From a virus, in IMG/VR virus record IMGVR_UViG_3300045988_176298, positions 1 through 43,155 of that record: a DNA stretch of 43,155 nucleotides; one strand, 5' to 3'. Every line of letters begins with the position of its first letter. The first letter of the stretch is position 1. Below are positions 1 through 43,155 of the stretch, one piece after another. A model generated the notes under the pieces. The model saw only the letters and a program-made list of their open reading frames with translations, ran no database searches and was not told where the DNA came from. Both the position numbers and the translations under genes were made by a program.

Positions 1-49
1 ACTCACAATATATATACAGAAATATAAAAATATAAAATTTATTAAAAAA
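1..49. repeat. 49-bp exact direct terminal repeat, copy 1 (identical to 43107..43155)
   Basis: Bases 1-49 (ACTCACAATATATATACAGAAATATAAAAATATAAAATTTATTAAAAAA) are identical to the last 49 bases. This suggests a circular genome or an assembly overlap. Confidence 0.95.
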
Positions 50-81
50 ATATTTTCCCTTATAGGAAGTTATAAAAAATG

Positions 82-169
82 GTGTAACGGTGTAACCGCC
101 GCATAAACACTGGGTTTCTTGGTGTAACCGGAAGTGTAACTTTGGTGTAACTGGCATAAAAAGTGTAAC
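82..169. repeat. Iteron array: six copies of GTGTAAC
   Basis: GTGTAAC occurs at 82, 90, 122, 134, 145 and 163. This is the inverse orientation of the GTTACAC array at 43000..43100. Confidence 0.9.
103..119. repeat. 17-bp direct repeat ATAAACACTGGGTTTCT (second copy at 43052..43068)
   Basis: An exact 17-mer is embedded in each iteron array, in the same orientation in both. Confidence 0.9.
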
Positions 170-181
170 TAAGGAGATTCG

Positions 182-418
182 ATGGATAATAGAACTGTAA
201 TTTATAACATGCATCGGGATATCTGGAACCTGACAGAAAAATATGGATATGAAAAACTGACGGATGAGCAGTGGAAGCGGTTTTGTGACGATGGGTTTAC
301 TCTGCAGGCGAAGTATCGGAAGGTGGGGCGGAGTATGGAGCTTCTATTCCGGGATGAATTCGGGGCCGTACAGAGTTATTATGAGCGGTTGAAGGAGGGG
401 TGCCCTGATGGCCGATGA
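182..418 (+). CDS. Hypothetical early protein (78 aa)
   Basis: First ORF after the iteron region. AAGGAG lies 7 nt upstream of the ATG. No family recognised. Confidence 0.6.
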   Translation: MDNRTVIYNMHRDIWNLTEKYGYEKLTDEQWKRFCDDGFTLQAKYRKVGRSMELLFRDEFGAVQSYYERLKEGCPDGR

Positions 419-569
419 AAAAAAACAGAAGAAAAAAGATATACCTAAATACTGCATGGAATGCGGCGAGGAGATTTCTGCCGGAGAACCATTTGAGTAT
501 ATCAGGACCAAAAGGAGAACAGAAATTTATATACACAGGAAATGTTTAAGGAGGAATATTCATGAATAA
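408..569 (+). CDS. Small Cys/His protein (53 aa), zinc-ribbon-like; not in the ORF track
   Basis: Manual translation: MADEKKQKKKDIPKYCMECGEEISAGEPFEYIRTKRRTEIYIHRKCLRRNIHE, with CxxC...HxxC. It overlaps both neighbours, consistent with translational coupling. Confidence 0.5.
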   Translation: MADEKKQKKKDIPKYCMECGEEISAGEPFEYIRTKRRTEIYIHRKCLRRNIHE

Positions 570-1698
570 AAAAGAGGTTTCAGAAATCAAGAAGCAGTTC
601 AGCTATGAAAGAGCAGCCATTACCCGGATTTGTGGGTGCTATGTAGATGGAGAGAAGAATATCAGAACCAAGATGAAGGAAGCGTTCTTCTCCCTTCCGG
701 AAGAAGAGATATTTAAGTATTTCAAAATCTTCCAGAAGACTTTATCCGGCCGCCTGGAGAAAAATCTGGTTAACCTGGAGTTCCCGCGAAAACAAGAGGA
801 AATTGGCGGTGCACAGGAGTTTCTTCTCAGACTCAGGGATTGTGGGCTTGCCGATAATGAATTGCTGGAAGAATTCTATCAGACCATTATTGAAAATTAC
901 TATTATCCGGAGGGCTATTACATAATCCTGGTCCATGGAGCCTACGACATCCCTGGCAAAGCCAAGGATAATATAGAAATGTTTGATGCATCAGACGATG
1001 TATATGAATATCTTCTGTGCAGCATCTGTCCGGTAAAACTTTCAAAACCTGGGCTTGCTTATAGAGCGGAAGATAACCGGATTGAGAACCGGATCCGCGA
1101 CTGGGTGGTGGAAGAACCGATGCACGGTTTTCTGTTTCCGGCATTTAATGCCAGAGAGATGGACATCCATGGAATGTTATACAGTTCCCGGAAACCAGAG
1201 CAGCTGCAGCCGGATTTTGTCCAGAGCGTGTTTGGTTGTCAGCTGCAGTTATCCGCTGAAAGCCAGCGTGATGCATTTGCGGCGCTGATTGCGGATACAT
1301 TAGGAGAATCTGCGGATTATGAAAGCGTAAAGGATATCTATGAAAATCTTTCGGAAATCATTGAAGAAGCCAAAGACTCCCCGGAGCCAATCATTCTCAA
1401 CAAGCCGGATGTGAAGCAGCTGTTTGAAATAAGCGGTGTGTCAGAGAAGGCCTTGGAGGACTTTGACAACATATATGATGCTGCCATTGGCGATAATAAC
1501 GGCCTGGCTGCAGATAATATTTCCTGCGGTCGGACTTTCAGTATTGAAACCCCGGAAGTGACAATCAAGGTAAATCCTCAATTCATGGATCTGGTAGAAA
1601 CAAAGATAATTGATGGAAGAAACTGCCTTGTCATTACTGTAAATGACCATGTGGAAGTGAACGGGGTAAAAGCGCGGACAATTTCCGCAGAAGATTAA
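562..1698 (+). CDS. DUF4317-like protein (378 aa)
   Basis: The N-terminus MNKKEVSEIKKQF...ITRICGCYVDGEKN...LSGRLEKNLVNLEFP resembles my recollection of Firmicute DUF4317 proteins. AGGAGG-type SD upstream. Confidence 0.75.
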   Translation: MNKKEVSEIKKQFSYERAAITRICGCYVDGEKNIRTKMKEAFFSLPEEEIFKYFKIFQKTLSGRLEKNLVNLEFPRKQEEIGGAQEFLLRLRDCGLADNELLEEFYQTIIENYYYPEGYYIILVHGAYDIPGKAKDNIEMFDASDDVYEYLLCSICPVKLSKPGLAYRAEDNRIENRIRDWVVEEPMHGFLFPAFNAREMDIHGMLYSSRKPEQLQPDFVQSVFGCQLQLSAESQRDAFAALIADTLGESADYESVKDIYENLSEIIEEAKDSPEPIILNKPDVKQLFEISGVSEKALEDFDNIYDAAIGDNNGLAADNISCGRTFSIETPEVTIKVNPQFMDLVETKIIDGRNCLVITVNDHVEVNGVKARTISAED

Positions 1699-1722
1699 AT
1701 GAGGATTTAAAGGAGGAGTAGG

Positions 1723-1947
1723 ATGTCAGCAGAAGTATGTAGGAACTACGGAATACATAATCCGGATACATGTGATTATGCGGAAGAAGGAGATTCCCTT
1801 GATAGAATTACCTACTGGGATAATGAAAAGCAAGTAACAATAAATAATGTCACAATTGCTAATATCGATGAGTATGATGTGGAAATTGTAACAGAAGATT
1901 TTGATATAATTACTATCCCGGTTGATGACATAGAGGACTGGGATTAG
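1723..1947 (+). CDS. Hypothetical acidic protein (74 aa)
   Basis: ORF preceded by AAGGAGGAG. No family recognised. Confidence 0.6.
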   Translation: MSAEVCRNYGIHNPDTCDYAEEGDSLDRITYWDNEKQVTINNVTIANIDEYDVEIVTEDFDIITIPVDDIEDWD

Positions 1948-2013
1948 TCAGCCAAACTGAAATTACAAAAAAGTTGTGTATCGGTAGGTAAGATTACGGA
2001 AGGAGATGGAAGT

Positions 2014-2178
2014 ATGGCAAGGCCAAGGAAGGAAAGCGGTGAAAAATGTATGAGGAAAGACGTAAGTTTTGAACCGGAGCAGTACCAGAAGTTGATTGCT
2101 TACTGCCAGAAAGAGGAGCGGTCCATCTCCTGGGTAATCCGTAAAGCATTGGAGGTTTTCTTGTGTAGCGATACGTAA
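2014..2178 (+). CDS. Ribbon-helix-helix (CopG/Arc-like) protein, 54 aa; not in the ORF track
   Basis: Manual translation: MARPRKESGEKCMRKDVSFEPEQYQKLIAYCQKEERSISWVIRKALEVFLCSDT, a beta-helixA-helixB pattern. GGAAGGAG SD upstream. Confidence 0.6.
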   Translation: MARPRKESGEKCMRKDVSFEPEQYQKLIAYCQKEERSISWVIRKALEVFLCSDT

Positions 2179-2287
2179 CAATACACAAGTAAACTGAAAT
2201 TTAACTGGCATCCCGAAAAACAATCTGTGCAATATGCTATAATGACCATAGCTATATGCATTAGAAAATAAGGAAGGAATAGAAAGT

Positions 2288-2440
2288 ATGGAAAAAATAA
2301 CAGTAAGGGAAGTCAGAATGGCACTGGATGGCTTTCCCGAGGATTTGGAGATTGAATTATCAGATGAAGCTTCTGCGGCCTACGAATATCTTATTGAGTA
2401 CGCGAAAAGACTGCATAGCAGGGAAGGTGAGAGTACATGA
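2288..2440 (+). CDS. Hypothetical small protein (50 aa); not in the ORF track
   Basis: Manual translation: MEKITVREVRMALDGFPEDLEIELSDEASAAYEYLIEYAKRLHSREGEST. AAGGAAGGAA upstream; ATGA overlap with the next ORF. Confidence 0.45.
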   Translation: MEKITVREVRMALDGFPEDLEIELSDEASAAYEYLIEYAKRLHSREGEST

Positions 2441-2610
2441 AATATGCAGAAGGTGGGCAATGCCCTTTCTGCGGCAGCGCCGACAGCGTGGTAATTGATA
2501 TCCGGTACCGGCCGAGCCTTAAGCGGGTGGTCCGGCGCCGCAGGTGTAAGGCCTGCGGGCAGCGCTGGAACACGGTGGAAATAAGGATTAAGGAGCATAG
2601 GAATGATTAA
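2437..2610 (+). CDS. Zinc-ribbon protein (57 aa); not in the ORF track
   Basis: Manual translation: MKYAEGGQCPFCGSADSVVIDIRYRPSLKRVVRRRRCKACGQRWNTVEIRIKEHRND. Two CxxC pairs, as in an NrdR-type N-terminal ribbon. Confidence 0.55.
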   Translation: MKYAEGGQCPFCGSADSVVIDIRYRPSLKRVVRRRRCKACGQRWNTVEIRIKEHRND

Positions 2611-2710
2611 GGTGATTGTAATTATAGGCGGATGCATTATTGCTGCAGGATACATACTGTCCGCGGCTGCCTGCATTAAGATGCGACACGAGGACGAGCT
2701 GATGGATTAA
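2603..2710 (+). CDS. Possible 35-aa hydrophobic peptide
   Basis: Manual translation: MIKVIVIIGGCIIAAGYILSAAACIKMRHEDELMD. It overlaps the previous stop. One predicted TM helix. Confidence 0.35.
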   Translation: MIKVIVIIGGCIIAAGYILSAAACIKMRHEDELMD

Positions 2711-2888
2711 AACATAAAAAGAGTCCTGCCACAGGGTTGCCTCCCTTGATGTGACAGAACTCATGTTCGATGTGATTTCATTGTAAACCTTTATGCGCAT
2801 AAGGTCAAGAACATTTTCCAGTAACTGGGAATAATTGAACAAAAAATAGCGGTAGACCACCCGCCAAGATGCTTCTACCGCTGCGCTA

Positions 2889-2929
2889 TTGCTTAAAGGT
2901 ATTATAGCATTTTTGCGGCCTTTAAGCAA
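2889..2929. repeat. 11-bp perfect inverted repeat TTGCTTAAAGG / CCTTTAAGCAA (19-nt spacer) just upstream of the recombinase start
   Basis: Arms at 2889..2899 and 2919..2929. CTTAAAGG occurs again at 2930..2937, overlapping the SD. Confidence 0.85.
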
Positions 2930-2948
2930 CTTAAAGGAGGCAAAATCT

Positions 2949-3971
2949 ATGAAGGAACAGCTTATCAATGATGTGTTATTAAGAATGCAGGAAGTAATCA
3001 ACCGGGAACAGCTCCGCGTGCTGGAGCAGGTGCTTCTGGCTGTGATGTACAGCGTTGAGGTGGTCCGCATGGAGACAGCCCTGAGTACCGATCTGGATGA
3101 TAACCAATACATGTTGGATACCATCAAGCTCAATATGCAAAAGAGAGACCTCAGCGAAAAGACCATAGAGCAGTACATGAGGGCGGCGCGGATGTTTTTG
3201 GATGTGGTGCATAAAAACCTGCGCAATGTGATTCCGACGGACATAGAGTATTATCTCAATGAGTTTTCCCGCGGCAGGCTCAAGGCCAATAGCCCGCAAA
3301 GCGTTAATAACGAGAGACAGTTCTTGTCATCCGTGTTCACCTGGCTGCGTCGGTGCAATTTTATCAGCCAGAATCCTGTGGAGAACATCCCGAAGAGGAA
3401 AGTGCCACGGAAACCGATAGACTTTTTACAGGGTGTTGAGGTGGAGGAGTTGCGCGCGGCCTGTGACCAGGACACCGCAAAAGGCAAGCGTGAGAGGGCA
3501 GTGTTAGAATTCCTGCTTTCAACAGGCGCCAGAGTGGGTGAGGTGCCGGACGTCAAGATAGCTGACATAGATTTTGTTTCTGGGACACTTATGATTTATG
3601 GGCACAAGGACAGGGAGTACCGCGAAGTATACCTGGATGATGCAGCCAAGGTACACATTAAGCGCTACCTGGATAGCCGGCAGGATGACAGCCCTTACCT
3701 GTTTGTCGGGCTTAAGGCTCCGCATCTGCCGATCCATGAGTGTGCATACCGTGACCTCATGCAGGGTATCAGGGAGCATGCGGAGATGCGGCGCCGGGTA
3801 TATCCACACCTGATGCGCAAGACAATGGCATCCAGCCTGAGGCAGCATGGGGTAAGCCTGGATGATATCGCAGATATGCTGGGACATAGCACTACGACGG
3901 TTACCAAGGGGTATTATGCGGCGCAGACGCCGGGACAGCTGCGGCACGTACATAAGGCATACATTGCTTAA
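2949..3971 (+). CDS. Tyrosine recombinase (XerC/D / phage-integrase family), second copy in this genome
   Basis: C-terminal catalytic-type motifs ARVGEV...HLMRKTMAS...LGHSTTTVTKGYYA. Start placed at the ATG behind AAAGGAGG; the track ORF begins at 2889. Confidence 0.9.
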   Translation: MKEQLINDVLLRMQEVINREQLRVLEQVLLAVMYSVEVVRMETALSTDLDDNQYMLDTIKLNMQKRDLSEKTIEQYMRAARMFLDVVHKNLRNVIPTDIEYYLNEFSRGRLKANSPQSVNNERQFLSSVFTWLRRCNFISQNPVENIPKRKVPRKPIDFLQGVEVEELRAACDQDTAKGKRERAVLEFLLSTGARVGEVPDVKIADIDFVSGTLMIYGHKDREYREVYLDDAAKVHIKRYLDSRQDDSPYLFVGLKAPHLPIHECAYRDLMQGIREHAEMRRRVYPHLMRKTMASSLRQHGVSLDDIADMLGHSTTTVTKGYYAAQTPGQLRHVHKAYIA

Positions 3972-3988
3972 TTCATAAGGAGGTAAAG

Positions 3989-4174
3989 ATGCATAGAAAC
4001 AGTGAAGGATATGCGGATACAACGGCGGGAGAAGCCATAGAACGGGTGGACAGGCCGCCACATGCAGTACGGCAGGTAATCTATATTCTGCGGCTCATTG
4101 CCAGTCTCGCGGGTATGGAGATTGTGGGACGGATTACGCTTAAGGACAAGGAGACGGGAAGGGAGTGGCGGTGA
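3989..4174 (+). CDS. Hypothetical protein (61 aa)
   Basis: ORF with AAGGAGG SD, tightly packed with its neighbours. Confidence 0.55.
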   Translation: MHRNSEGYADTTAGEAIERVDRPPHAVRQVIYILRLIASLAGMEIVGRITLKDKETGREWR

Positions 4175-4602
4175 TGATGATGGACAAAGGGATATTGCAG
4201 GATTACATTGATGTCTGCGAGTTAATCAAAGAGACGGAGCAGGATATCCAGCGGTTACAGTGTAAAAAGAAAACGGTCATACAAACCAACGTGAAAGGAA
4301 GCAATCCTGAATTTCCCTATCAGGAGCAGCACTTCAAGATTCAGGGGACAACATTCACTTACACAGAGGATACACAACTCAGGATGGAGGAAAAGCTTCT
4401 GGAAGAACGCAAATCTGCCGCGGAAGAAAAAAAGCGTCAGGTGGAAGAATGGATGCTGACCATACCGGCCAGGATGCAGCGGATCATCCGGTTTAAGTTC
4501 TTCCAGAAAAAAACATGGGAAGAAGTAGCCGTATTTATGAAAGGGAAGGCCACGGCGGATAGTGTAAGAAAAGAATTTGAAAATTTTATGAAAACAGCAT
4601 AA
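4174..4602 (+). CDS. Sigma-70 region-4-like / RinA-ArpU-DUF1492-type putative late transcription regulator
   Basis: The C-terminus IPARMQRIIRFKFFQKKTWEEVAVFMKGKATADSVRKEF looks like a sigma region-4 HTH. Its position just upstream of the packaging genes is typical. The track ORF starts at GTG 4165. Confidence 0.6.
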   Translation: MMMDKGILQDYIDVCELIKETEQDIQRLQCKKKTVIQTNVKGSNPEFPYQEQHFKIQGTTFTYTEDTQLRMEEKLLEERKSAAEEKKRQVEEWMLTIPARMQRIIRFKFFQKKTWEEVAVFMKGKATADSVRKEFENFMKTA

Positions 4603-4604
4603 GT

Positions 4605-4629
4605 TTTTCCGTTTTTTCCGCATTTTCCG
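4605..4629. repeat. Three phased TTTTCCG repeats (9-bp period)
   Basis: TTTTCCG at 4605, 4614 and 4623, immediately after the stop of the regulator gene. Confidence 0.8.
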
Positions 4630-4702
4630 TTTTAAAAGTGCTATAGTGTAGGCTGAAAGAAGTGAAATACTCCTTCTTACCCTCCCCATACATTTTTTTA
4701 AA

Positions 4703-4736
4703 GAAGCATCCTGTGTAATGCAGGGTGTTTCTTTTT
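4703..4736 (+). terminator. Rho-independent terminator
   Basis: Stem CATCCTG / CAGGGTG (4707-4713 with 4721-4727), followed by TTTCTTTTT. Confidence 0.65.
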
Positions 4737-4808
4737 GTCGGTATTTAATTAAAACTGCATAATCTTCCGCGGAATGTAAAAACTGTCAAAGTAACTGAAA
4801 ACTGAAAG

Positions 4809-4838
4809 TTGACTTTACATGCGGAATGGAGGTATAAT
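4809..4838 (+). promoter_or_regulatory. Sigma-A-type promoter of the ParA-like cassette
   Basis: TTGACT (4809-4814), 18-nt spacer, TATAAT (4833-4838). GCGGAATG is repeated directly at about 4769 and about 4821. Confidence 0.65.
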
Positions 4839-4864
4839 ATTTGAAAAAGAATAGGGAGGACATT

Positions 4865-5929
4865 ATGCAAGAGTTATTCGATAGATATGATAAGATTTTG
4901 TCAGGAGAACTAAAAAAGATAGATATTCCTGGAAATAGGGAGTTCAAAACCTATGCAATAACAAATTTTAGAGGCGGTATTGGTAAAACGACTTTATCTT
5001 TCAATCTCGCTTATGCAATGAGTAAAAAGTATATGACTTTATTTTTGGATATGTGTCCCCAACAAAATTTTACATCCCTGTTGTTGAATAGTACAAAGCC
5101 TTATGAAGGAAGCACTATTTATGACGCATTAATGGAAAAAATGATGGGTTCAGCATGGCAAATAGGAGATAAGAATTTATCCTTGAGACTTCAAGATTTC
5201 AATGAGGAATTTAGAAGTAACTGTAAAACATGTTATTTTATTCCCGGAAGCAGCCATCTGTTTTTGTTTCCCAGTCAATTTTATTCGCGATTGAATGAAT
5301 ATTTAGGAATGACATCTTCTGGAAATGGAGAGAGACCTGTTAGTGTTTTATTAAAAATGCTTAAAACCATAATTGTGGAGCAAATGGAAGAAACGAAGAC
5401 TGAAAAAATATTAATAGATACGAGCCCTTTTTTTGCAGGAGGAACTCACTTAGCTTGGGCGGCATCTGATGCCTTAATTATTCCAGTAAGAGTTGATGAA
5501 CAATCTATTTATTCATTGGAACTCACACTTGAAATGCTTCATAACCCAGCAAGCGATTTTAATATTTGGAGAGAGAGAGCGGGAATGTCAGAAAAACCTA
5601 CTGTCCAAGCAATAATTATGACCCACTGTGGTTGGAATAGACAAGCGGATCATCAAATAGATAGTGCATCTCGTATGTATATTGAACGAGCAGTTGATAT
5701 CGCACTAAAGTACAAAGATGTATTTACGACTGAAAATGTTGTTGACCATTTTGCATTGTTGTCAGATTTTCATAGTTCTGGAAGAATAAGCGGTTCTAAA
5801 GCGATACCTATTGATAATTTGATTGAGGGAAGACAGCATAGGATTGAAGGAAGAAAGGTGGAAGTTAACAGGAGTGTAAACAGATATAAAAAAGAACTGG
5901 AGTATGCATTTAATTTAATTAATTGTTAA
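4865..5929 (+). CDS. ParA/Soj-family P-loop ATPase-like protein (orphan, no ParB seen)
   Basis: Deviant Walker A reads NFRGGIGKTTLSFNLA, with Arg in place of the signature Lys. Walker B-like ILIDTSPF. Start moved to the ATG behind AGGGAGGA. The gene is visibly AT-rich relative to its flanks. Confidence 0.8.
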   Translation: MQELFDRYDKILSGELKKIDIPGNREFKTYAITNFRGGIGKTTLSFNLAYAMSKKYMTLFLDMCPQQNFTSLLLNSTKPYEGSTIYDALMEKMMGSAWQIGDKNLSLRLQDFNEEFRSNCKTCYFIPGSSHLFLFPSQFYSRLNEYLGMTSSGNGERPVSVLLKMLKTIIVEQMEETKTEKILIDTSPFFAGGTHLAWAASDALIIPVRVDEQSIYSLELTLEMLHNPASDFNIWRERAGMSEKPTVQAIIMTHCGWNRQADHQIDSASRMYIERAVDIALKYKDVFTTENVVDHFALLSDFHSSGRISGSKAIPIDNLIEGRQHRIEGRKVEVNRSVNRYKKELEYAFNLINC

Positions 5930-5937
5930 TATATGTG

Positions 5938-5972
5938 GAAGAGGTGGCGCATTGCCGCCTCTTTTCTTTTTC
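5938..5972 (+). terminator. Rho-independent terminator after the ParA-like gene
   Basis: Stem GAAGAGGTGGC / GCCGCCTCTTT, followed by a TCTTTTT run. Confidence 0.7.
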
Positions 5973-5991
5973 CAAAACAAACGAATGAGAG

Positions 5992-6702
5992 GTGGTGAGG
6001 TTGTCACGGAAACCTGATGAAAGAATCGATCAGGCGAAGAAAATGTTTCTGAACGGGATGAAACTGGTTGAGATTGCAAGTCAACTAGGACTGCCAGAGG
6101 GAACAGTTCGTCGCTGGAAGAGCACACATAATTGGGATAACGAACGTTCGGATAAAATAAGCGAACGTTCGCAAAGAAGAAAAGGTGGTCAGCCAGGTAA
6201 CGTAAATGCTGTTGACGCAGGCGCTCCACCGAAGAATCATAATGCAGAAAAACACGGTCTCTTCCGAAAATGGCTACCGGAAGAGGCCTTTTCTATAATT
6301 CAGGAAATGCCGAAGGATCCTCTTGATGTCCTTTGGGACCAGATACAGATTGCGTATGCTGCCATCATCCGAGCACAGAAGATTATGTACGTCCGAGATA
6401 TTACTGACAGTACAAAGACGGAGATAGGCCATAAAGATGGAGAGACATTTACTGAAGAGCGTTGGGAAGTGCAACAGGCGTGGGACAAACAAGGAAACTT
6501 TTTGAAGTCCCAGGCCAGAGCACAGGGAGAACTCCGAAGTCTTATCAAACAGTATGATGAGATGCTCCATCGGAACTGGGAACTGGCAACAGAAGAACAG
6601 CGGATGCGTATTGCGGTAATGAAATCCCAGATAGAATCTGATAAGGATATTCCTATCCACATTACTTTTACAAAGGCAAGTGAAAAGCATGGAGGAAGTT
6701 AA
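5992..6702 (+). CDS. terS: Terminase small subunit
   Basis: N-terminal [36 protein letters not shown] is typical of phage small terminases. It lies directly upstream of terL. Confidence 0.85.
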
Positions 6703-7975
6703 AAATGTAGAGTTTGCGCTGAATGACCATTTTTTTGAATTTGTGGACGACTGGAATTATAAGATATATTTCACGGTTGGCGGATACGGCAGTTCCAAAA
6801 GCTACCATATAGCGGTGAAACTGATTAAGAAACTGCTGGAAGAAAAACGAAAGGCCCTGGTAGTTAGAGAAGTGTTTGAGACTATCCGGGATTCCTGCTT
6901 TGACTTGTTGCAGGAAGTGGCTGCCGCAATGGAAGTAGATGATTTGCTTGTTTTTACTTCCAACCCGATGCAGGTTCGCTTTAAAAATGGCAGTAAGATA
7001 ATCTTTAAAGGGATGGATAAGCCGGCTAAACTGAAATCATTGAACGGCGTATCAATCGTATGGATTGAGGAGTGCTCAGAGGTCAAATATGATGGCTTTA
7101 AAGAGATTCTGGGAAGGCTCCGGCATCCCGCTTTGAGTAATCACATTATTCTGTCTACGAACCCTGTGAGTAAGGGGAACTGGTGTTACAAATACTTCTT
7201 CCAAAACAAGAAAGAGCATATTTTTATCTTGGACGACGAGGAACTGTATAAGAAGCGAATCATCATAAAAGGCAATACCTATTATCATCACAGCACGGTT
7301 GATGATAATTTTTTTGTGCCTGAAGACTATGTTCATCAGTTGGATGAGCTTCAGTTACACGACCCCGATTTGTACCGTGTGGCCCGGAAGGGACGTTTTG
7401 GTGTCAACGGGCGCCTGGTGCTGCCACAGTTTGAGGTATGGCCGCAGAATAAGGTTTATAAGGCCATGAGGGCTGTCAGAAACCCGATAGAGAAGAATGG
7501 GATGGACTTCGGTTTTGTGGAATCCTACAATGCCGTTGTCAGGATGCTGATAGACCATGATGAAAAGATACTGTATCTGTATGATGAGTATTATTCCCGG
7601 GACAAAACAGATCCGGAGATAGCTGCCGATATTGAGAAGTGGAAAGATATTCTTATCAAGGCAGATTGTGCGGAGCCGAAGGCAATTAAATATTATAAGC
7701 AGCAAGGTTTCCGGATGAAGGCTTGCCATAAATTTAAGGGTTCCCGTGCCATGTATACCAAAAAGGTGAAGAGATTTAAAAAGATTATCTGCTCTGATGC
7801 ATGTCAAAATATTATTGATGAGCTGCAGGACCTTACCTTTGCGGTGGATAAAGATGGCGAACTAATTGAGGATGAATTCAACATTGACCCGCATACCCTT
7901 TCCGCTATCTGGTACGGGTTGGATGATTATGAGGTATCAGACCTTAAGGGCGGCGGTATGAGAATTATGAAGTGA
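6680..7975 (+). CDS. terL: Terminase large subunit (PBSX-type)
   Basis: Walker A GGYGSSKS, Walker B-like IVWIEE, and a C-terminal nuclease region. The start is either GTG 6680 or ATG 6689. Confidence 0.92.
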
Positions 7976-7986
7976 GGTGATTGTAA

Positions 7987-9384
7987 GTGGACATAGAAGT
8001 GATTAAAAAGCTGATAAGGAAGTATCAGGCCGGACACGCCGATTTTGTAATGAAGGCTGCGAAGGCGCAGAATTACTATAAGAATAAGACGGATATTTTA
8101 GTCGGGGGACCGGAGAAAAAGAAAAGTAAAGAGGAAACCCCGCTCCGGAATGCAGACAACCGCATACCATTTAATTTCCACGGTCTGCTGGTCAACCAGA
8201 AAGCATCCTATATGTTCGCAGCGCCGCCGCTGTTTGACCTGGGAAGCAAGGATGCGAACCAGAAACTGACATCCTTCCTGGGCGATAAATTCGCAAAGAC
8301 CTGCAAGGACCTGTGTATTAATGCATCCAACTGTACGGTCGGATGGCTGCATGTTTGGAGGGACAGCTCCGGCGGGTGGAAGTATGCTGTTGTTCCATCC
8401 GAGCAGATAATCCCCATATGGTCAAAAAGCCTGGAAAAGGAGCTTCTGGGAGTGTTCCGGACTTATCAGGAGATTGACGATGATACAGGGGATGCATATA
8501 CAATATATGAGTACTGGAATAGCTCAGAATGCCAGGCGTACCGCTTGAAAGGTGGCGCCGAACTGGACACTGGCCTTATCCCGTACAACCTGTTTGTGGA
8601 TCCGACGCTTGCGGAGGAAGTAAACGGGTACAAGCATGGTGTCGGAGAGGTACCGTTCTTCCCTTTTTTCAATAACAATACAGATTCCAATGACCTGGAG
8701 AATATCAAGCCGCTGATTGATACCTATTGCAAGGTGTTCAGCGGCTTTGTTAATGACCTGGAGGACATCCAGGAGGTTATATTTGTGCTGACGAACTATG
8801 GCGGCGCCGATTTGGGACAGTTTCTCCGCGAACTGAAGGACTACAAGGCCATACAGATTGATTCCGAGGGCGGGGAGGATAAGTCAGGAGTGTCAACCCT
8901 GACCATAGAGCTGCCGGTGGAAGCCAGGAAGGAACTGCTGCTGACTACCCGGAAGTGCATTTTTGAACAAGGGCAAGGCATTGACCCGGACCCTCAGAAC
9001 TTCGGGAACAGTTCCGGCGTTGCTCTGAACTTTCTTTATTCTCTATTGGAGCTTAAAGCTGGTCTGCAGGAGACGGAGTTTAAGTTGGGATTTGGCCGGT
9101 TCCTCCGATGTGTATGCCGGCTGCTTGCCCTTCCGATAAAGGATGACACAATTATCCAGATCTGGACCCGGACATCCGTAAAGAATGACCTGGAGCTGTC
9201 TCAGATTGCACAGCAGAGCAGAGCTGTGATATCCGATGAAACCATTGTGGAGCATCACCCCTGGGTAGAGGATTCTTCTAAAGAGATGGAGCGCCTAAAG
9301 AAGCAGGATGAAGAGAACATGGGGGATTTACCGGATATGTTTCCGAAGAAAAAGACTCAAGAAGAAGGCCAGGGTGATGAGTAA
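7987..9384 (+). CDS. Portal protein (SPP1 gp6-like)
   Basis: 465 aa, immediately after terL, with an acidic C-terminus and typical portal size and position. Confidence 0.88.
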   Translation: MDIEVIKKLIRKYQAGHADFVMKAAKAQNYYKNKTDILVGGPEKKKSKEETPLRNADNRIPFNFHGLLVNQKASYMFAAPPLFDLGSKDANQKLTSFLGDKFAKTCKDLCINASNCTVGWLHVWRDSSGGWKYAVVPSEQIIPIWSKSLEKELLGVFRTYQEIDDDTGDAYTIYEYWNSSECQAYRLKGGAELDTGLIPYNLFVDPTLAEEVNGYKHGVGEVPFFPFFNNNTDSNDLENIKPLIDTYCKVFSGFVNDLEDIQEVIFVLTNYGGADLGQFLRELKDYKAIQIDSEGGEDKSGVSTLTIELPVEARKELLLTTRKCIFEQGQGIDPDPQNFGNSSGVALNFLYSLLELKAGLQETEFKLGFGRFLRCVCRLLALPIKDDTIIQIWTRTSVKNDLELSQIAQQSRAVISDETIVEHHPWVEDSSKEMERLKKQDEENMGDLPDMFPKKKTQEEGQGDE

Positions 9385-10958
9385 TGGGCTATTGGGAGGA
9401 CCGGCAGGAGCAGGCCTATCTGGCAGCTGAACAAAAGGCCGATGCATACTTTAAGGAGCTGAAGGCATCCTTCCGGCAGGCAAAGCGGGAAATAGAGTAT
9501 GCCATCAACGATTTTTACACCCGGTATGCCGATGCCAATGGCGTTTCTTACCAACAGGCGCAGCTCTTGTTGTCTAAGGCGGAAATTGGAGACCTGAATG
9601 ACTATATCAAGAAGGCATACGCTCATATAGGGGAATTCGACCTTGAAGTAGAGAATATGTCCATTAAGGCCAGAATCACCCGGTATCAGGCGCTGGAGAC
9701 CCAGGTAAATGCGATACTGAATAACCTGTATGCCGTGGATTATGAGCAGATGGGAAGCAAGACGCTAAAAGATATCTACGAAGAAGGATATTTCAGGGAA
9801 TGGTTCAACATCGACCAGTACAAGGGATTTCATAGTAATTTCGCTGGTATATCCCCAGAACTGGTGGACTCCTATGTTTCCTATCCATTCAACGGCGCCA
9901 ATTTTTCCACTCGGCTGTGGAAACAGAAGGATTACCTGCAGGCACAGCTGATGGAGTCCATGACCACTATGATGGTGACCGGCGCCCATCCGCGGTCTCT
10001 GTCCAGGGACTTTGCCAAAAAGTTCAATGCCAGGGAATTTGACGCCTACAGGCTGCTGCACACAGAAGGCAGTTTTATGGCAAGCCAGGCCACGCATGAT
10101 ATGTACAAGCAGGATGAAGTGGAGAAGTATCAGGTGATTGCTACGCTCGACAGCAAAACGTGTGAAATCTGCAGGCCTCATGATACAGAAGTATATGATG
10201 TGGATAAGGCGGTGGTATCGGTAAATATGCCGCCGTTCCATTGCTTCTGCCGGTGCACCGATGTACCTTATTATGACGATGAGGATCTGTCAGACCAGAC
10301 AAGAGTGGCAAGGGATGCCAACGGGAATGCAATTGAAGTTCCGGCTAATATGAGTTATAAAGAGTGGAAAGCTCGTTTTTTGGATTCCGAAAAAGAAAGC
10401 GTTCATAGAAAACGCACAAAACGGGAACTTCAATCTGCAGGAGAAAAATATCTTGAAACTGCAAAGAAGTATTCAACACGGGAGAGCAAGTGGAGCGGGA
10501 AAATTATTGTTGACGATGATAAATGCAGAGCAGAGAAAATAGCTGGGAGAAAACAGTGGAATTGTGATATACTGTTAAAAAGCACAGCAAGTGATAAAGT
10601 CATAGTGCATGAGCATTTACATGCGTGTTCAGGAAGTTATTTAACTCCCCTTACTATCATACCTTATTCCAGTATGGAAGAGGGATCGGTAGAACTGCTT
10701 GCCCGTGAAATCTGCAGGGCAGAGGGAATTCCTTTTATGGACACATTCAATGTACGTGTCGATGCATTAAGAGAAATAAACAGCATAGTTCAAATCCGGG
10801 AGAATGATTTGGATTTTGCAGTTTCCTTATTTGGCAAAGATATTCGGAGAAGATACCGGTGGTTAAAAGAGCAGGTAAAAAAACATGTTGTTGTGAACTC
10901 GGATGACGAGGAAATACTGGAAAAATTGCTGATGGAAGTAAGGGGAGTAAAGCAGTGA
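9384..10958 (+). CDS. Head morphogenesis protein, MuF/SPP1 gp7 family, with a C-terminal HExxH-containing extension
   Basis: MuF hallmark CEICRPHD...PPFHCFCRCT in the N-terminal 300 aa. The C-terminal roughly 190 aa carry VIVHEHLHACSG...SMEEGSVE. Confidence 0.88.
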   Translation: MGYWEDRQEQAYLAAEQKADAYFKELKASFRQAKREIEYAINDFYTRYADANGVSYQQAQLLLSKAEIGDLNDYIKKAYAHIGEFDLEVENMSIKARITRYQALETQVNAILNNLYAVDYEQMGSKTLKDIYEEGYFREWFNIDQYKGFHSNFAGISPELVDSYVSYPFNGANFSTRLWKQKDYLQAQLMESMTTMMVTGAHPRSLSRDFAKKFNAREFDAYRLLHTEGSFMASQATHDMYKQDEVEKYQVIATLDSKTCEICRPHDTEVYDVDKAVVSVNMPPFHCFCRCTDVPYYDDEDLSDQTRVARDANGNAIEVPANMSYKEWKARFLDSEKESVHRKRTKRELQSAGEKYLETAKKYSTRESKWSGKIIVDDDKCRAEKIAGRKQWNCDILLKSTASDKVIVHEHLHACSGSYLTPLTIIPYSSMEEGSVELLAREICRAEGIPFMDTFNVRVDALREINSIVQIRENDLDFAVSLFGKDIRRRYRWLKEQVKKHVVVNSDDEEILEKLLMEVRGVKQ

Positions 10959-11155
10959 AAAAATTATCATCAAAAGATATTATCCGCCGTGTGGGTGAAT
11001 TTACAGAGTGGGAAGATAAAAAAGCATTCTTGGCGTTTAGAGAAGAACTTTTAATGGCCTACGATTCTTTAACGGAAAAAGAACAGGAAGAAGTGGATGA
11101 ATCAATGGTAATGGAACACATATCAATGGTATATTCCTGTTATGAGGAAGCGTAA
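10955..11155 (+). CDS. Small acidic protein (66 aa), candidate partner of the MuF C-terminal domain
   Basis: GTGA overlap with the MuF stop. Acidic sequence. No family recognised. Confidence 0.55.
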   Translation: MKKLSSKDIIRRVGEFTEWEDKKAFLAFREELLMAYDSLTEKEQEEVDESMVMEHISMVYSCYEEA

Positions 11156-11252
11156 GAGGCCGCAGGGAATGTGGAATTAATATGCTGCGCTGCCTTCTCT
11201 GAAGGAATCCCGGCGGAAAAGATGCGGTTAACTGGTGCTGTAGGAGGTTCAC

Positions 11253-11564
11253 ATGGATAATTTCAAAGTCATTTATAAAATACTGAAACTGCTGGAAGAA
11301 GCAATGGATCAGGATGAATTTGATATCAACCTTCTGTCTCCAGATTTGCTGGGAGTTACTGAAAACCGCAGGAATGCAATCTTAAAGATGCTTCAGGAAG
11401 AAGGTTATATAACGGGTGTCCTGTACAGGAATGGCCTGTCTGGGGTGAAGTTGAGTAAGCCGGCAATTACTTTGAAAGGGCTTCAGTACCTGGAGGAAAA
11501 TTCCATGATGAAGAAGGTTTCTGGAATATTGAAAGGAATTAAAGAAACTATACCAGGGCTGTAA
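11253..11564 (+). CDS. YjcQ-like winged-helix protein
   Basis: MDNFKVIYKILKLLEEAMD...AILKMLQEEGYITGV...LKGLQYLEENS matches the YjcQ pattern known from Bacillus prophages. Confidence 0.65.
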   Translation: MDNFKVIYKILKLLEEAMDQDEFDINLLSPDLLGVTENRRNAILKMLQEEGYITGVLYRNGLSGVKLSKPAITLKGLQYLEENSMMKKVSGILKGIKETIPGL

Positions 11565-11598
11565 TGCTTTGGCATTCTTGCGAGGTAAATTAAAGAGT

Positions 11599-11745
11599 AT
11601 GGATAAGTTAGGTTTTCCCTATGAAAAAAGGGTTAATATTGAAGACATGCCAGAGGGTAAGACGGCCGAAGATTATCCGGACGATACTGTATTTGTATGG
11701 AAAAACCATGAGCCTATAGATAGCGACTCTGACTGGGAAGAATAA
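11599..11745 (+). CDS. Hypothetical small acidic protein (48 aa); not in the ORF track
   Basis: Manual translation: MDKLGFPYEKRVNIEDMPEGKTAEDYPDDTVFVWKNHEPIDSDSDWEE. Confidence 0.4.
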   Translation: MDKLGFPYEKRVNIEDMPEGKTAEDYPDDTVFVWKNHEPIDSDSDWEE

Positions 11746-11770
11746 GTAACTAAATAAAGTGAAGCATAAA

Positions 11771-11801
11771 ACACGCAGGATTATCCTGGGTGTTATTTTT
11801 T
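11771..11801 (+). terminator. Rho-independent terminator
   Basis: Stem ACACGCAGGAT / ATCCTGGGTGT, followed by TATTTTTT. Confidence 0.7.
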
Positions 11802-11890
11802 CGCCTTTTTGGTATCCCAGGCGATAAAGAGGGAGACATCACCGGTCACGACCGGGAAAACAAGTGAAGATGAATCGGAGGTAAAGGAAA

Positions 11891-12478
11891 ATGAAAAAAG
11901 AAGATTTAGTGGCAAAGGGGTTATCAGAAGAACAGGCGCAGGCCGTAATGGATGCCTGGAATGAAACCATGAAGGGATTCGTGCCGAAGGAACGGTTTGA
12001 TGAAGTAAATGGGAAGCTGAAAGAGGCGAATACCACAATTGATTCCCTGAAAAAAGGAAATGCGGATAATGAAGAGCTTCAGAAGCAGGTTAAGGAATAT
12101 AAGGAGAAAGTTACCTCTTTGGAAGCCGCGGCGGCCAATACCAGGAAGGAATACGCCCTGAAGGCGAAACTCACTGCAGCCGGAGTCCTGGATGCCGATT
12201 ATATTATTTATAAACAGGGAGGTCTTGAGAAGTTTGTTTTTGACAAGGATGGCAGCCCTGTCGGAATTGACGATACGCTCAAGCCTCTGAAAGAATCTTC
12301 TCCGCATCTGTTCAAAGCAGAGCAGCCCGGAGGGTACAAGCCCAATGGAGGCGGGAATCCTCCGGCAGCCAATCCCTGGAAGAAAGATAGTTTCAATCTG
12401 ACGGAACAGGGACGTATCTATAAAGAAAATCCGACGCAGGCCAAAGAACTGGCGGCTGCGGCCGGAGTAACCATCTAA
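11891..12478 (+). CDS. Capsid scaffolding protein (GP20-like)
   Basis: Coiled-coil, Lys/Glu-rich sequence MKKEDLVAKGLSEEQAQAVMDAWNE..., directly upstream of the major capsid gene. Confidence 0.8.
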   Translation: MKKEDLVAKGLSEEQAQAVMDAWNETMKGFVPKERFDEVNGKLKEANTTIDSLKKGNADNEELQKQVKEYKEKVTSLEAAAANTRKEYALKAKLTAAGVLDADYIIYKQGGLEKFVFDKDGSPVGIDDTLKPLKESSPHLFKAEQPGGYKPNGGGNPPAANPWKKDSFNLTEQGRIYKENPTQAKELAAAAGVTI

Positions 12479-12499
12479 AGAAAGGAATAGGTGAATTGT

Positions 12500-13507
12500 A
12501 TGCCCGGAACAACTTTACAGGACGTAATCGTACCTGAACTTTTTAATCCTTACGTGATTAACAGAACAATGGAACTTTCCGCACTCCTGCAGTGTGGAAT
12601 TATCGTTAACAGCAGTGAATTTGACACGCTGGCATCCCAGGCGGCGCCTACGGTAAACATGCCATTTTTTGAGGACCTGACCGGTGAGTCCGAACAGGTG
12701 ATTGAAGGCGCGGATCTGGAAGATAACAAAATTACATCCAATAAGGATGTGGCGGCAATCATCCGCCGTGCAAAAATGTGGAGCGCAACAGACCTTTCCG
12801 CTGCCCTTGCTGGTAGTGACCCTATGGGCGCTATCGGGACGCTGGTGGCGCAGTTCTGGTCGCGTGACATGCAGAAGGAGCTGATTGCAGTGTTGAATGG
12901 CATCTTCGGAACCATCCCTGCAACAACAGGGGAAGGCGCAACGCCTGCAGAAACCCGTCTGGCTTCCAACCTGCTGGACATTTCCGGGAAATCCGGAGCG
13001 GCGGCGAACTGGAGCGGCAGCGCTTTCATTGATGCCGAGCAGATGCTGGGGGATGCCAAGGCACAGCTGACCGGCGTATGTATGCACAGCGCCACAGAGG
13101 CTTACTTGAAGAAACAGAACCTGATTGAAACTGTGCAGCCTTCCAATGATGTGGCTTTTGGCCTGTACCAGGGTAAGCGAGTCATTATTGACGATGGCTG
13201 CCCGGTGGATAAGGGAGTGTATACCACCTATCTATTTGGCAACGGTGCCATCGCCCTTGGAAACGGCAGCCCGGTAGGCTTTGTACCCACTGAGACTGAC
13301 CGTGCAAAGAGGAAGGGTTCTGGGGTGGATTACCTGATTAACCGTAAGACCATGATTCTGCATCCGCGCGGAATTGCATGGCAGAATGCCAAGGTAGAAA
13401 AGACGGAGGGGCCTTCCAGGGCGGAGCTGAGGGATCCGGTGAACTGGAAACCGGTTTACGAGCCAAAGCAGATCCGTATTGTAGCTTTTAAACATAAACT
13501 GGGTTAA
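12500..13507 (+). CDS. Major capsid protein
   Basis: About 335 aa, follows the scaffold gene. The N-terminus MPGTTLQDVIVPELFNPYV is typical of this capsid family. The track ORF starts at GTG 12491. Confidence 0.88.
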   Translation: MPGTTLQDVIVPELFNPYVINRTMELSALLQCGIIVNSSEFDTLASQAAPTVNMPFFEDLTGESEQVIEGADLEDNKITSNKDVAAIIRRAKMWSATDLSAALAGSDPMGAIGTLVAQFWSRDMQKELIAVLNGIFGTIPATTGEGATPAETRLASNLLDISGKSGAAANWSGSAFIDAEQMLGDAKAQLTGVCMHSATEAYLKKQNLIETVQPSNDVAFGLYQGKRVIIDDGCPVDKGVYTTYLFGNGAIALGNGSPVGFVPTETDRAKRKGSGVDYLINRKTMILHPRGIAWQNAKVEKTEGPSRAELRDPVNWKPVYEPKQIRIVAFKHKLG

Positions 13508-13517
13508 GGAGGACTGG

Positions 13518-13889
13518 ATGACAAAGGAAGAAATGCTCCTGAAAGTGAAAAGCAACTTAAAGCTTGATGATGATTCGCAGGATTTAGCAATATCTGATGT
13601 CGTCCAGGACGTCTGCAATTATTGTAACCTGCAGGATTATATTCCGGCGGAAGTGGAACCTCTCATCCGCCGGAAGGTAAAGGCCATCATAAATTATGAA
13701 GCGGCCAATGGTACGGGATTCATGCGGGAAATCCAGAGTATAAAAGAAGGGGATGGCAGCATCACCTACGTCCAGACCGAAGGGAATACTCGTGCCACAA
13801 TATACGGCCTGGGGAATGATGATAAAGCGCAGTTGAAGCGGTTCAGGGGGCTGAGAGGATATGATAAACCCATATGCAGTGATGTATGA
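13518..13889 (+). CDS. Head-tail connector (gp6-like)
   Basis: Size, position and the LKLDDDSQDLAISDVVQDVCNYCN motif. Confidence 0.7.
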   Translation: MTKEEMLLKVKSNLKLDDDSQDLAISDVVQDVCNYCNLQDYIPAEVEPLIRRKVKAIINYEAANGTGFMREIQSIKEGDGSITYVQTEGNTRATIYGLGNDDKAQLKRFRGLRGYDKPICSDV

Positions 13890-14196
13890 CGCCAAAATGA
13901 CGATCAGACGGTGGCAGGACGTGGAAAAGGATGGTTTCACTGCGCATGAATTGATAGAGATAAGCTCCGGTCGGCCCTGCCGGTACAGTTCTTCCGGACA
14001 GGCGGCAGTGGGAACACCGGCCCCTTCCATACAGAATAAGCATACCCTCTTCTGTGGTTTGGACGAGGATATCCGTGAAGGTGACGAGGTTATGGTTACG
14101 ATGCGTACTGGGAAACAGGTCACGTTGAAGTTGGGAGAATGCCACCCTTATACCTACCAATGGCAGTGTGAAGTGGAAAGGGAAGATACCGTATGA
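13861..14196 (+). CDS. Head closure / head-tail adaptor protein
   Basis: 111 aa, overlapping gene junctions within the connector block. Confidence 0.6.
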   Translation: MINPYAVMYDAKMTIRRWQDVEKDGFTAHELIEISSGRPCRYSSSGQAAVGTPAPSIQNKHTLFCGLDEDIREGDEVMVTMRTGKQVTLKLGECHPYTYQWQCEVEREDTV

Positions 14197-14720
14197 GCAG
14201 CAGTAACTACAGGCGTAATAAGGCTATGTGTGAGCAGTTCAGGAAAGAGCTTACTGCCATGATGGATGATATTAGAGAGATTGATAAGAAAGTGTTGAAT
14301 AAATCTGTTAATCAGGGAATTGCCTATGCAAAAAGGCTTACTCCCGTAGGAATACATCCGAATCCCGTATCCTTTACTGTTAAGCATGGTAAATATGCAG
14401 GAAAAGAAGTCAGTTTTAAAGTTAGAAAAAGCGCTGAGGCTTCTGCTTGTGCAATGGTTGGCGGATGGCTGAGGTTTAGCTGGCATAAATCACCAACAAA
14501 GAAAACATTATCTGGTGTTGAGGCAGAAGCAAATAATTCTGCTTACTATGCCTCCTATTGGAATGACGGCCATAGAATTGTCACGAAAAAAGGAGGCCCA
14601 ATCAAAGGCTTTGTGAAAGGGACTCATGTTCTGGAAAAAATGAAATCTTATGTTGAGCGGCAGATGGTAAAAAACTTTGAAGCCGAAGTAAAGGCGGTGC
14701 AGGCAAAGCATGATAACTGA
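14193..14720 (+). CDS. HK97 gp10-like tail-component protein
   Basis: Position and N-terminal pattern (RRNKAMCEQFRKELTAMMDDI...LNKSVNQG). Confidence 0.65.
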   Translation: MSSSNYRRNKAMCEQFRKELTAMMDDIREIDKKVLNKSVNQGIAYAKRLTPVGIHPNPVSFTVKHGKYAGKEVSFKVRKSAEASACAMVGGWLRFSWHKSPTKKTLSGVEAEANNSAYYASYWNDGHRIVTKKGGPIKGFVKGTHVLEKMKSYVERQMVKNFEAEVKAVQAKHDN

Positions 14721-15114
14721 ACTGTATAAGGAAATAGCGGCTGCGCTGAAGGCTGTGAAGGACTGTCCCGTGTACAAAGAGGACATCCCGCAGAACTTCA
14801 GGCAGCCGTCTTTTTTAGTAGAAATATATGACCAGAACCCTTCCCGGGGAATTAACGGCAGGATGAAGAATACAGTGAGCCTTGATGTATTGTATTTTCC
14901 GGAATCCCGCAAAGATGAAGAAACAGAATGCTGGGAAGTGGGGGAAGCGCTGAACCGGGAATTCCGGCCAGAACATTTCAAAATAAAAAACCGGAACATG
15001 AAAATAACGGACAAGGTGCTGCACTTCCAGTTTGATGTTGATTACCGGGAAGTGAAGTCGGAATCCTTACCGATGATGCAGGAGCTGGTCCAGAAAACAG
15101 AAATGGAGGAATGA
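14710..15114 (+). CDS. Tail completion / sheath-terminator-like protein
   Basis: 134 aa, immediately before the sheath gene. Assignment is by synteny only. Confidence 0.55.
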   Translation: MITELYKEIAAALKAVKDCPVYKEDIPQNFRQPSFLVEIYDQNPSRGINGRMKNTVSLDVLYFPESRKDEETECWEVGEALNREFRPEHFKIKNRNMKITDKVLHFQFDVDYREVKSESLPMMQELVQKTEMEE

Positions 15115-15115
15115 C

Positions 15116-16159
15116 ATGTCAGGAACATGGGAAAGCCAGAACAAAATACTGCCTGGCGTATATCTGAATATAAAAACAAATGAACCATTGTCTATCACTC
15201 CGGGGGACCGGGGAACCGTGCTCCTGCTCCAGGAAATGAGCGGGGGAACCGATGGGGAAATCTACGAAGCATCAGCTTTGGAAGCAGACTGGCCGGAAGG
15301 TATTACAGAAGCGGATAAGCTGCTGACAAAGGAAGCGCTGAAGCTGGCAAAGACAGTACTAATTTATAAGCTTCCTGAGTCCCATACTGCAGCGCATGTG
15401 ACAGCAGCACTGGAGGCGGCAAAGACCATATTTTTCAACGTACTCTGCTATCCTTATGATGGGGACAGTGAGACCGCGAATAAAGCTGCAATTGTAGCCT
15501 GGATTAAAGCCATGCGGGAGGATGAGGGGCGTGGCTGCCAGGCAGTTCTTGCTAATCAGGAAGCGGATTATGAAGGTATTATTAATGTGACCCAGGGCAT
15601 TAAAATGGCAGGTGGATCTGAACTGACGGCAGCTCAGGTGACAGCCTGGGTGGCAGGAGCTACGGCGGGAGCAAGCATAACCACATCAAATACAGGTACA
15701 AAATATGTGGGTGCGATCGATGTGGCGCCACGTATGAGCAAGACTGGGATGGAAGCCGCAGTGAAGGCAGGACAGTTTATTTTTAAGGTAGATACATCCC
15801 AGAATGTGACTGCTGTATATGATATCAATTCCCTTACATCTACCACAGTAGAAAAAGGGAAGATGTTTACCAAGAACCGCATCCTCCGGACCCTGGACAA
15901 TATTAGGAACGACATAACCACGATCTATGAGTCTTCCTATATTGGAAAAATAAATAACGATGCGAATGGACGGAACCTGCTGAAAGCTTCCCTTGCGGAG
16001 TATTTTGCAGAACTGCAGAATATGGCTGCCGTACAGAACTTTGACCCTGCGGATATCACGGTTGAGGCAGGAGTGGATTCTGACGCGGTGGTGGTTACTG
16101 CAACCATCCAGCCGGTAGACAGTGTTGAGAAAATATACATCACTGTAAATCTGTCATAA
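15116..16159 (+). CDS. Contractile tail sheath protein (XkdK-like)
   Basis: The N-terminus MSGTWESQNKILPGVYLNIKT is characteristic of PBSX-type sheath proteins. 347 aa. Confidence 0.88.
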   Translation: MSGTWESQNKILPGVYLNIKTNEPLSITPGDRGTVLLLQEMSGGTDGEIYEASALEADWPEGITEADKLLTKEALKLAKTVLIYKLPESHTAAHVTAALEAAKTIFFNVLCYPYDGDSETANKAAIVAWIKAMREDEGRGCQAVLANQEADYEGIINVTQGIKMAGGSELTAAQVTAWVAGATAGASITTSNTGTKYVGAIDVAPRMSKTGMEAAVKAGQFIFKVDTSQNVTAVYDINSLTSTTVEKGKMFTKNRILRTLDNIRNDITTIYESSYIGKINNDANGRNLLKASLAEYFAELQNMAAVQNFDPADITVEAGVDSDAVVVTATIQPVDSVEKIYITVNLS

Positions 16160-16173
16160 GGAGGTGGACAGGA

Positions 16174-16644
16174 ATGGCATATACAAGAATTACAGACCTG
16201 ATAACCAGTACGGAGGGAAGCGCTTTTATCACCGTAAACGGGAAGAACCGGTATTTCTTTGAGTTGTCAAAGATAGATGCCAGCATTGAGTTTAAGGTTG
16301 TTGCCAAACGGCTCCTGGGGCACCGCATGACCCAGCATAAGGTAGTGGGGGCCGAAGGGAAAGGTAATCTGACTCTTTACAATGTGAGCGGCGATACGCT
16401 GCAGATTTTTATGGAGTACAAAAAGAGCGGCACTTATCTGCCGATTACCATCCAGACAACCAATGAGGATCCGCAGTCAACGATAGGCCGCCAGACAGTG
16501 GTTATGCGGAATTGTATCCTGGCAAAGATTCCGGTTGCATCCCTGGATGATTCCAGTGAGGACCTGAGTACCATTGATACTGATTTTACATTTGACGATG
16601 TTGATAATCTGGAACAATTTCAGGTTCCCGAAAATTTCAGATAA
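16174..16644 (+). CDS. Tail tube protein (XkdM-like)
   Basis: 156 aa, directly after the sheath gene. Confidence 0.82.
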   Translation: MAYTRITDLITSTEGSAFITVNGKNRYFFELSKIDASIEFKVVAKRLLGHRMTQHKVVGAEGKGNLTLYNVSGDTLQIFMEYKKSGTYLPITIQTTNEDPQSTIGRQTVVMRNCILAKIPVASLDDSSEDLSTIDTDFTFDDVDNLEQFQVPENFR

Positions 16645-16652
16645 TTTTTAAT

Positions 16653-16677
16653 AATTTCCGTAGGTAGGACGGAAATA
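16653..16677 (+). terminator. Hairpin after the tube gene (weak terminator)
   Basis: Stem AATTTCCGT / ACGGAAATT with a 7-nt loop. The downstream T tract is poor. Confidence 0.4.
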
Positions 16678-16690
16678 TTTAAATTGCCTC

Positions 16691-16719
16691 TTGACTTTTG
16701 CCAGTACAAAACATATAAT
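16691..16719 (+). promoter_or_regulatory. Consensus-like promoter of the RHH-BRO cassette
   Basis: TTGACT (16691-16696), 17-nt spacer, TATAAT (16714-16719). Confidence 0.7.
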
Positions 16720-16747
16720 TATGTCATGGCGAAAGTGAGGTGATAAA

Positions 16748-16927
16748 ATGTCGCCTAGAACAGGAAGACCGATAGAAGGTCAAGCCCGAAAGGATATAAA
16801 ACTTCAAATAAGGGTAGATAAACCGACATTGGATAGTATAGATGAATTAGCGGACAAGTTGGAAACTACCAGAACCGGGGTTGTAATGAAGGGAATTGAG
16901 CTTTTACGGAATTCAATAAAAAAATAA
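16748..16927 (+). CDS. Ribbon-helix-helix (Arc/Mnt/CopG-like) protein, 59 aa; not in the ORF track
   Basis: Manual translation: MSPRTGRPIEGQARKDIKLQIRVDKPTLDSIDELADKLETTRTGVVMKGIELLRNSIKK. GTGAGGTGA SD upstream. Confidence 0.65.
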   Translation: MSPRTGRPIEGQARKDIKLQIRVDKPTLDSIDELADKLETTRTGVVMKGIELLRNSIKK

Positions 16928-17046
16928 GAGTAATCGCTACCCTACCAAGATAATCGATTACTCTCAACCAGAGGAAATCCTCTAAAAATATTATAGCATT
17001 TAGAGGACTTCCTTGCAATCAGATTTTGAGAAAGCGAGGATTATGA

Positions 17047-17868
17047 ATGAACGAATTAATGATGTTTGAAGGTCACGAAGTTGAAGTATTTGAATTAAAC
17101 GGACAGGCGCTGTTCAATCCCTACCATGTGGGAAATTGCCTGGAATTGGGAGAGAGTGCCGTAAGGATGGCAATCGCAAAGATGAACGGAAAACAGGCGG
17201 TTAAGGTTAAAAATTCGGATGTCAAAGATATTGACTTCCGAAAACTGAACAACGCCGGCGAAAATTTCCTTACGGAGAGCGGTGTCTACAAGTTAGTATT
17301 TAAGAGCCATAAACCGAATGCCGAAGCATTTACAGACTGGATTGCGGATGAAGTTCTCCCCACCCTCCGCAAGACCGGTTCTTACGAAATGCCAAAAACA
17401 AAGGCTCATTCCGAACATCTTGCCAGCGTAAATAACGCCGTCAAGATACTTACTCCACTTCTTAAAGAGGCCGGATGCACGCCGCAGATTCAGCTTCTCA
17501 CAGCAAAATCACTGTATGAGAAAGCCGGTGTTTCTCTTCCTATAGAAATTCAGTCAGACAAGCACTATGTTGATACAGTACATATTGCCCGTCATGTAGG
17601 GCTGTATTACCAGAGTTCTGGCAAGCCAGCGGACAAAGCCGTGAATGAGATTATCCGCCGACTCAATCTGCCGGAAACTATGTACACTGAGACATGGGAA
17701 AGTAAAGGGAACTGGCAGGGAGCGGTAAGGAAATATGACGAGGCTGTAATCGGCATGGTTCGCCAGTGGTATTGTGACAATGGCTATCCGCGCAATATAG
17801 AATATATCCAGTGTGATGGACAGAAGAAATGCTATCACGTGGTATGGCATGATGCGGAGGTGGCGTAA
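17047..17868 (+). CDS. BRO-N domain protein (antirepressor-like)
   Basis: FEGHEVEVFELNGQALFNPYHVGNCL...NFLTESGVYKLVFKSHKPNAEAFTDWIADEVLPTLRKTG matches the BRO-N signature. Confidence 0.85.
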   Translation: MNELMMFEGHEVEVFELNGQALFNPYHVGNCLELGESAVRMAIAKMNGKQAVKVKNSDVKDIDFRKLNNAGENFLTESGVYKLVFKSHKPNAEAFTDWIADEVLPTLRKTGSYEMPKTKAHSEHLASVNNAVKILTPLLKEAGCTPQIQLLTAKSLYEKAGVSLPIEIQSDKHYVDTVHIARHVGLYYQSSGKPADKAVNEIIRRLNLPETMYTETWESKGNWQGAVRKYDEAVIGMVRQWYCDNGYPRNIEYIQCDGQKKCYHVVWHDAEVA

Positions 17869-18072
17869 ATGAAAGAGGGAAATATTATAAGCAAGATAGA
17901 CGCTATGAGAGATAAGGTTAATAAAAGATATTCTATGAAATCCAGTGAGGCTTTTGAAATTCATAAAAATGCAGGTGGTCCTATCGAAGCTATCGCGTAT
18001 GGGTTTATTTACGGATATATACAAGGAGTGAAGGCTACAAAAGCCGAAATTCGAAAGCAGCAAGAAGAATAA
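17869..18072 (+). CDS. Hypothetical protein (67 aa)
   Basis: ATG directly abuts the upstream stop (TAAATG) of the BRO gene. No family recognised. Confidence 0.55.
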   Translation: MKEGNIISKIDAMRDKVNKRYSMKSSEAFEIHKNAGGPIEAIAYGFIYGYIQGVKATKAEIRKQQEE

Positions 18073-18080
18073 AGATAATG

Positions 18081-18106
18081 AGAACGTCCTTTGGGGCGTT
18101 CTTTTT
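18081..18106 (+). terminator. Rho-independent terminator closing the RHH-BRO cassette
   Basis: Stem AGAACGTCC / GGGCGTTCT, followed by TTTTAT. Confidence 0.65.
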
Positions 18107-18135
18107 ATACTCAAAAAGAAAGGATGGAATAACAT

Positions 18136-18543
18136 ATGGCATCATTAAAAGCATTTTTAAATCCGGTTATGCCGGAAGAAAAAGAGGTAATTGTGTCAGA
18201 GCGTTTCCAGGAAGATGGAAAGCCGGTGCCTTTCCGGATTCGCGCCCTGACTCAGAAAGAGAATGAGCAGCTGGTAAAGAAACACACCAGAGTGGATAAA
18301 AAGACAGGGAATGAGGTTTTTAACCGAACAGGTTACAGCCAGGACATGGTTGCCACAGCCGTTGTGTTCCCGGATTTGAGCGATGCCCAACTTCAAAAAG
18401 CATATAATGTGGCCGGTGAGGCAGAACTGATGAAAAACATGCTGCTGATTGGTGAGTTTGCGACACTATCCTTAGCTGTTCAGGAACTGAGCGGGCTGGA
18501 CAGAGATATCAACGATGATATCGAAGATGTAAAAAACGGATAA
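18136..18543 (+). CDS. Tail assembly chaperone (XkdN-like), short form
   Basis: 135 aa, between the tube and tape-measure genes. Confidence 0.8.
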   Translation: MASLKAFLNPVMPEEKEVIVSERFQEDGKPVPFRIRALTQKENEQLVKKHTRVDKKTGNEVFNRTGYSQDMVATAVVFPDLSDAQLQKAYNVAGEAELMKNMLLIGEFATLSLAVQELSGLDRDINDDIEDVKNG

Positions 18544-18710
18544 AGCAGGGTGAATCCGATTTTGTGTTAGCGCATTTTGCCCTGCAGAAGCTACATATTT
18601 TACCGTCAGTACTTGAGGAATTGCCCGAAAGGGAACGTGCTTTTATTTATGCAAGCATCAAGCAGCGGGTAGAGGACGAAAAAAGAGAAGCGGATAAGTT
18701 AAAGGGATAG
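18136..18710 (+). CDS. Tail assembly chaperone, -1 frameshift-extended form (join 18136..18537, 18537..18710)
   Basis: Slippery heptamer A_AAA_AAC lies at 18531..18537 in the zero frame GTA AAA AAC. The -1 frame is open from there to TAG 18708..18710 (RIKQGESDFVLAHF...EADKLKG). Confidence 0.7.
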
Positions 18711-18721
18711 GGGGTATCTGC

Positions 18722-20605
18722 ATGCCAACATTAAGCGCTATGTTTAAAATACTGGACGGCGGATACAATTCCGCTCTCAACAAAATGAATTCTGGAATGG
18801 ATAAAGCCATCCGCAGTACATTAGGGGCATCACAGGGAGTAGATAAAGTCAACACAAGCCTGGAAAAGACAGGAGCCGCAGGGAATCGTGGTGCCTCAGG
18901 CCTGGTGAAAGTGGAAAATATGATGGAATCTACCCAAAAGAAAGCTTCTGCCATGAATTCTACCCTTAAGGGGCTGGTTGGAACACTGTTAAGCATAGGG
19001 GCCGCAAAGAAGGCAATGGATATGACGGATGTGTATACCAACACCAATGCCAGGCTAAATATGATAAATGACGGCACCCAGAATCAGGAAAAACTCCAGC
19101 AGAAGATATTTGACGCTGCAGACCGATCCCGCGGTAAATATGCGGATATGGCAAGCGCTGTAGCCAAAATGAATCTTCTTGCCGGAGATAACTTTACGAG
19201 TAATGATGAAGCGATACAATTCACTGAATTACTACAAAAGTCATTAAAAGTATCCGGTGCAGATACCTCCGAACAGCAATCGGCTTTTCTGCAGTTATCA
19301 CAATCAATGGCAGCCGGAAAACTACAGGGAGATGAATTCCGTTCTATTATGGAAAATGCACCTATGGTAGCAGAGGCAATTTCTAAATATATGGGAGTAT
19401 CAAAAGGGGAATTAAAAGAATTATCGTCAAAAGGTGTTATTACGGCGGACGTTATAAAAAATGCTTTGTTTGAGGCGGCTGGGGATATCAACGATAAATT
19501 TAACAGTATGCCCATGACCTTTGCCGATATATGGACCCAGATGGGAAATCAGGCAATGGAATCTTTTGGCGGAGTGTTCATGCAACTGAACGGGCTGATA
19601 AACTCATCCGGAGCGCAGGAACTGTTGGCCGCATTCAGCGCGGGGATTGATGCGGTGGCAGATGGAGCCAGCTGGTTGATAAGTACGATTGCTTCCGGGG
19701 ATCCAATAGTTAAGACGTTTTTTGCTGTTGCTATTATTATGGCGGGGCTATGGGCGGCAAAAATGTTGATTGCGGCGGGGGCTTCCTTGGCTGCGGTATG
19801 GCCGTTACTCTTGATTGTTGGGGTGATTGCCGCAGTCATATTAGGGCTGACTTCAATGGGAGTTACATTTAGCCAGATTTTCGGGCTGGTAGGTGGGAGG
19901 CTCGGCGAACTCTATGCAGTAGGTTACAATGTTGTTTCTTCATTATGGAATATTTTTGTCTCTTTTGCAGAGTTTATTGCCAATGTATTTACAAATCCCC
20001 TGGCTGCCGTGGTGAATTTATTTGTCAATATGGCTACCAGTGTACTCGGCGTGATTGAAAGTATCGCGCAGGCAATTGATACTGTTTTTGGTTCAAATTT
20101 AGCAGGCGCGGTGAACGGATTTTCCAGTAGACTGCAGGCCTGGGGTGATTCTTTTAAGGATTCCAATTATGTGTCCCTGGATGATATGCGTATGGATACG
20201 AAGAATATCATGGAAACAAGCGACGCCTGGAAGGCAAAAGGTTCCGACATGGGGGCTTTTTTGGATAACTGGGATTTTCAGGGGAAAACGGCAGGCGCCG
20301 ATATAGATTCTGGAATTGGTATAGAGGCGGTACCCTATGGTTCCCTGAGCAATCCCGCCACAGTTAAGGGAAAAGGGAAGAATGGCGCTGTCGATGTGGA
20401 TATGTCAGACGAGGATATTCAGTATCTGCGTGATATTGCGCAGAGGGATTATGTTGCAAAGATATCTACAAACACTCTGGCACCTAATATAAAAATAGAA
20501 TTTAGTGGCCCCATTACCAAAGAAGCAGATACGGAAGTAATTGCAGGAACAGTGGAACAGGTAATGAGGGATGAGATAGCAAACAGTGCAGAAGGGAAGT
20601 ATTGA
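18722..20605 (+). CDS. Tail tape measure protein
   Basis: [44 protein letters not shown] core motif, a hydrophobic central segment, and position after the chaperone. Confidence 0.9.
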
Positions 20606-21252
20606 TGGGATATGCAGTTTATTTTGAGTCCTCCACCGGTACCTTCCGTGTGCCGGTGAATCCAGAGGAAATCAACCAGAGCAGGAAGCAGAATAATGAA
20701 AAGTACCATATCCTGAAAGGCGGGCAGGTGGTAGTTCCTACCTACGTGGAGTTAGAAGAATATTCTTTTGAAACGGAATTTCCGCATGCCCCGACGCATT
20801 ATTCGGAATCTGATTTTACAGCTTCTCTGCTCTTCATGCTAAAGCAATGGCAGGACAGCCGCCTGCCGGTAAGGTTTATTGCAGTTGGAGAGAACAGCGA
20901 TATTAACAAGCAAGTTTTGATAGAGGATATACAGGCCGCCGAGAAAGCAGGGGAGGAAGGGGACCAGTATGTGTCCTTAAAACTTTTGGAATATGTTCCG
21001 CCGGCAAAAAGATTTATCGCCGTTCCGCAGCCGGCGGGGCTGGTAAAACAGGAGGATGCCGGTAACCTGCAAAACCCTGAGACGGTTGGCGGAAAGGAAT
21101 ATACCATTCAGAAGGGGAATACTCTTTGGGGGCTTGCAAAAAAGTATTATGGGGATGGCAGCCAGTACACGAAAATTTATGAAGCAAATAAGGATAAGAT
21201 AAAGAATCCGAATCTTATATATCCTGATCAGGTAATCACAATACCAGAATAG
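20602..21252 (+). CDS. LysM-domain tail protein (XkdP-like)
   Basis: C-terminal LysM: [49 protein letters not shown]. Confidence 0.85.
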
Positions 21253-21261
21253 GAGGGCAGC

Positions 21262-22212
21262 GTGGAGTTATTGGTAGAATCCGATGGAATTATATATGAT
21301 ATGACCGAATGCTGCACAAAGTTATCCCTGTCAGAACCGTTGAACGATGGCGCCGGCAGCTTGGATTTTACATACCTGTATGACGGGGCTGAAATTATCC
21401 AGAATGGCTCCTATGTCCGGCTGTGTAATACCAGCGAAACAGATGGTATATTCTTCGGCCGTGTTTTTAAAACCGGGATGAGCCAGGACAAGGAAGTAAA
21501 GGTAAAGGCCTATGACCAGCTGCGGTACTGTAAAGCCAAGGATACTATAACCGTAGAAAATGAAACACTGACAGATTTGGTCAAGCGAATGTGTAACTTT
21601 TTCCAGCTGCAGGCTGGCAGCCTCATGCCGATTGGGTATGTTCTTAAGGCAAAACCACAGTGTGATAAGACCTGGCTGGATATTATTTATGGAGCAATAG
21701 GGGATACATTGATTGGGACAGGGCACATGTATTGCCTGCGGGATGAATATGGCGCTGTATGCCTTCGGGATATTGCAGACCTACAGCTGCCACTTATTAT
21801 CGGTGACAACAGCCTGTGTTATGAATATGACTGGGAGAAATCCATAGATGATGAATTCTACAATCAGGTAAAGTTGGTTTCCGGAAATAAGAAAACCGGC
21901 CATGCGGATGTATATATCACGAAGGACAGCGGCTCCATTGAAAAGTACGGTATGCTCCAGTACTATGAAAAGCTAGAAAATGATTCTGATCCGGCAAAGG
22001 CAAAAGCCAAAGCAGATGCTCTCCTGAAGCTCTATAACCATGAAAAAGAAACGCTTACCTTTAAGTGTATAGGAGACCTGTCTGTAAGGGCAGGAAACAG
22101 CATTTACGGGAGCATAGAGGACATACGGCTGAACCGGCGGCTTATTGTGCAGAAGGTAACCCACGATTTTCTGCCGGTGCATACCATGACATTGGAGGTG
22201 ATGGCCGGATGA
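21262..22212 (+). CDS. Baseplate hub / XkdQ-like (late control D-like) protein
   Basis: 316 aa, assigned by synteny with PBSX xkdP-Q-R-S-T. Confidence 0.7.
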   Translation: MELLVESDGIIYDMTECCTKLSLSEPLNDGAGSLDFTYLYDGAEIIQNGSYVRLCNTSETDGIFFGRVFKTGMSQDKEVKVKAYDQLRYCKAKDTITVENETLTDLVKRMCNFFQLQAGSLMPIGYVLKAKPQCDKTWLDIIYGAIGDTLIGTGHMYCLRDEYGAVCLRDIADLQLPLIIGDNSLCYEYDWEKSIDDEFYNQVKLVSGNKKTGHADVYITKDSGSIEKYGMLQYYEKLENDSDPAKAKAKADALLKLYNHEKETLTFKCIGDLSVRAGNSIYGSIEDIRLNRRLIVQKVTHDFLPVHTMTLEVMAG

Positions 22213-22472
22213 TAAAGGAAATTAAACAGATAGTAGAAAATTACATCAATAACCGGAATATGGCATCCCTGGTCATCGGGACCTATGACGGAAAATATAT
22301 CGTAACGGATAAGCAAAAAATGAAGATTCCCATGTCCTGTGTGGCGGGGAACCTTCTATCCTCCTTACAGAAAAATGACCGGGTATATCTTTTCCAGAAC
22401 GATGGCGGGATTGACTATTACCTTCTGGAGATTATTGGGTTGCCGTCGGTATTGGAGGAAAGAAAAACATGA
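22209..22472 (+). CDS. XkdR-like small baseplate protein (DUF2577-like)
   Basis: Start placed at the ATG overlapping the upstream stop (ATGA). The track ORF from 22065 overlaps the end of the previous gene. Confidence 0.65.
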   Translation: MIKEIKQIVENYINNRNMASLVIGTYDGKYIVTDKQKMKIPMSCVAGNLLSSLQKNDRVYLFQNDGGIDYYLLEIIGLPSVLEERKT

Positions 22473-22861
22473 GAAGTTATCTTTTGACTACAGAAACGGT
22501 ACTCCAGGAGCCGGCATATGCAACCCTCACCCACCGCATGACGGAAGAACGGGTGACAGGGAAGGTTGATGGTATTAAGGCTCTTGAACAGGCTATTTAT
22601 AAAATCCTCAATACGGAAAGATATGAGTATCCAATTTACAGTTTTGCTTATGGCGTGGAGCTAAATAAACTGATTGGAAAAGAGCAGCCATATGTCCGGT
22701 CGGAATTAAAAAGGATAATCAGGGAAGCGCTCCTGCAGGATGATCGGATCCTCCAGGTTGATGGATTCCAGTTTGAGTTTGAAGGGGATATATGCAGATG
22801 CAGTTTTAATGTGTCAAATATTTATGGACCTCTGAAAATTAAGGTGGAGGTGGGAATTTAG
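22469..22861 (+). CDS. XkdS-like baseplate protein (gp25/W-like)
   Basis: 130 aa, assigned by synteny; overlapping junctions. Confidence 0.65.
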   Translation: MRSYLLTTETVLQEPAYATLTHRMTEERVTGKVDGIKALEQAIYKILNTERYEYPIYSFAYGVELNKLIGKEQPYVRSELKRIIREALLQDDRILQVDGFQFEFEGDICRCSFNVSNIYGPLKIKVEVGI

Positions 22862-23883
22862 TGTATGAAGATATGACTTATGAAAACCTGCTGAATGCAA
22901 TGCTGAGGCGGGTTCCTGATGATATAGACAAGCGTGAAGGCAGTATTGTTTATGATGCGCTTGGGCCGGTAGCTTATACCCAGGCAGAGCTGTACTTCCT
23001 CATGATGAATTTTCTGGATTTAGTATTGCCGGATAAGTCTGTGGGAGAATTTCAGGACAGGTTCCTGGTTGCCTTTAACGTTTTCCGCAAACCCGCGACT
23101 AAGGCTATTCGTAAAGTAGAGACCACTGGGCCGATAGAACTTGAATCACGCTGGGAACTGGAGGGCACCACATACAAAATCATAGAACGTGTATCTGAAA
23201 CTGAATATAAGGCTGAATGTGAACAGGAGGGAACCATCGGAAATATGTATTTCGGGAAGATGGCTCCCATTTCTTATATTGTCGGAACCGATGTGGTCTT
23301 GTCAGATATTCTTCTGGAAGGGACGAAAGAAGAATCAGACAAAGCGCTACGGGAGCGTTTCCTAATTAAAGTACGCAAGCCGTCCACCAGCGGAAACAAA
23401 TATGCTTATTATAACTGGGCTATGGCCTGCAAGGGTGTTGGAGCGGCCAAGATTTTCCCACTTGCATATGGCCCCGGGACAGTCAAAGTGGTAGTTGCCA
23501 GTGAAAATAAGACAGCAGCCACGCCGGCCCTCTTGAAGGATGTCTGGGAGTACATTGAGGAGATGCGGCCCATCGACGTTATAGTTACAGTAGCATCGGC
23601 GGAGGAGTTGCCAGTAAATGTCATGGGAAGGGTTAAGCTTAAGAACGGGCTTAATCTGGGAGAGGCACAGGCGGCTTTCCGAACGGCATTCGATGCCTTT
23701 TTAAAGAATAATGCTTTTGACATTTCCTATGTTGGTTATGCCCGCGTGGGGAATATCCTCCTGGAGACCGCCGGGGTAGAGGATTATGCTGGCCTTACTA
23801 TAAATGGCTATGACCATAACATAGAGTTGACTGATGAGCAGATAGCCGTTATCGGGACCGTGACGCTGGAGGTGATGGGATAA
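22861..23883 (+). CDS. Baseplate J-like protein (XkdT-like)
   Basis: 340 aa with the N-terminus MYEDMTYENLLNAMLRRVPDDIDKREGSIVYDALGP typical of Baseplate_J proteins. Confidence 0.82.
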   Translation: MYEDMTYENLLNAMLRRVPDDIDKREGSIVYDALGPVAYTQAELYFLMMNFLDLVLPDKSVGEFQDRFLVAFNVFRKPATKAIRKVETTGPIELESRWELEGTTYKIIERVSETEYKAECEQEGTIGNMYFGKMAPISYIVGTDVVLSDILLEGTKEESDKALRERFLIKVRKPSTSGNKYAYYNWAMACKGVGAAKIFPLAYGPGTVKVVVASENKTAATPALLKDVWEYIEEMRPIDVIVTVASAEELPVNVMGRVKLKNGLNLGEAQAAFRTAFDAFLKNNAFDISYVGYARVGNILLETAGVEDYAGLTINGYDHNIELTDEQIAVIGTVTLEVMG

Positions 23884-24683
23884 TGATGGAGCTTTCCATA
23901 TTTCATGACAAGCTGAATAAGGTGGAAGGAAATGCCTATGTCATTGAAGAAGAAATCCATATGCCCGCCAGTGGTATCTATGACGATGAACTGCAGCACG
24001 ATAATATTGTGGATAGCACATTATCAGTGTATACCGGTCCAACCTTGACCGGAGAGCAGATACAATCCTATGCCCTGTCCACTCCCAGTCTCATGCCTTG
24101 GAAGCGGATAATCAGGATCCAGACGGACGTCCCGGTGGTCTACATCACCTATGAAACAGTGGGAGACACCGTGGAGGCCGACGACATCAACCGTGTGCAG
24201 GATGCTGTTGTGAAAACGCAGGGAGGAGTCAATGCGGAGGAGGCCAGGGCTACATCAGCTGAAGCAGAACTGGCCAGAAACCTGCAGGCGGAATCTGACA
24301 GGGCTATTGCAGAGGAACAACGTTTGAACGGAAGGATAGATGCTGAGACAAGCCGGGCACAGGCAGCTGAGGGTACATTGTCTCAGCAGTTAGATGTAGA
24401 GAAAGCAAGAGCTGAGTCCGCTGAGGGAAAAAATGCTGATGCCATCGCTGCAGAAGTTCTAAGGGCCGCCGGTGCAGAAAAAGAACTGTCAGATAATCTG
24501 GCGGGGGAGATAACGCGGGCTACCGGGGCAGAGCAGCAGGTAGCTGATGACTTGCAGGCCTTCATTGACGACATTATAACAGAGGCAGAGATCGATGCTT
24601 TGGATGGCATTGAACCGGAGCCTCCGGAGAATCAATATAGGCCGATGACCGTCGAAGAGATAGACAAAATTATCAACGAATAA
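23883..24683 (+). CDS. Tail fibre/baseplate-attached protein with an Ala/Glu-rich coiled-coil repeat region
   Basis: Repetitive EEARATSAEAELARNLQAESDRAIAEEQRL...RAQAAEGTL...KARAESAEG...RAAGAEKEL...RATGAEQQV. Confidence 0.7.
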   Translation: MMELSIFHDKLNKVEGNAYVIEEEIHMPASGIYDDELQHDNIVDSTLSVYTGPTLTGEQIQSYALSTPSLMPWKRIIRIQTDVPVVYITYETVGDTVEADDINRVQDAVVKTQGGVNAEEARATSAEAELARNLQAESDRAIAEEQRLNGRIDAETSRAQAAEGTLSQQLDVEKARAESAEGKNADAIAAEVLRAAGAEKELSDNLAGEITRATGAEQQVADDLQAFIDDIITEAEIDALDGIEPEPPENQYRPMTVEEIDKIINE

Positions 24684-24699
24684 GGATGGAGGAATAAGT

Positions 24700-25596
24700 A
24701 TGGCATATTTAGATGACGGAGGCGTCGCGCGCCTATGGGCAAAAGTTAAAGAATTGCTGAATGGGAAGGTATCGACGGGGAGAAAAATTAATGGTAAAGC
24801 ATTGACAGCAGATATTACCCTTTCTGCAGGGGATGTATCTGCTATTCCGGCGTCCCAGAAAGGGGCTGCAGGCGGTGTGGCGGAACTGGACAGCGGAGGT
24901 AAGGTACCGGCCGCACAGCTGCCCTCTTATGTGGATGATGTCCTTGAAGGATATTTAAGTGATGGGAAATTTTATAAAGAATCGGCCCACACTACTGAGC
25001 TTGCTGCAGAGAGCGGAAAGATTTACATAGATATCGCTTCCGGGAAAACTTACAGATGGTCGGGATCTGCTTATGCTGTGGTATCGGAAACACTTGCACT
25101 CGGAGAGACAGCCAGCACTGCATACCGCGGAGACCGCGGGAAGATTGCGTATAACCACAGCCAGGCTGCCCATGCACCGGCAAACGCAGAGCAAAATGTG
25201 CAGAGTGATTGGGGAGTTACGGATACAGCCTCTGATGCTTACATTAAAAACAAACCTACATCAATGCCGGCCAACGGTGGTAACGCTGCAACAGTTGGCG
25301 GCCATACTGTGGCGGTTGATGTCCCAGCTGGTGCCAAGTTTACGGATACAACCTACTCGGCTTTTAAAGCAGCAACGGCATCAGCTGCCGGAGGAACAGG
25401 ACTAGTGCCGGCACCGGCTGCCGGTGCACAGTCAAAATACCTGCGTGCAGATGGTACCTGGGCATCGCCTGCAAATACTACTTATGGAGTAGCTACGCAG
25501 AGCGCGAACGGATTAATGAGTGCCGCCGATAAGGTAAAGCTGGATGCTCTGGTGCCTATGACGAACGATGAGATAGATGCCATATTAGACTCCTGA
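24700..25596 (+). CDS. Tail fibre protein
   Basis: N-terminus MAYLDDGGVARLWAKVKELL and a shared SDAYIKNKP motif. Gly/Ala-rich. Confidence 0.75.
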   Translation: MAYLDDGGVARLWAKVKELLNGKVSTGRKINGKALTADITLSAGDVSAIPASQKGAAGGVAELDSGGKVPAAQLPSYVDDVLEGYLSDGKFYKESAHTTELAAESGKIYIDIASGKTYRWSGSAYAVVSETLALGETASTAYRGDRGKIAYNHSQAAHAPANAEQNVQSDWGVTDTASDAYIKNKPTSMPANGGNAATVGGHTVAVDVPAGAKFTDTTYSAFKAATASAAGGTGLVPAPAAGAQSKYLRADGTWASPANTTYGVATQSANGLMSAADKVKLDALVPMTNDEIDAILDS

Positions 25597-25610
25597 GGAG
25601 GTGAGGCAAA

Positions 25611-26681
25611 TTGTCATATTTAGAACAAAATGGGCTGAAATATCTATATGAGAAAATTATGGCTCGCCTTAATGGAAAAGTAGATAAAGTAACCGGCAAG
25701 GGGTTATCCACCAATGATTTTACGGCAGCTCTTTTAAATAAGCTTAACGGCATTGCTACCGGTGCCGAGGTCAATGTGCAGGCGGATTGGAGCAGTACCG
25801 ATTCCGCTTCCGATGCTTTTATCAAGAATAAGCCGTCCTCTTTCCCGCCTTCCTCCCATACCCACACAAAGGCTCAGATTTCCGACATGCCCACAAAGCT
25901 GTCCCAGTTCACCAACGATTCCGGCTATCTCAAAGCCACGGACATCGATACCAGCCAGAACCACACACATGCCAATAAAGGCATTCTGGATACGCTTACC
26001 CAGGCTATGCTCGACAAATGGAACACCGTCTCCAATAAAGTGGACAAGGTCAGCGGCAAAGGCCTGTCAACCAACGATTTTACGGCCGCTCTTCTCAGCA
26101 AGCTCAACGGCATCGCCGAAGGGGCAAACAAATATACCCACCCCGCGTCCCATCCCGCGTCCATGATAACCGAGGATTCCACCCACCGCTTTCTCACTGA
26201 TTTCTGCAAAACCATCACGGACTGGAACTCGGCGGCGGCAAATGGCTTTTATATGGGAAATGATGCTGCAAACGCCCCTTCAACAGGCTGGTATTTCGGC
26301 CGCGTTACCGCCCATAACGCCAACTACCTGTACCAGGAGGTATATCAGTTTACGGCAAGCGCGGACGCCAGGGCCGTTCCCAAATACATCCGCGTAAAAT
26401 CAAACGGCGCCTGGGGATCCTGGTCCAATGTCACCGTTGCGGCGGCGGTTCCCTCCAACGCCAAATTTACGGATACCGTGTATACCCATCCCAACAGCGG
26501 CGCATCGGCCGGAACCTATAAAAGCGTAACCGTAAACGCCCAGGGCCATGTTACCGGCGGCACCAATCCCACCACTCTGGCCGGCTATGGCATTACGGAT
26601 GCGGCCGGCAAGAATCACAACCATGATGGGACCTATCTTAAAAAGGGCGCCGTGACCTGGAATGACCTGAAAGGAAGCTGA
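25611..26681 (+). CDS. Tail fibre protein with an internal duplicated module
   Basis: VDKV(T/S)GKGLSTNDFTAALL(N/S)KLNGIA occurs twice. TTG start behind GAGGAGGTGAGG. Confidence 0.75.
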   Translation: MSYLEQNGLKYLYEKIMARLNGKVDKVTGKGLSTNDFTAALLNKLNGIATGAEVNVQADWSSTDSASDAFIKNKPSSFPPSSHTHTKAQISDMPTKLSQFTNDSGYLKATDIDTSQNHTHANKGILDTLTQAMLDKWNTVSNKVDKVSGKGLSTNDFTAALLSKLNGIAEGANKYTHPASHPASMITEDSTHRFLTDFCKTITDWNSAAANGFYMGNDAANAPSTGWYFGRVTAHNANYLYQEVYQFTASADARAVPKYIRVKSNGAWGSWSNVTVAAAVPSNAKFTDTVYTHPNSGASAGTYKSVTVNAQGHVTGGTNPTTLAGYGITDAAGKNHNHDGTYLKKGAVTWNDLKGS

Positions 26682-26685
26682 TTTA

Positions 26686-27411
26686 ATGTATGGAAAAAAT
26701 CAATATGGCCTGATACAGTACGCCAGGGACTCCACTTCAGACAGCGGGCAGACGGATTATTATGTTGACCTTAAGCGGTATGTGCCACCTTTCGTATATG
26801 AAAAGAAGGAAATGGACGCCTTGTATACGGCTCAAGGATACGAAGTGGGGCTGGCCCGGCATAACCTGGAGGACTTGGTGGACCAGTGTTTTGTCAGTAC
26901 CGCAACTTGGGGTCTCATCCGCTGGGAAGAGGTGTTTGGAATTGCCACAAATATGTCCCTATCCTATGAGCAGCGACGGGAGATTATCATAGCCAAAATT
27001 AGAGGACAGGGAACCACCACAGCTGAGATGATTAGGAGCGTCGCAGAGGCCTTTACCGGAGGTGAGGTGGAAGTAATCGAGGATAGTCCTAATTACCATT
27101 TTATCGTCCGATTTGTTGGCGTGTATGGCATTCCGCGCAACATGCAGGCATTTATTTCCATATTGGAGGATATTAAGCCGGCCCATCTGTGGTACACGTT
27201 TGACTATAAATATGTGATTTGGAATGACTTGAAGCAGAAAACCTGGAATGACCTGCGGCCGTACACATGGGATGGCTTACGTATAGATGAGGTAACGCCG
27301 TATGTATCTTGGACTGGTCTGAGCGAGGAGGAATATACCTGGAACCGTTTGGCTGCCTATGGGTGGCTAAAAGTCAAAGAAATAGAGGAGGCAAAGAGAA
27401 TATGCAATTAA
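26686..27411 (+). CDS. DUF2313/YmfQ-like tail protein
   Basis: YVPPFVYEKKEMDALYTAQGYEVGLARHNLEDLVDQCFVSTATWGLIRWEEVFGI resembles the Mu gp48/YmfQ family. Confidence 0.7.
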   Translation: MYGKNQYGLIQYARDSTSDSGQTDYYVDLKRYVPPFVYEKKEMDALYTAQGYEVGLARHNLEDLVDQCFVSTATWGLIRWEEVFGIATNMSLSYEQRREIIIAKIRGQGTTTAEMIRSVAEAFTGGEVEVIEDSPNYHFIVRFVGVYGIPRNMQAFISILEDIKPAHLWYTFDYKYVIWNDLKQKTWNDLRPYTWDGLRIDEVTPYVSWTGLSEEEYTWNRLAAYGWLKVKEIEEAKRICN

Positions 27412-28226
27412 CACCTAATTTCCGGCTGCGGAAGCCGGATGGAACGGATCCTGTTGATGTTAAAGACCTTAATGACAATATGGATGTGCTGGACACTGAA
27501 GTAGCTAAAAAAATGGATAAGACCGGGGACGCCAGCAATGCCGTGGCAAAATTTAGCCAGGCCGGGTCCAGAACAAATTTAACGTCCGGAGAAAAACTTT
27601 CCTTATCCTTGGGGAAAGCTATGAAATGGTTTGCGGACCTGAAAACGGTCGCATTTTCCGGAAGCTATTCAGATTTGTCTGGAAAGCCCAGCATCCCTTC
27701 CGGGACTGCGGCGTCCTGTGGGGTAGCCAACAATGATACAACAACAGCTTCCGGATTTGTGGCAGACGCGAGGATTGTCAAGACGCACGGAGATGAAATA
27801 GATACGCTAAATCAGAATTTAACCGCCTTAAATGACAGCGGAGCTATCAAAGGCATGGATGCCAGGGAGGACGGAGTATACATTACATATTCCACTGGTG
27901 CTGATACAGTGACAAAAAAATTGGGTAGCCCCGAATATACATTAGGACATGCGGCCGACAGCAATAAGTCTCCGATAGATATCACAATTCCAGCTTGCGA
28001 AAATGCATTACTTGTAGTGGCTGCCAATAGTGGGGCTACGGTTGATATTAATGGAAACGTTTCAGCAGGTTCTGGAGAAATTAAGAGCCTTGGACTACAT
28101 AATTTCAAAGGTAACACGACCATTAACATGGGGCTTTTCCAGGTTACTTCAAAGGCTGGATGCACGGTGACTTTTAGCATCCCCGCATACACCAACACCA
28201 TGACGGTAATGTTTCTCTCCGCATAA
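27402..28226 (+). CDS. Distal tail fibre / receptor-binding protein (currently expressed C-terminal variant)
   Basis: MQLTPNFRLRKPDGTDPVDVKDLNDNMDVLD is a typical fibre N-terminus. ATG behind GAGGAGG. The track ORF start at 27309 lies inside the upstream gene. Confidence 0.8.
   Translation: MQLTPNFRLRKPDGTDPVDVKDLNDNMDVLDTEVAKKMDKTGDASNAVAKFSQAGSRTNLTSGEKLSLSLGKAMKWFADLKTVAFSGSYSDLSGKPSIPSGTAASCGVANNDTTTASGFVADARIVKTHGDEIDTLNQNLTALNDSGAIKGMDAREDGVYITYSTGADTVTKKLGSPEYTLGHAADSNKSPIDITIPACENALLVVAANSGATVDINGNVSAGSGEIKSLGLHNFKGNTTINMGLFQVTSKAGCTVTFSIPAYTNTMTVMFLSA
27808..27822. repeat. Inverted-repeat arm A, TAAATCAGAATTTAA (inside the fibre CDS, codons L-N-Q-N-L)
   Basis: Perfect reverse complement of 28661..28675. 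Confidence 0.95.
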
Positions 28227-28241
28227 AGCCCGCATTATAAG

Positions 28242-28715
28242 CTATTCAAAAGCCGCATAAACTAAATTCATTGCAACTCCAGAGCTTCGCGGCACAATGA
28301 AACCATTATCAGATATATACCCAATTGGAATATTAGTCGCCGTATTATCTGTTTCATTGGACAAAGGAAGATCGACTTCTTCAAAGACCGTATTGTAAGT
28401 TGCAAACAAAATTTTATCAACGCTGTATGATTCGTCGTATGCCGCTGTTCTGCGTGATTTATCGACACTATTAATACCATACACGAAGATTACTTTAGGT
28501 CTAAAACCCAAGTCGATTTTTGTGTAGTTGCTTACAGAAGTATTTAATTCACCACTACGAAAATGTGTCAATGGTGATTTAAAAGGGATTACTGTATCGG
28601 CACCTCCTGGGGGAATGAATCCAGGCTTACCATCGGGGGTATTGCCAAATCTATAACCGTTTAAATTCTGATTTACTGCAATAACTATTTTGTTAACAGG
28701 TCCTCTTTTGAGGGC
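28242..28715 (-). other. Promoterless, start-less alternative tail-fibre C-terminal cassette (silent orientation)
   Basis: The minus-strand frame is open from 28715 to the stop at 28242, and there is no ATG or GTG upstream of a TTG at 28571. It reads ...VNQNLNGYRFGNTPDGKPGFIPPGGADTVIPFKSP..., parallel to the fibre's LNQNL...GADTVTKKLGSP. Confidence 0.7.
28661..28675. repeat. Inverted-repeat arm B, TTAAATTCTGATTTA
   Basis: Perfect reverse complement of 27808..27822, in the same codon register on the minus strand. Confidence 0.95.
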
Positions 28716-28766
28716 TTATTTTTATATGTTTTTACCCGGCAAAAGACCGGGAGAAAGAGAGGAATT

Positions 28767-29186
28767 ATGAGCAACACAATTTTAGTACTGGCAGATGCCA
28801 CAGAAATCACTATGGAGGATAACTCCAATATGCACAACGTCATTGTCAAGTCTTCCACCAAGGCAGTTATGGCAGAAGCTTGGGAAAAATTTACCGATGC
28901 AAACCTGAAAGCAGTACAGCTCAAGATTGATGGCGTCGTATCGGGAAATTATGAGGACCTGGTACTGGTAGATGAAAAGTCCGTTGTGCAGGCGGACGGA
29001 TCCGTTCTTACGGAATTTCACCTCCGCGAAAAAACGGACATTGAGAAGCTGCAGGAACTGGTGGCGGCTCAGAGCGCAGAAATTGCAGCGCTGAAAGAAG
29101 GCCAGGGAGTACAGGACGGCGCCATTGATGACCTTGGAGTGGTAACTTCCAGTCTCGCTGAAAAAGTAGAAGGAGGACAGGCGTAA
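28767..29186 (+). CDS. Hypothetical protein in the XkdW position (139 aa)
   Basis: ORF behind GAGAAAGAGAGGA, between the fibre genes and the lysis cassette. Confidence 0.6.
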   Translation: MSNTILVLADATEITMEDNSNMHNVIVKSSTKAVMAEAWEKFTDANLKAVQLKIDGVVSGNYEDLVLVDEKSVVQADGSVLTEFHLREKTDIEKLQELVAAQSAEIAALKEGQGVQDGAIDDLGVVTSSLAEKVEGGQA

Positions 29187-29293
29187 TGGGAAGATTTTAT
29201 GGAGTTAAGATTTTAGCAGGAGAAAAAACGCTGGAAGAAGTTCCTAAACTTTGGAAGGCAGCCACGGAAAAGTGGCTGAGAGAGAATCAGTAA
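29186..29293 (+). CDS. Small conserved phage protein (35 aa, XkdX/CD1375-like position); not in the ORF track
   Basis: Manual translation: MGRFYGVKILAGEKTLEEVPKLWKAATEKWLRENQ. Its ATG shares one base with the upstream TAA. Confidence 0.55.
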   Translation: MGRFYGVKILAGEKTLEEVPKLWKAATEKWLRENQ

Positions 29294-29307
29294 TAGGAGG
29301 CACCGAT

Positions 29308-29628
29308 GTGACGGACGAAGAAATCGCTATCAAGCTTACAGTCCTTGAACAGGAAACAAAATCCGCGAAGCATCGTCTGGATGACCTGGAAGTGCAAAAT
29401 CAGGCCATCCAGAATCTGGCCCTGTCCGTCAAGGAGCTTACCATCAACATGACAAGGATGATGGAGGAGCAAGAAAAGCAGGGCCAGGACATTGATACCT
29501 TAAAAGCAGAGCCGGCAAAGCATTGGAAAGATTCCACGAAGGCTTTATTTAATGCCGCATTGGGAGCAATAGGAACGGCGCTGGGTGGGGGCATTATTTA
29601 TTTGATTTGGATATCGATTCCAAAATGA
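29308..29628 (+). CDS. XhlA-like protein (coiled coil plus C-terminal TM helix)
   Basis: GTG start 7 nt after TAGGAGG. Coiled-coil N-terminus and C-terminal ALGAIGTALGGGIIYLIWISI. Position upstream of the holin matches PBSX xhlA. Confidence 0.7.
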   Translation: MTDEEIAIKLTVLEQETKSAKHRLDDLEVQNQAIQNLALSVKELTINMTRMMEEQEKQGQDIDTLKAEPAKHWKDSTKALFNAALGAIGTALGGGIIYLIWISIPK

Positions 29629-29644
29629 AAAGGAGAAGAGAGAT

Positions 29645-29860
29645 ATGAAGAACAGGAACTGGAAAGAATGGATTAAGAGAGCAGGAGTAAGGGCAATTAA
29701 GACCGCAGCGCAGACCTTCGTGGCGTCTGTGGGGACAGCGGCTGTACTGGGGGCAGTAAATTGGCAGATGGTAGTGAGCGCCTCGGTGCTTTCAGGTATC
29801 TTATCCCTGGCTACGTCGGTAGCGGGCCTGCCTGAGCTGCCGGAACCGGAGGGGGAGTAA
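29645..29860 (+). CDS. Holin
   Basis: 71 aa with two hydrophobic segments (RAIKTAAQTFVASVGTAAVLGAV...SASVLSGILSLATSVAG), directly upstream of the endolysin. Confidence 0.8.
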   Translation: MKNRNWKEWIKRAGVRAIKTAAQTFVASVGTAAVLGAVNWQMVVSASVLSGILSLATSVAGLPELPEPEGE

Positions 29861-29900
29861 TCCCCTTCCTTTCTATTATTAGCAGACAAAGGAGATTATT

Positions 29901-30725
29901 ATGTGGAAAGGAATAGATGTAAGTAGCAATCAGGGTACAATTAATTGGGGGGCGGTCAAGGCCGCAGGCTGCGATTTCGCAATCCTCAGGAGTACCATAA
30001 AATCTGGAAAGCCAGACAAGCAGTTTGCTGTTAACGTAGCCGGCTGCCGGGCACAGGGAATACCTATGGAAGTCTACAAATACACCTACGCCCTGACCCC
30101 GACACAGGCAGTAGATGAGGCTCAACAGGTAGTGTCCCTGTTGCGCTCTCACGGCCTCACCTGCCGTGTTTGGTGGGACGTAGAGGACAATTCTCTTCGC
30201 ACTCTTAATCGTGGCGTGCTGACAGGCCTGATACAGTCTGCGGCGGATGTTATTATCGGCGCTGGTTACGATTTTGGAATTTACACGGGAAAGTCGTTTT
30301 ATGAGGAAAGGGTATTTGACACCACGGCTTTTGATTGTCCGTTTTGGATGGCACGATACCCGATGCGCAGGGAATATGCCCTGACAGACGACCCGCCAGC
30401 GGATAAGTACAAGCCGACAGTCACGCAGCCGCTGGTAGATTGGCAATATACCAGCAATGGCCGGGTGGATGGCATCGCAGGGCCGGTAGACCTTAATATC
30501 TGTTATGCCCCTTTCTGGGAGACACAGGCCCCGGAATACTACCTGCAGGATGTCTGGCACGGGACAAGCATTGCGCGCGCTCTGGAGAGCATCGGAGAGG
30601 ATGGATCCTACCAGCATCGGGCGCAGATAGCGGCGGCGAATGGTATTACTGATTATGCTGGCACGGCAGTTCAGAATACTCACATGCTTAATCTGTTAAG
30701 GACTGGACAGCTCCAGAAGGCATAG
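29901..30725 (+). CDS. Endolysin, GH25 muramidase with a C-terminal wall-binding-like domain
   Basis: The N-terminus GIDVSSNQGTINWGAVKAAGCDFAILR is the GH25 signature. 274 aa. Confidence 0.9.
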   Translation: MWKGIDVSSNQGTINWGAVKAAGCDFAILRSTIKSGKPDKQFAVNVAGCRAQGIPMEVYKYTYALTPTQAVDEAQQVVSLLRSHGLTCRVWWDVEDNSLRTLNRGVLTGLIQSAADVIIGAGYDFGIYTGKSFYEERVFDTTAFDCPFWMARYPMRREYALTDDPPADKYKPTVTQPLVDWQYTSNGRVDGIAGPVDLNICYAPFWETQAPEYYLQDVWHGTSIARALESIGEDGSYQHRAQIAAANGITDYAGTAVQNTHMLNLLRTGQLQKA

Positions 30726-30734
30726 TCGAAAGAA

Positions 30735-30767
30735 AAAGCTCCAGCGTTATCGGAACACCGGAGCTTT
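30735..30767. terminator. Hairpin between convergent genes (possible bidirectional terminator)
   Basis: Stem AAAGCTCC / GGAGCTTT (30735-30742 with 30760-30767). It overlaps the 3' end of the minus-strand ORF. Confidence 0.45.
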
Positions 30768-30980
30768 GTGTAAAATCCATGATTTGTACAAAATCGTTGC
30801 ATTACGGACATTGTAAAAAATTCCGCCGAGATTCACGTTCTTATAACAGCCTTTACAGTGCTGCATTCCTATCCAGTAGGCATAAGGAAAGAAATAGAAA
30901 CCCATCAGGAACATGATGCACAACGGGACAACAGAAATTAATGCAATTGCGATGCAAATAAAATAGATAATGTAAGTCAT
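30747..30980 (-). CDS. Small membrane protein (77 aa)
   Basis: Two hydrophobic helices followed by a HCKGCYKN motif. AAGGAAG SD. AT-rich, opposite strand to the late operon. Confidence 0.6.
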   Translation of the reverse strand: MTYIIYFICIAIALISVVPLCIMFLMGFYFFPYAYWIGMQHCKGCYKNVNLGGIFYNVRNATILYKSWILHKAPVFR

Positions 30981-31101
30981 ATAAAATCACTTCCTTTGAC
31001 ACAAATATAGCATGCAAAACGATAAAGAACAATGGGAATTGACAAACACGCTCTTTTTTTGCTGATGGAGTATATTTATGACAGCTTATGAGCATCGACA
31101 C

Positions 31102-31114
31102 AAATCAGAATTTA
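31102..31114. repeat. Third copy of the fibre crossover core AAATCAGAATTTA (+ orientation)
   Basis: Exact 13-mer shared with 27809..27821. The upstream ATCGACAC mirrors the fibre's ATAGATACGCT (IDT). Confidence 0.9.
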
Positions 31115-31215
31115 TATCTACTTAATGGGCGCGATAAAGTAATTGATTCAGTCGTTGTTGTTCCTTTTCCGGCAATGCTGTCTGTCAAATAATCCCATGT
31201 GGATAGTAAGTTCCC

Positions 31216-31228
31216 TAAATTCTGATTT
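31216..31228. repeat. Fourth copy of the core (reverse orientation, TAAATTCTGATTT)
   Basis: Exact reverse complement of the 13-mer, 101 bp from copy three. Confidence 0.9.
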
Positions 31229-31346
31229 CTAATATTATATGTTCCTATGAAATAGATATTTATACACGATATTGGGACCATAATATCTGTTATTACCTAT
31301 TTATAATGCGCAGAAAAAAGGATGTCGCTTTTTATCAGAAAAAAAT

Positions 31347-31370
31347 ACAATATACATTAAATATACAAAT
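31347..31370. repeat. Two AATATACA-type repeats
   Basis: ACAATATACAT and AAATATACAAAT. They are related to the phased triplet at 31510..31539. Confidence 0.6.
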
Positions 31371-31452
31371 CGTCCAAAGAGGCATAAAAATCGGCATCCT
31401 TTAATAAGATTAAAGTAGTTAAGATGAAATAGCAGAAAGCAACAAATGGCTT

Positions 31453-31502
31453 AAAACGGGCATTTTATATCGAACAAATATTCGATAAAATACCCGTTTT
31501 TT
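31453..31502. terminator. Long imperfect palindrome / bidirectional terminator downstream of int
   Basis: AAAACGGGCATTTTATATCGAA...TTCGATAAAATACCCGTTTTTT. Confidence 0.6.
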
Positions 31503-31509
31503 AAACTAA

Positions 31510-31539
31510 AATATACACACAATATACACACAATATACA
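31510..31539. repeat. Three AATATACA repeats at 11-bp phasing (candidate arm-type integrase sites)
   Basis: AATATACA at 31510, 31521 and 31532, immediately beyond the int stop codon. Confidence 0.7.
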
Positions 31540-31545
31540 AATTAT

Positions 31546-32586
31546 TTATACCTTAATTTTATTGATTTCCAATAGCAATCGCTGGGGCAGAATATGAGTG
31601 TATACGCCGTCTGTTATGTCGGTGACACGATGGCCGAGAATCAGCTTACGGCATAGGTCATCACACTTTGCATCCTTCATAAGAGTGGCGCATGTGTGCC
31701 GTGTATCGTGCATGGTATGTTCCATCCCTTTCGACTCCAGGAAGGGTTTAAGGTGGACATCATTGAAATGCGCATAGGTGAATGGCTTGCCCTCATCCAT
31801 AATAAGGTACTCATTTTCAGGATTATAGAATTGTTTAATGATGGGGTATATTTTATTATGGATTGGCACTATACGGTTTTTGCCCGCATCTGTTTTATTT
31901 CCTCCGCCCATGTAGCGGTCCTTTAAATTTACGTCAGCGGTTTTTATCCGCAGTAATTCCATAACCCTGTACCCGGTGTAGATATAGATCAGGAGCTGCC
32001 GGGATATCTCAGATTCATCCGCCCAAAGAGCTGCGATTTCATCAGGAGTGAATACTTTATGCTTCTGAGCCTTTTCCCTGGCTGACGCCCGGATGATGAA
32101 TTGTGAAATGTCCTTTTCCACATATTCGTGCTTCATGGCATATTTGTACATGTGATGGAGCAGCGTTATGGGCTTTGTAATTGTAGAATCGGACATGCCG
32201 TCCAGCTTGTCTATTTCTGTCTGCAGGTCCTTTATTTTGAGGTACGCAAACTTCTTATCATGCAAGGCAGAAAGCTGGTTAAAAGCGCAGATATATGATT
32301 CATGTGTTTTCTGGCTAACACTTTTATACCTTTCATATTCGGTGATCCATTCGTCGAAAACTGTGCGAAAGATGATGTCTGATATCGGCCGATTGTCGTG
32401 AGTTAATTTCCCCTCATTATATTGTGCGAGAAAAATGTTGGCCGACTTCTTATCTTCGAAATAGCCCAAATAATCATACAAGGGGGTACCATTCTTTTTG
32501 TAGCCCTTGATTTTCCGGACGGCATAGGGCCGGCGCCTTTTTCCGGATAACTTTATGATACCTCCGTATCCTCCTGGTAGTTTCAT
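31546..32586 (-). CDS. int: Tyrosine integrase with an AP2-like arm-binding N-terminus
   Basis: N-terminus GGIIKLSGKRRRPYAVRKIKGY...YLGYFEDKKSANIFL. C-terminus HDTRHTCATLM...LGHRVTDITDGVYTH. Adjacent to the repressor module and the AT-rich att-like region. Confidence 0.92.
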   Translation of the reverse strand: MKLPGGYGGIIKLSGKRRRPYAVRKIKGYKKNGTPLYDYLGYFEDKKSANIFLAQYNEGKLTHDNRPISDIIFRTVFDEWITEYERYKSVSQKTHESYICAFNQLSALHDKKFAYLKIKDLQTEIDKLDGMSDSTITKPITLLHHMYKYAMKHEYVEKDISQFIIRASAREKAQKHKVFTPDEIAALWADESEISRQLLIYIYTGYRVMELLRIKTADVNLKDRYMGGGNKTDAGKNRIVPIHNKIYPIIKQFYNPENEYLIMDEGKPFTYAHFNDVHLKPFLESKGMEHTMHDTRHTCATLMKDAKCDDLCRKLILGHRVTDITDGVYTHILPQRLLLEINKIKV

Positions 32587-32617
32587 AGTGCAACCTCCTT
32601 TTTGAGTATAAAAAATA

Positions 32618-32631
32618 CACCTGTACAGGTG
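32618..32631. promoter_or_regulatory. Perfect 14-bp palindrome CACCTGTACAGGTG upstream of int
   Basis: Self-complementary 14-mer 32 bp upstream of the int start. The half-site CCTGTACAG recurs at 32684..32692. Confidence 0.6.
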
Positions 32632-32741
32632 CCGGAGGTTTGTGGTAAAATATTCTTGTCACGGATTACTTTACCGGCTCCGGCCTGTACAGTATTCAAT
32701 TTTTCCGCTCTGGCGTTGGCGCGCTGGGGCGGATTTCAAAA

Positions 32742-32770
32742 TTGACAAATCAAATCGATTGACATATAAT
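32742..32770 (+). promoter_or_regulatory. Consensus promoter of the putative antitoxin sRNA
   Basis: TTGACA (32742-32747), 17-nt spacer, TATAAT (32765-32770). Confidence 0.7.
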
Positions 32771-32776
32771 ATACTT

Positions 32777-32876
32777 AACAAGACAGCCGGAAAGGTAGGT
32801 GCAAGCTACCCGTCCTGGCGAATATCGGTACTAAAAAATAGCGCCTTACTTTACCAGAGCAGGGGCGCTATTTTTT
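32777..32876 (+). ncRNA. Putative type I antitoxin sRNA (about 100 nt)
   Basis: It runs from the consensus promoter to the bidirectional terminator and has no credible ORF. Its 3' end is antisense to the toxin ORF stop and 3' UTR. Confidence 0.5.
32837..32876. terminator. Bidirectional rho-independent terminator
   Basis: Stem AATAGCGCC / GGCGCTATT, flanked by A6 on the left and T6 on the right. Confidence 0.75.
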
Positions 32877-32948
32877 ATGTGCTAAAACGAGAGTAACAAT
32901 TGCACAAATCATAATTACAAAAGTGAACAAATCGCTATATGTAACCAT
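32868..32948 (-). CDS. Type I toxin peptide, BsrG/Hol-Tox-like (26 aa); not in the ORF track
   Basis: Manual translation: MVTYSDLFTFVIMICAIVTLVLAHKK. Strong SD GGAAGGAGTGG, one TM helix, and a Lys-Lys C-terminus. Confidence 0.6.
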   Translation of the reverse strand: MVTYSDLFTFVIMICAIVTLVLAHKK

Positions 32949-33065
32949 ATACACCACTCCTTCCTGCAAGACTCAGGACGGGTGGCCAGCGCTCCTCCGG
33001 CTGCCCGGGTAAGTATATTATATTGTCAAGGTGCATAAAAAGCTCTGAGGTTGGGGCGGTTTTGT

Positions 33066-33950
33066 TTATTTGCCTACAGTAAGAATATAGGTATTCCCCT
33101 TTTTCTCTGCGTTTACTTTACCCTCACTTCTTAAATCTCTTAGGACCATGCGAATATAATCTTTCTCATAATTAGGAAGGTATTCATAAATATTTTTTTG
33201 TAAGATGCCGTTATTTTTAGATATAACATCTATAATTTCAGGCATTACCGTATATAATATCTTTTTTCTTTCATTCAAAGCCTTTTTTATCTCAGAATCA
33301 TAAGAGAAGCAAGGATTATTAGAATTATGCAAGTATTCCCAATTATTTTGAAAATAAAGTATTCCACCTTGCCCTTTTGAATAGCAAAACCTTTTGAACT
33401 TATAAAAAAATTCTAAAGTGTTTTCGAGCTTCTGTATACTCTCATGATAATCACAAGTGTCAAGAGCATCACTGTAACTATGCAGTAATTGTTTTTCCAA
33501 TAAAGAAATTTCTTTTTCATATTGCTGTTCAAAATCAAAAGATAACTCTTCCTCTTGATCAGTGCGATGGAATTTAGGGTTATTGCTATTCTCTTCATAT
33601 TCTAATGCTCTTTCATAACCCACTTGCATAAGATAGGGAATTTCTTCATCGGTAATTTCTTTTCCATCAGCCCTGACAATTACATTTCCTAGCTCAATAT
33701 ATTCATCGGCAATATATTTCTCTGCAACTGGCTCGGTATAATCACCAGCAATATTTTTTTGTGTAACAGTTTCACTATTCGATATTGTTTCTTCATTTCC
33801 TTTTTTCCTCAGTAATAAAAAGGTAATAATAAGGAAAGATACAGTATAAGCAATTGTAAAAATTTTATTTCCAACAGTATAATTTTTAAAGTTAATTATA
33901 AATCCAACATCAAAAAATAAAAGAATTCCAATAGCAATTTTTTTCCACAT
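33066..33950 (-). CDS. Membrane-anchored protein of unknown function (294 aa) with a winged-helix-like C-terminus
   Basis: Two N-terminal TM helices and a soluble Glu/Tyr-rich body. The C-terminus is LQKNIYEYLPNYEKDYIRMVLRDLRSEGKVNAEKKGNTYIL. Strongly AT-rich. Confidence 0.7.
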   Translation of the reverse strand: MWKKIAIGILLFFDVGFIINFKNYTVGNKIFTIAYTVSFLIITFLLLRKKGNEETISNSETVTQKNIAGDYTEPVAEKYIADEYIELGNVIVRADGKEITDEEIPYLMQVGYERALEYEENSNNPKFHRTDQEEELSFDFEQQYEKEISLLEKQLLHSYSDALDTCDYHESIQKLENTLEFFYKFKRFCYSKGQGGILYFQNNWEYLHNSNNPCFSYDSEIKKALNERKKILYTVMPEIIDVISKNNGILQKNIYEYLPNYEKDYIRMVLRDLRSEGKVNAEKKGNTYILTVGK

Positions 33951-34024
33951 TGATTTTACCTATAATTAATTATTCAACAGTTACTCTGTTTTTAGTTTCC
34001 GCAGCTAAAACTTTTATACAAATA

Positions 34025-34486
34025 CTACGCTATCATGTCAAAGACTGCCAATGTCGGTTCAAAATAAATAATGCAATTATCCAGAATGGTATACTGCCCA
34101 AATTTTGAATGGAAGTAGACCAGCGCATCTTGCAGAAAGTCCTCTGTTACTTCTAAAGTATCTGCCATTTCGTAAAGATTCCGGCAGCCGTCATGGTAGG
34201 CTTTAATTATTCCCCTTAGACCCACTCGGTCGTTATATGCCCAAATTTTCCCCTTCATTTCTTGCTTCTCATTATTAGGAAGATTTTGGTTCAGGATGTC
34301 ACCGGTTCCTGTGAAATGGTGTCCAAGTTCCTCGGATGTTGCGCAAGCTTTTCCAACAGTCAGCATATCTCTACGAATAAAAATGGTATCATTCATTATT
34401 CGTCCATTTCTTCCTTTGAAATCCATCTCAATGATGGATATACCTAATTGGTCAGCTCTATCTATTAGTTCTTCATAATTATTCAT
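34025..34486 (-). CDS. ImmA/IrrE-family (COG2856-like) metallopeptidase
   Basis: CATSEELGHHFTG motif plus LWAYNDRVGL. It lies immediately downstream of the XRE repressor, as in ImmR/ImmA pairs. Confidence 0.8.
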   Translation of the reverse strand: MNNYEELIDRADQLGISIIEMDFKGRNGRIMNDTIFIRRDMLTVGKACATSEELGHHFTGTGDILNQNLPNNEKQEMKGKIWAYNDRVGLRGIIKAYHDGCRNLYEMADTLEVTEDFLQDALVYFHSKFGQYTILDNCIIYFEPTLAVFDMIA

Positions 34487-34524
34487 ATTAGCACCTCCTC
34501 AGCCAGTATATTAATAATGGTGTC

Positions 34525-35022
34525 CTATAAATTGGACTTATCTTTTTTGGCAAAATATTCCTGAATGAGGTTTTCATCATGGTCAATGTCTTCCTGCGTA
34601 ACTGGCTTGTCAGTTCTGGTCTGGGCAGCATTGACTTTAAGATAATCGGCTTCCGGCTCCTGAACAGCGGATGGGAAGGACTGAATATCGGCATCAGTGT
34701 ATTTTTTGTCCAGAGTAAGAAGCCTCACCTGTTCTGTGGCGGTTTGCTTACCTAAGGTATTCAACTGTTCATAATAAAACATGATATCTATTTTTCTTTC
34801 AATTACCTCAGAGTCAAATTCCTCGTCCCATCCCATAAGATAAGCCGGACTTGTACCTAGGGCTTCAGCAACCTTCAGTATTTTATCACGTTTCATATTA
34901 GCGATAATCCCATTTTCCCATTTACGTACAGTACTTTTTCCTACACCTATTTTATTACCCAATTCTTCAAGAGTCATGTTGTTTTGTAATCGTAACAGAC
35001 GAATTTTTTCTCCCATATCCAT
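34525..35022 (-). CDS. XRE-family (cI-like) repressor
   Basis: N-terminal HTH IRLLRLQNNMTLEELGNKIGVGKSTVRKWENG. Divergent from the cro-like gene. Confidence 0.9.
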   Translation of the reverse strand: MDMGEKIRLLRLQNNMTLEELGNKIGVGKSTVRKWENGIIANMKRDKILKVAEALGTSPAYLMGWDEEFDSEVIERKIDIMFYYEQLNTLGKQTATEQVRLLTLDKKYTDADIQSFPSAVQEPEADYLKVNAAQTRTDKPVTQEDIDHDENLIQEYFAKKDKSNL

Positions 35023-35107
35023 AGTTTTTACCGCCTTTATTTTTATGAGATTACTATATCATAAATGTGTCTTTTACGCAACATACAAATATAAATTCAA
35101 TAAAAAA

Positions 35108-35122
35108 GTGTCCTAAAAGACA
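35108..35122. promoter_or_regulatory. Operator-like site GTGTCCTAAAAGACA
   Basis: Member of the GTGTC-N6-GACAC family, upstream of the -35 element. Confidence 0.65.
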
Positions 35123-35130
35123 AAAAACTA

Positions 35131-35159
35131 TTGACATCCTAAAGTTATCATGCTATGGT
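35131..35159 (+). promoter_or_regulatory. Early rightward promoter
   Basis: TTGACA (35131-35136), 17-nt spacer, TATGGT (35154-35159), bracketed by operator sites. Confidence 0.65.
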
Positions 35160-35163
35160 TGTA

Positions 35164-35179
35164 GTGTCCTAAAAGACAC
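35164..35179. promoter_or_regulatory. Operator-like palindrome GTGTCCTAAAAGACAC
   Basis: Perfect 5-bp inverted arms, located just after the -10 element. Confidence 0.7.
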
Positions 35180-35200
35180 GAGAGAGGAGGTGAACGAAAG

Positions 35201-35434
35201 TTGAACAGATATAAATTGGAATATGAAATGAAGTCAAGGGGTATCACCATTGAAAAACTTTGTTCCGATATCGGTATGAGTCGTTCTGCTTTCTATAGGA
35301 AATGCAAAGGCTTATCAGAGTTTACTCAGAAAGAAATTCAGACAATTGTAGATTATCTAGGTTTGATATCACCAATGGGAATTTTTTTTGAAGAAAAAGT
35401 GTCCCATAAGACACTGAGAGGAAAAATGGAATAG
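35201..35434 (+). CDS. Cro/excisionase-like HTH protein (77 aa)
   Basis: ITIEKLCSDIGMSRSAFYRKCKG HTH. TTG start behind GAGAGGAGG. Divergent from the repressor gene. Confidence 0.75.
   Translation: MNRYKLEYEMKSRGITIEKLCSDIGMSRSAFYRKCKGLSEFTQKEIQTIVDYLGLISPMGIFFEEKVSHKTLRGKME
35399..35414. promoter_or_regulatory. Additional operator-like palindrome GTGTCCCATAAGACAC
   Basis: Same GTGTC-N6-GACAC architecture, inside the 3' end of the cro-like gene. A degenerate copy lies at 35443..35458. Confidence 0.55.
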
Positions 35435-35539
35435 CATTACAACTGTCCAATAAGACGGACATACGTTTACATTTGACATCTAAATTATAGAACGTTTGTT
35501 CGGGAGAATCAATAGTAAATTCTTGTAAAGGTGGTGAGA

Positions 35540-35689
35540 ATGATGGAAAAGAAAATTAGTGAAATGACGGAAAAAGAGATTCTCCGCCAGCAGCTGGAAC
35601 TGCTGGCCCAAGAATCACAAAATTGTACAGAAGAGTTGTTACCTCATTTGAGCGTGGCTATGTGCCAGATCTACGATTTACTCAAATGA
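35540..35689 (+). CDS. Hypothetical small protein (49 aa); not in the ORF track
   Basis: Manual translation: MMEKKISEMTEKEILRQQLELLAQESQNCTEELLPHLSVAMCQIYDLLK. AAAGGTGGTGAG SD upstream. Confidence 0.45.
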   Translation: MMEKKISEMTEKEILRQQLELLAQESQNCTEELLPHLSVAMCQIYDLLK

Positions 35690-35869
35690 GAAATTTTTCT
35701 TCTGTTTCCGCTTTTCCTTGCAATGCTCATTTATTCTATCGTAAGTTTCATCATATTTATCCAAAAGTTCTTCGGGTGTAAGTGTGGATAAATCCTGTTT
35801 TTCAAGATAAAGCATTGCTAAAGCAGATATCTTGCTGGTAGGAAAAGTACTTAACGAAACATCAGACAT
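35678..35869 (-). CDS. Hypothetical protein (63 aa) on the opposite strand within the early operon
   Basis: AAAGGAGATA SD. Its own TTGTAA-17-TATAAT promoter lies at 35919..35947 on the minus strand. Confidence 0.55.
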   Translation of the reverse strand: MSDVSLSTFPTSKISALAMLYLEKQDLSTLTPEELLDKYDETYDRINEHCKEKRKQKKNFSFE

Positions 35870-35918
35870 AAGTATCTCCTTTCTTTCATACTCGGTCGCT
35901 GCAACGACCTGTGCTCTA

Positions 35919-35947
35919 ATTATAGAAAGGATGGAAAAAATTTACAA
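35919..35947 (-). promoter_or_regulatory. Promoter for the minus-strand 63-aa gene
   Basis: On the minus strand: TTGTAA (35947-35942), 17-nt spacer, TATAAT (35924-35919). Confidence 0.55.
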
Positions 35948-35959
35948 GGAGAAAAGTTT

Positions 35960-36487
35960 ATGAACGATTTAAGAAAGTCAACTATTACCACATTGGAAGT
36001 GGCGGAAATGATGGAAGTACCGCACTCAGACCTTCTGAAAAAGTTGGAAGGCCGCAAAGATAGAAAAGGATATATTCAGATTTTGAACGAAGGACAAATG
36101 TCCGTGGTTGATTATTTTGTGAAATCATCCTATTTAGATGCCAAAGGGGAAGAGCGTCCGTGCTATGAGGTGACAAAACTCGGCTGTGACTTCCTGGCAA
36201 ATAAATCAACCGGAGAAAAAGGCGTGCTGTTTACGGCAAGGTATGTGAAGCGCTTCTATGAAATGGAGAATAGCATAATTGATTATCATATCGATGCTGC
36301 CACCCTCAAAGGAATTGCTGGTGCGGGTAATCTGATCAGGAGTGCCATGCGTGACCAGGGCGCAAAGCCTTACAAAGTGGCCGTGGTGCTGGATTCATTA
36401 TTTAAACAGAGCGGCCTTTCCCTTCCCTCTGATTTTATCGTCATCCCGGAATACGAACAGGCTGAACTATCAGACTTTCTGAAATAG
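35960..36487 (+). CDS. Rha-family phage regulatory protein
   Basis: TTLEVAEMMEVPHSDLLKKLE...RPCYEVTKLGCDFLANKSTGEKGVLFTARYVKRFYEME matches the Rha pattern. Confidence 0.8.
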   Translation: MNDLRKSTITTLEVAEMMEVPHSDLLKKLEGRKDRKGYIQILNEGQMSVVDYFVKSSYLDAKGEERPCYEVTKLGCDFLANKSTGEKGVLFTARYVKRFYEMENSIIDYHIDAATLKGIAGAGNLIRSAMRDQGAKPYKVAVVLDSLFKQSGLSLPSDFIVIPEYEQAELSDFLK

Positions 36488-36532
36488 AAGTCAACAATCC
36501 GAAGCTGGATGACAGAGAAAGGAGGCACTCAG

Positions 36533-36922
36533 ATGCGTGAATGGACAAGAATAACCGTCCACCAGGCTGCCAAGAAACTGGGCATCAGCGACCAGGCTGT
36601 CCGCGTACAGATGCAGTGCGGCGATATGAAAATCGGTAAGATTATACCAGGGGAGCGCGGTCACAACACCTATGTGATATACGACGAATTGGTGGACCGT
36701 GAAGTGGCACGAATGCAGGAAAGGGAAAGAGGTGAAATCCGCACGCAGGAAAATTTCACTGCTGAAGCAAGAGTTTTCAAGGACGGCAGAGTAATAACCA
36801 GAGTACGGCCGGTAGAACCCGAAGACAAGCAGGGTTACAAGGAAACACAGTTCTGTATCATCTGGATAGACCTTTTCGAATCGGCCGAAGAGGCCGAAGA
36901 ATTTCTTTTACAATACAAATAG
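36533..36922 (+). CDS. HTH (excisionase/MerR-like) domain protein
   Basis: ITVHQAAKKLGISDQAVRVQMQCGDMK. Start moved to the ATG behind AAAGGAGG. Confidence 0.6.
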   Translation: MREWTRITVHQAAKKLGISDQAVRVQMQCGDMKIGKIIPGERGHNTYVIYDELVDREVARMQERERGEIRTQENFTAEARVFKDGRVITRVRPVEPEDKQGYKETQFCIIWIDLFESAEEAEEFLLQYK

Positions 36923-36934
36923 GAGGAATTACCT

Positions 36935-37162
36935 ATGACGAAAGCATACAAAATTTATATGACAAAGTCCCCTGAGGTCGCTCGTTTACTGGGAGAGGCA
37001 CATAAGGACAAGCTGGGGAAGGATGGAGTTACATCAGTAGGAACTGGTGCTGCCAATGAAAAATGCGCCTTTATACCTCAAATTTATTTCGGCTCCGAGT
37101 ACTTTTATTGTGCAGTGGTAAGGGAATCTGATAACCCAAGTTATGAACTTATTTTTGCATAG
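36935..37162 (+). CDS. Hypothetical protein (75 aa)
   Basis: ORF behind AGGAGG. Confidence 0.55.
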   Translation: MTKAYKIYMTKSPEVARLLGEAHKDKLGKDGVTSVGTGAANEKCAFIPQIYFGSEYFYCAVVRESDNPSYELIFA

Positions 37163-37173
37163 GGGGAGAAAAC

Positions 37174-37404
37174 ATGAATAAAACAGAACGCCTGGAACTG
37201 GAAAATAAGATTCTCAGGGACATGCTGTCGGACATCCAGGAATCCGTTCAGAAACTGGATAAGGCCTCAACAGCTACCAGCGAAGAACATATTCGAGAGA
37301 CATACCGGATGATAGGATGCATCAGACATATTACAGGTAGCTTCAACGACCGGATGTCCGCGGAGAAATACCGCCGGGGAAATTCCGAGGGAGGACAGGT
37401 ATGA
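37174..37404 (+). CDS. Hypothetical protein (76 aa)
   Basis: ORF behind GGGGGAG, with a coiled-coil-like N-terminus. Confidence 0.55.
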   Translation: MNKTERLELENKILRDMLSDIQESVQKLDKASTATSEEHIRETYRMIGCIRHITGSFNDRMSAEKYRRGNSEGGQV

Positions 37405-37565
37405 GAGTTATCCAGGCAATATCCTTCCTGACCTTGATGCTGGGAGCCGGCGGGATAGAAAACCAAAACGGAGATTATCAGCCGATAGCCATAAGAATGA
37501 CGATAGTTGCTCTTGTGATAGCGCTGATAGCTTCCAGAAAGGAAAAGGCATGGATGAGACATTGA
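37401..37565 (+). CDS. Small membrane protein (54 aa); not in the ORF track
   Basis: Manual translation: MRVIQAISFLTLMLGAGGIENQNGDYQPIAIRMTIVALVIALIASRKEKAWMRH. ATGA overlap with the upstream stop. Confidence 0.45.
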   Translation: MRVIQAISFLTLMLGAGGIENQNGDYQPIAIRMTIVALVIALIASRKEKAWMRH

Positions 37566-37741
37566 AGGAACTGAAATCTATGAGAGATTTCTTTCTCACA
37601 GCGATTGAAGGAAGCAAGCGGAACATTGAAATGCGGCAGAAGAATGTAGATGCACTTAATGTGGCGATTACAGAACTTGAAAAGGCACAGAAAATAGAAA
37701 ATGCTCCGGCCTGCGGCAACAGGACACGGAGCAATAAATAA
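37550..37741 (+). CDS. Hypothetical protein (63 aa)
   Basis: ORF overlapping the previous one. No family recognised. Confidence 0.5.
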   Translation: MDETLKELKSMRDFFLTAIEGSKRNIEMRQKNVDALNVAITELEKAQKIENAPACGNRTRSNK

Positions 37742-37777
37742 TATCTCAACCTCATTATAGCACGGAGGGAAAAGTAA

Positions 37778-37954
37778 ATGCAATTTATATTTTGTAATGA
37801 TAATACCTGCCGCCATAACGTAAACGGGGTGTGCATGAGTCCTGAGTTACATATAGGCACAGAGCAAACCGGTGTTGAGCAAGGCAGAGCAAAGATTTTC
37901 AGTGTTTGCCGTGACTATGCGGTGAAGGGAAATAAAGATGCCGGAACAGATTGA
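37778..37954 (+). CDS. Cys-rich small protein (58 aa, DUF1540-like); not in the ORF track
   Basis: Manual translation: MQFIFCNDNTCRHNVNGVCMSPELHIGTEQTGVEQGRAKIFSVCRDYAVKGNKDAGTD. GGAGGGAAAAG SD upstream. Confidence 0.5.
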   Translation: MQFIFCNDNTCRHNVNGVCMSPELHIGTEQTGVEQGRAKIFSVCRDYAVKGNKDAGTD

Positions 37955-38102
37955 AAACATGATGGTCCTGGATGAGTGGTGGGACTGGAAAGAAGAGCCC
38001 GAAGAGCGGGAGTACTTTCACCCAAACCACGAACGGGTAATAAATGAGAGACATGCCTTTGAAGAGGCTGAAATGGAGGATATTTATGAGCACATTATAT
38101 GA
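37938..38102 (+). CDS. Hypothetical acidic protein (54 aa); not in the ORF track
   Basis: Manual translation: MPEQIENMMVLDEWWDWKEEPEEREYFHPNHERVINERHAFEEAEMEDIYEHII. Confidence 0.4.
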   Translation: MPEQIENMMVLDEWWDWKEEPEEREYFHPNHERVINERHAFEEAEMEDIYEHII

Positions 38103-38577
38103 AATAACTGGTCAGTATCTGCAGTTACTTGAAATGCTGGAAGAAGAGGATAACCTTGAAGAGCAGGTGGTTAAGGATACCCTGGAAGGGATTGACGGGG
38201 AGTTAGAGATTAAAGCTGATGGATACGCCAGAATTATCCGTGAACTTGATGCAGAGGCGGTTAAATATGAAGAGGAAAAGAAGCGGCTGGAGGAACGCGG
38301 CAACACTTTACGTAACAGGAGCCGTATTCTTAAGGAGTATCTGTATAACTCCATGAAACTGACTGGCAAAACAAAATTTAAGACGAATCTGTTCAGTTTT
38401 GGGATACAGAAAAATGGAGGGCTGCAGCCGATGGAGATTGTCCCTGATGTGATAATCCCGGATGAATACCTGAAAAAGGAGCCGGATAACACAAAAATCA
38501 GGGAAGCAATCAAGGAAGGAAAGTCATTGCCTTTTGCAGTCTTAAAGGAACGCGGAGACCATTTAGTTATCAGGTGA
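38086..38577 (+). CDS. Siphovirus Gp157-like protein
   Basis: MSTLYEITGQYLQLLEMLEEED... is the classic Gp157 N-terminus. Start behind GGAGGA; the track ORF begins at 38044. Confidence 0.8.
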   Translation: MSTLYEITGQYLQLLEMLEEEDNLEEQVVKDTLEGIDGELEIKADGYARIIRELDAEAVKYEEEKKRLEERGNTLRNRSRILKEYLYNSMKLTGKTKFKTNLFSFGIQKNGGLQPMEIVPDVIIPDEYLKKEPDNTKIREAIKEGKSLPFAVLKERGDHLVIR

Positions 38578-38624
38578 CATTGAGACATAGGATGCTTTAA
38601 TAACGGAGAGACAGGAGGGTTAAG

Positions 38625-38822
38625 ATGGCGAATGTGATTAAGGTAAAAAAGCCACAAATTTCGATTACGCCTGGTCGGAATTCCGGTGTAATCCGGATAG
38701 ATTCGAAAGCAGCCGGGATACTACAGGAACTGGCATATAATGCCCGAATGAGTATAGCAGAAATGGCTTCCAACCTGATTAAGTATGCGGCGGACAACAC
38801 CGTAATAGAAATGGAGGAATAA
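38625..38822 (+). CDS. Hypothetical protein (65 aa), possibly RHH-like
   Basis: VIRIDSKAAGILQELAYNARMSIAEMASNLIKYA fits a beta-helix-helix pattern. Confidence 0.5.
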   Translation: MANVIKVKKPQISITPGRNSGVIRIDSKAAGILQELAYNARMSIAEMASNLIKYAADNTVIEMEE

Positions 38823-38823
38823 C

Positions 38824-39471
38824 ATGGCTCATGTAATCTGCATTGCCGGAGAATCCGGTACTGGAAAAACGACTTCTATGAGAAATTTAGATCCGAAGAC
38901 AACATTGTATATTGACTGCGACAAGAAAGGGCTGTCTTGGAAAGGATGGAAAACACAGTTTAATCCGGAAAATAAGAATTACCTACGCACGGATTTCCCG
39001 CAGTTAGCGCTTCAGGCACTGAGGAAAGTCAATGAACAGGAGAATATGCAGCACATAAAAGTTGTGGTTATAGACACAATTAACGGCCTAATGGTGGCGG
39101 ATGAAATGCGCAGGTGTAAAGAAAAGGGTTATGACAAATGGCAGGATTTAGCCCAGAGTATCTATGACCTGATAGACTATTCCCTTACTATGAGGGATGA
39201 TGTGACTATTGTTTTTATAGCTCATACTCAAACGGACCATGATGAGAATGGATATATGTTTACCCGCATTAAGACCTCAGGGAGAAAACTGGACAAGATA
39301 ACACTGGAAAGCAAATTTTCTACTGTCCTGCTCAGTAAGTGCGTGGATGGTCGGTACGTCTTTGAAACGCAAGCAAACCTTTCCACAGCAAAAAGCCCTA
39401 TGGGGGCATTTTCGGAGAAAGAAATCGATAATGACATTGTGTCCGTAATTGCGGCCCTGGAAGAATATTAG
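38824..39471 (+). CDS. Sak4-like / AAA_24 RecA-fold ATPase
   Basis: Walker A IAGESGTGKTT, Walker B VVVIDT. Synteny Gp157 - ATPase - DUF669. Confidence 0.85.
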   Translation: MAHVICIAGESGTGKTTSMRNLDPKTTLYIDCDKKGLSWKGWKTQFNPENKNYLRTDFPQLALQALRKVNEQENMQHIKVVVIDTINGLMVADEMRRCKEKGYDKWQDLAQSIYDLIDYSLTMRDDVTIVFIAHTQTDHDENGYMFTRIKTSGRKLDKITLESKFSTVLLSKCVDGRYVFETQANLSTAKSPMGAFSEKEIDNDIVSVIAALEEY

Positions 39472-39483
39472 GAGGATTTGGAA

Positions 39484-40071
39484 ATGAAACAGTTAAATGG
39501 TTATGCGCAGGCTCAGGCATACTCAGATAGTGAAAGGCTGCCGGTTGGGGGATATGTGCTGAAAATCATGGATGTAAAGTATCAGGAGAATGAATGGGGC
39601 GATGTAATCATTCTTTCATTCGATATTGAAGAAGGGGAGCAAAAAGGCTTTTTTGCTGCAAACTACAAGGCCCAGACAGGAGAAGATAAACGGTGGAAAG
39701 GTACATACAGGCTTCGGGTGCCAAAAGATGATGGCAGTGAGCAGGATGAGTGGACAATGCGCCGGTTTAAAACTGTTGTTGCAGCATTTGAAGAATCTAA
39801 TGCCGGATATCACTGGAATTGGGATGAGCAGACATTTAAAGGCAAGGTGATAGGTGCCCTATTTAATAATAAAGAATATGATTTTGACGGCAGACATGGA
39901 TTCTATACGAACTGCCACAGCCTGGTAAAGGCTGAAAAAATACGCTCCGGAAAATTTGAAGTCCCGGCGGATACCCTTCTAAAGGCGCAGAATGGTAGTA
40001 GGAGTTCTGCACTGGTGGGGGATGGCTTCATGAATATCCCGGACGGGATTGATGAAGAACTGCCTTTTTAG
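39484..40071 (+). CDS. DUF669-like putative ssDNA-binding protein
   Basis: LPVGGYVLKIMDVKYQENEWGDVIILSFDIEEGEQKGFF, and position after the Sak4-like ATPase. ATG behind TAGGAGGA. Confidence 0.7.
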   Translation: MKQLNGYAQAQAYSDSERLPVGGYVLKIMDVKYQENEWGDVIILSFDIEEGEQKGFFAANYKAQTGEDKRWKGTYRLRVPKDDGSEQDEWTMRRFKTVVAAFEESNAGYHWNWDEQTFKGKVIGALFNNKEYDFDGRHGFYTNCHSLVKAEKIRSGKFEVPADTLLKAQNGSRSSALVGDGFMNIPDGIDEELPF

Positions 40072-40081
40072 GAGGGATGAC

Positions 40082-40642
40082 GTGAACCATTTTGAGATTG
40101 AGGGCTGCCTGCGGTCTATGGTAGTGCTGGTGGATACCAGGGAACAAGATACAAAACGGGCCAGGGAGCGCTACAGTCGCTTTCCCTGTGCCCATGTCCA
40201 CCAGGCGTTGTCTTATGGAGACTATGCTTACAACTTCCTCCTTCCGGACGGCAGGCAGTTCATGGAGTATTCTGACCATGAAATAGAGGTACCGCTGGCG
40301 GTGGAACGGAAGATGGACCTGGATGAACTGGCCGGGTGCTTCACCCGGTCAAGGGAACGGTTTGAGGCAGAGTTCATACGCGCCGGAAATAACGGTGCCC
40401 GTATTTACCTGCTGGTGGAAAATGCTTCCTGGGAGAAACTTATAGCAGGAAAATACCGCAGCAAATATAATCCGGCGGCTTTCCTGGCTTCCATCCTGGC
40501 ATGGCAGATTCGCTATAATCTACAGCTGATTATGTGCAAAGAGGAAACCACTCCGGTGCTGATCTATGAGATTTTAAAACGGGATTTAAAGGAGCGGCTG
40601 GAGCGCGGAGAGTTTGATATATGTATAGGGGAAACGGGATGA
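40082..40642 (+). CDS. ERCC4/Mus81-type nuclease domain protein (putative structure-specific endonuclease)
   Basis: VVLVDTREQ and AVERKMDLDELAGC motifs. GTG start 5 nt after AGGAGGG. Confidence 0.7.
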   Translation: MNHFEIEGCLRSMVVLVDTREQDTKRARERYSRFPCAHVHQALSYGDYAYNFLLPDGRQFMEYSDHEIEVPLAVERKMDLDELAGCFTRSRERFEAEFIRAGNNGARIYLLVENASWEKLIAGKYRSKYNPAAFLASILAWQIRYNLQLIMCKEETTPVLIYEILKRDLKERLERGEFDICIGETG

Positions 40643-41133
40643 CAAAGGAAGAGATTAAGGACAGCGTTTCAATGAAGGAAGTCATCCAGCGCTACGGGTT
40701 ACCGGAGCCAAATAGAGCGGGATTTATATCCTGCCCGTTCCACAAGGGCGATAGGCAGCCGTCTATGAGAATATATGAACAGGATTACCATTGCTTTGCC
40801 TGCGGGGAGAATGGGGATATATTCACTTTTGTACAGCAGATGGAGGATGTTCCATTTAAAGAAGCTTTCCTGTCCCTTGGAGGGACGTACCCGGAAAGGG
40901 AAGAACCCTCCTTCAGCCGGCGCCTGCGGGCTTACAGAAGGCAGAAACAAAAAGAGGCTGCACTGCGCAGGAAGGCACAGGAGCAGTGGGAGAAGCAGCA
41001 GCTTATCCGCCAGAGTAATGATTTGTGGTGGTGCCTGCGGCTATATCCTCCGCTGTCAGATCCTTGGTGTGAGGCATACAATGCCTGGCAGAAAGCGGTT
41101 TATAGGCTTGAGTATTTGAATGAGAAGAGGTGA
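40639..41133 (+). CDS. Stand-alone CHC2 (DnaG-type) zinc-finger protein
   Basis: ISCPFHKGDRQPSMRIYEQDYHCFACGENGDIFTFV is the zf-CHC2 signature. No TOPRIM-length body follows (164 aa). Confidence 0.8.
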   Translation: MTKEEIKDSVSMKEVIQRYGLPEPNRAGFISCPFHKGDRQPSMRIYEQDYHCFACGENGDIFTFVQQMEDVPFKEAFLSLGGTYPEREEPSFSRRLRAYRRQKQKEAALRRKAQEQWEKQQLIRQSNDLWWCLRLYPPLSDPWCEAYNAWQKAVYRLEYLNEKR

Positions 41134-41139
41134 TGCCAG

Positions 41140-42996
41140 GTGAAAGAAATTAACTCCATGACTGCGGAGGATGTATATTCAGATGCAGTGCTGGATGAAG
41201 TTTTCTCGGATGAAGACGAAATCCATAAGTCGAGGGTGCTACTGACATTAGAAGACCGGGCCGCAGAGCTTGGAGTGAAAACAAAGTTCGGGAAAATGGT
41301 AACAGCATACAAGAAAATGGAACGGCAACTCCAGCAGGCAGCGAGGAGCAAGCCGGTTTCCTCCCTGGATAACTGGACGAATTTCTCCGGCCCCTACGAC
41401 AACATGTTCTGCGGCTCCTGGATAGCCCGGGAGGACGGTATCTATGTACAGAATACCGGAACCATGGATGTGGTTGCCTGTTACCATCCAATCCTGCCTA
41501 TTGAGCGTCTGAAGAACCTGGAGACGGGAGAAGAGCAGCTGAAGATTGCATTTAAGCGGAATGGCCGCTGGGAGGAAATTATCGTACCCAAAACCCTGGT
41601 AACCTCCGCCAATAAAATAGTGGCGCTGTCCGGCCGCGGGATTGCTGTAACAAGCGAAAATGCCCGGCTCCTGGTCCGGTATTTATCGGACGTGGAGAAT
41701 GCAAACAGCGAGTCAATAGCCGTTCAGTATTCCAGTTCAAAGCTGGGGTGGATAAAGGGGGACTTTATTCCTTACGATACAGACATCATTTTCGATGGGG
41801 ACAGCCGTTTTAAACAGATTTTTGAAAGTATCCAGGAACACGGGAGCCGCGACCGTTGGTATGACCATGTGCGTGAGCTGCGCGCCTCAGGGCGCATTGA
41901 AATCAAGTTCATGCTGGCGGCTTCCTTCGCAAGCGTCCTTCTTTCAATCCTGGGAGGCCTTCCTTTTTTTGTAGATTTGTGGGGAGAAACGGAGGGCGGA
42001 AAGACAGTGAGCCTGATGCTGGCCTGTTCTGTGTGGGCTAACCCGGATGAGAGCAGCTACATAGGGGATTTCAAGTCAACGGATGTGGCCCTGGAAGCCC
42101 GTGCAGATGTGCTGAATAACCTGCCGATGATGCTGGATGATACCAGCAAAACATCAGCCAGAATCAGAGATAACTTTGAAGGCGTAGTGTATGACTTGTG
42201 CTCCGGAAAAGGAAAAAGCCGGTCGGATAAGGAAATCGGCATCCGCCGGGAGAACCGCTGGCGGAATGTCATCCTGACAAATGGGGAGCGGCCGCTGATG
42301 TCCTATGTAAGCCAGGGAGGCGCCATAAATAGAATCCTTGAACTGGAATGCGGGGAAAGGGTTTATCAGAATCCTCAGCTGACAGCAGACATCCTGAAAA
42401 AGCATTATGGATTTGCCGGGAAAGATTTTGTTGAGGTGGTGAAAAAGCTGGGACATGATGCAATCCGGGAAATACAGGCGGACATCCAGAAACAGCTGCA
42501 GGATGATGAAAAGATGCAGAAGCAGAGCATATCTTTGTCTATAGTCCTTACAGCGGACCGGATTGTGACGGATTACCTCTTTCAGGATGGACAGTATATA
42601 CCGCTGGAAGATGCGAAAAAGGTTCTGATAAACCGGGAGGAATTGAGCGAGAACGAACGTGCTTATGATTTTATTTTGAGTGAAGTTGAGGTAAATATCA
42701 ATAAATTCAAGCCGGACTCCTTCACCGGGGATTATAAGGGAGAGGTGTGGGGATGTATTGAGAAGGGGTATGCTATCATACTGAACAATGCCTTTGCCCG
42801 CATTTGTGAGAAGGGGAATTTCTCCGGGAAATCTTTCCTGAGCTGGGCAGCAAGGAACGGGTTGGTTGCTCAACAGGGAGGGAAGAACTATAAGAATAAG
42901 AAGTTTTATGGTAAGGCGATCCGGTGCGTATGGCTGAAAATGCCGGAGGATGATTTTGAGGAGGTTTCCGAGGATGAAGAACTGCCGTTTAAGTAA
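41140..42996 (+). CDS. SF3-type replicative helicase / primase-helicase (DUF927- or D5-like)
   Basis: Walker A LWGETEGGKTVSL, Walker B MMLDD. 618 aa, last gene before the iteron region. Confidence 0.8.
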   Translation: MKEINSMTAEDVYSDAVLDEVFSDEDEIHKSRVLLTLEDRAAELGVKTKFGKMVTAYKKMERQLQQAARSKPVSSLDNWTNFSGPYDNMFCGSWIAREDGIYVQNTGTMDVVACYHPILPIERLKNLETGEEQLKIAFKRNGRWEEIIVPKTLVTSANKIVALSGRGIAVTSENARLLVRYLSDVENANSESIAVQYSSSKLGWIKGDFIPYDTDIIFDGDSRFKQIFESIQEHGSRDRWYDHVRELRASGRIEIKFMLAASFASVLLSILGGLPFFVDLWGETEGGKTVSLMLACSVWANPDESSYIGDFKSTDVALEARADVLNNLPMMLDDTSKTSARIRDNFEGVVYDLCSGKGKSRSDKEIGIRRENRWRNVILTNGERPLMSYVSQGGAINRILELECGERVYQNPQLTADILKKHYGFAGKDFVEVVKKLGHDAIREIQADIQKQLQDDEKMQKQSISLSIVLTADRIVTDYLFQDGQYIPLEDAKKVLINREELSENERAYDFILSEVEVNINKFKPDSFTGDYKGEVWGCIEKGYAIILNNAFARICEKGNFSGKSFLSWAARNGLVAQQGGKNYKNKKFYGKAIRCVWLKMPEDDFEEVSEDEELPFK

Positions 42997-42999
42997 GAG

Positions 43000-43100
43000 G
43001 TTACACCAAGTTACACGGTCGGTTACACCTTTTCAAAAACCGGAAAGCCGTATAAACACTGGGTTTCTGGGGACAAGTTACACCGTTACACCAGTTACAC
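43000..43100. repeat. Iteron array: six copies of GTTACAC (reverse complement of GTGTAAC)
   Basis: GTTACAC at 43000, 43010, 43022, 43077, 43085 and 43094, with ATAAACACTGGGTTTCT at 43052..43068 between the two triplets. Confidence 0.9.
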
Positions 43101-43106
43101 CCAAAA

Positions 43107-43155
43107 ACTCACAATATATATACAGAAATATAAAAATATAAAATTTATTAAAAAA
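43107..43155. repeat. 49-bp exact direct terminal repeat, copy 2
   Basis: Identical to bases 1..49. Confidence 0.95.

What the first reader, a model, noticed from the sequence alone, without database searches (positions are those of the whole stretch)
31102..31228. Two extra inverted copies of the fibre crossover core sit about 320 bp from the integrase gene
The 13-mer AAATCAGAATTTA occurs four times in the window:
- 27809-27821 (+)
- 28662-28674 (-)
- 31102-31114 (+)
- 31216-31228 (-)

A given 13-mer is expected roughly 0.001 times by chance in about 86 kb of two-strand sequence (4^13 is about 6.7e7), so these copies are related.

Details of the third and fourth copies:
- They are inverted relative to each other and flank 101 bp of AT-rich non-coding DNA between the lysis cassette and int.
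- The third copy is preceded by ATG AGC ATC GAC ACA (M-S-I-D-T, then N-Q-N-L). This echoes the fibre's E-I-D-T-L-N-Q-N-L and uses the same codon register.
- The frames stay open for only 26 codons from the third copy and 37 codons from the fourth copy after NQNL.

Possible meanings:
- A recombinase-proximal relic of an ancestral fibre-inversion module (as in Mu G-gin).
- Accessory or enhancer-type binding sites that point to the adjacent int product as the invertase.
- A multi-site shufflon.

Recombination between copies one and three, which are direct repeats, would delete the whole lysis cassette. Recombination between copies one and four would invert 3.4 kb.
Basis: partly seen in the sequence, partly recalled or inferred. 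Interest (0 to 1): 0.72.

Follow-up and report, generated by a model that had tools for sequence, protein, structure and literature searches.

The report
Leftover fragment of a tail-fibre cassette
The two extra repeat copies near the integrase gene enclose the first 40 codons of a broken tail-fibre swap cassette that is intact in related phages, so they are most likely an evolutionary leftover and not a working switch or integrase binding site.

Summary
AAATCAGAATTTA occurs four times at the stated coordinates, far more often than chance allows.

Copies 1 and 2 are the crossover cores of a tail-fibre inversion module. The 13-mer encodes N-Q-N-L at the junction between the constant and variable parts of the fibre. 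Related Lachnospiraceae phages join many unrelated C-termini at this point.

Copies 3 and 4 are not integrase sites:
- Window 31104-31228 is 90-96% identical to the start of an intact 116-codon fibre cassette in two relatives (L047 and Eisenbergiella porci L050).
- Copy 4 is that cassette's own core.
- Copy 3 sits where the intact cassettes read GCATAAGAATTTA (10/13), and homology ends inside it. A perfect core there puts a TGA stop in the cassette frame, so copy 3 is a recombination scar.

attP maps to 31404-31441, between spoIIIAG and spoIIIAH, with different flanking repeats. A relative with the same att site and the same fibre cores lacks the pair. The identical core also occurs in phages with three unrelated integrase types.

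No rearranged junction appeared in public assemblies or proteins. The "relic" reading is supported. The "Int accessory site" and "working multi-site shufflon" readings are not. Residual recombination activity remains untested.

The parts
27402..28226 (+). Tail-fibre gene in its expressed form: constant N-terminus, then NQNL, then cassette A
   Evidence: ORF and sequence. It lies next to a Mu gp48-like baseplate gene. It is identical to P0001, and the same N-terminus is joined to unrelated C-termini after NQNL in P0009, P0020, P0024 and P0033.
27808..27821 (+). Copy 1: genuine crossover core, the 14-nt dyad TAAAT-CAGA-ATTTA, encoding (L)NQNL
28242..28661 (-). Silent inverted alternative C-terminal cassette B
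   Evidence: The reverse-strand frame reads NQNLNGYRFGNTPDGK.... The identical cassette is silent in other phages (P0121 and P0122).
28662..28675 (-). Copy 2: genuine crossover core (14-nt dyad), forming an 18-nt inverted repeat with copy 1
   Evidence: (I1).
31102..31114 (+). Copy 3: hybrid 'scar' core. Positions 6-13 (AGAATTTA, 31107-31114) are cassette-C sequence. Positions 1-5 and everything to the left are unrelated DNA
   Evidence: Intact cassettes read GCATAAGAATTTA here (10/13), and homology ends inside the 13-mer. A perfect core creates TGA in the cassette frame. It has atypical C at -1 and T at +1.
31115..31215 (-). 101-bp stub: roughly codons 5-38 of fibre cassette type C, sense on the minus strand (GNLLSTWDYLTDSIAGKGTTTTESITLSRPLSR...)
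   Evidence: 90% identical to L047 1864-1988 and 96% identical to E. porci L050 327-451, where the cassette continues to 116 codons.
31216..31228 (-). Copy 4: the stub cassette's own core. Homology to intact cassettes stops exactly at its outer edge, where -1 is G instead of T
30747..30980 (-). ORF77: a small hydrophobic moron gene with its own promoter-like region and terminator. It forms the left neighbour of the relic
   Evidence: Homologues occur at other positions in other phages. It is absent from L049 together with the relic.
31404..31441 (.). attP core: 38 nt shared by attL, attR and attP. It holds the spoIIIAG stop codon, and spoIIIAH starts 22 nt beyond it in the lysogen
   Evidence: Integrated forms L018-L024 and L028, and excised forms L026 and L030.
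31347..31370 (+). ATATACA-type direct repeats left of the core: putative Int arm-type sites, unrelated to the 13-mer
   Evidence: the repeat finder family D1. The region is conserved in L049. The functional assignment is inferred.
31508..31542 (+). ATATACA-type direct repeats right of the core: putative Int arm-type sites
   Evidence: the repeat finder family D1. The functional assignment is inferred.
31546..32586 (-). Tyrosine integrase responsible for integration at spoIIIAG/AH. It is not the conserved partner of the fibre core
   Evidence: Pfam and PHROG hits. It is adjacent to the att junction in lysogens. Phages with an identical core carry unrelated integrases.
2889..3971 (+). XerC/XerD-like tyrosine recombinase: candidate trans-acting fibre invertase (inference only)
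   Evidence: Pfam Phage_integrase plus SAM_4. The best PDB relatives are XerC-like, XerA and XerD. An 85% homologue lies on the same IMG/VR contig as L004, which has the identical core pair and no close Int homologue. No serine recombinase is encoded in the window.

Best explanation
Copies 3 and 4 bound a vestige of a tail-fibre C-terminal cassette.

The background system is a fibre-switching module. A short core, TAAAT-CAGA-ATTTA, encodes NQNL at the join between the constant and variable parts of the fibre. It marks the start of every exchangeable C-terminal cassette. Inversion between oppositely oriented cores swaps which cassette is expressed.

At 31102-31228 only the first ~40 codons of one such cassette survive. 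This is type C, which is intact and 116 codons long in relatives. Copy 4 is that cassette's own core. Copy 3 is a junction formed where a true core recombined with a 10/13 look-alike sequence inside the cassette. That event deleted the rest of the cassette and whatever lay between. It could have been recombinase-mediated, or a deletion using the 8-nt microhomology AGAATTTA.

The stub lies in the variable 'moron' slot between the lysis genes and attP, next to the mobile gene ORF77. It lies outside the attP arm that is conserved in relatives. Its closeness to int is therefore incidental.

What is shown:
- the homology to intact cassettes and its exact boundaries;
- the attP position;
- the absence of the pair from a sister phage;
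- the occurrence of the core with unrelated integrases.

What is inferred:
- the deletion mechanism;
- that the pair now has no function;
- that the invertase acting on cores 1 and 2 is the distant Xer-like recombinase (2889-3971) or a host enzyme.
For: Identity as a cassette fragment: window 31104-31228 matches L047 1864-1988 at 90% and E. porci L050 327-451 at 96%. In both relatives this is the start of an inverted or silent fibre cassette. It begins at a core and reads NQNLGSLLSTWDYLTDSIAGKG...YKFLCIEF... for 116 codons.

Boundaries: homology stops at the outer edge of copy 4 and inside copy 3. Both intact cassettes have GCATAAGAATTTA at the copy 3 position. A perfect core there reads ...TAT AAA TTC TGA, so it cannot exist inside a working cassette.

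Family context:
- Hundreds of fibre homologues share the N-terminus and diverge right after NQNL.
- Cassette A is silent in L004, P0013 and P0021 but expressed here.
- L046 is 99% and 95% identical to the window up to the two cores and differs between them.
- L052 has a multi-cassette arrangement.

Not Int-related:
- attP core lies at 31404-31441 with ATATACA repeats on both sides.
- L049 shares the att site, the arm (87%) and the fibre cores, but lacks 30726-31265.
- L047 and L053 have the same core with unrelated integrases.

No sign of use:
- 8 of 8 independent contigs spanning the pair have the window's orientation and are 100% identical.
- No fibre-N plus stub protein and no MSIDTNQNL plus B protein exist in the protein collection.
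- There is no hit for the core plus stub junction in JGI metagenomes.
- Contig ends fall in the att core, as expected for a real recombination site, but not at the inner ends of the 13-mers.
Against: - Both 13-mers are perfect, so nothing in the core itself would stop a recombinase that reads only those 13 bp from acting on them.
- Consensus assemblies cannot exclude low-frequency inversion. The expected 1x2 fibre switch was also not seen in assemblies, so the population test has low power.
- All available copies of the relic are 100% identical, so they say nothing about selection on it.
- The origin of the DNA left of copy 3 (31013-31101) and right of copy 4 (31229-31264) is unknown. How the stub came to lie beyond the lysis genes is unresolved.
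- The invertase has not been identified.
Confidence: 0.78

Rival explanations
1. Live four-site shufflon. The fibre invertase still recombines copies 3 and 4 with each other and with copies 1 and 2. It would flip the 101-bp stub, or reversibly invert the 2.4-3.4 kb carrying the lysis genes, giving a truncated fibre or a lysis-off state.
For: All four 13-mers are identical. The (+)(-)(+)(-) orientation pattern is that of real tandem invertible segments in a relative (L052). The outer flanks of genuine silent-cassette cores are not conserved either, so the recognised site may be little more than the core.
Against: - Copies 3 and 4 lack the T at -1 found at every genuine core examined, and copy 3 has an atypical T at +1.
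- The only cassette on offer is a 36-residue stub of a 116-residue domain.
- 1x4 or 2x3 inversion would turn the lysis genes against the late transcription direction, and 1x3 or 2x4 would delete them.
- No such product appears in contigs or in proteins.
- The pair is absent from the sister phage L049.
Confidence: 0.12
2. Invertible regulatory switch. The 101-bp segment flips to control transcription towards ORF77 or, in the lysogen, across attR into spoIIIAH.
For: Short inverted repeats flank a small segment near a tyrosine recombinase gene. In the lysogen spoIIIAH is cut off from its operon and lies 200 bp downstream on the + strand. The + strand of the unit folds more stably than shuffles, z = -4.0.
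Against: - The segment is 90-96% identical to coding sequence of a fibre cassette, so it was not shaped as a promoter.
- There is no promoter-like or terminator-like match inside it and no Rfam match.
- The fold signal is essentially the 13-bp repeat pairing with itself.
- ORF77 homologues carry their own promoter region, which ends near 31012.
- One orientation is seen in 8 of 8 contigs.
- L049 lysogens at the same site lack it.
Confidence: 0.04
3. Integrase accessory, arm-type or enhancer sites, implying that Int is the fibre invertase.
For: The pair lies 318 bp from the int stop codon and 175 bp from the attP core.
Against: - It lies outside the attP arm shared with L049, which uses the same att site without these copies.
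- The repeats that flank the core on both sides are a different motif.
- The att core has no copy of the 13-mer.
- The same fibre core works with unrelated integrases in L047 and L053.
Confidence: 0.03
4. Chance recurrence of an AT-rich 13-mer.
For: The region is AT-rich (36% GC).
Against: 0 of 100 shuffles give four hits, against an expectation of 0.24. In addition, 122 bp including copy 4 are homologous to a real cassette.
Confidence: 0.01

Closest known systems
Rin shufflon of Bifidobacterium prophages (Mavrich et al. 2018, PMC6109161)
   Same: A temperate gut phage has a constant receptor-binding N-terminus and several variable C-terminal cassettes. Each cassette is preceded by a short repeat (11 bp there, 13-14 bp here). 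A XerD-like tyrosine recombinase distinct from the phage integrase is the suspected invertase. That paper also describes a second locus with an 8-bp site and no adjacent recombinase.
   Different: Here no recombinase gene adjoins the cassettes: the candidate lies 24 kb away. The core is a dyad, not asymmetric. The host lineage is Lachnospiraceae and the phage has a contractile tail. The feature under review is not a working cassette but a truncated stub displaced beyond the lysis genes.
Mu G/Gin, P1 C/Cin, e14 Pin and p15B Min tail-fibre inversion systems (own knowledge; summarised in PMC6109161 and PMC12529663)
   Same: Inversion between short inverted repeats at the constant/variable junction of a fibre gene swaps convergent C-terminal cassettes. 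Min has multiple segments. Cryptic prophages retain partial fibre segments.
   Different: Those systems use an adjacent serine invertase, 26-bp sites and a Fis-dependent enhancer. No serine recombinase is encoded in this window, and the core here is 13-14 bp.
R64 plasmid shufflon (Rci tyrosine recombinase, sfx sites; own knowledge)
   Same: A multi-site system in which only a short core plus one arm is conserved. In L052-type relatives, cassettes lie in alternating orientation.
   Different: It varies a pilus adhesin, not a phage fibre. Its recombinase gene is adjacent. Its sfx sites are asymmetric, which blocks deletions. Here a deletion between a core and a pseudo-core is exactly what appears to have made copy 3.
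Secondary-site (pseudo-site) recombination scars of site-specific recombinases, such as pseudo-lox or pseudo-attB events (own knowledge)
   Same: The junction lies within a sequence that partly matches the true site. After the event the site is 'repaired' to a perfect copy, while homology ends inside it.
   Different: The recombinase dependence of the event is not shown here. A RecA-independent deletion at 8-nt microhomology would leave the same junction.

Membership tests
Functional crossover site of the fibre inversion/shufflon module (copies 3 and 4) | The site is followed in frame by a complete alternative C-terminal cassette | tested here: not met
   The frames close after 25 and 36 residues. 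The copy-4 frame is the first ~40 of 116 codons of cassette C. The copy-3 frame is antisense to that stub.
Functional crossover site of the fibre inversion/shufflon module (copies 3 and 4) | The full 14-nt dyad TAAATCAGAATTTA, with T at -1 and A or G at +1, as at all genuine cores | tested here: not met
   Copy 3 has C at -1 and T at +1. Copy 4 has G at -1. Fourteen distinct flank contexts of genuine fibre cores, from the window and eight relatives, all have T at -1.
Functional crossover site of the fibre inversion/shufflon module (copies 3 and 4) | Conserved in relatives that keep the fibre inversion module | tested here: not met
   L049, L046, L047, L004 and L053 have the fibre pair only. 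L049 shares the att site and lacks 30726-31265.
Functional crossover site of the fibre inversion/shufflon module (copies 3 and 4) | Alternative orientations or junctions occur in natural populations | tested here: inconclusive
   None was found in 8 spanning contigs, the protein collection or JGI contigs. Assemblies also fail to show the expected 1x2 switch, so power is low. Read-level data are needed.
Tyrosine-recombinase fibre shufflon (Rin-like): the module formed by copies 1 and 2 | A constant N-terminus with alternative C-terminal cassettes in inverted orientation, each starting at a short repeat | tested here: met
   Multi-cassette form in L052.
Tyrosine-recombinase fibre shufflon (Rin-like): the module formed by copies 1 and 2 | A dedicated armless tyrosine invertase encoded next to the cassettes | tested here: not met
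   No recombinase lies adjacent in the window or in L046, L047, L049 or L053. A Xer-like recombinase lies 24 kb away. Its role is inferred only.
Gin/Cin/Pin/Min serine-invertase fibre switches | A serine (resolvase-family) invertase gene in the element | tested here: not met
   Pfam scans of the ORFs of 90 aa or more judged likely to be genes (50 in all; ORFs nested in or antisense to longer ones were not scanned) find no Resolvase domain.
Integrase arm-type/accessory sites of attP | They lie within the attP region conserved among phages that use the same att site and Int | tested here: not met
   Homology with L049 spans about 31265-31441 only. The copies lie at 31102-31228.
Integrase arm-type/accessory sites of attP | Int binds the sequence | not testable with these tools
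   This needs EMSA or footprinting.
Invertible promoter (inverton, fimS-like) | A promoter or terminator lies inside the invertible segment | tested here: not met
   No promoter-like or terminator-like site lies within 31115-31215. The segment is cassette coding sequence.

The most novel reading that the evidence does not exclude
The four identical cores form a live long-range shufflon. Besides swapping fibre tips, the invertase would occasionally pair a fibre core with a stub core. That would reversibly invert the whole lysis cassette and truncate the fibre. A subpopulation of prophages would then be temporarily unable to lyse or adsorb, which amounts to a phase-variable 'domesticated' state of a prophage sitting inside a sporulation operon.
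Probability: 0.05. Interest if true: 0.7.

Novelty: new member of a known kind. Interest (0 to 1): 0.25.

Why it matters
For annotation, this removes a tempting but wrong inference. The integrase is not shown to be the fibre invertase, and there is no evidence of a second switch near int.

The relic is a modest but clean molecular fossil. It shows that in this widespread family of gut Lachnospiraceae phages the NQNL core is a real breakpoint for cassette gain, loss and exchange. It also shows that look-alike sequences inside cassettes can be used, with destructive results.

The wider system may deserve more attention than the relic itself. It is a fibre shufflon with a 14-bp dyad core and no adjacent invertase. 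It is shared by phages with three different integrase types, and this one is inserted between spoIIIAG and spoIIIAH.

Tried and rejected
- Megablast of 26600-32700 against GenBank phages found no match.
- Exact searches of IMG/VR found nothing for the copy-3 flank plus core, for the inverted pair at 85-115 bp spacing, or for a degenerate cassette-C pattern.
- The JGI metagenome scan for core plus stub found nothing.
- I tested whether copy 3's left flank is a decayed fibre constant region. The profile gave E = 0.43, and 365 of 500 shuffles aligned at least as well, so I rejected this.
- Stub peptides against relatives' cassettes by tblastn gave nothing until L047 and L050 were fetched.
- L032's deviating contig end looked like a junction but is a Nextera adapter.
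- The 12-mer ATGAAATAGATA near copies 1 and 4 is in the wrong relative orientation. About one such pair is expected by chance in 6 kb, so I treated it as chance.
- Attempts to extend the co-occurrence of the Xer-like recombinase with the fibre core were uninformative. The profile scan of IMG/VR and the terL-anchored scan hit mosaic modules and missed the relevant contigs.
- RNA-level readings were rejected: no Rfam hit, and the hairpin signal is the repeat itself.

Full report
**Observation**

AAATCAGAATTTA occurs exactly four times: 27809 (+), 28662 (-), 31102 (+) and 31216 (-). No additional hit appears at one mismatch. None of 100 dinucleotide-preserving shuffles reaches four hits, and the mean is 0.24. 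Copies 3 and 4 are inverted, enclose 101 bp, and end 318 bp from the int stop codon. The frames after NQNL close after 25 and 36 residues.

**Context**

The window is a temperate contractile-tail phage of a Firmicute. Its genes include:
- a terminase, an SPP1-type portal, a sheath and tube, an XkdN-like chaperone, baseplate J and a Mu gp48-like protein;
- a fibre at 27402-28226;
- a holin and a GH25 endolysin;
- a small reverse-strand gene, ORF77, at 30747-30980;
- a tyrosine integrase at 31546-32586 (-).

A second tyrosine recombinase, XerC/D-like, lies at 2889-3971. None of the likely genes scanned (50 ORFs of 90 aa or more) carries a serine-recombinase domain.

**What the core is**

Copies 1 and 2 form an 18-nt inverted repeat. 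They flank two convergent C-terminal cassettes, A (expressed) and B (silent), and the 13-mer encodes N-Q-N-L in frame.

A search of the large protein collection returned 682 fibre homologues. The 120 best were listed and eleven read in full. In those the N-terminus is conserved (98-100% identical in the closest) and diverges immediately after NQNL into unrelated C-termini. Cassette A also appears as orphan silent ORFs elsewhere.

Three relatives add to this:
- L046 is 99% identical to the window up to copy 1 and 95% identical from copy 2 onwards, but differs between them.
- L004 carries the start of cassette A in the inverted position.
- L052 carries the window's own A and B cassettes, both silent, beside a third cassette. 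The arrangement is c(-), 25 nt, c(+), B, A, c(-), a true multi-cassette shufflon.

Across fourteen distinct flank contexts of genuine fibre cores, from the window and eight relatives, the site is the 14-nt dyad TAAAT-CAGA-ATTTA. It always has T at -1 and A or G at +1, and the flanks are otherwise unconserved.

**What copies 3 and 4 are**

Window 31104-31228 matches L047 1864-1988 at 90%. It matches Eisenbergiella porci contig NZ_VUMI01000049.1 (L050 327-451) at 96%.

In both relatives this stretch is the beginning of a fibre cassette. It starts at a core and reads NQNLGSLLSTWDYLTDSIAGKG...SYKFLCIEFEVEK... for 116 codons. The window reads NQNLGNLLSTWDYLTDSIAGKGTTTTESITLSRPLSRYKF and then stops.

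- Copy 4 is therefore this cassette's own core.
- Homology ends exactly at copy 4's outer edge, where -1 is G and not T.
- At the other end, homology ends inside copy 3. Both intact cassettes read GCATAAGAATTTA there (10 of 13), the window's AGAATTTA is shared, and AAATC plus everything to the left is unrelated.
- A perfect core at that place reads TAT AAA TTC TGA in the cassette frame, so it cannot exist in a working cassette.

The simplest reading is that a true core recombined with this internal look-alike in direct orientation and deleted the intervening DNA. That left a perfect hybrid core (copy 3), 101 bp of cassette, and the cassette's own core (copy 4). Had the partner been unrelated DNA, restoring the three mismatched positions by luck has a chance of about 1 in 64. 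Whether the event was recombinase-mediated or a microhomology deletion cannot be told from the sequence.

**Relation to int and attP**

Integrated copies of this exact phage place it in the spoIIIA operon. On one side the order is spoIIIAG, core, int (L018-L024). On the other it is ORF77, copy 3, copy 4, core, spoIIIAH (L028). Excised forms are also present (L026, L030).

The 38-nt core is 31404-31441. It holds the spoIIIAG stop codon, and spoIIIAH starts 22 nt beyond it. The core bears no 13-mer. The repeats that flank it on both sides are ATATACA-type. Copy 4 ends 175 bp from the core.

L049 is a sister phage at the same att site. Its GH25 endolysin is 84% identical, its attP arm is 87% identical from about 31265, and it has the same fibre core pair. 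It lacks ORF77 and the relic altogether and has 368 unrelated bases in their place.

ORF77 is itself a mobile moron. A 64% homologue sits after the lysin of a phage with a large serine integrase. A 58% homologue sits between tail genes. Homology to the window ends near 31012.

The identical fibre core occurs with three unrelated integrase types: this Int, L047's tyrosine integrase (only the catalytic motif aligns), and L053's large serine integrase. Int is therefore not the conserved partner of the core. The Xer-like recombinase has an 85% homologue on the L004 contig, which has the identical core pair and no close Int homologue. I could not extend this co-occurrence, so its role as invertase is an inference.

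**Is the pair used?**

- Eight independent ENA and Logan contigs span both copies. All are 100% identical to the window and in the same orientation.
- Contigs break in the att core, as expected for a site present in two contexts. None breaks at the inner ends of the 13-mers.
- One odd contig end is a sequencing adapter.
- The protein collection holds no fibre-N plus stub fusion (the 1x4 product) and no MSIDTNQNL plus B protein (the 2x3 product).
- JGI metagenomes hold no core plus stub junction.
- The same data also lack the expected N plus B fusion, so assemblies are a weak test of low-frequency inversion.
- There is no promoter-like or terminator-like element in the 101 bp and no Rfam match. 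The stable + strand hairpin is essentially the repeat pairing with itself.

**Comparison with known systems**

The fibre module works like the Rin shufflon of Bifidobacterium prophages. That system has short repeats at each variable cassette and a XerD-like tyrosine invertase distinct from the integrase, and the same paper describes a locus with no adjacent recombinase (PMC6109161). More loosely it resembles Mu Gin, P1 Cin and p15B Min, but without a serine invertase. Programmed inversions in prophage fibre genes are widespread (PMC9881135).

The feature under review is not a working member of such a system. It fails on cassette completeness, on the -1 base and on conservation.

**Verdict**

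The 'relic' reading is right in substance. The 'Int accessory site' reading is not supported. The 'working shufflon' reading is not supported, although residual recombination at the two perfect cores remains untested. The finding is an ordinary, if neat, evolutionary leftover within a known kind of system.

Noticed in passing
window 31404-31441; L018-L024, L028: The prophage integrates inside the spoIIIA sporulation operon, between spoIIIAG (its stop codon lies in the att core) and spoIIIAH (its start is 22 nt past the core). About 43 kb of phage DNA therefore separates spoIIIAH from its operon. Both integrated and excised forms occur in gut metagenomes. Whether excision is needed for sporulation is unknown.
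   Followed up: partly
window 31347-31370 and 31508-31542: Direct repeats of ATATACA(C/A)A flank the attP core on both sides. They are likely integrase arm-type sites and are unrelated to the 13-mer.
   Followed up: partly
window 2889-3971 (with 4841-5929): A second, XerC/D-like tyrosine recombinase sits in a locally GC-rich stretch (52%) upstream of a ParA-like ATPase gene and the terminase genes. It is a candidate trans-acting fibre invertase. An 85% homologue is on the same contig as the L004 fibre module.
   Followed up: partly
L052 1-1062 (Logan ERR9514405): A relative carries the window's cassettes A and B, both in silent positions, next to a third cassette (E). Core-like sites lie at 94 (-), 132 (+) and 985 (-). 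This is a multi-cassette shufflon with only 25 nt between adjacent segments.
   Followed up: partly
window 27300-27834 and 28653-29290 vs L046: A near-identical phage (99% and 95%) differs only between the two cores, where it carries an F5/8 type C-like cassette. Whole invertible segments are exchanged between phages, with breakpoints at the cores.
   Followed up: partly
window 30747-30980 (-): ORF77 is a 77-residue hydrophobic, Cys-rich moron with its own promoter-like region and a strong terminator hairpin (30767-30735). Homologues sit at different positions in other phages: after the lysin, or between tail genes.
   Followed up: partly
L050 1062-1074 and L053 9169-9181: Other fibre families use a one-mismatch core, AATTCAGAATTTA (IQNL), paired with the canonical core. 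The conserved part across families is CAGAATTTA (QNL).
   Followed up: no
window 27793-27804, 31247-31258, 30958-30969: The 12-mer ATGAAATAGATA lies just upstream of copy 1 and 19 nt to the right of copy 4, and a one-mismatch copy lies at the ORF77 start. The relative orientation does not fit an extended site, and about one such pair is expected by chance in 6 kb.
   Followed up: partly
window 1696-1709: TAAATGAGGATTTA has the same dyad shape (TAAAT-N4-ATTTA) as the fibre core. It lies at the stop of the DUF4317 gene and is probably chance.
   Followed up: no
window 17047-17868: A BRO-N domain gene is inserted within the tail module, between the tail tube gene and the tail assembly chaperone gene.
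   Followed up: no
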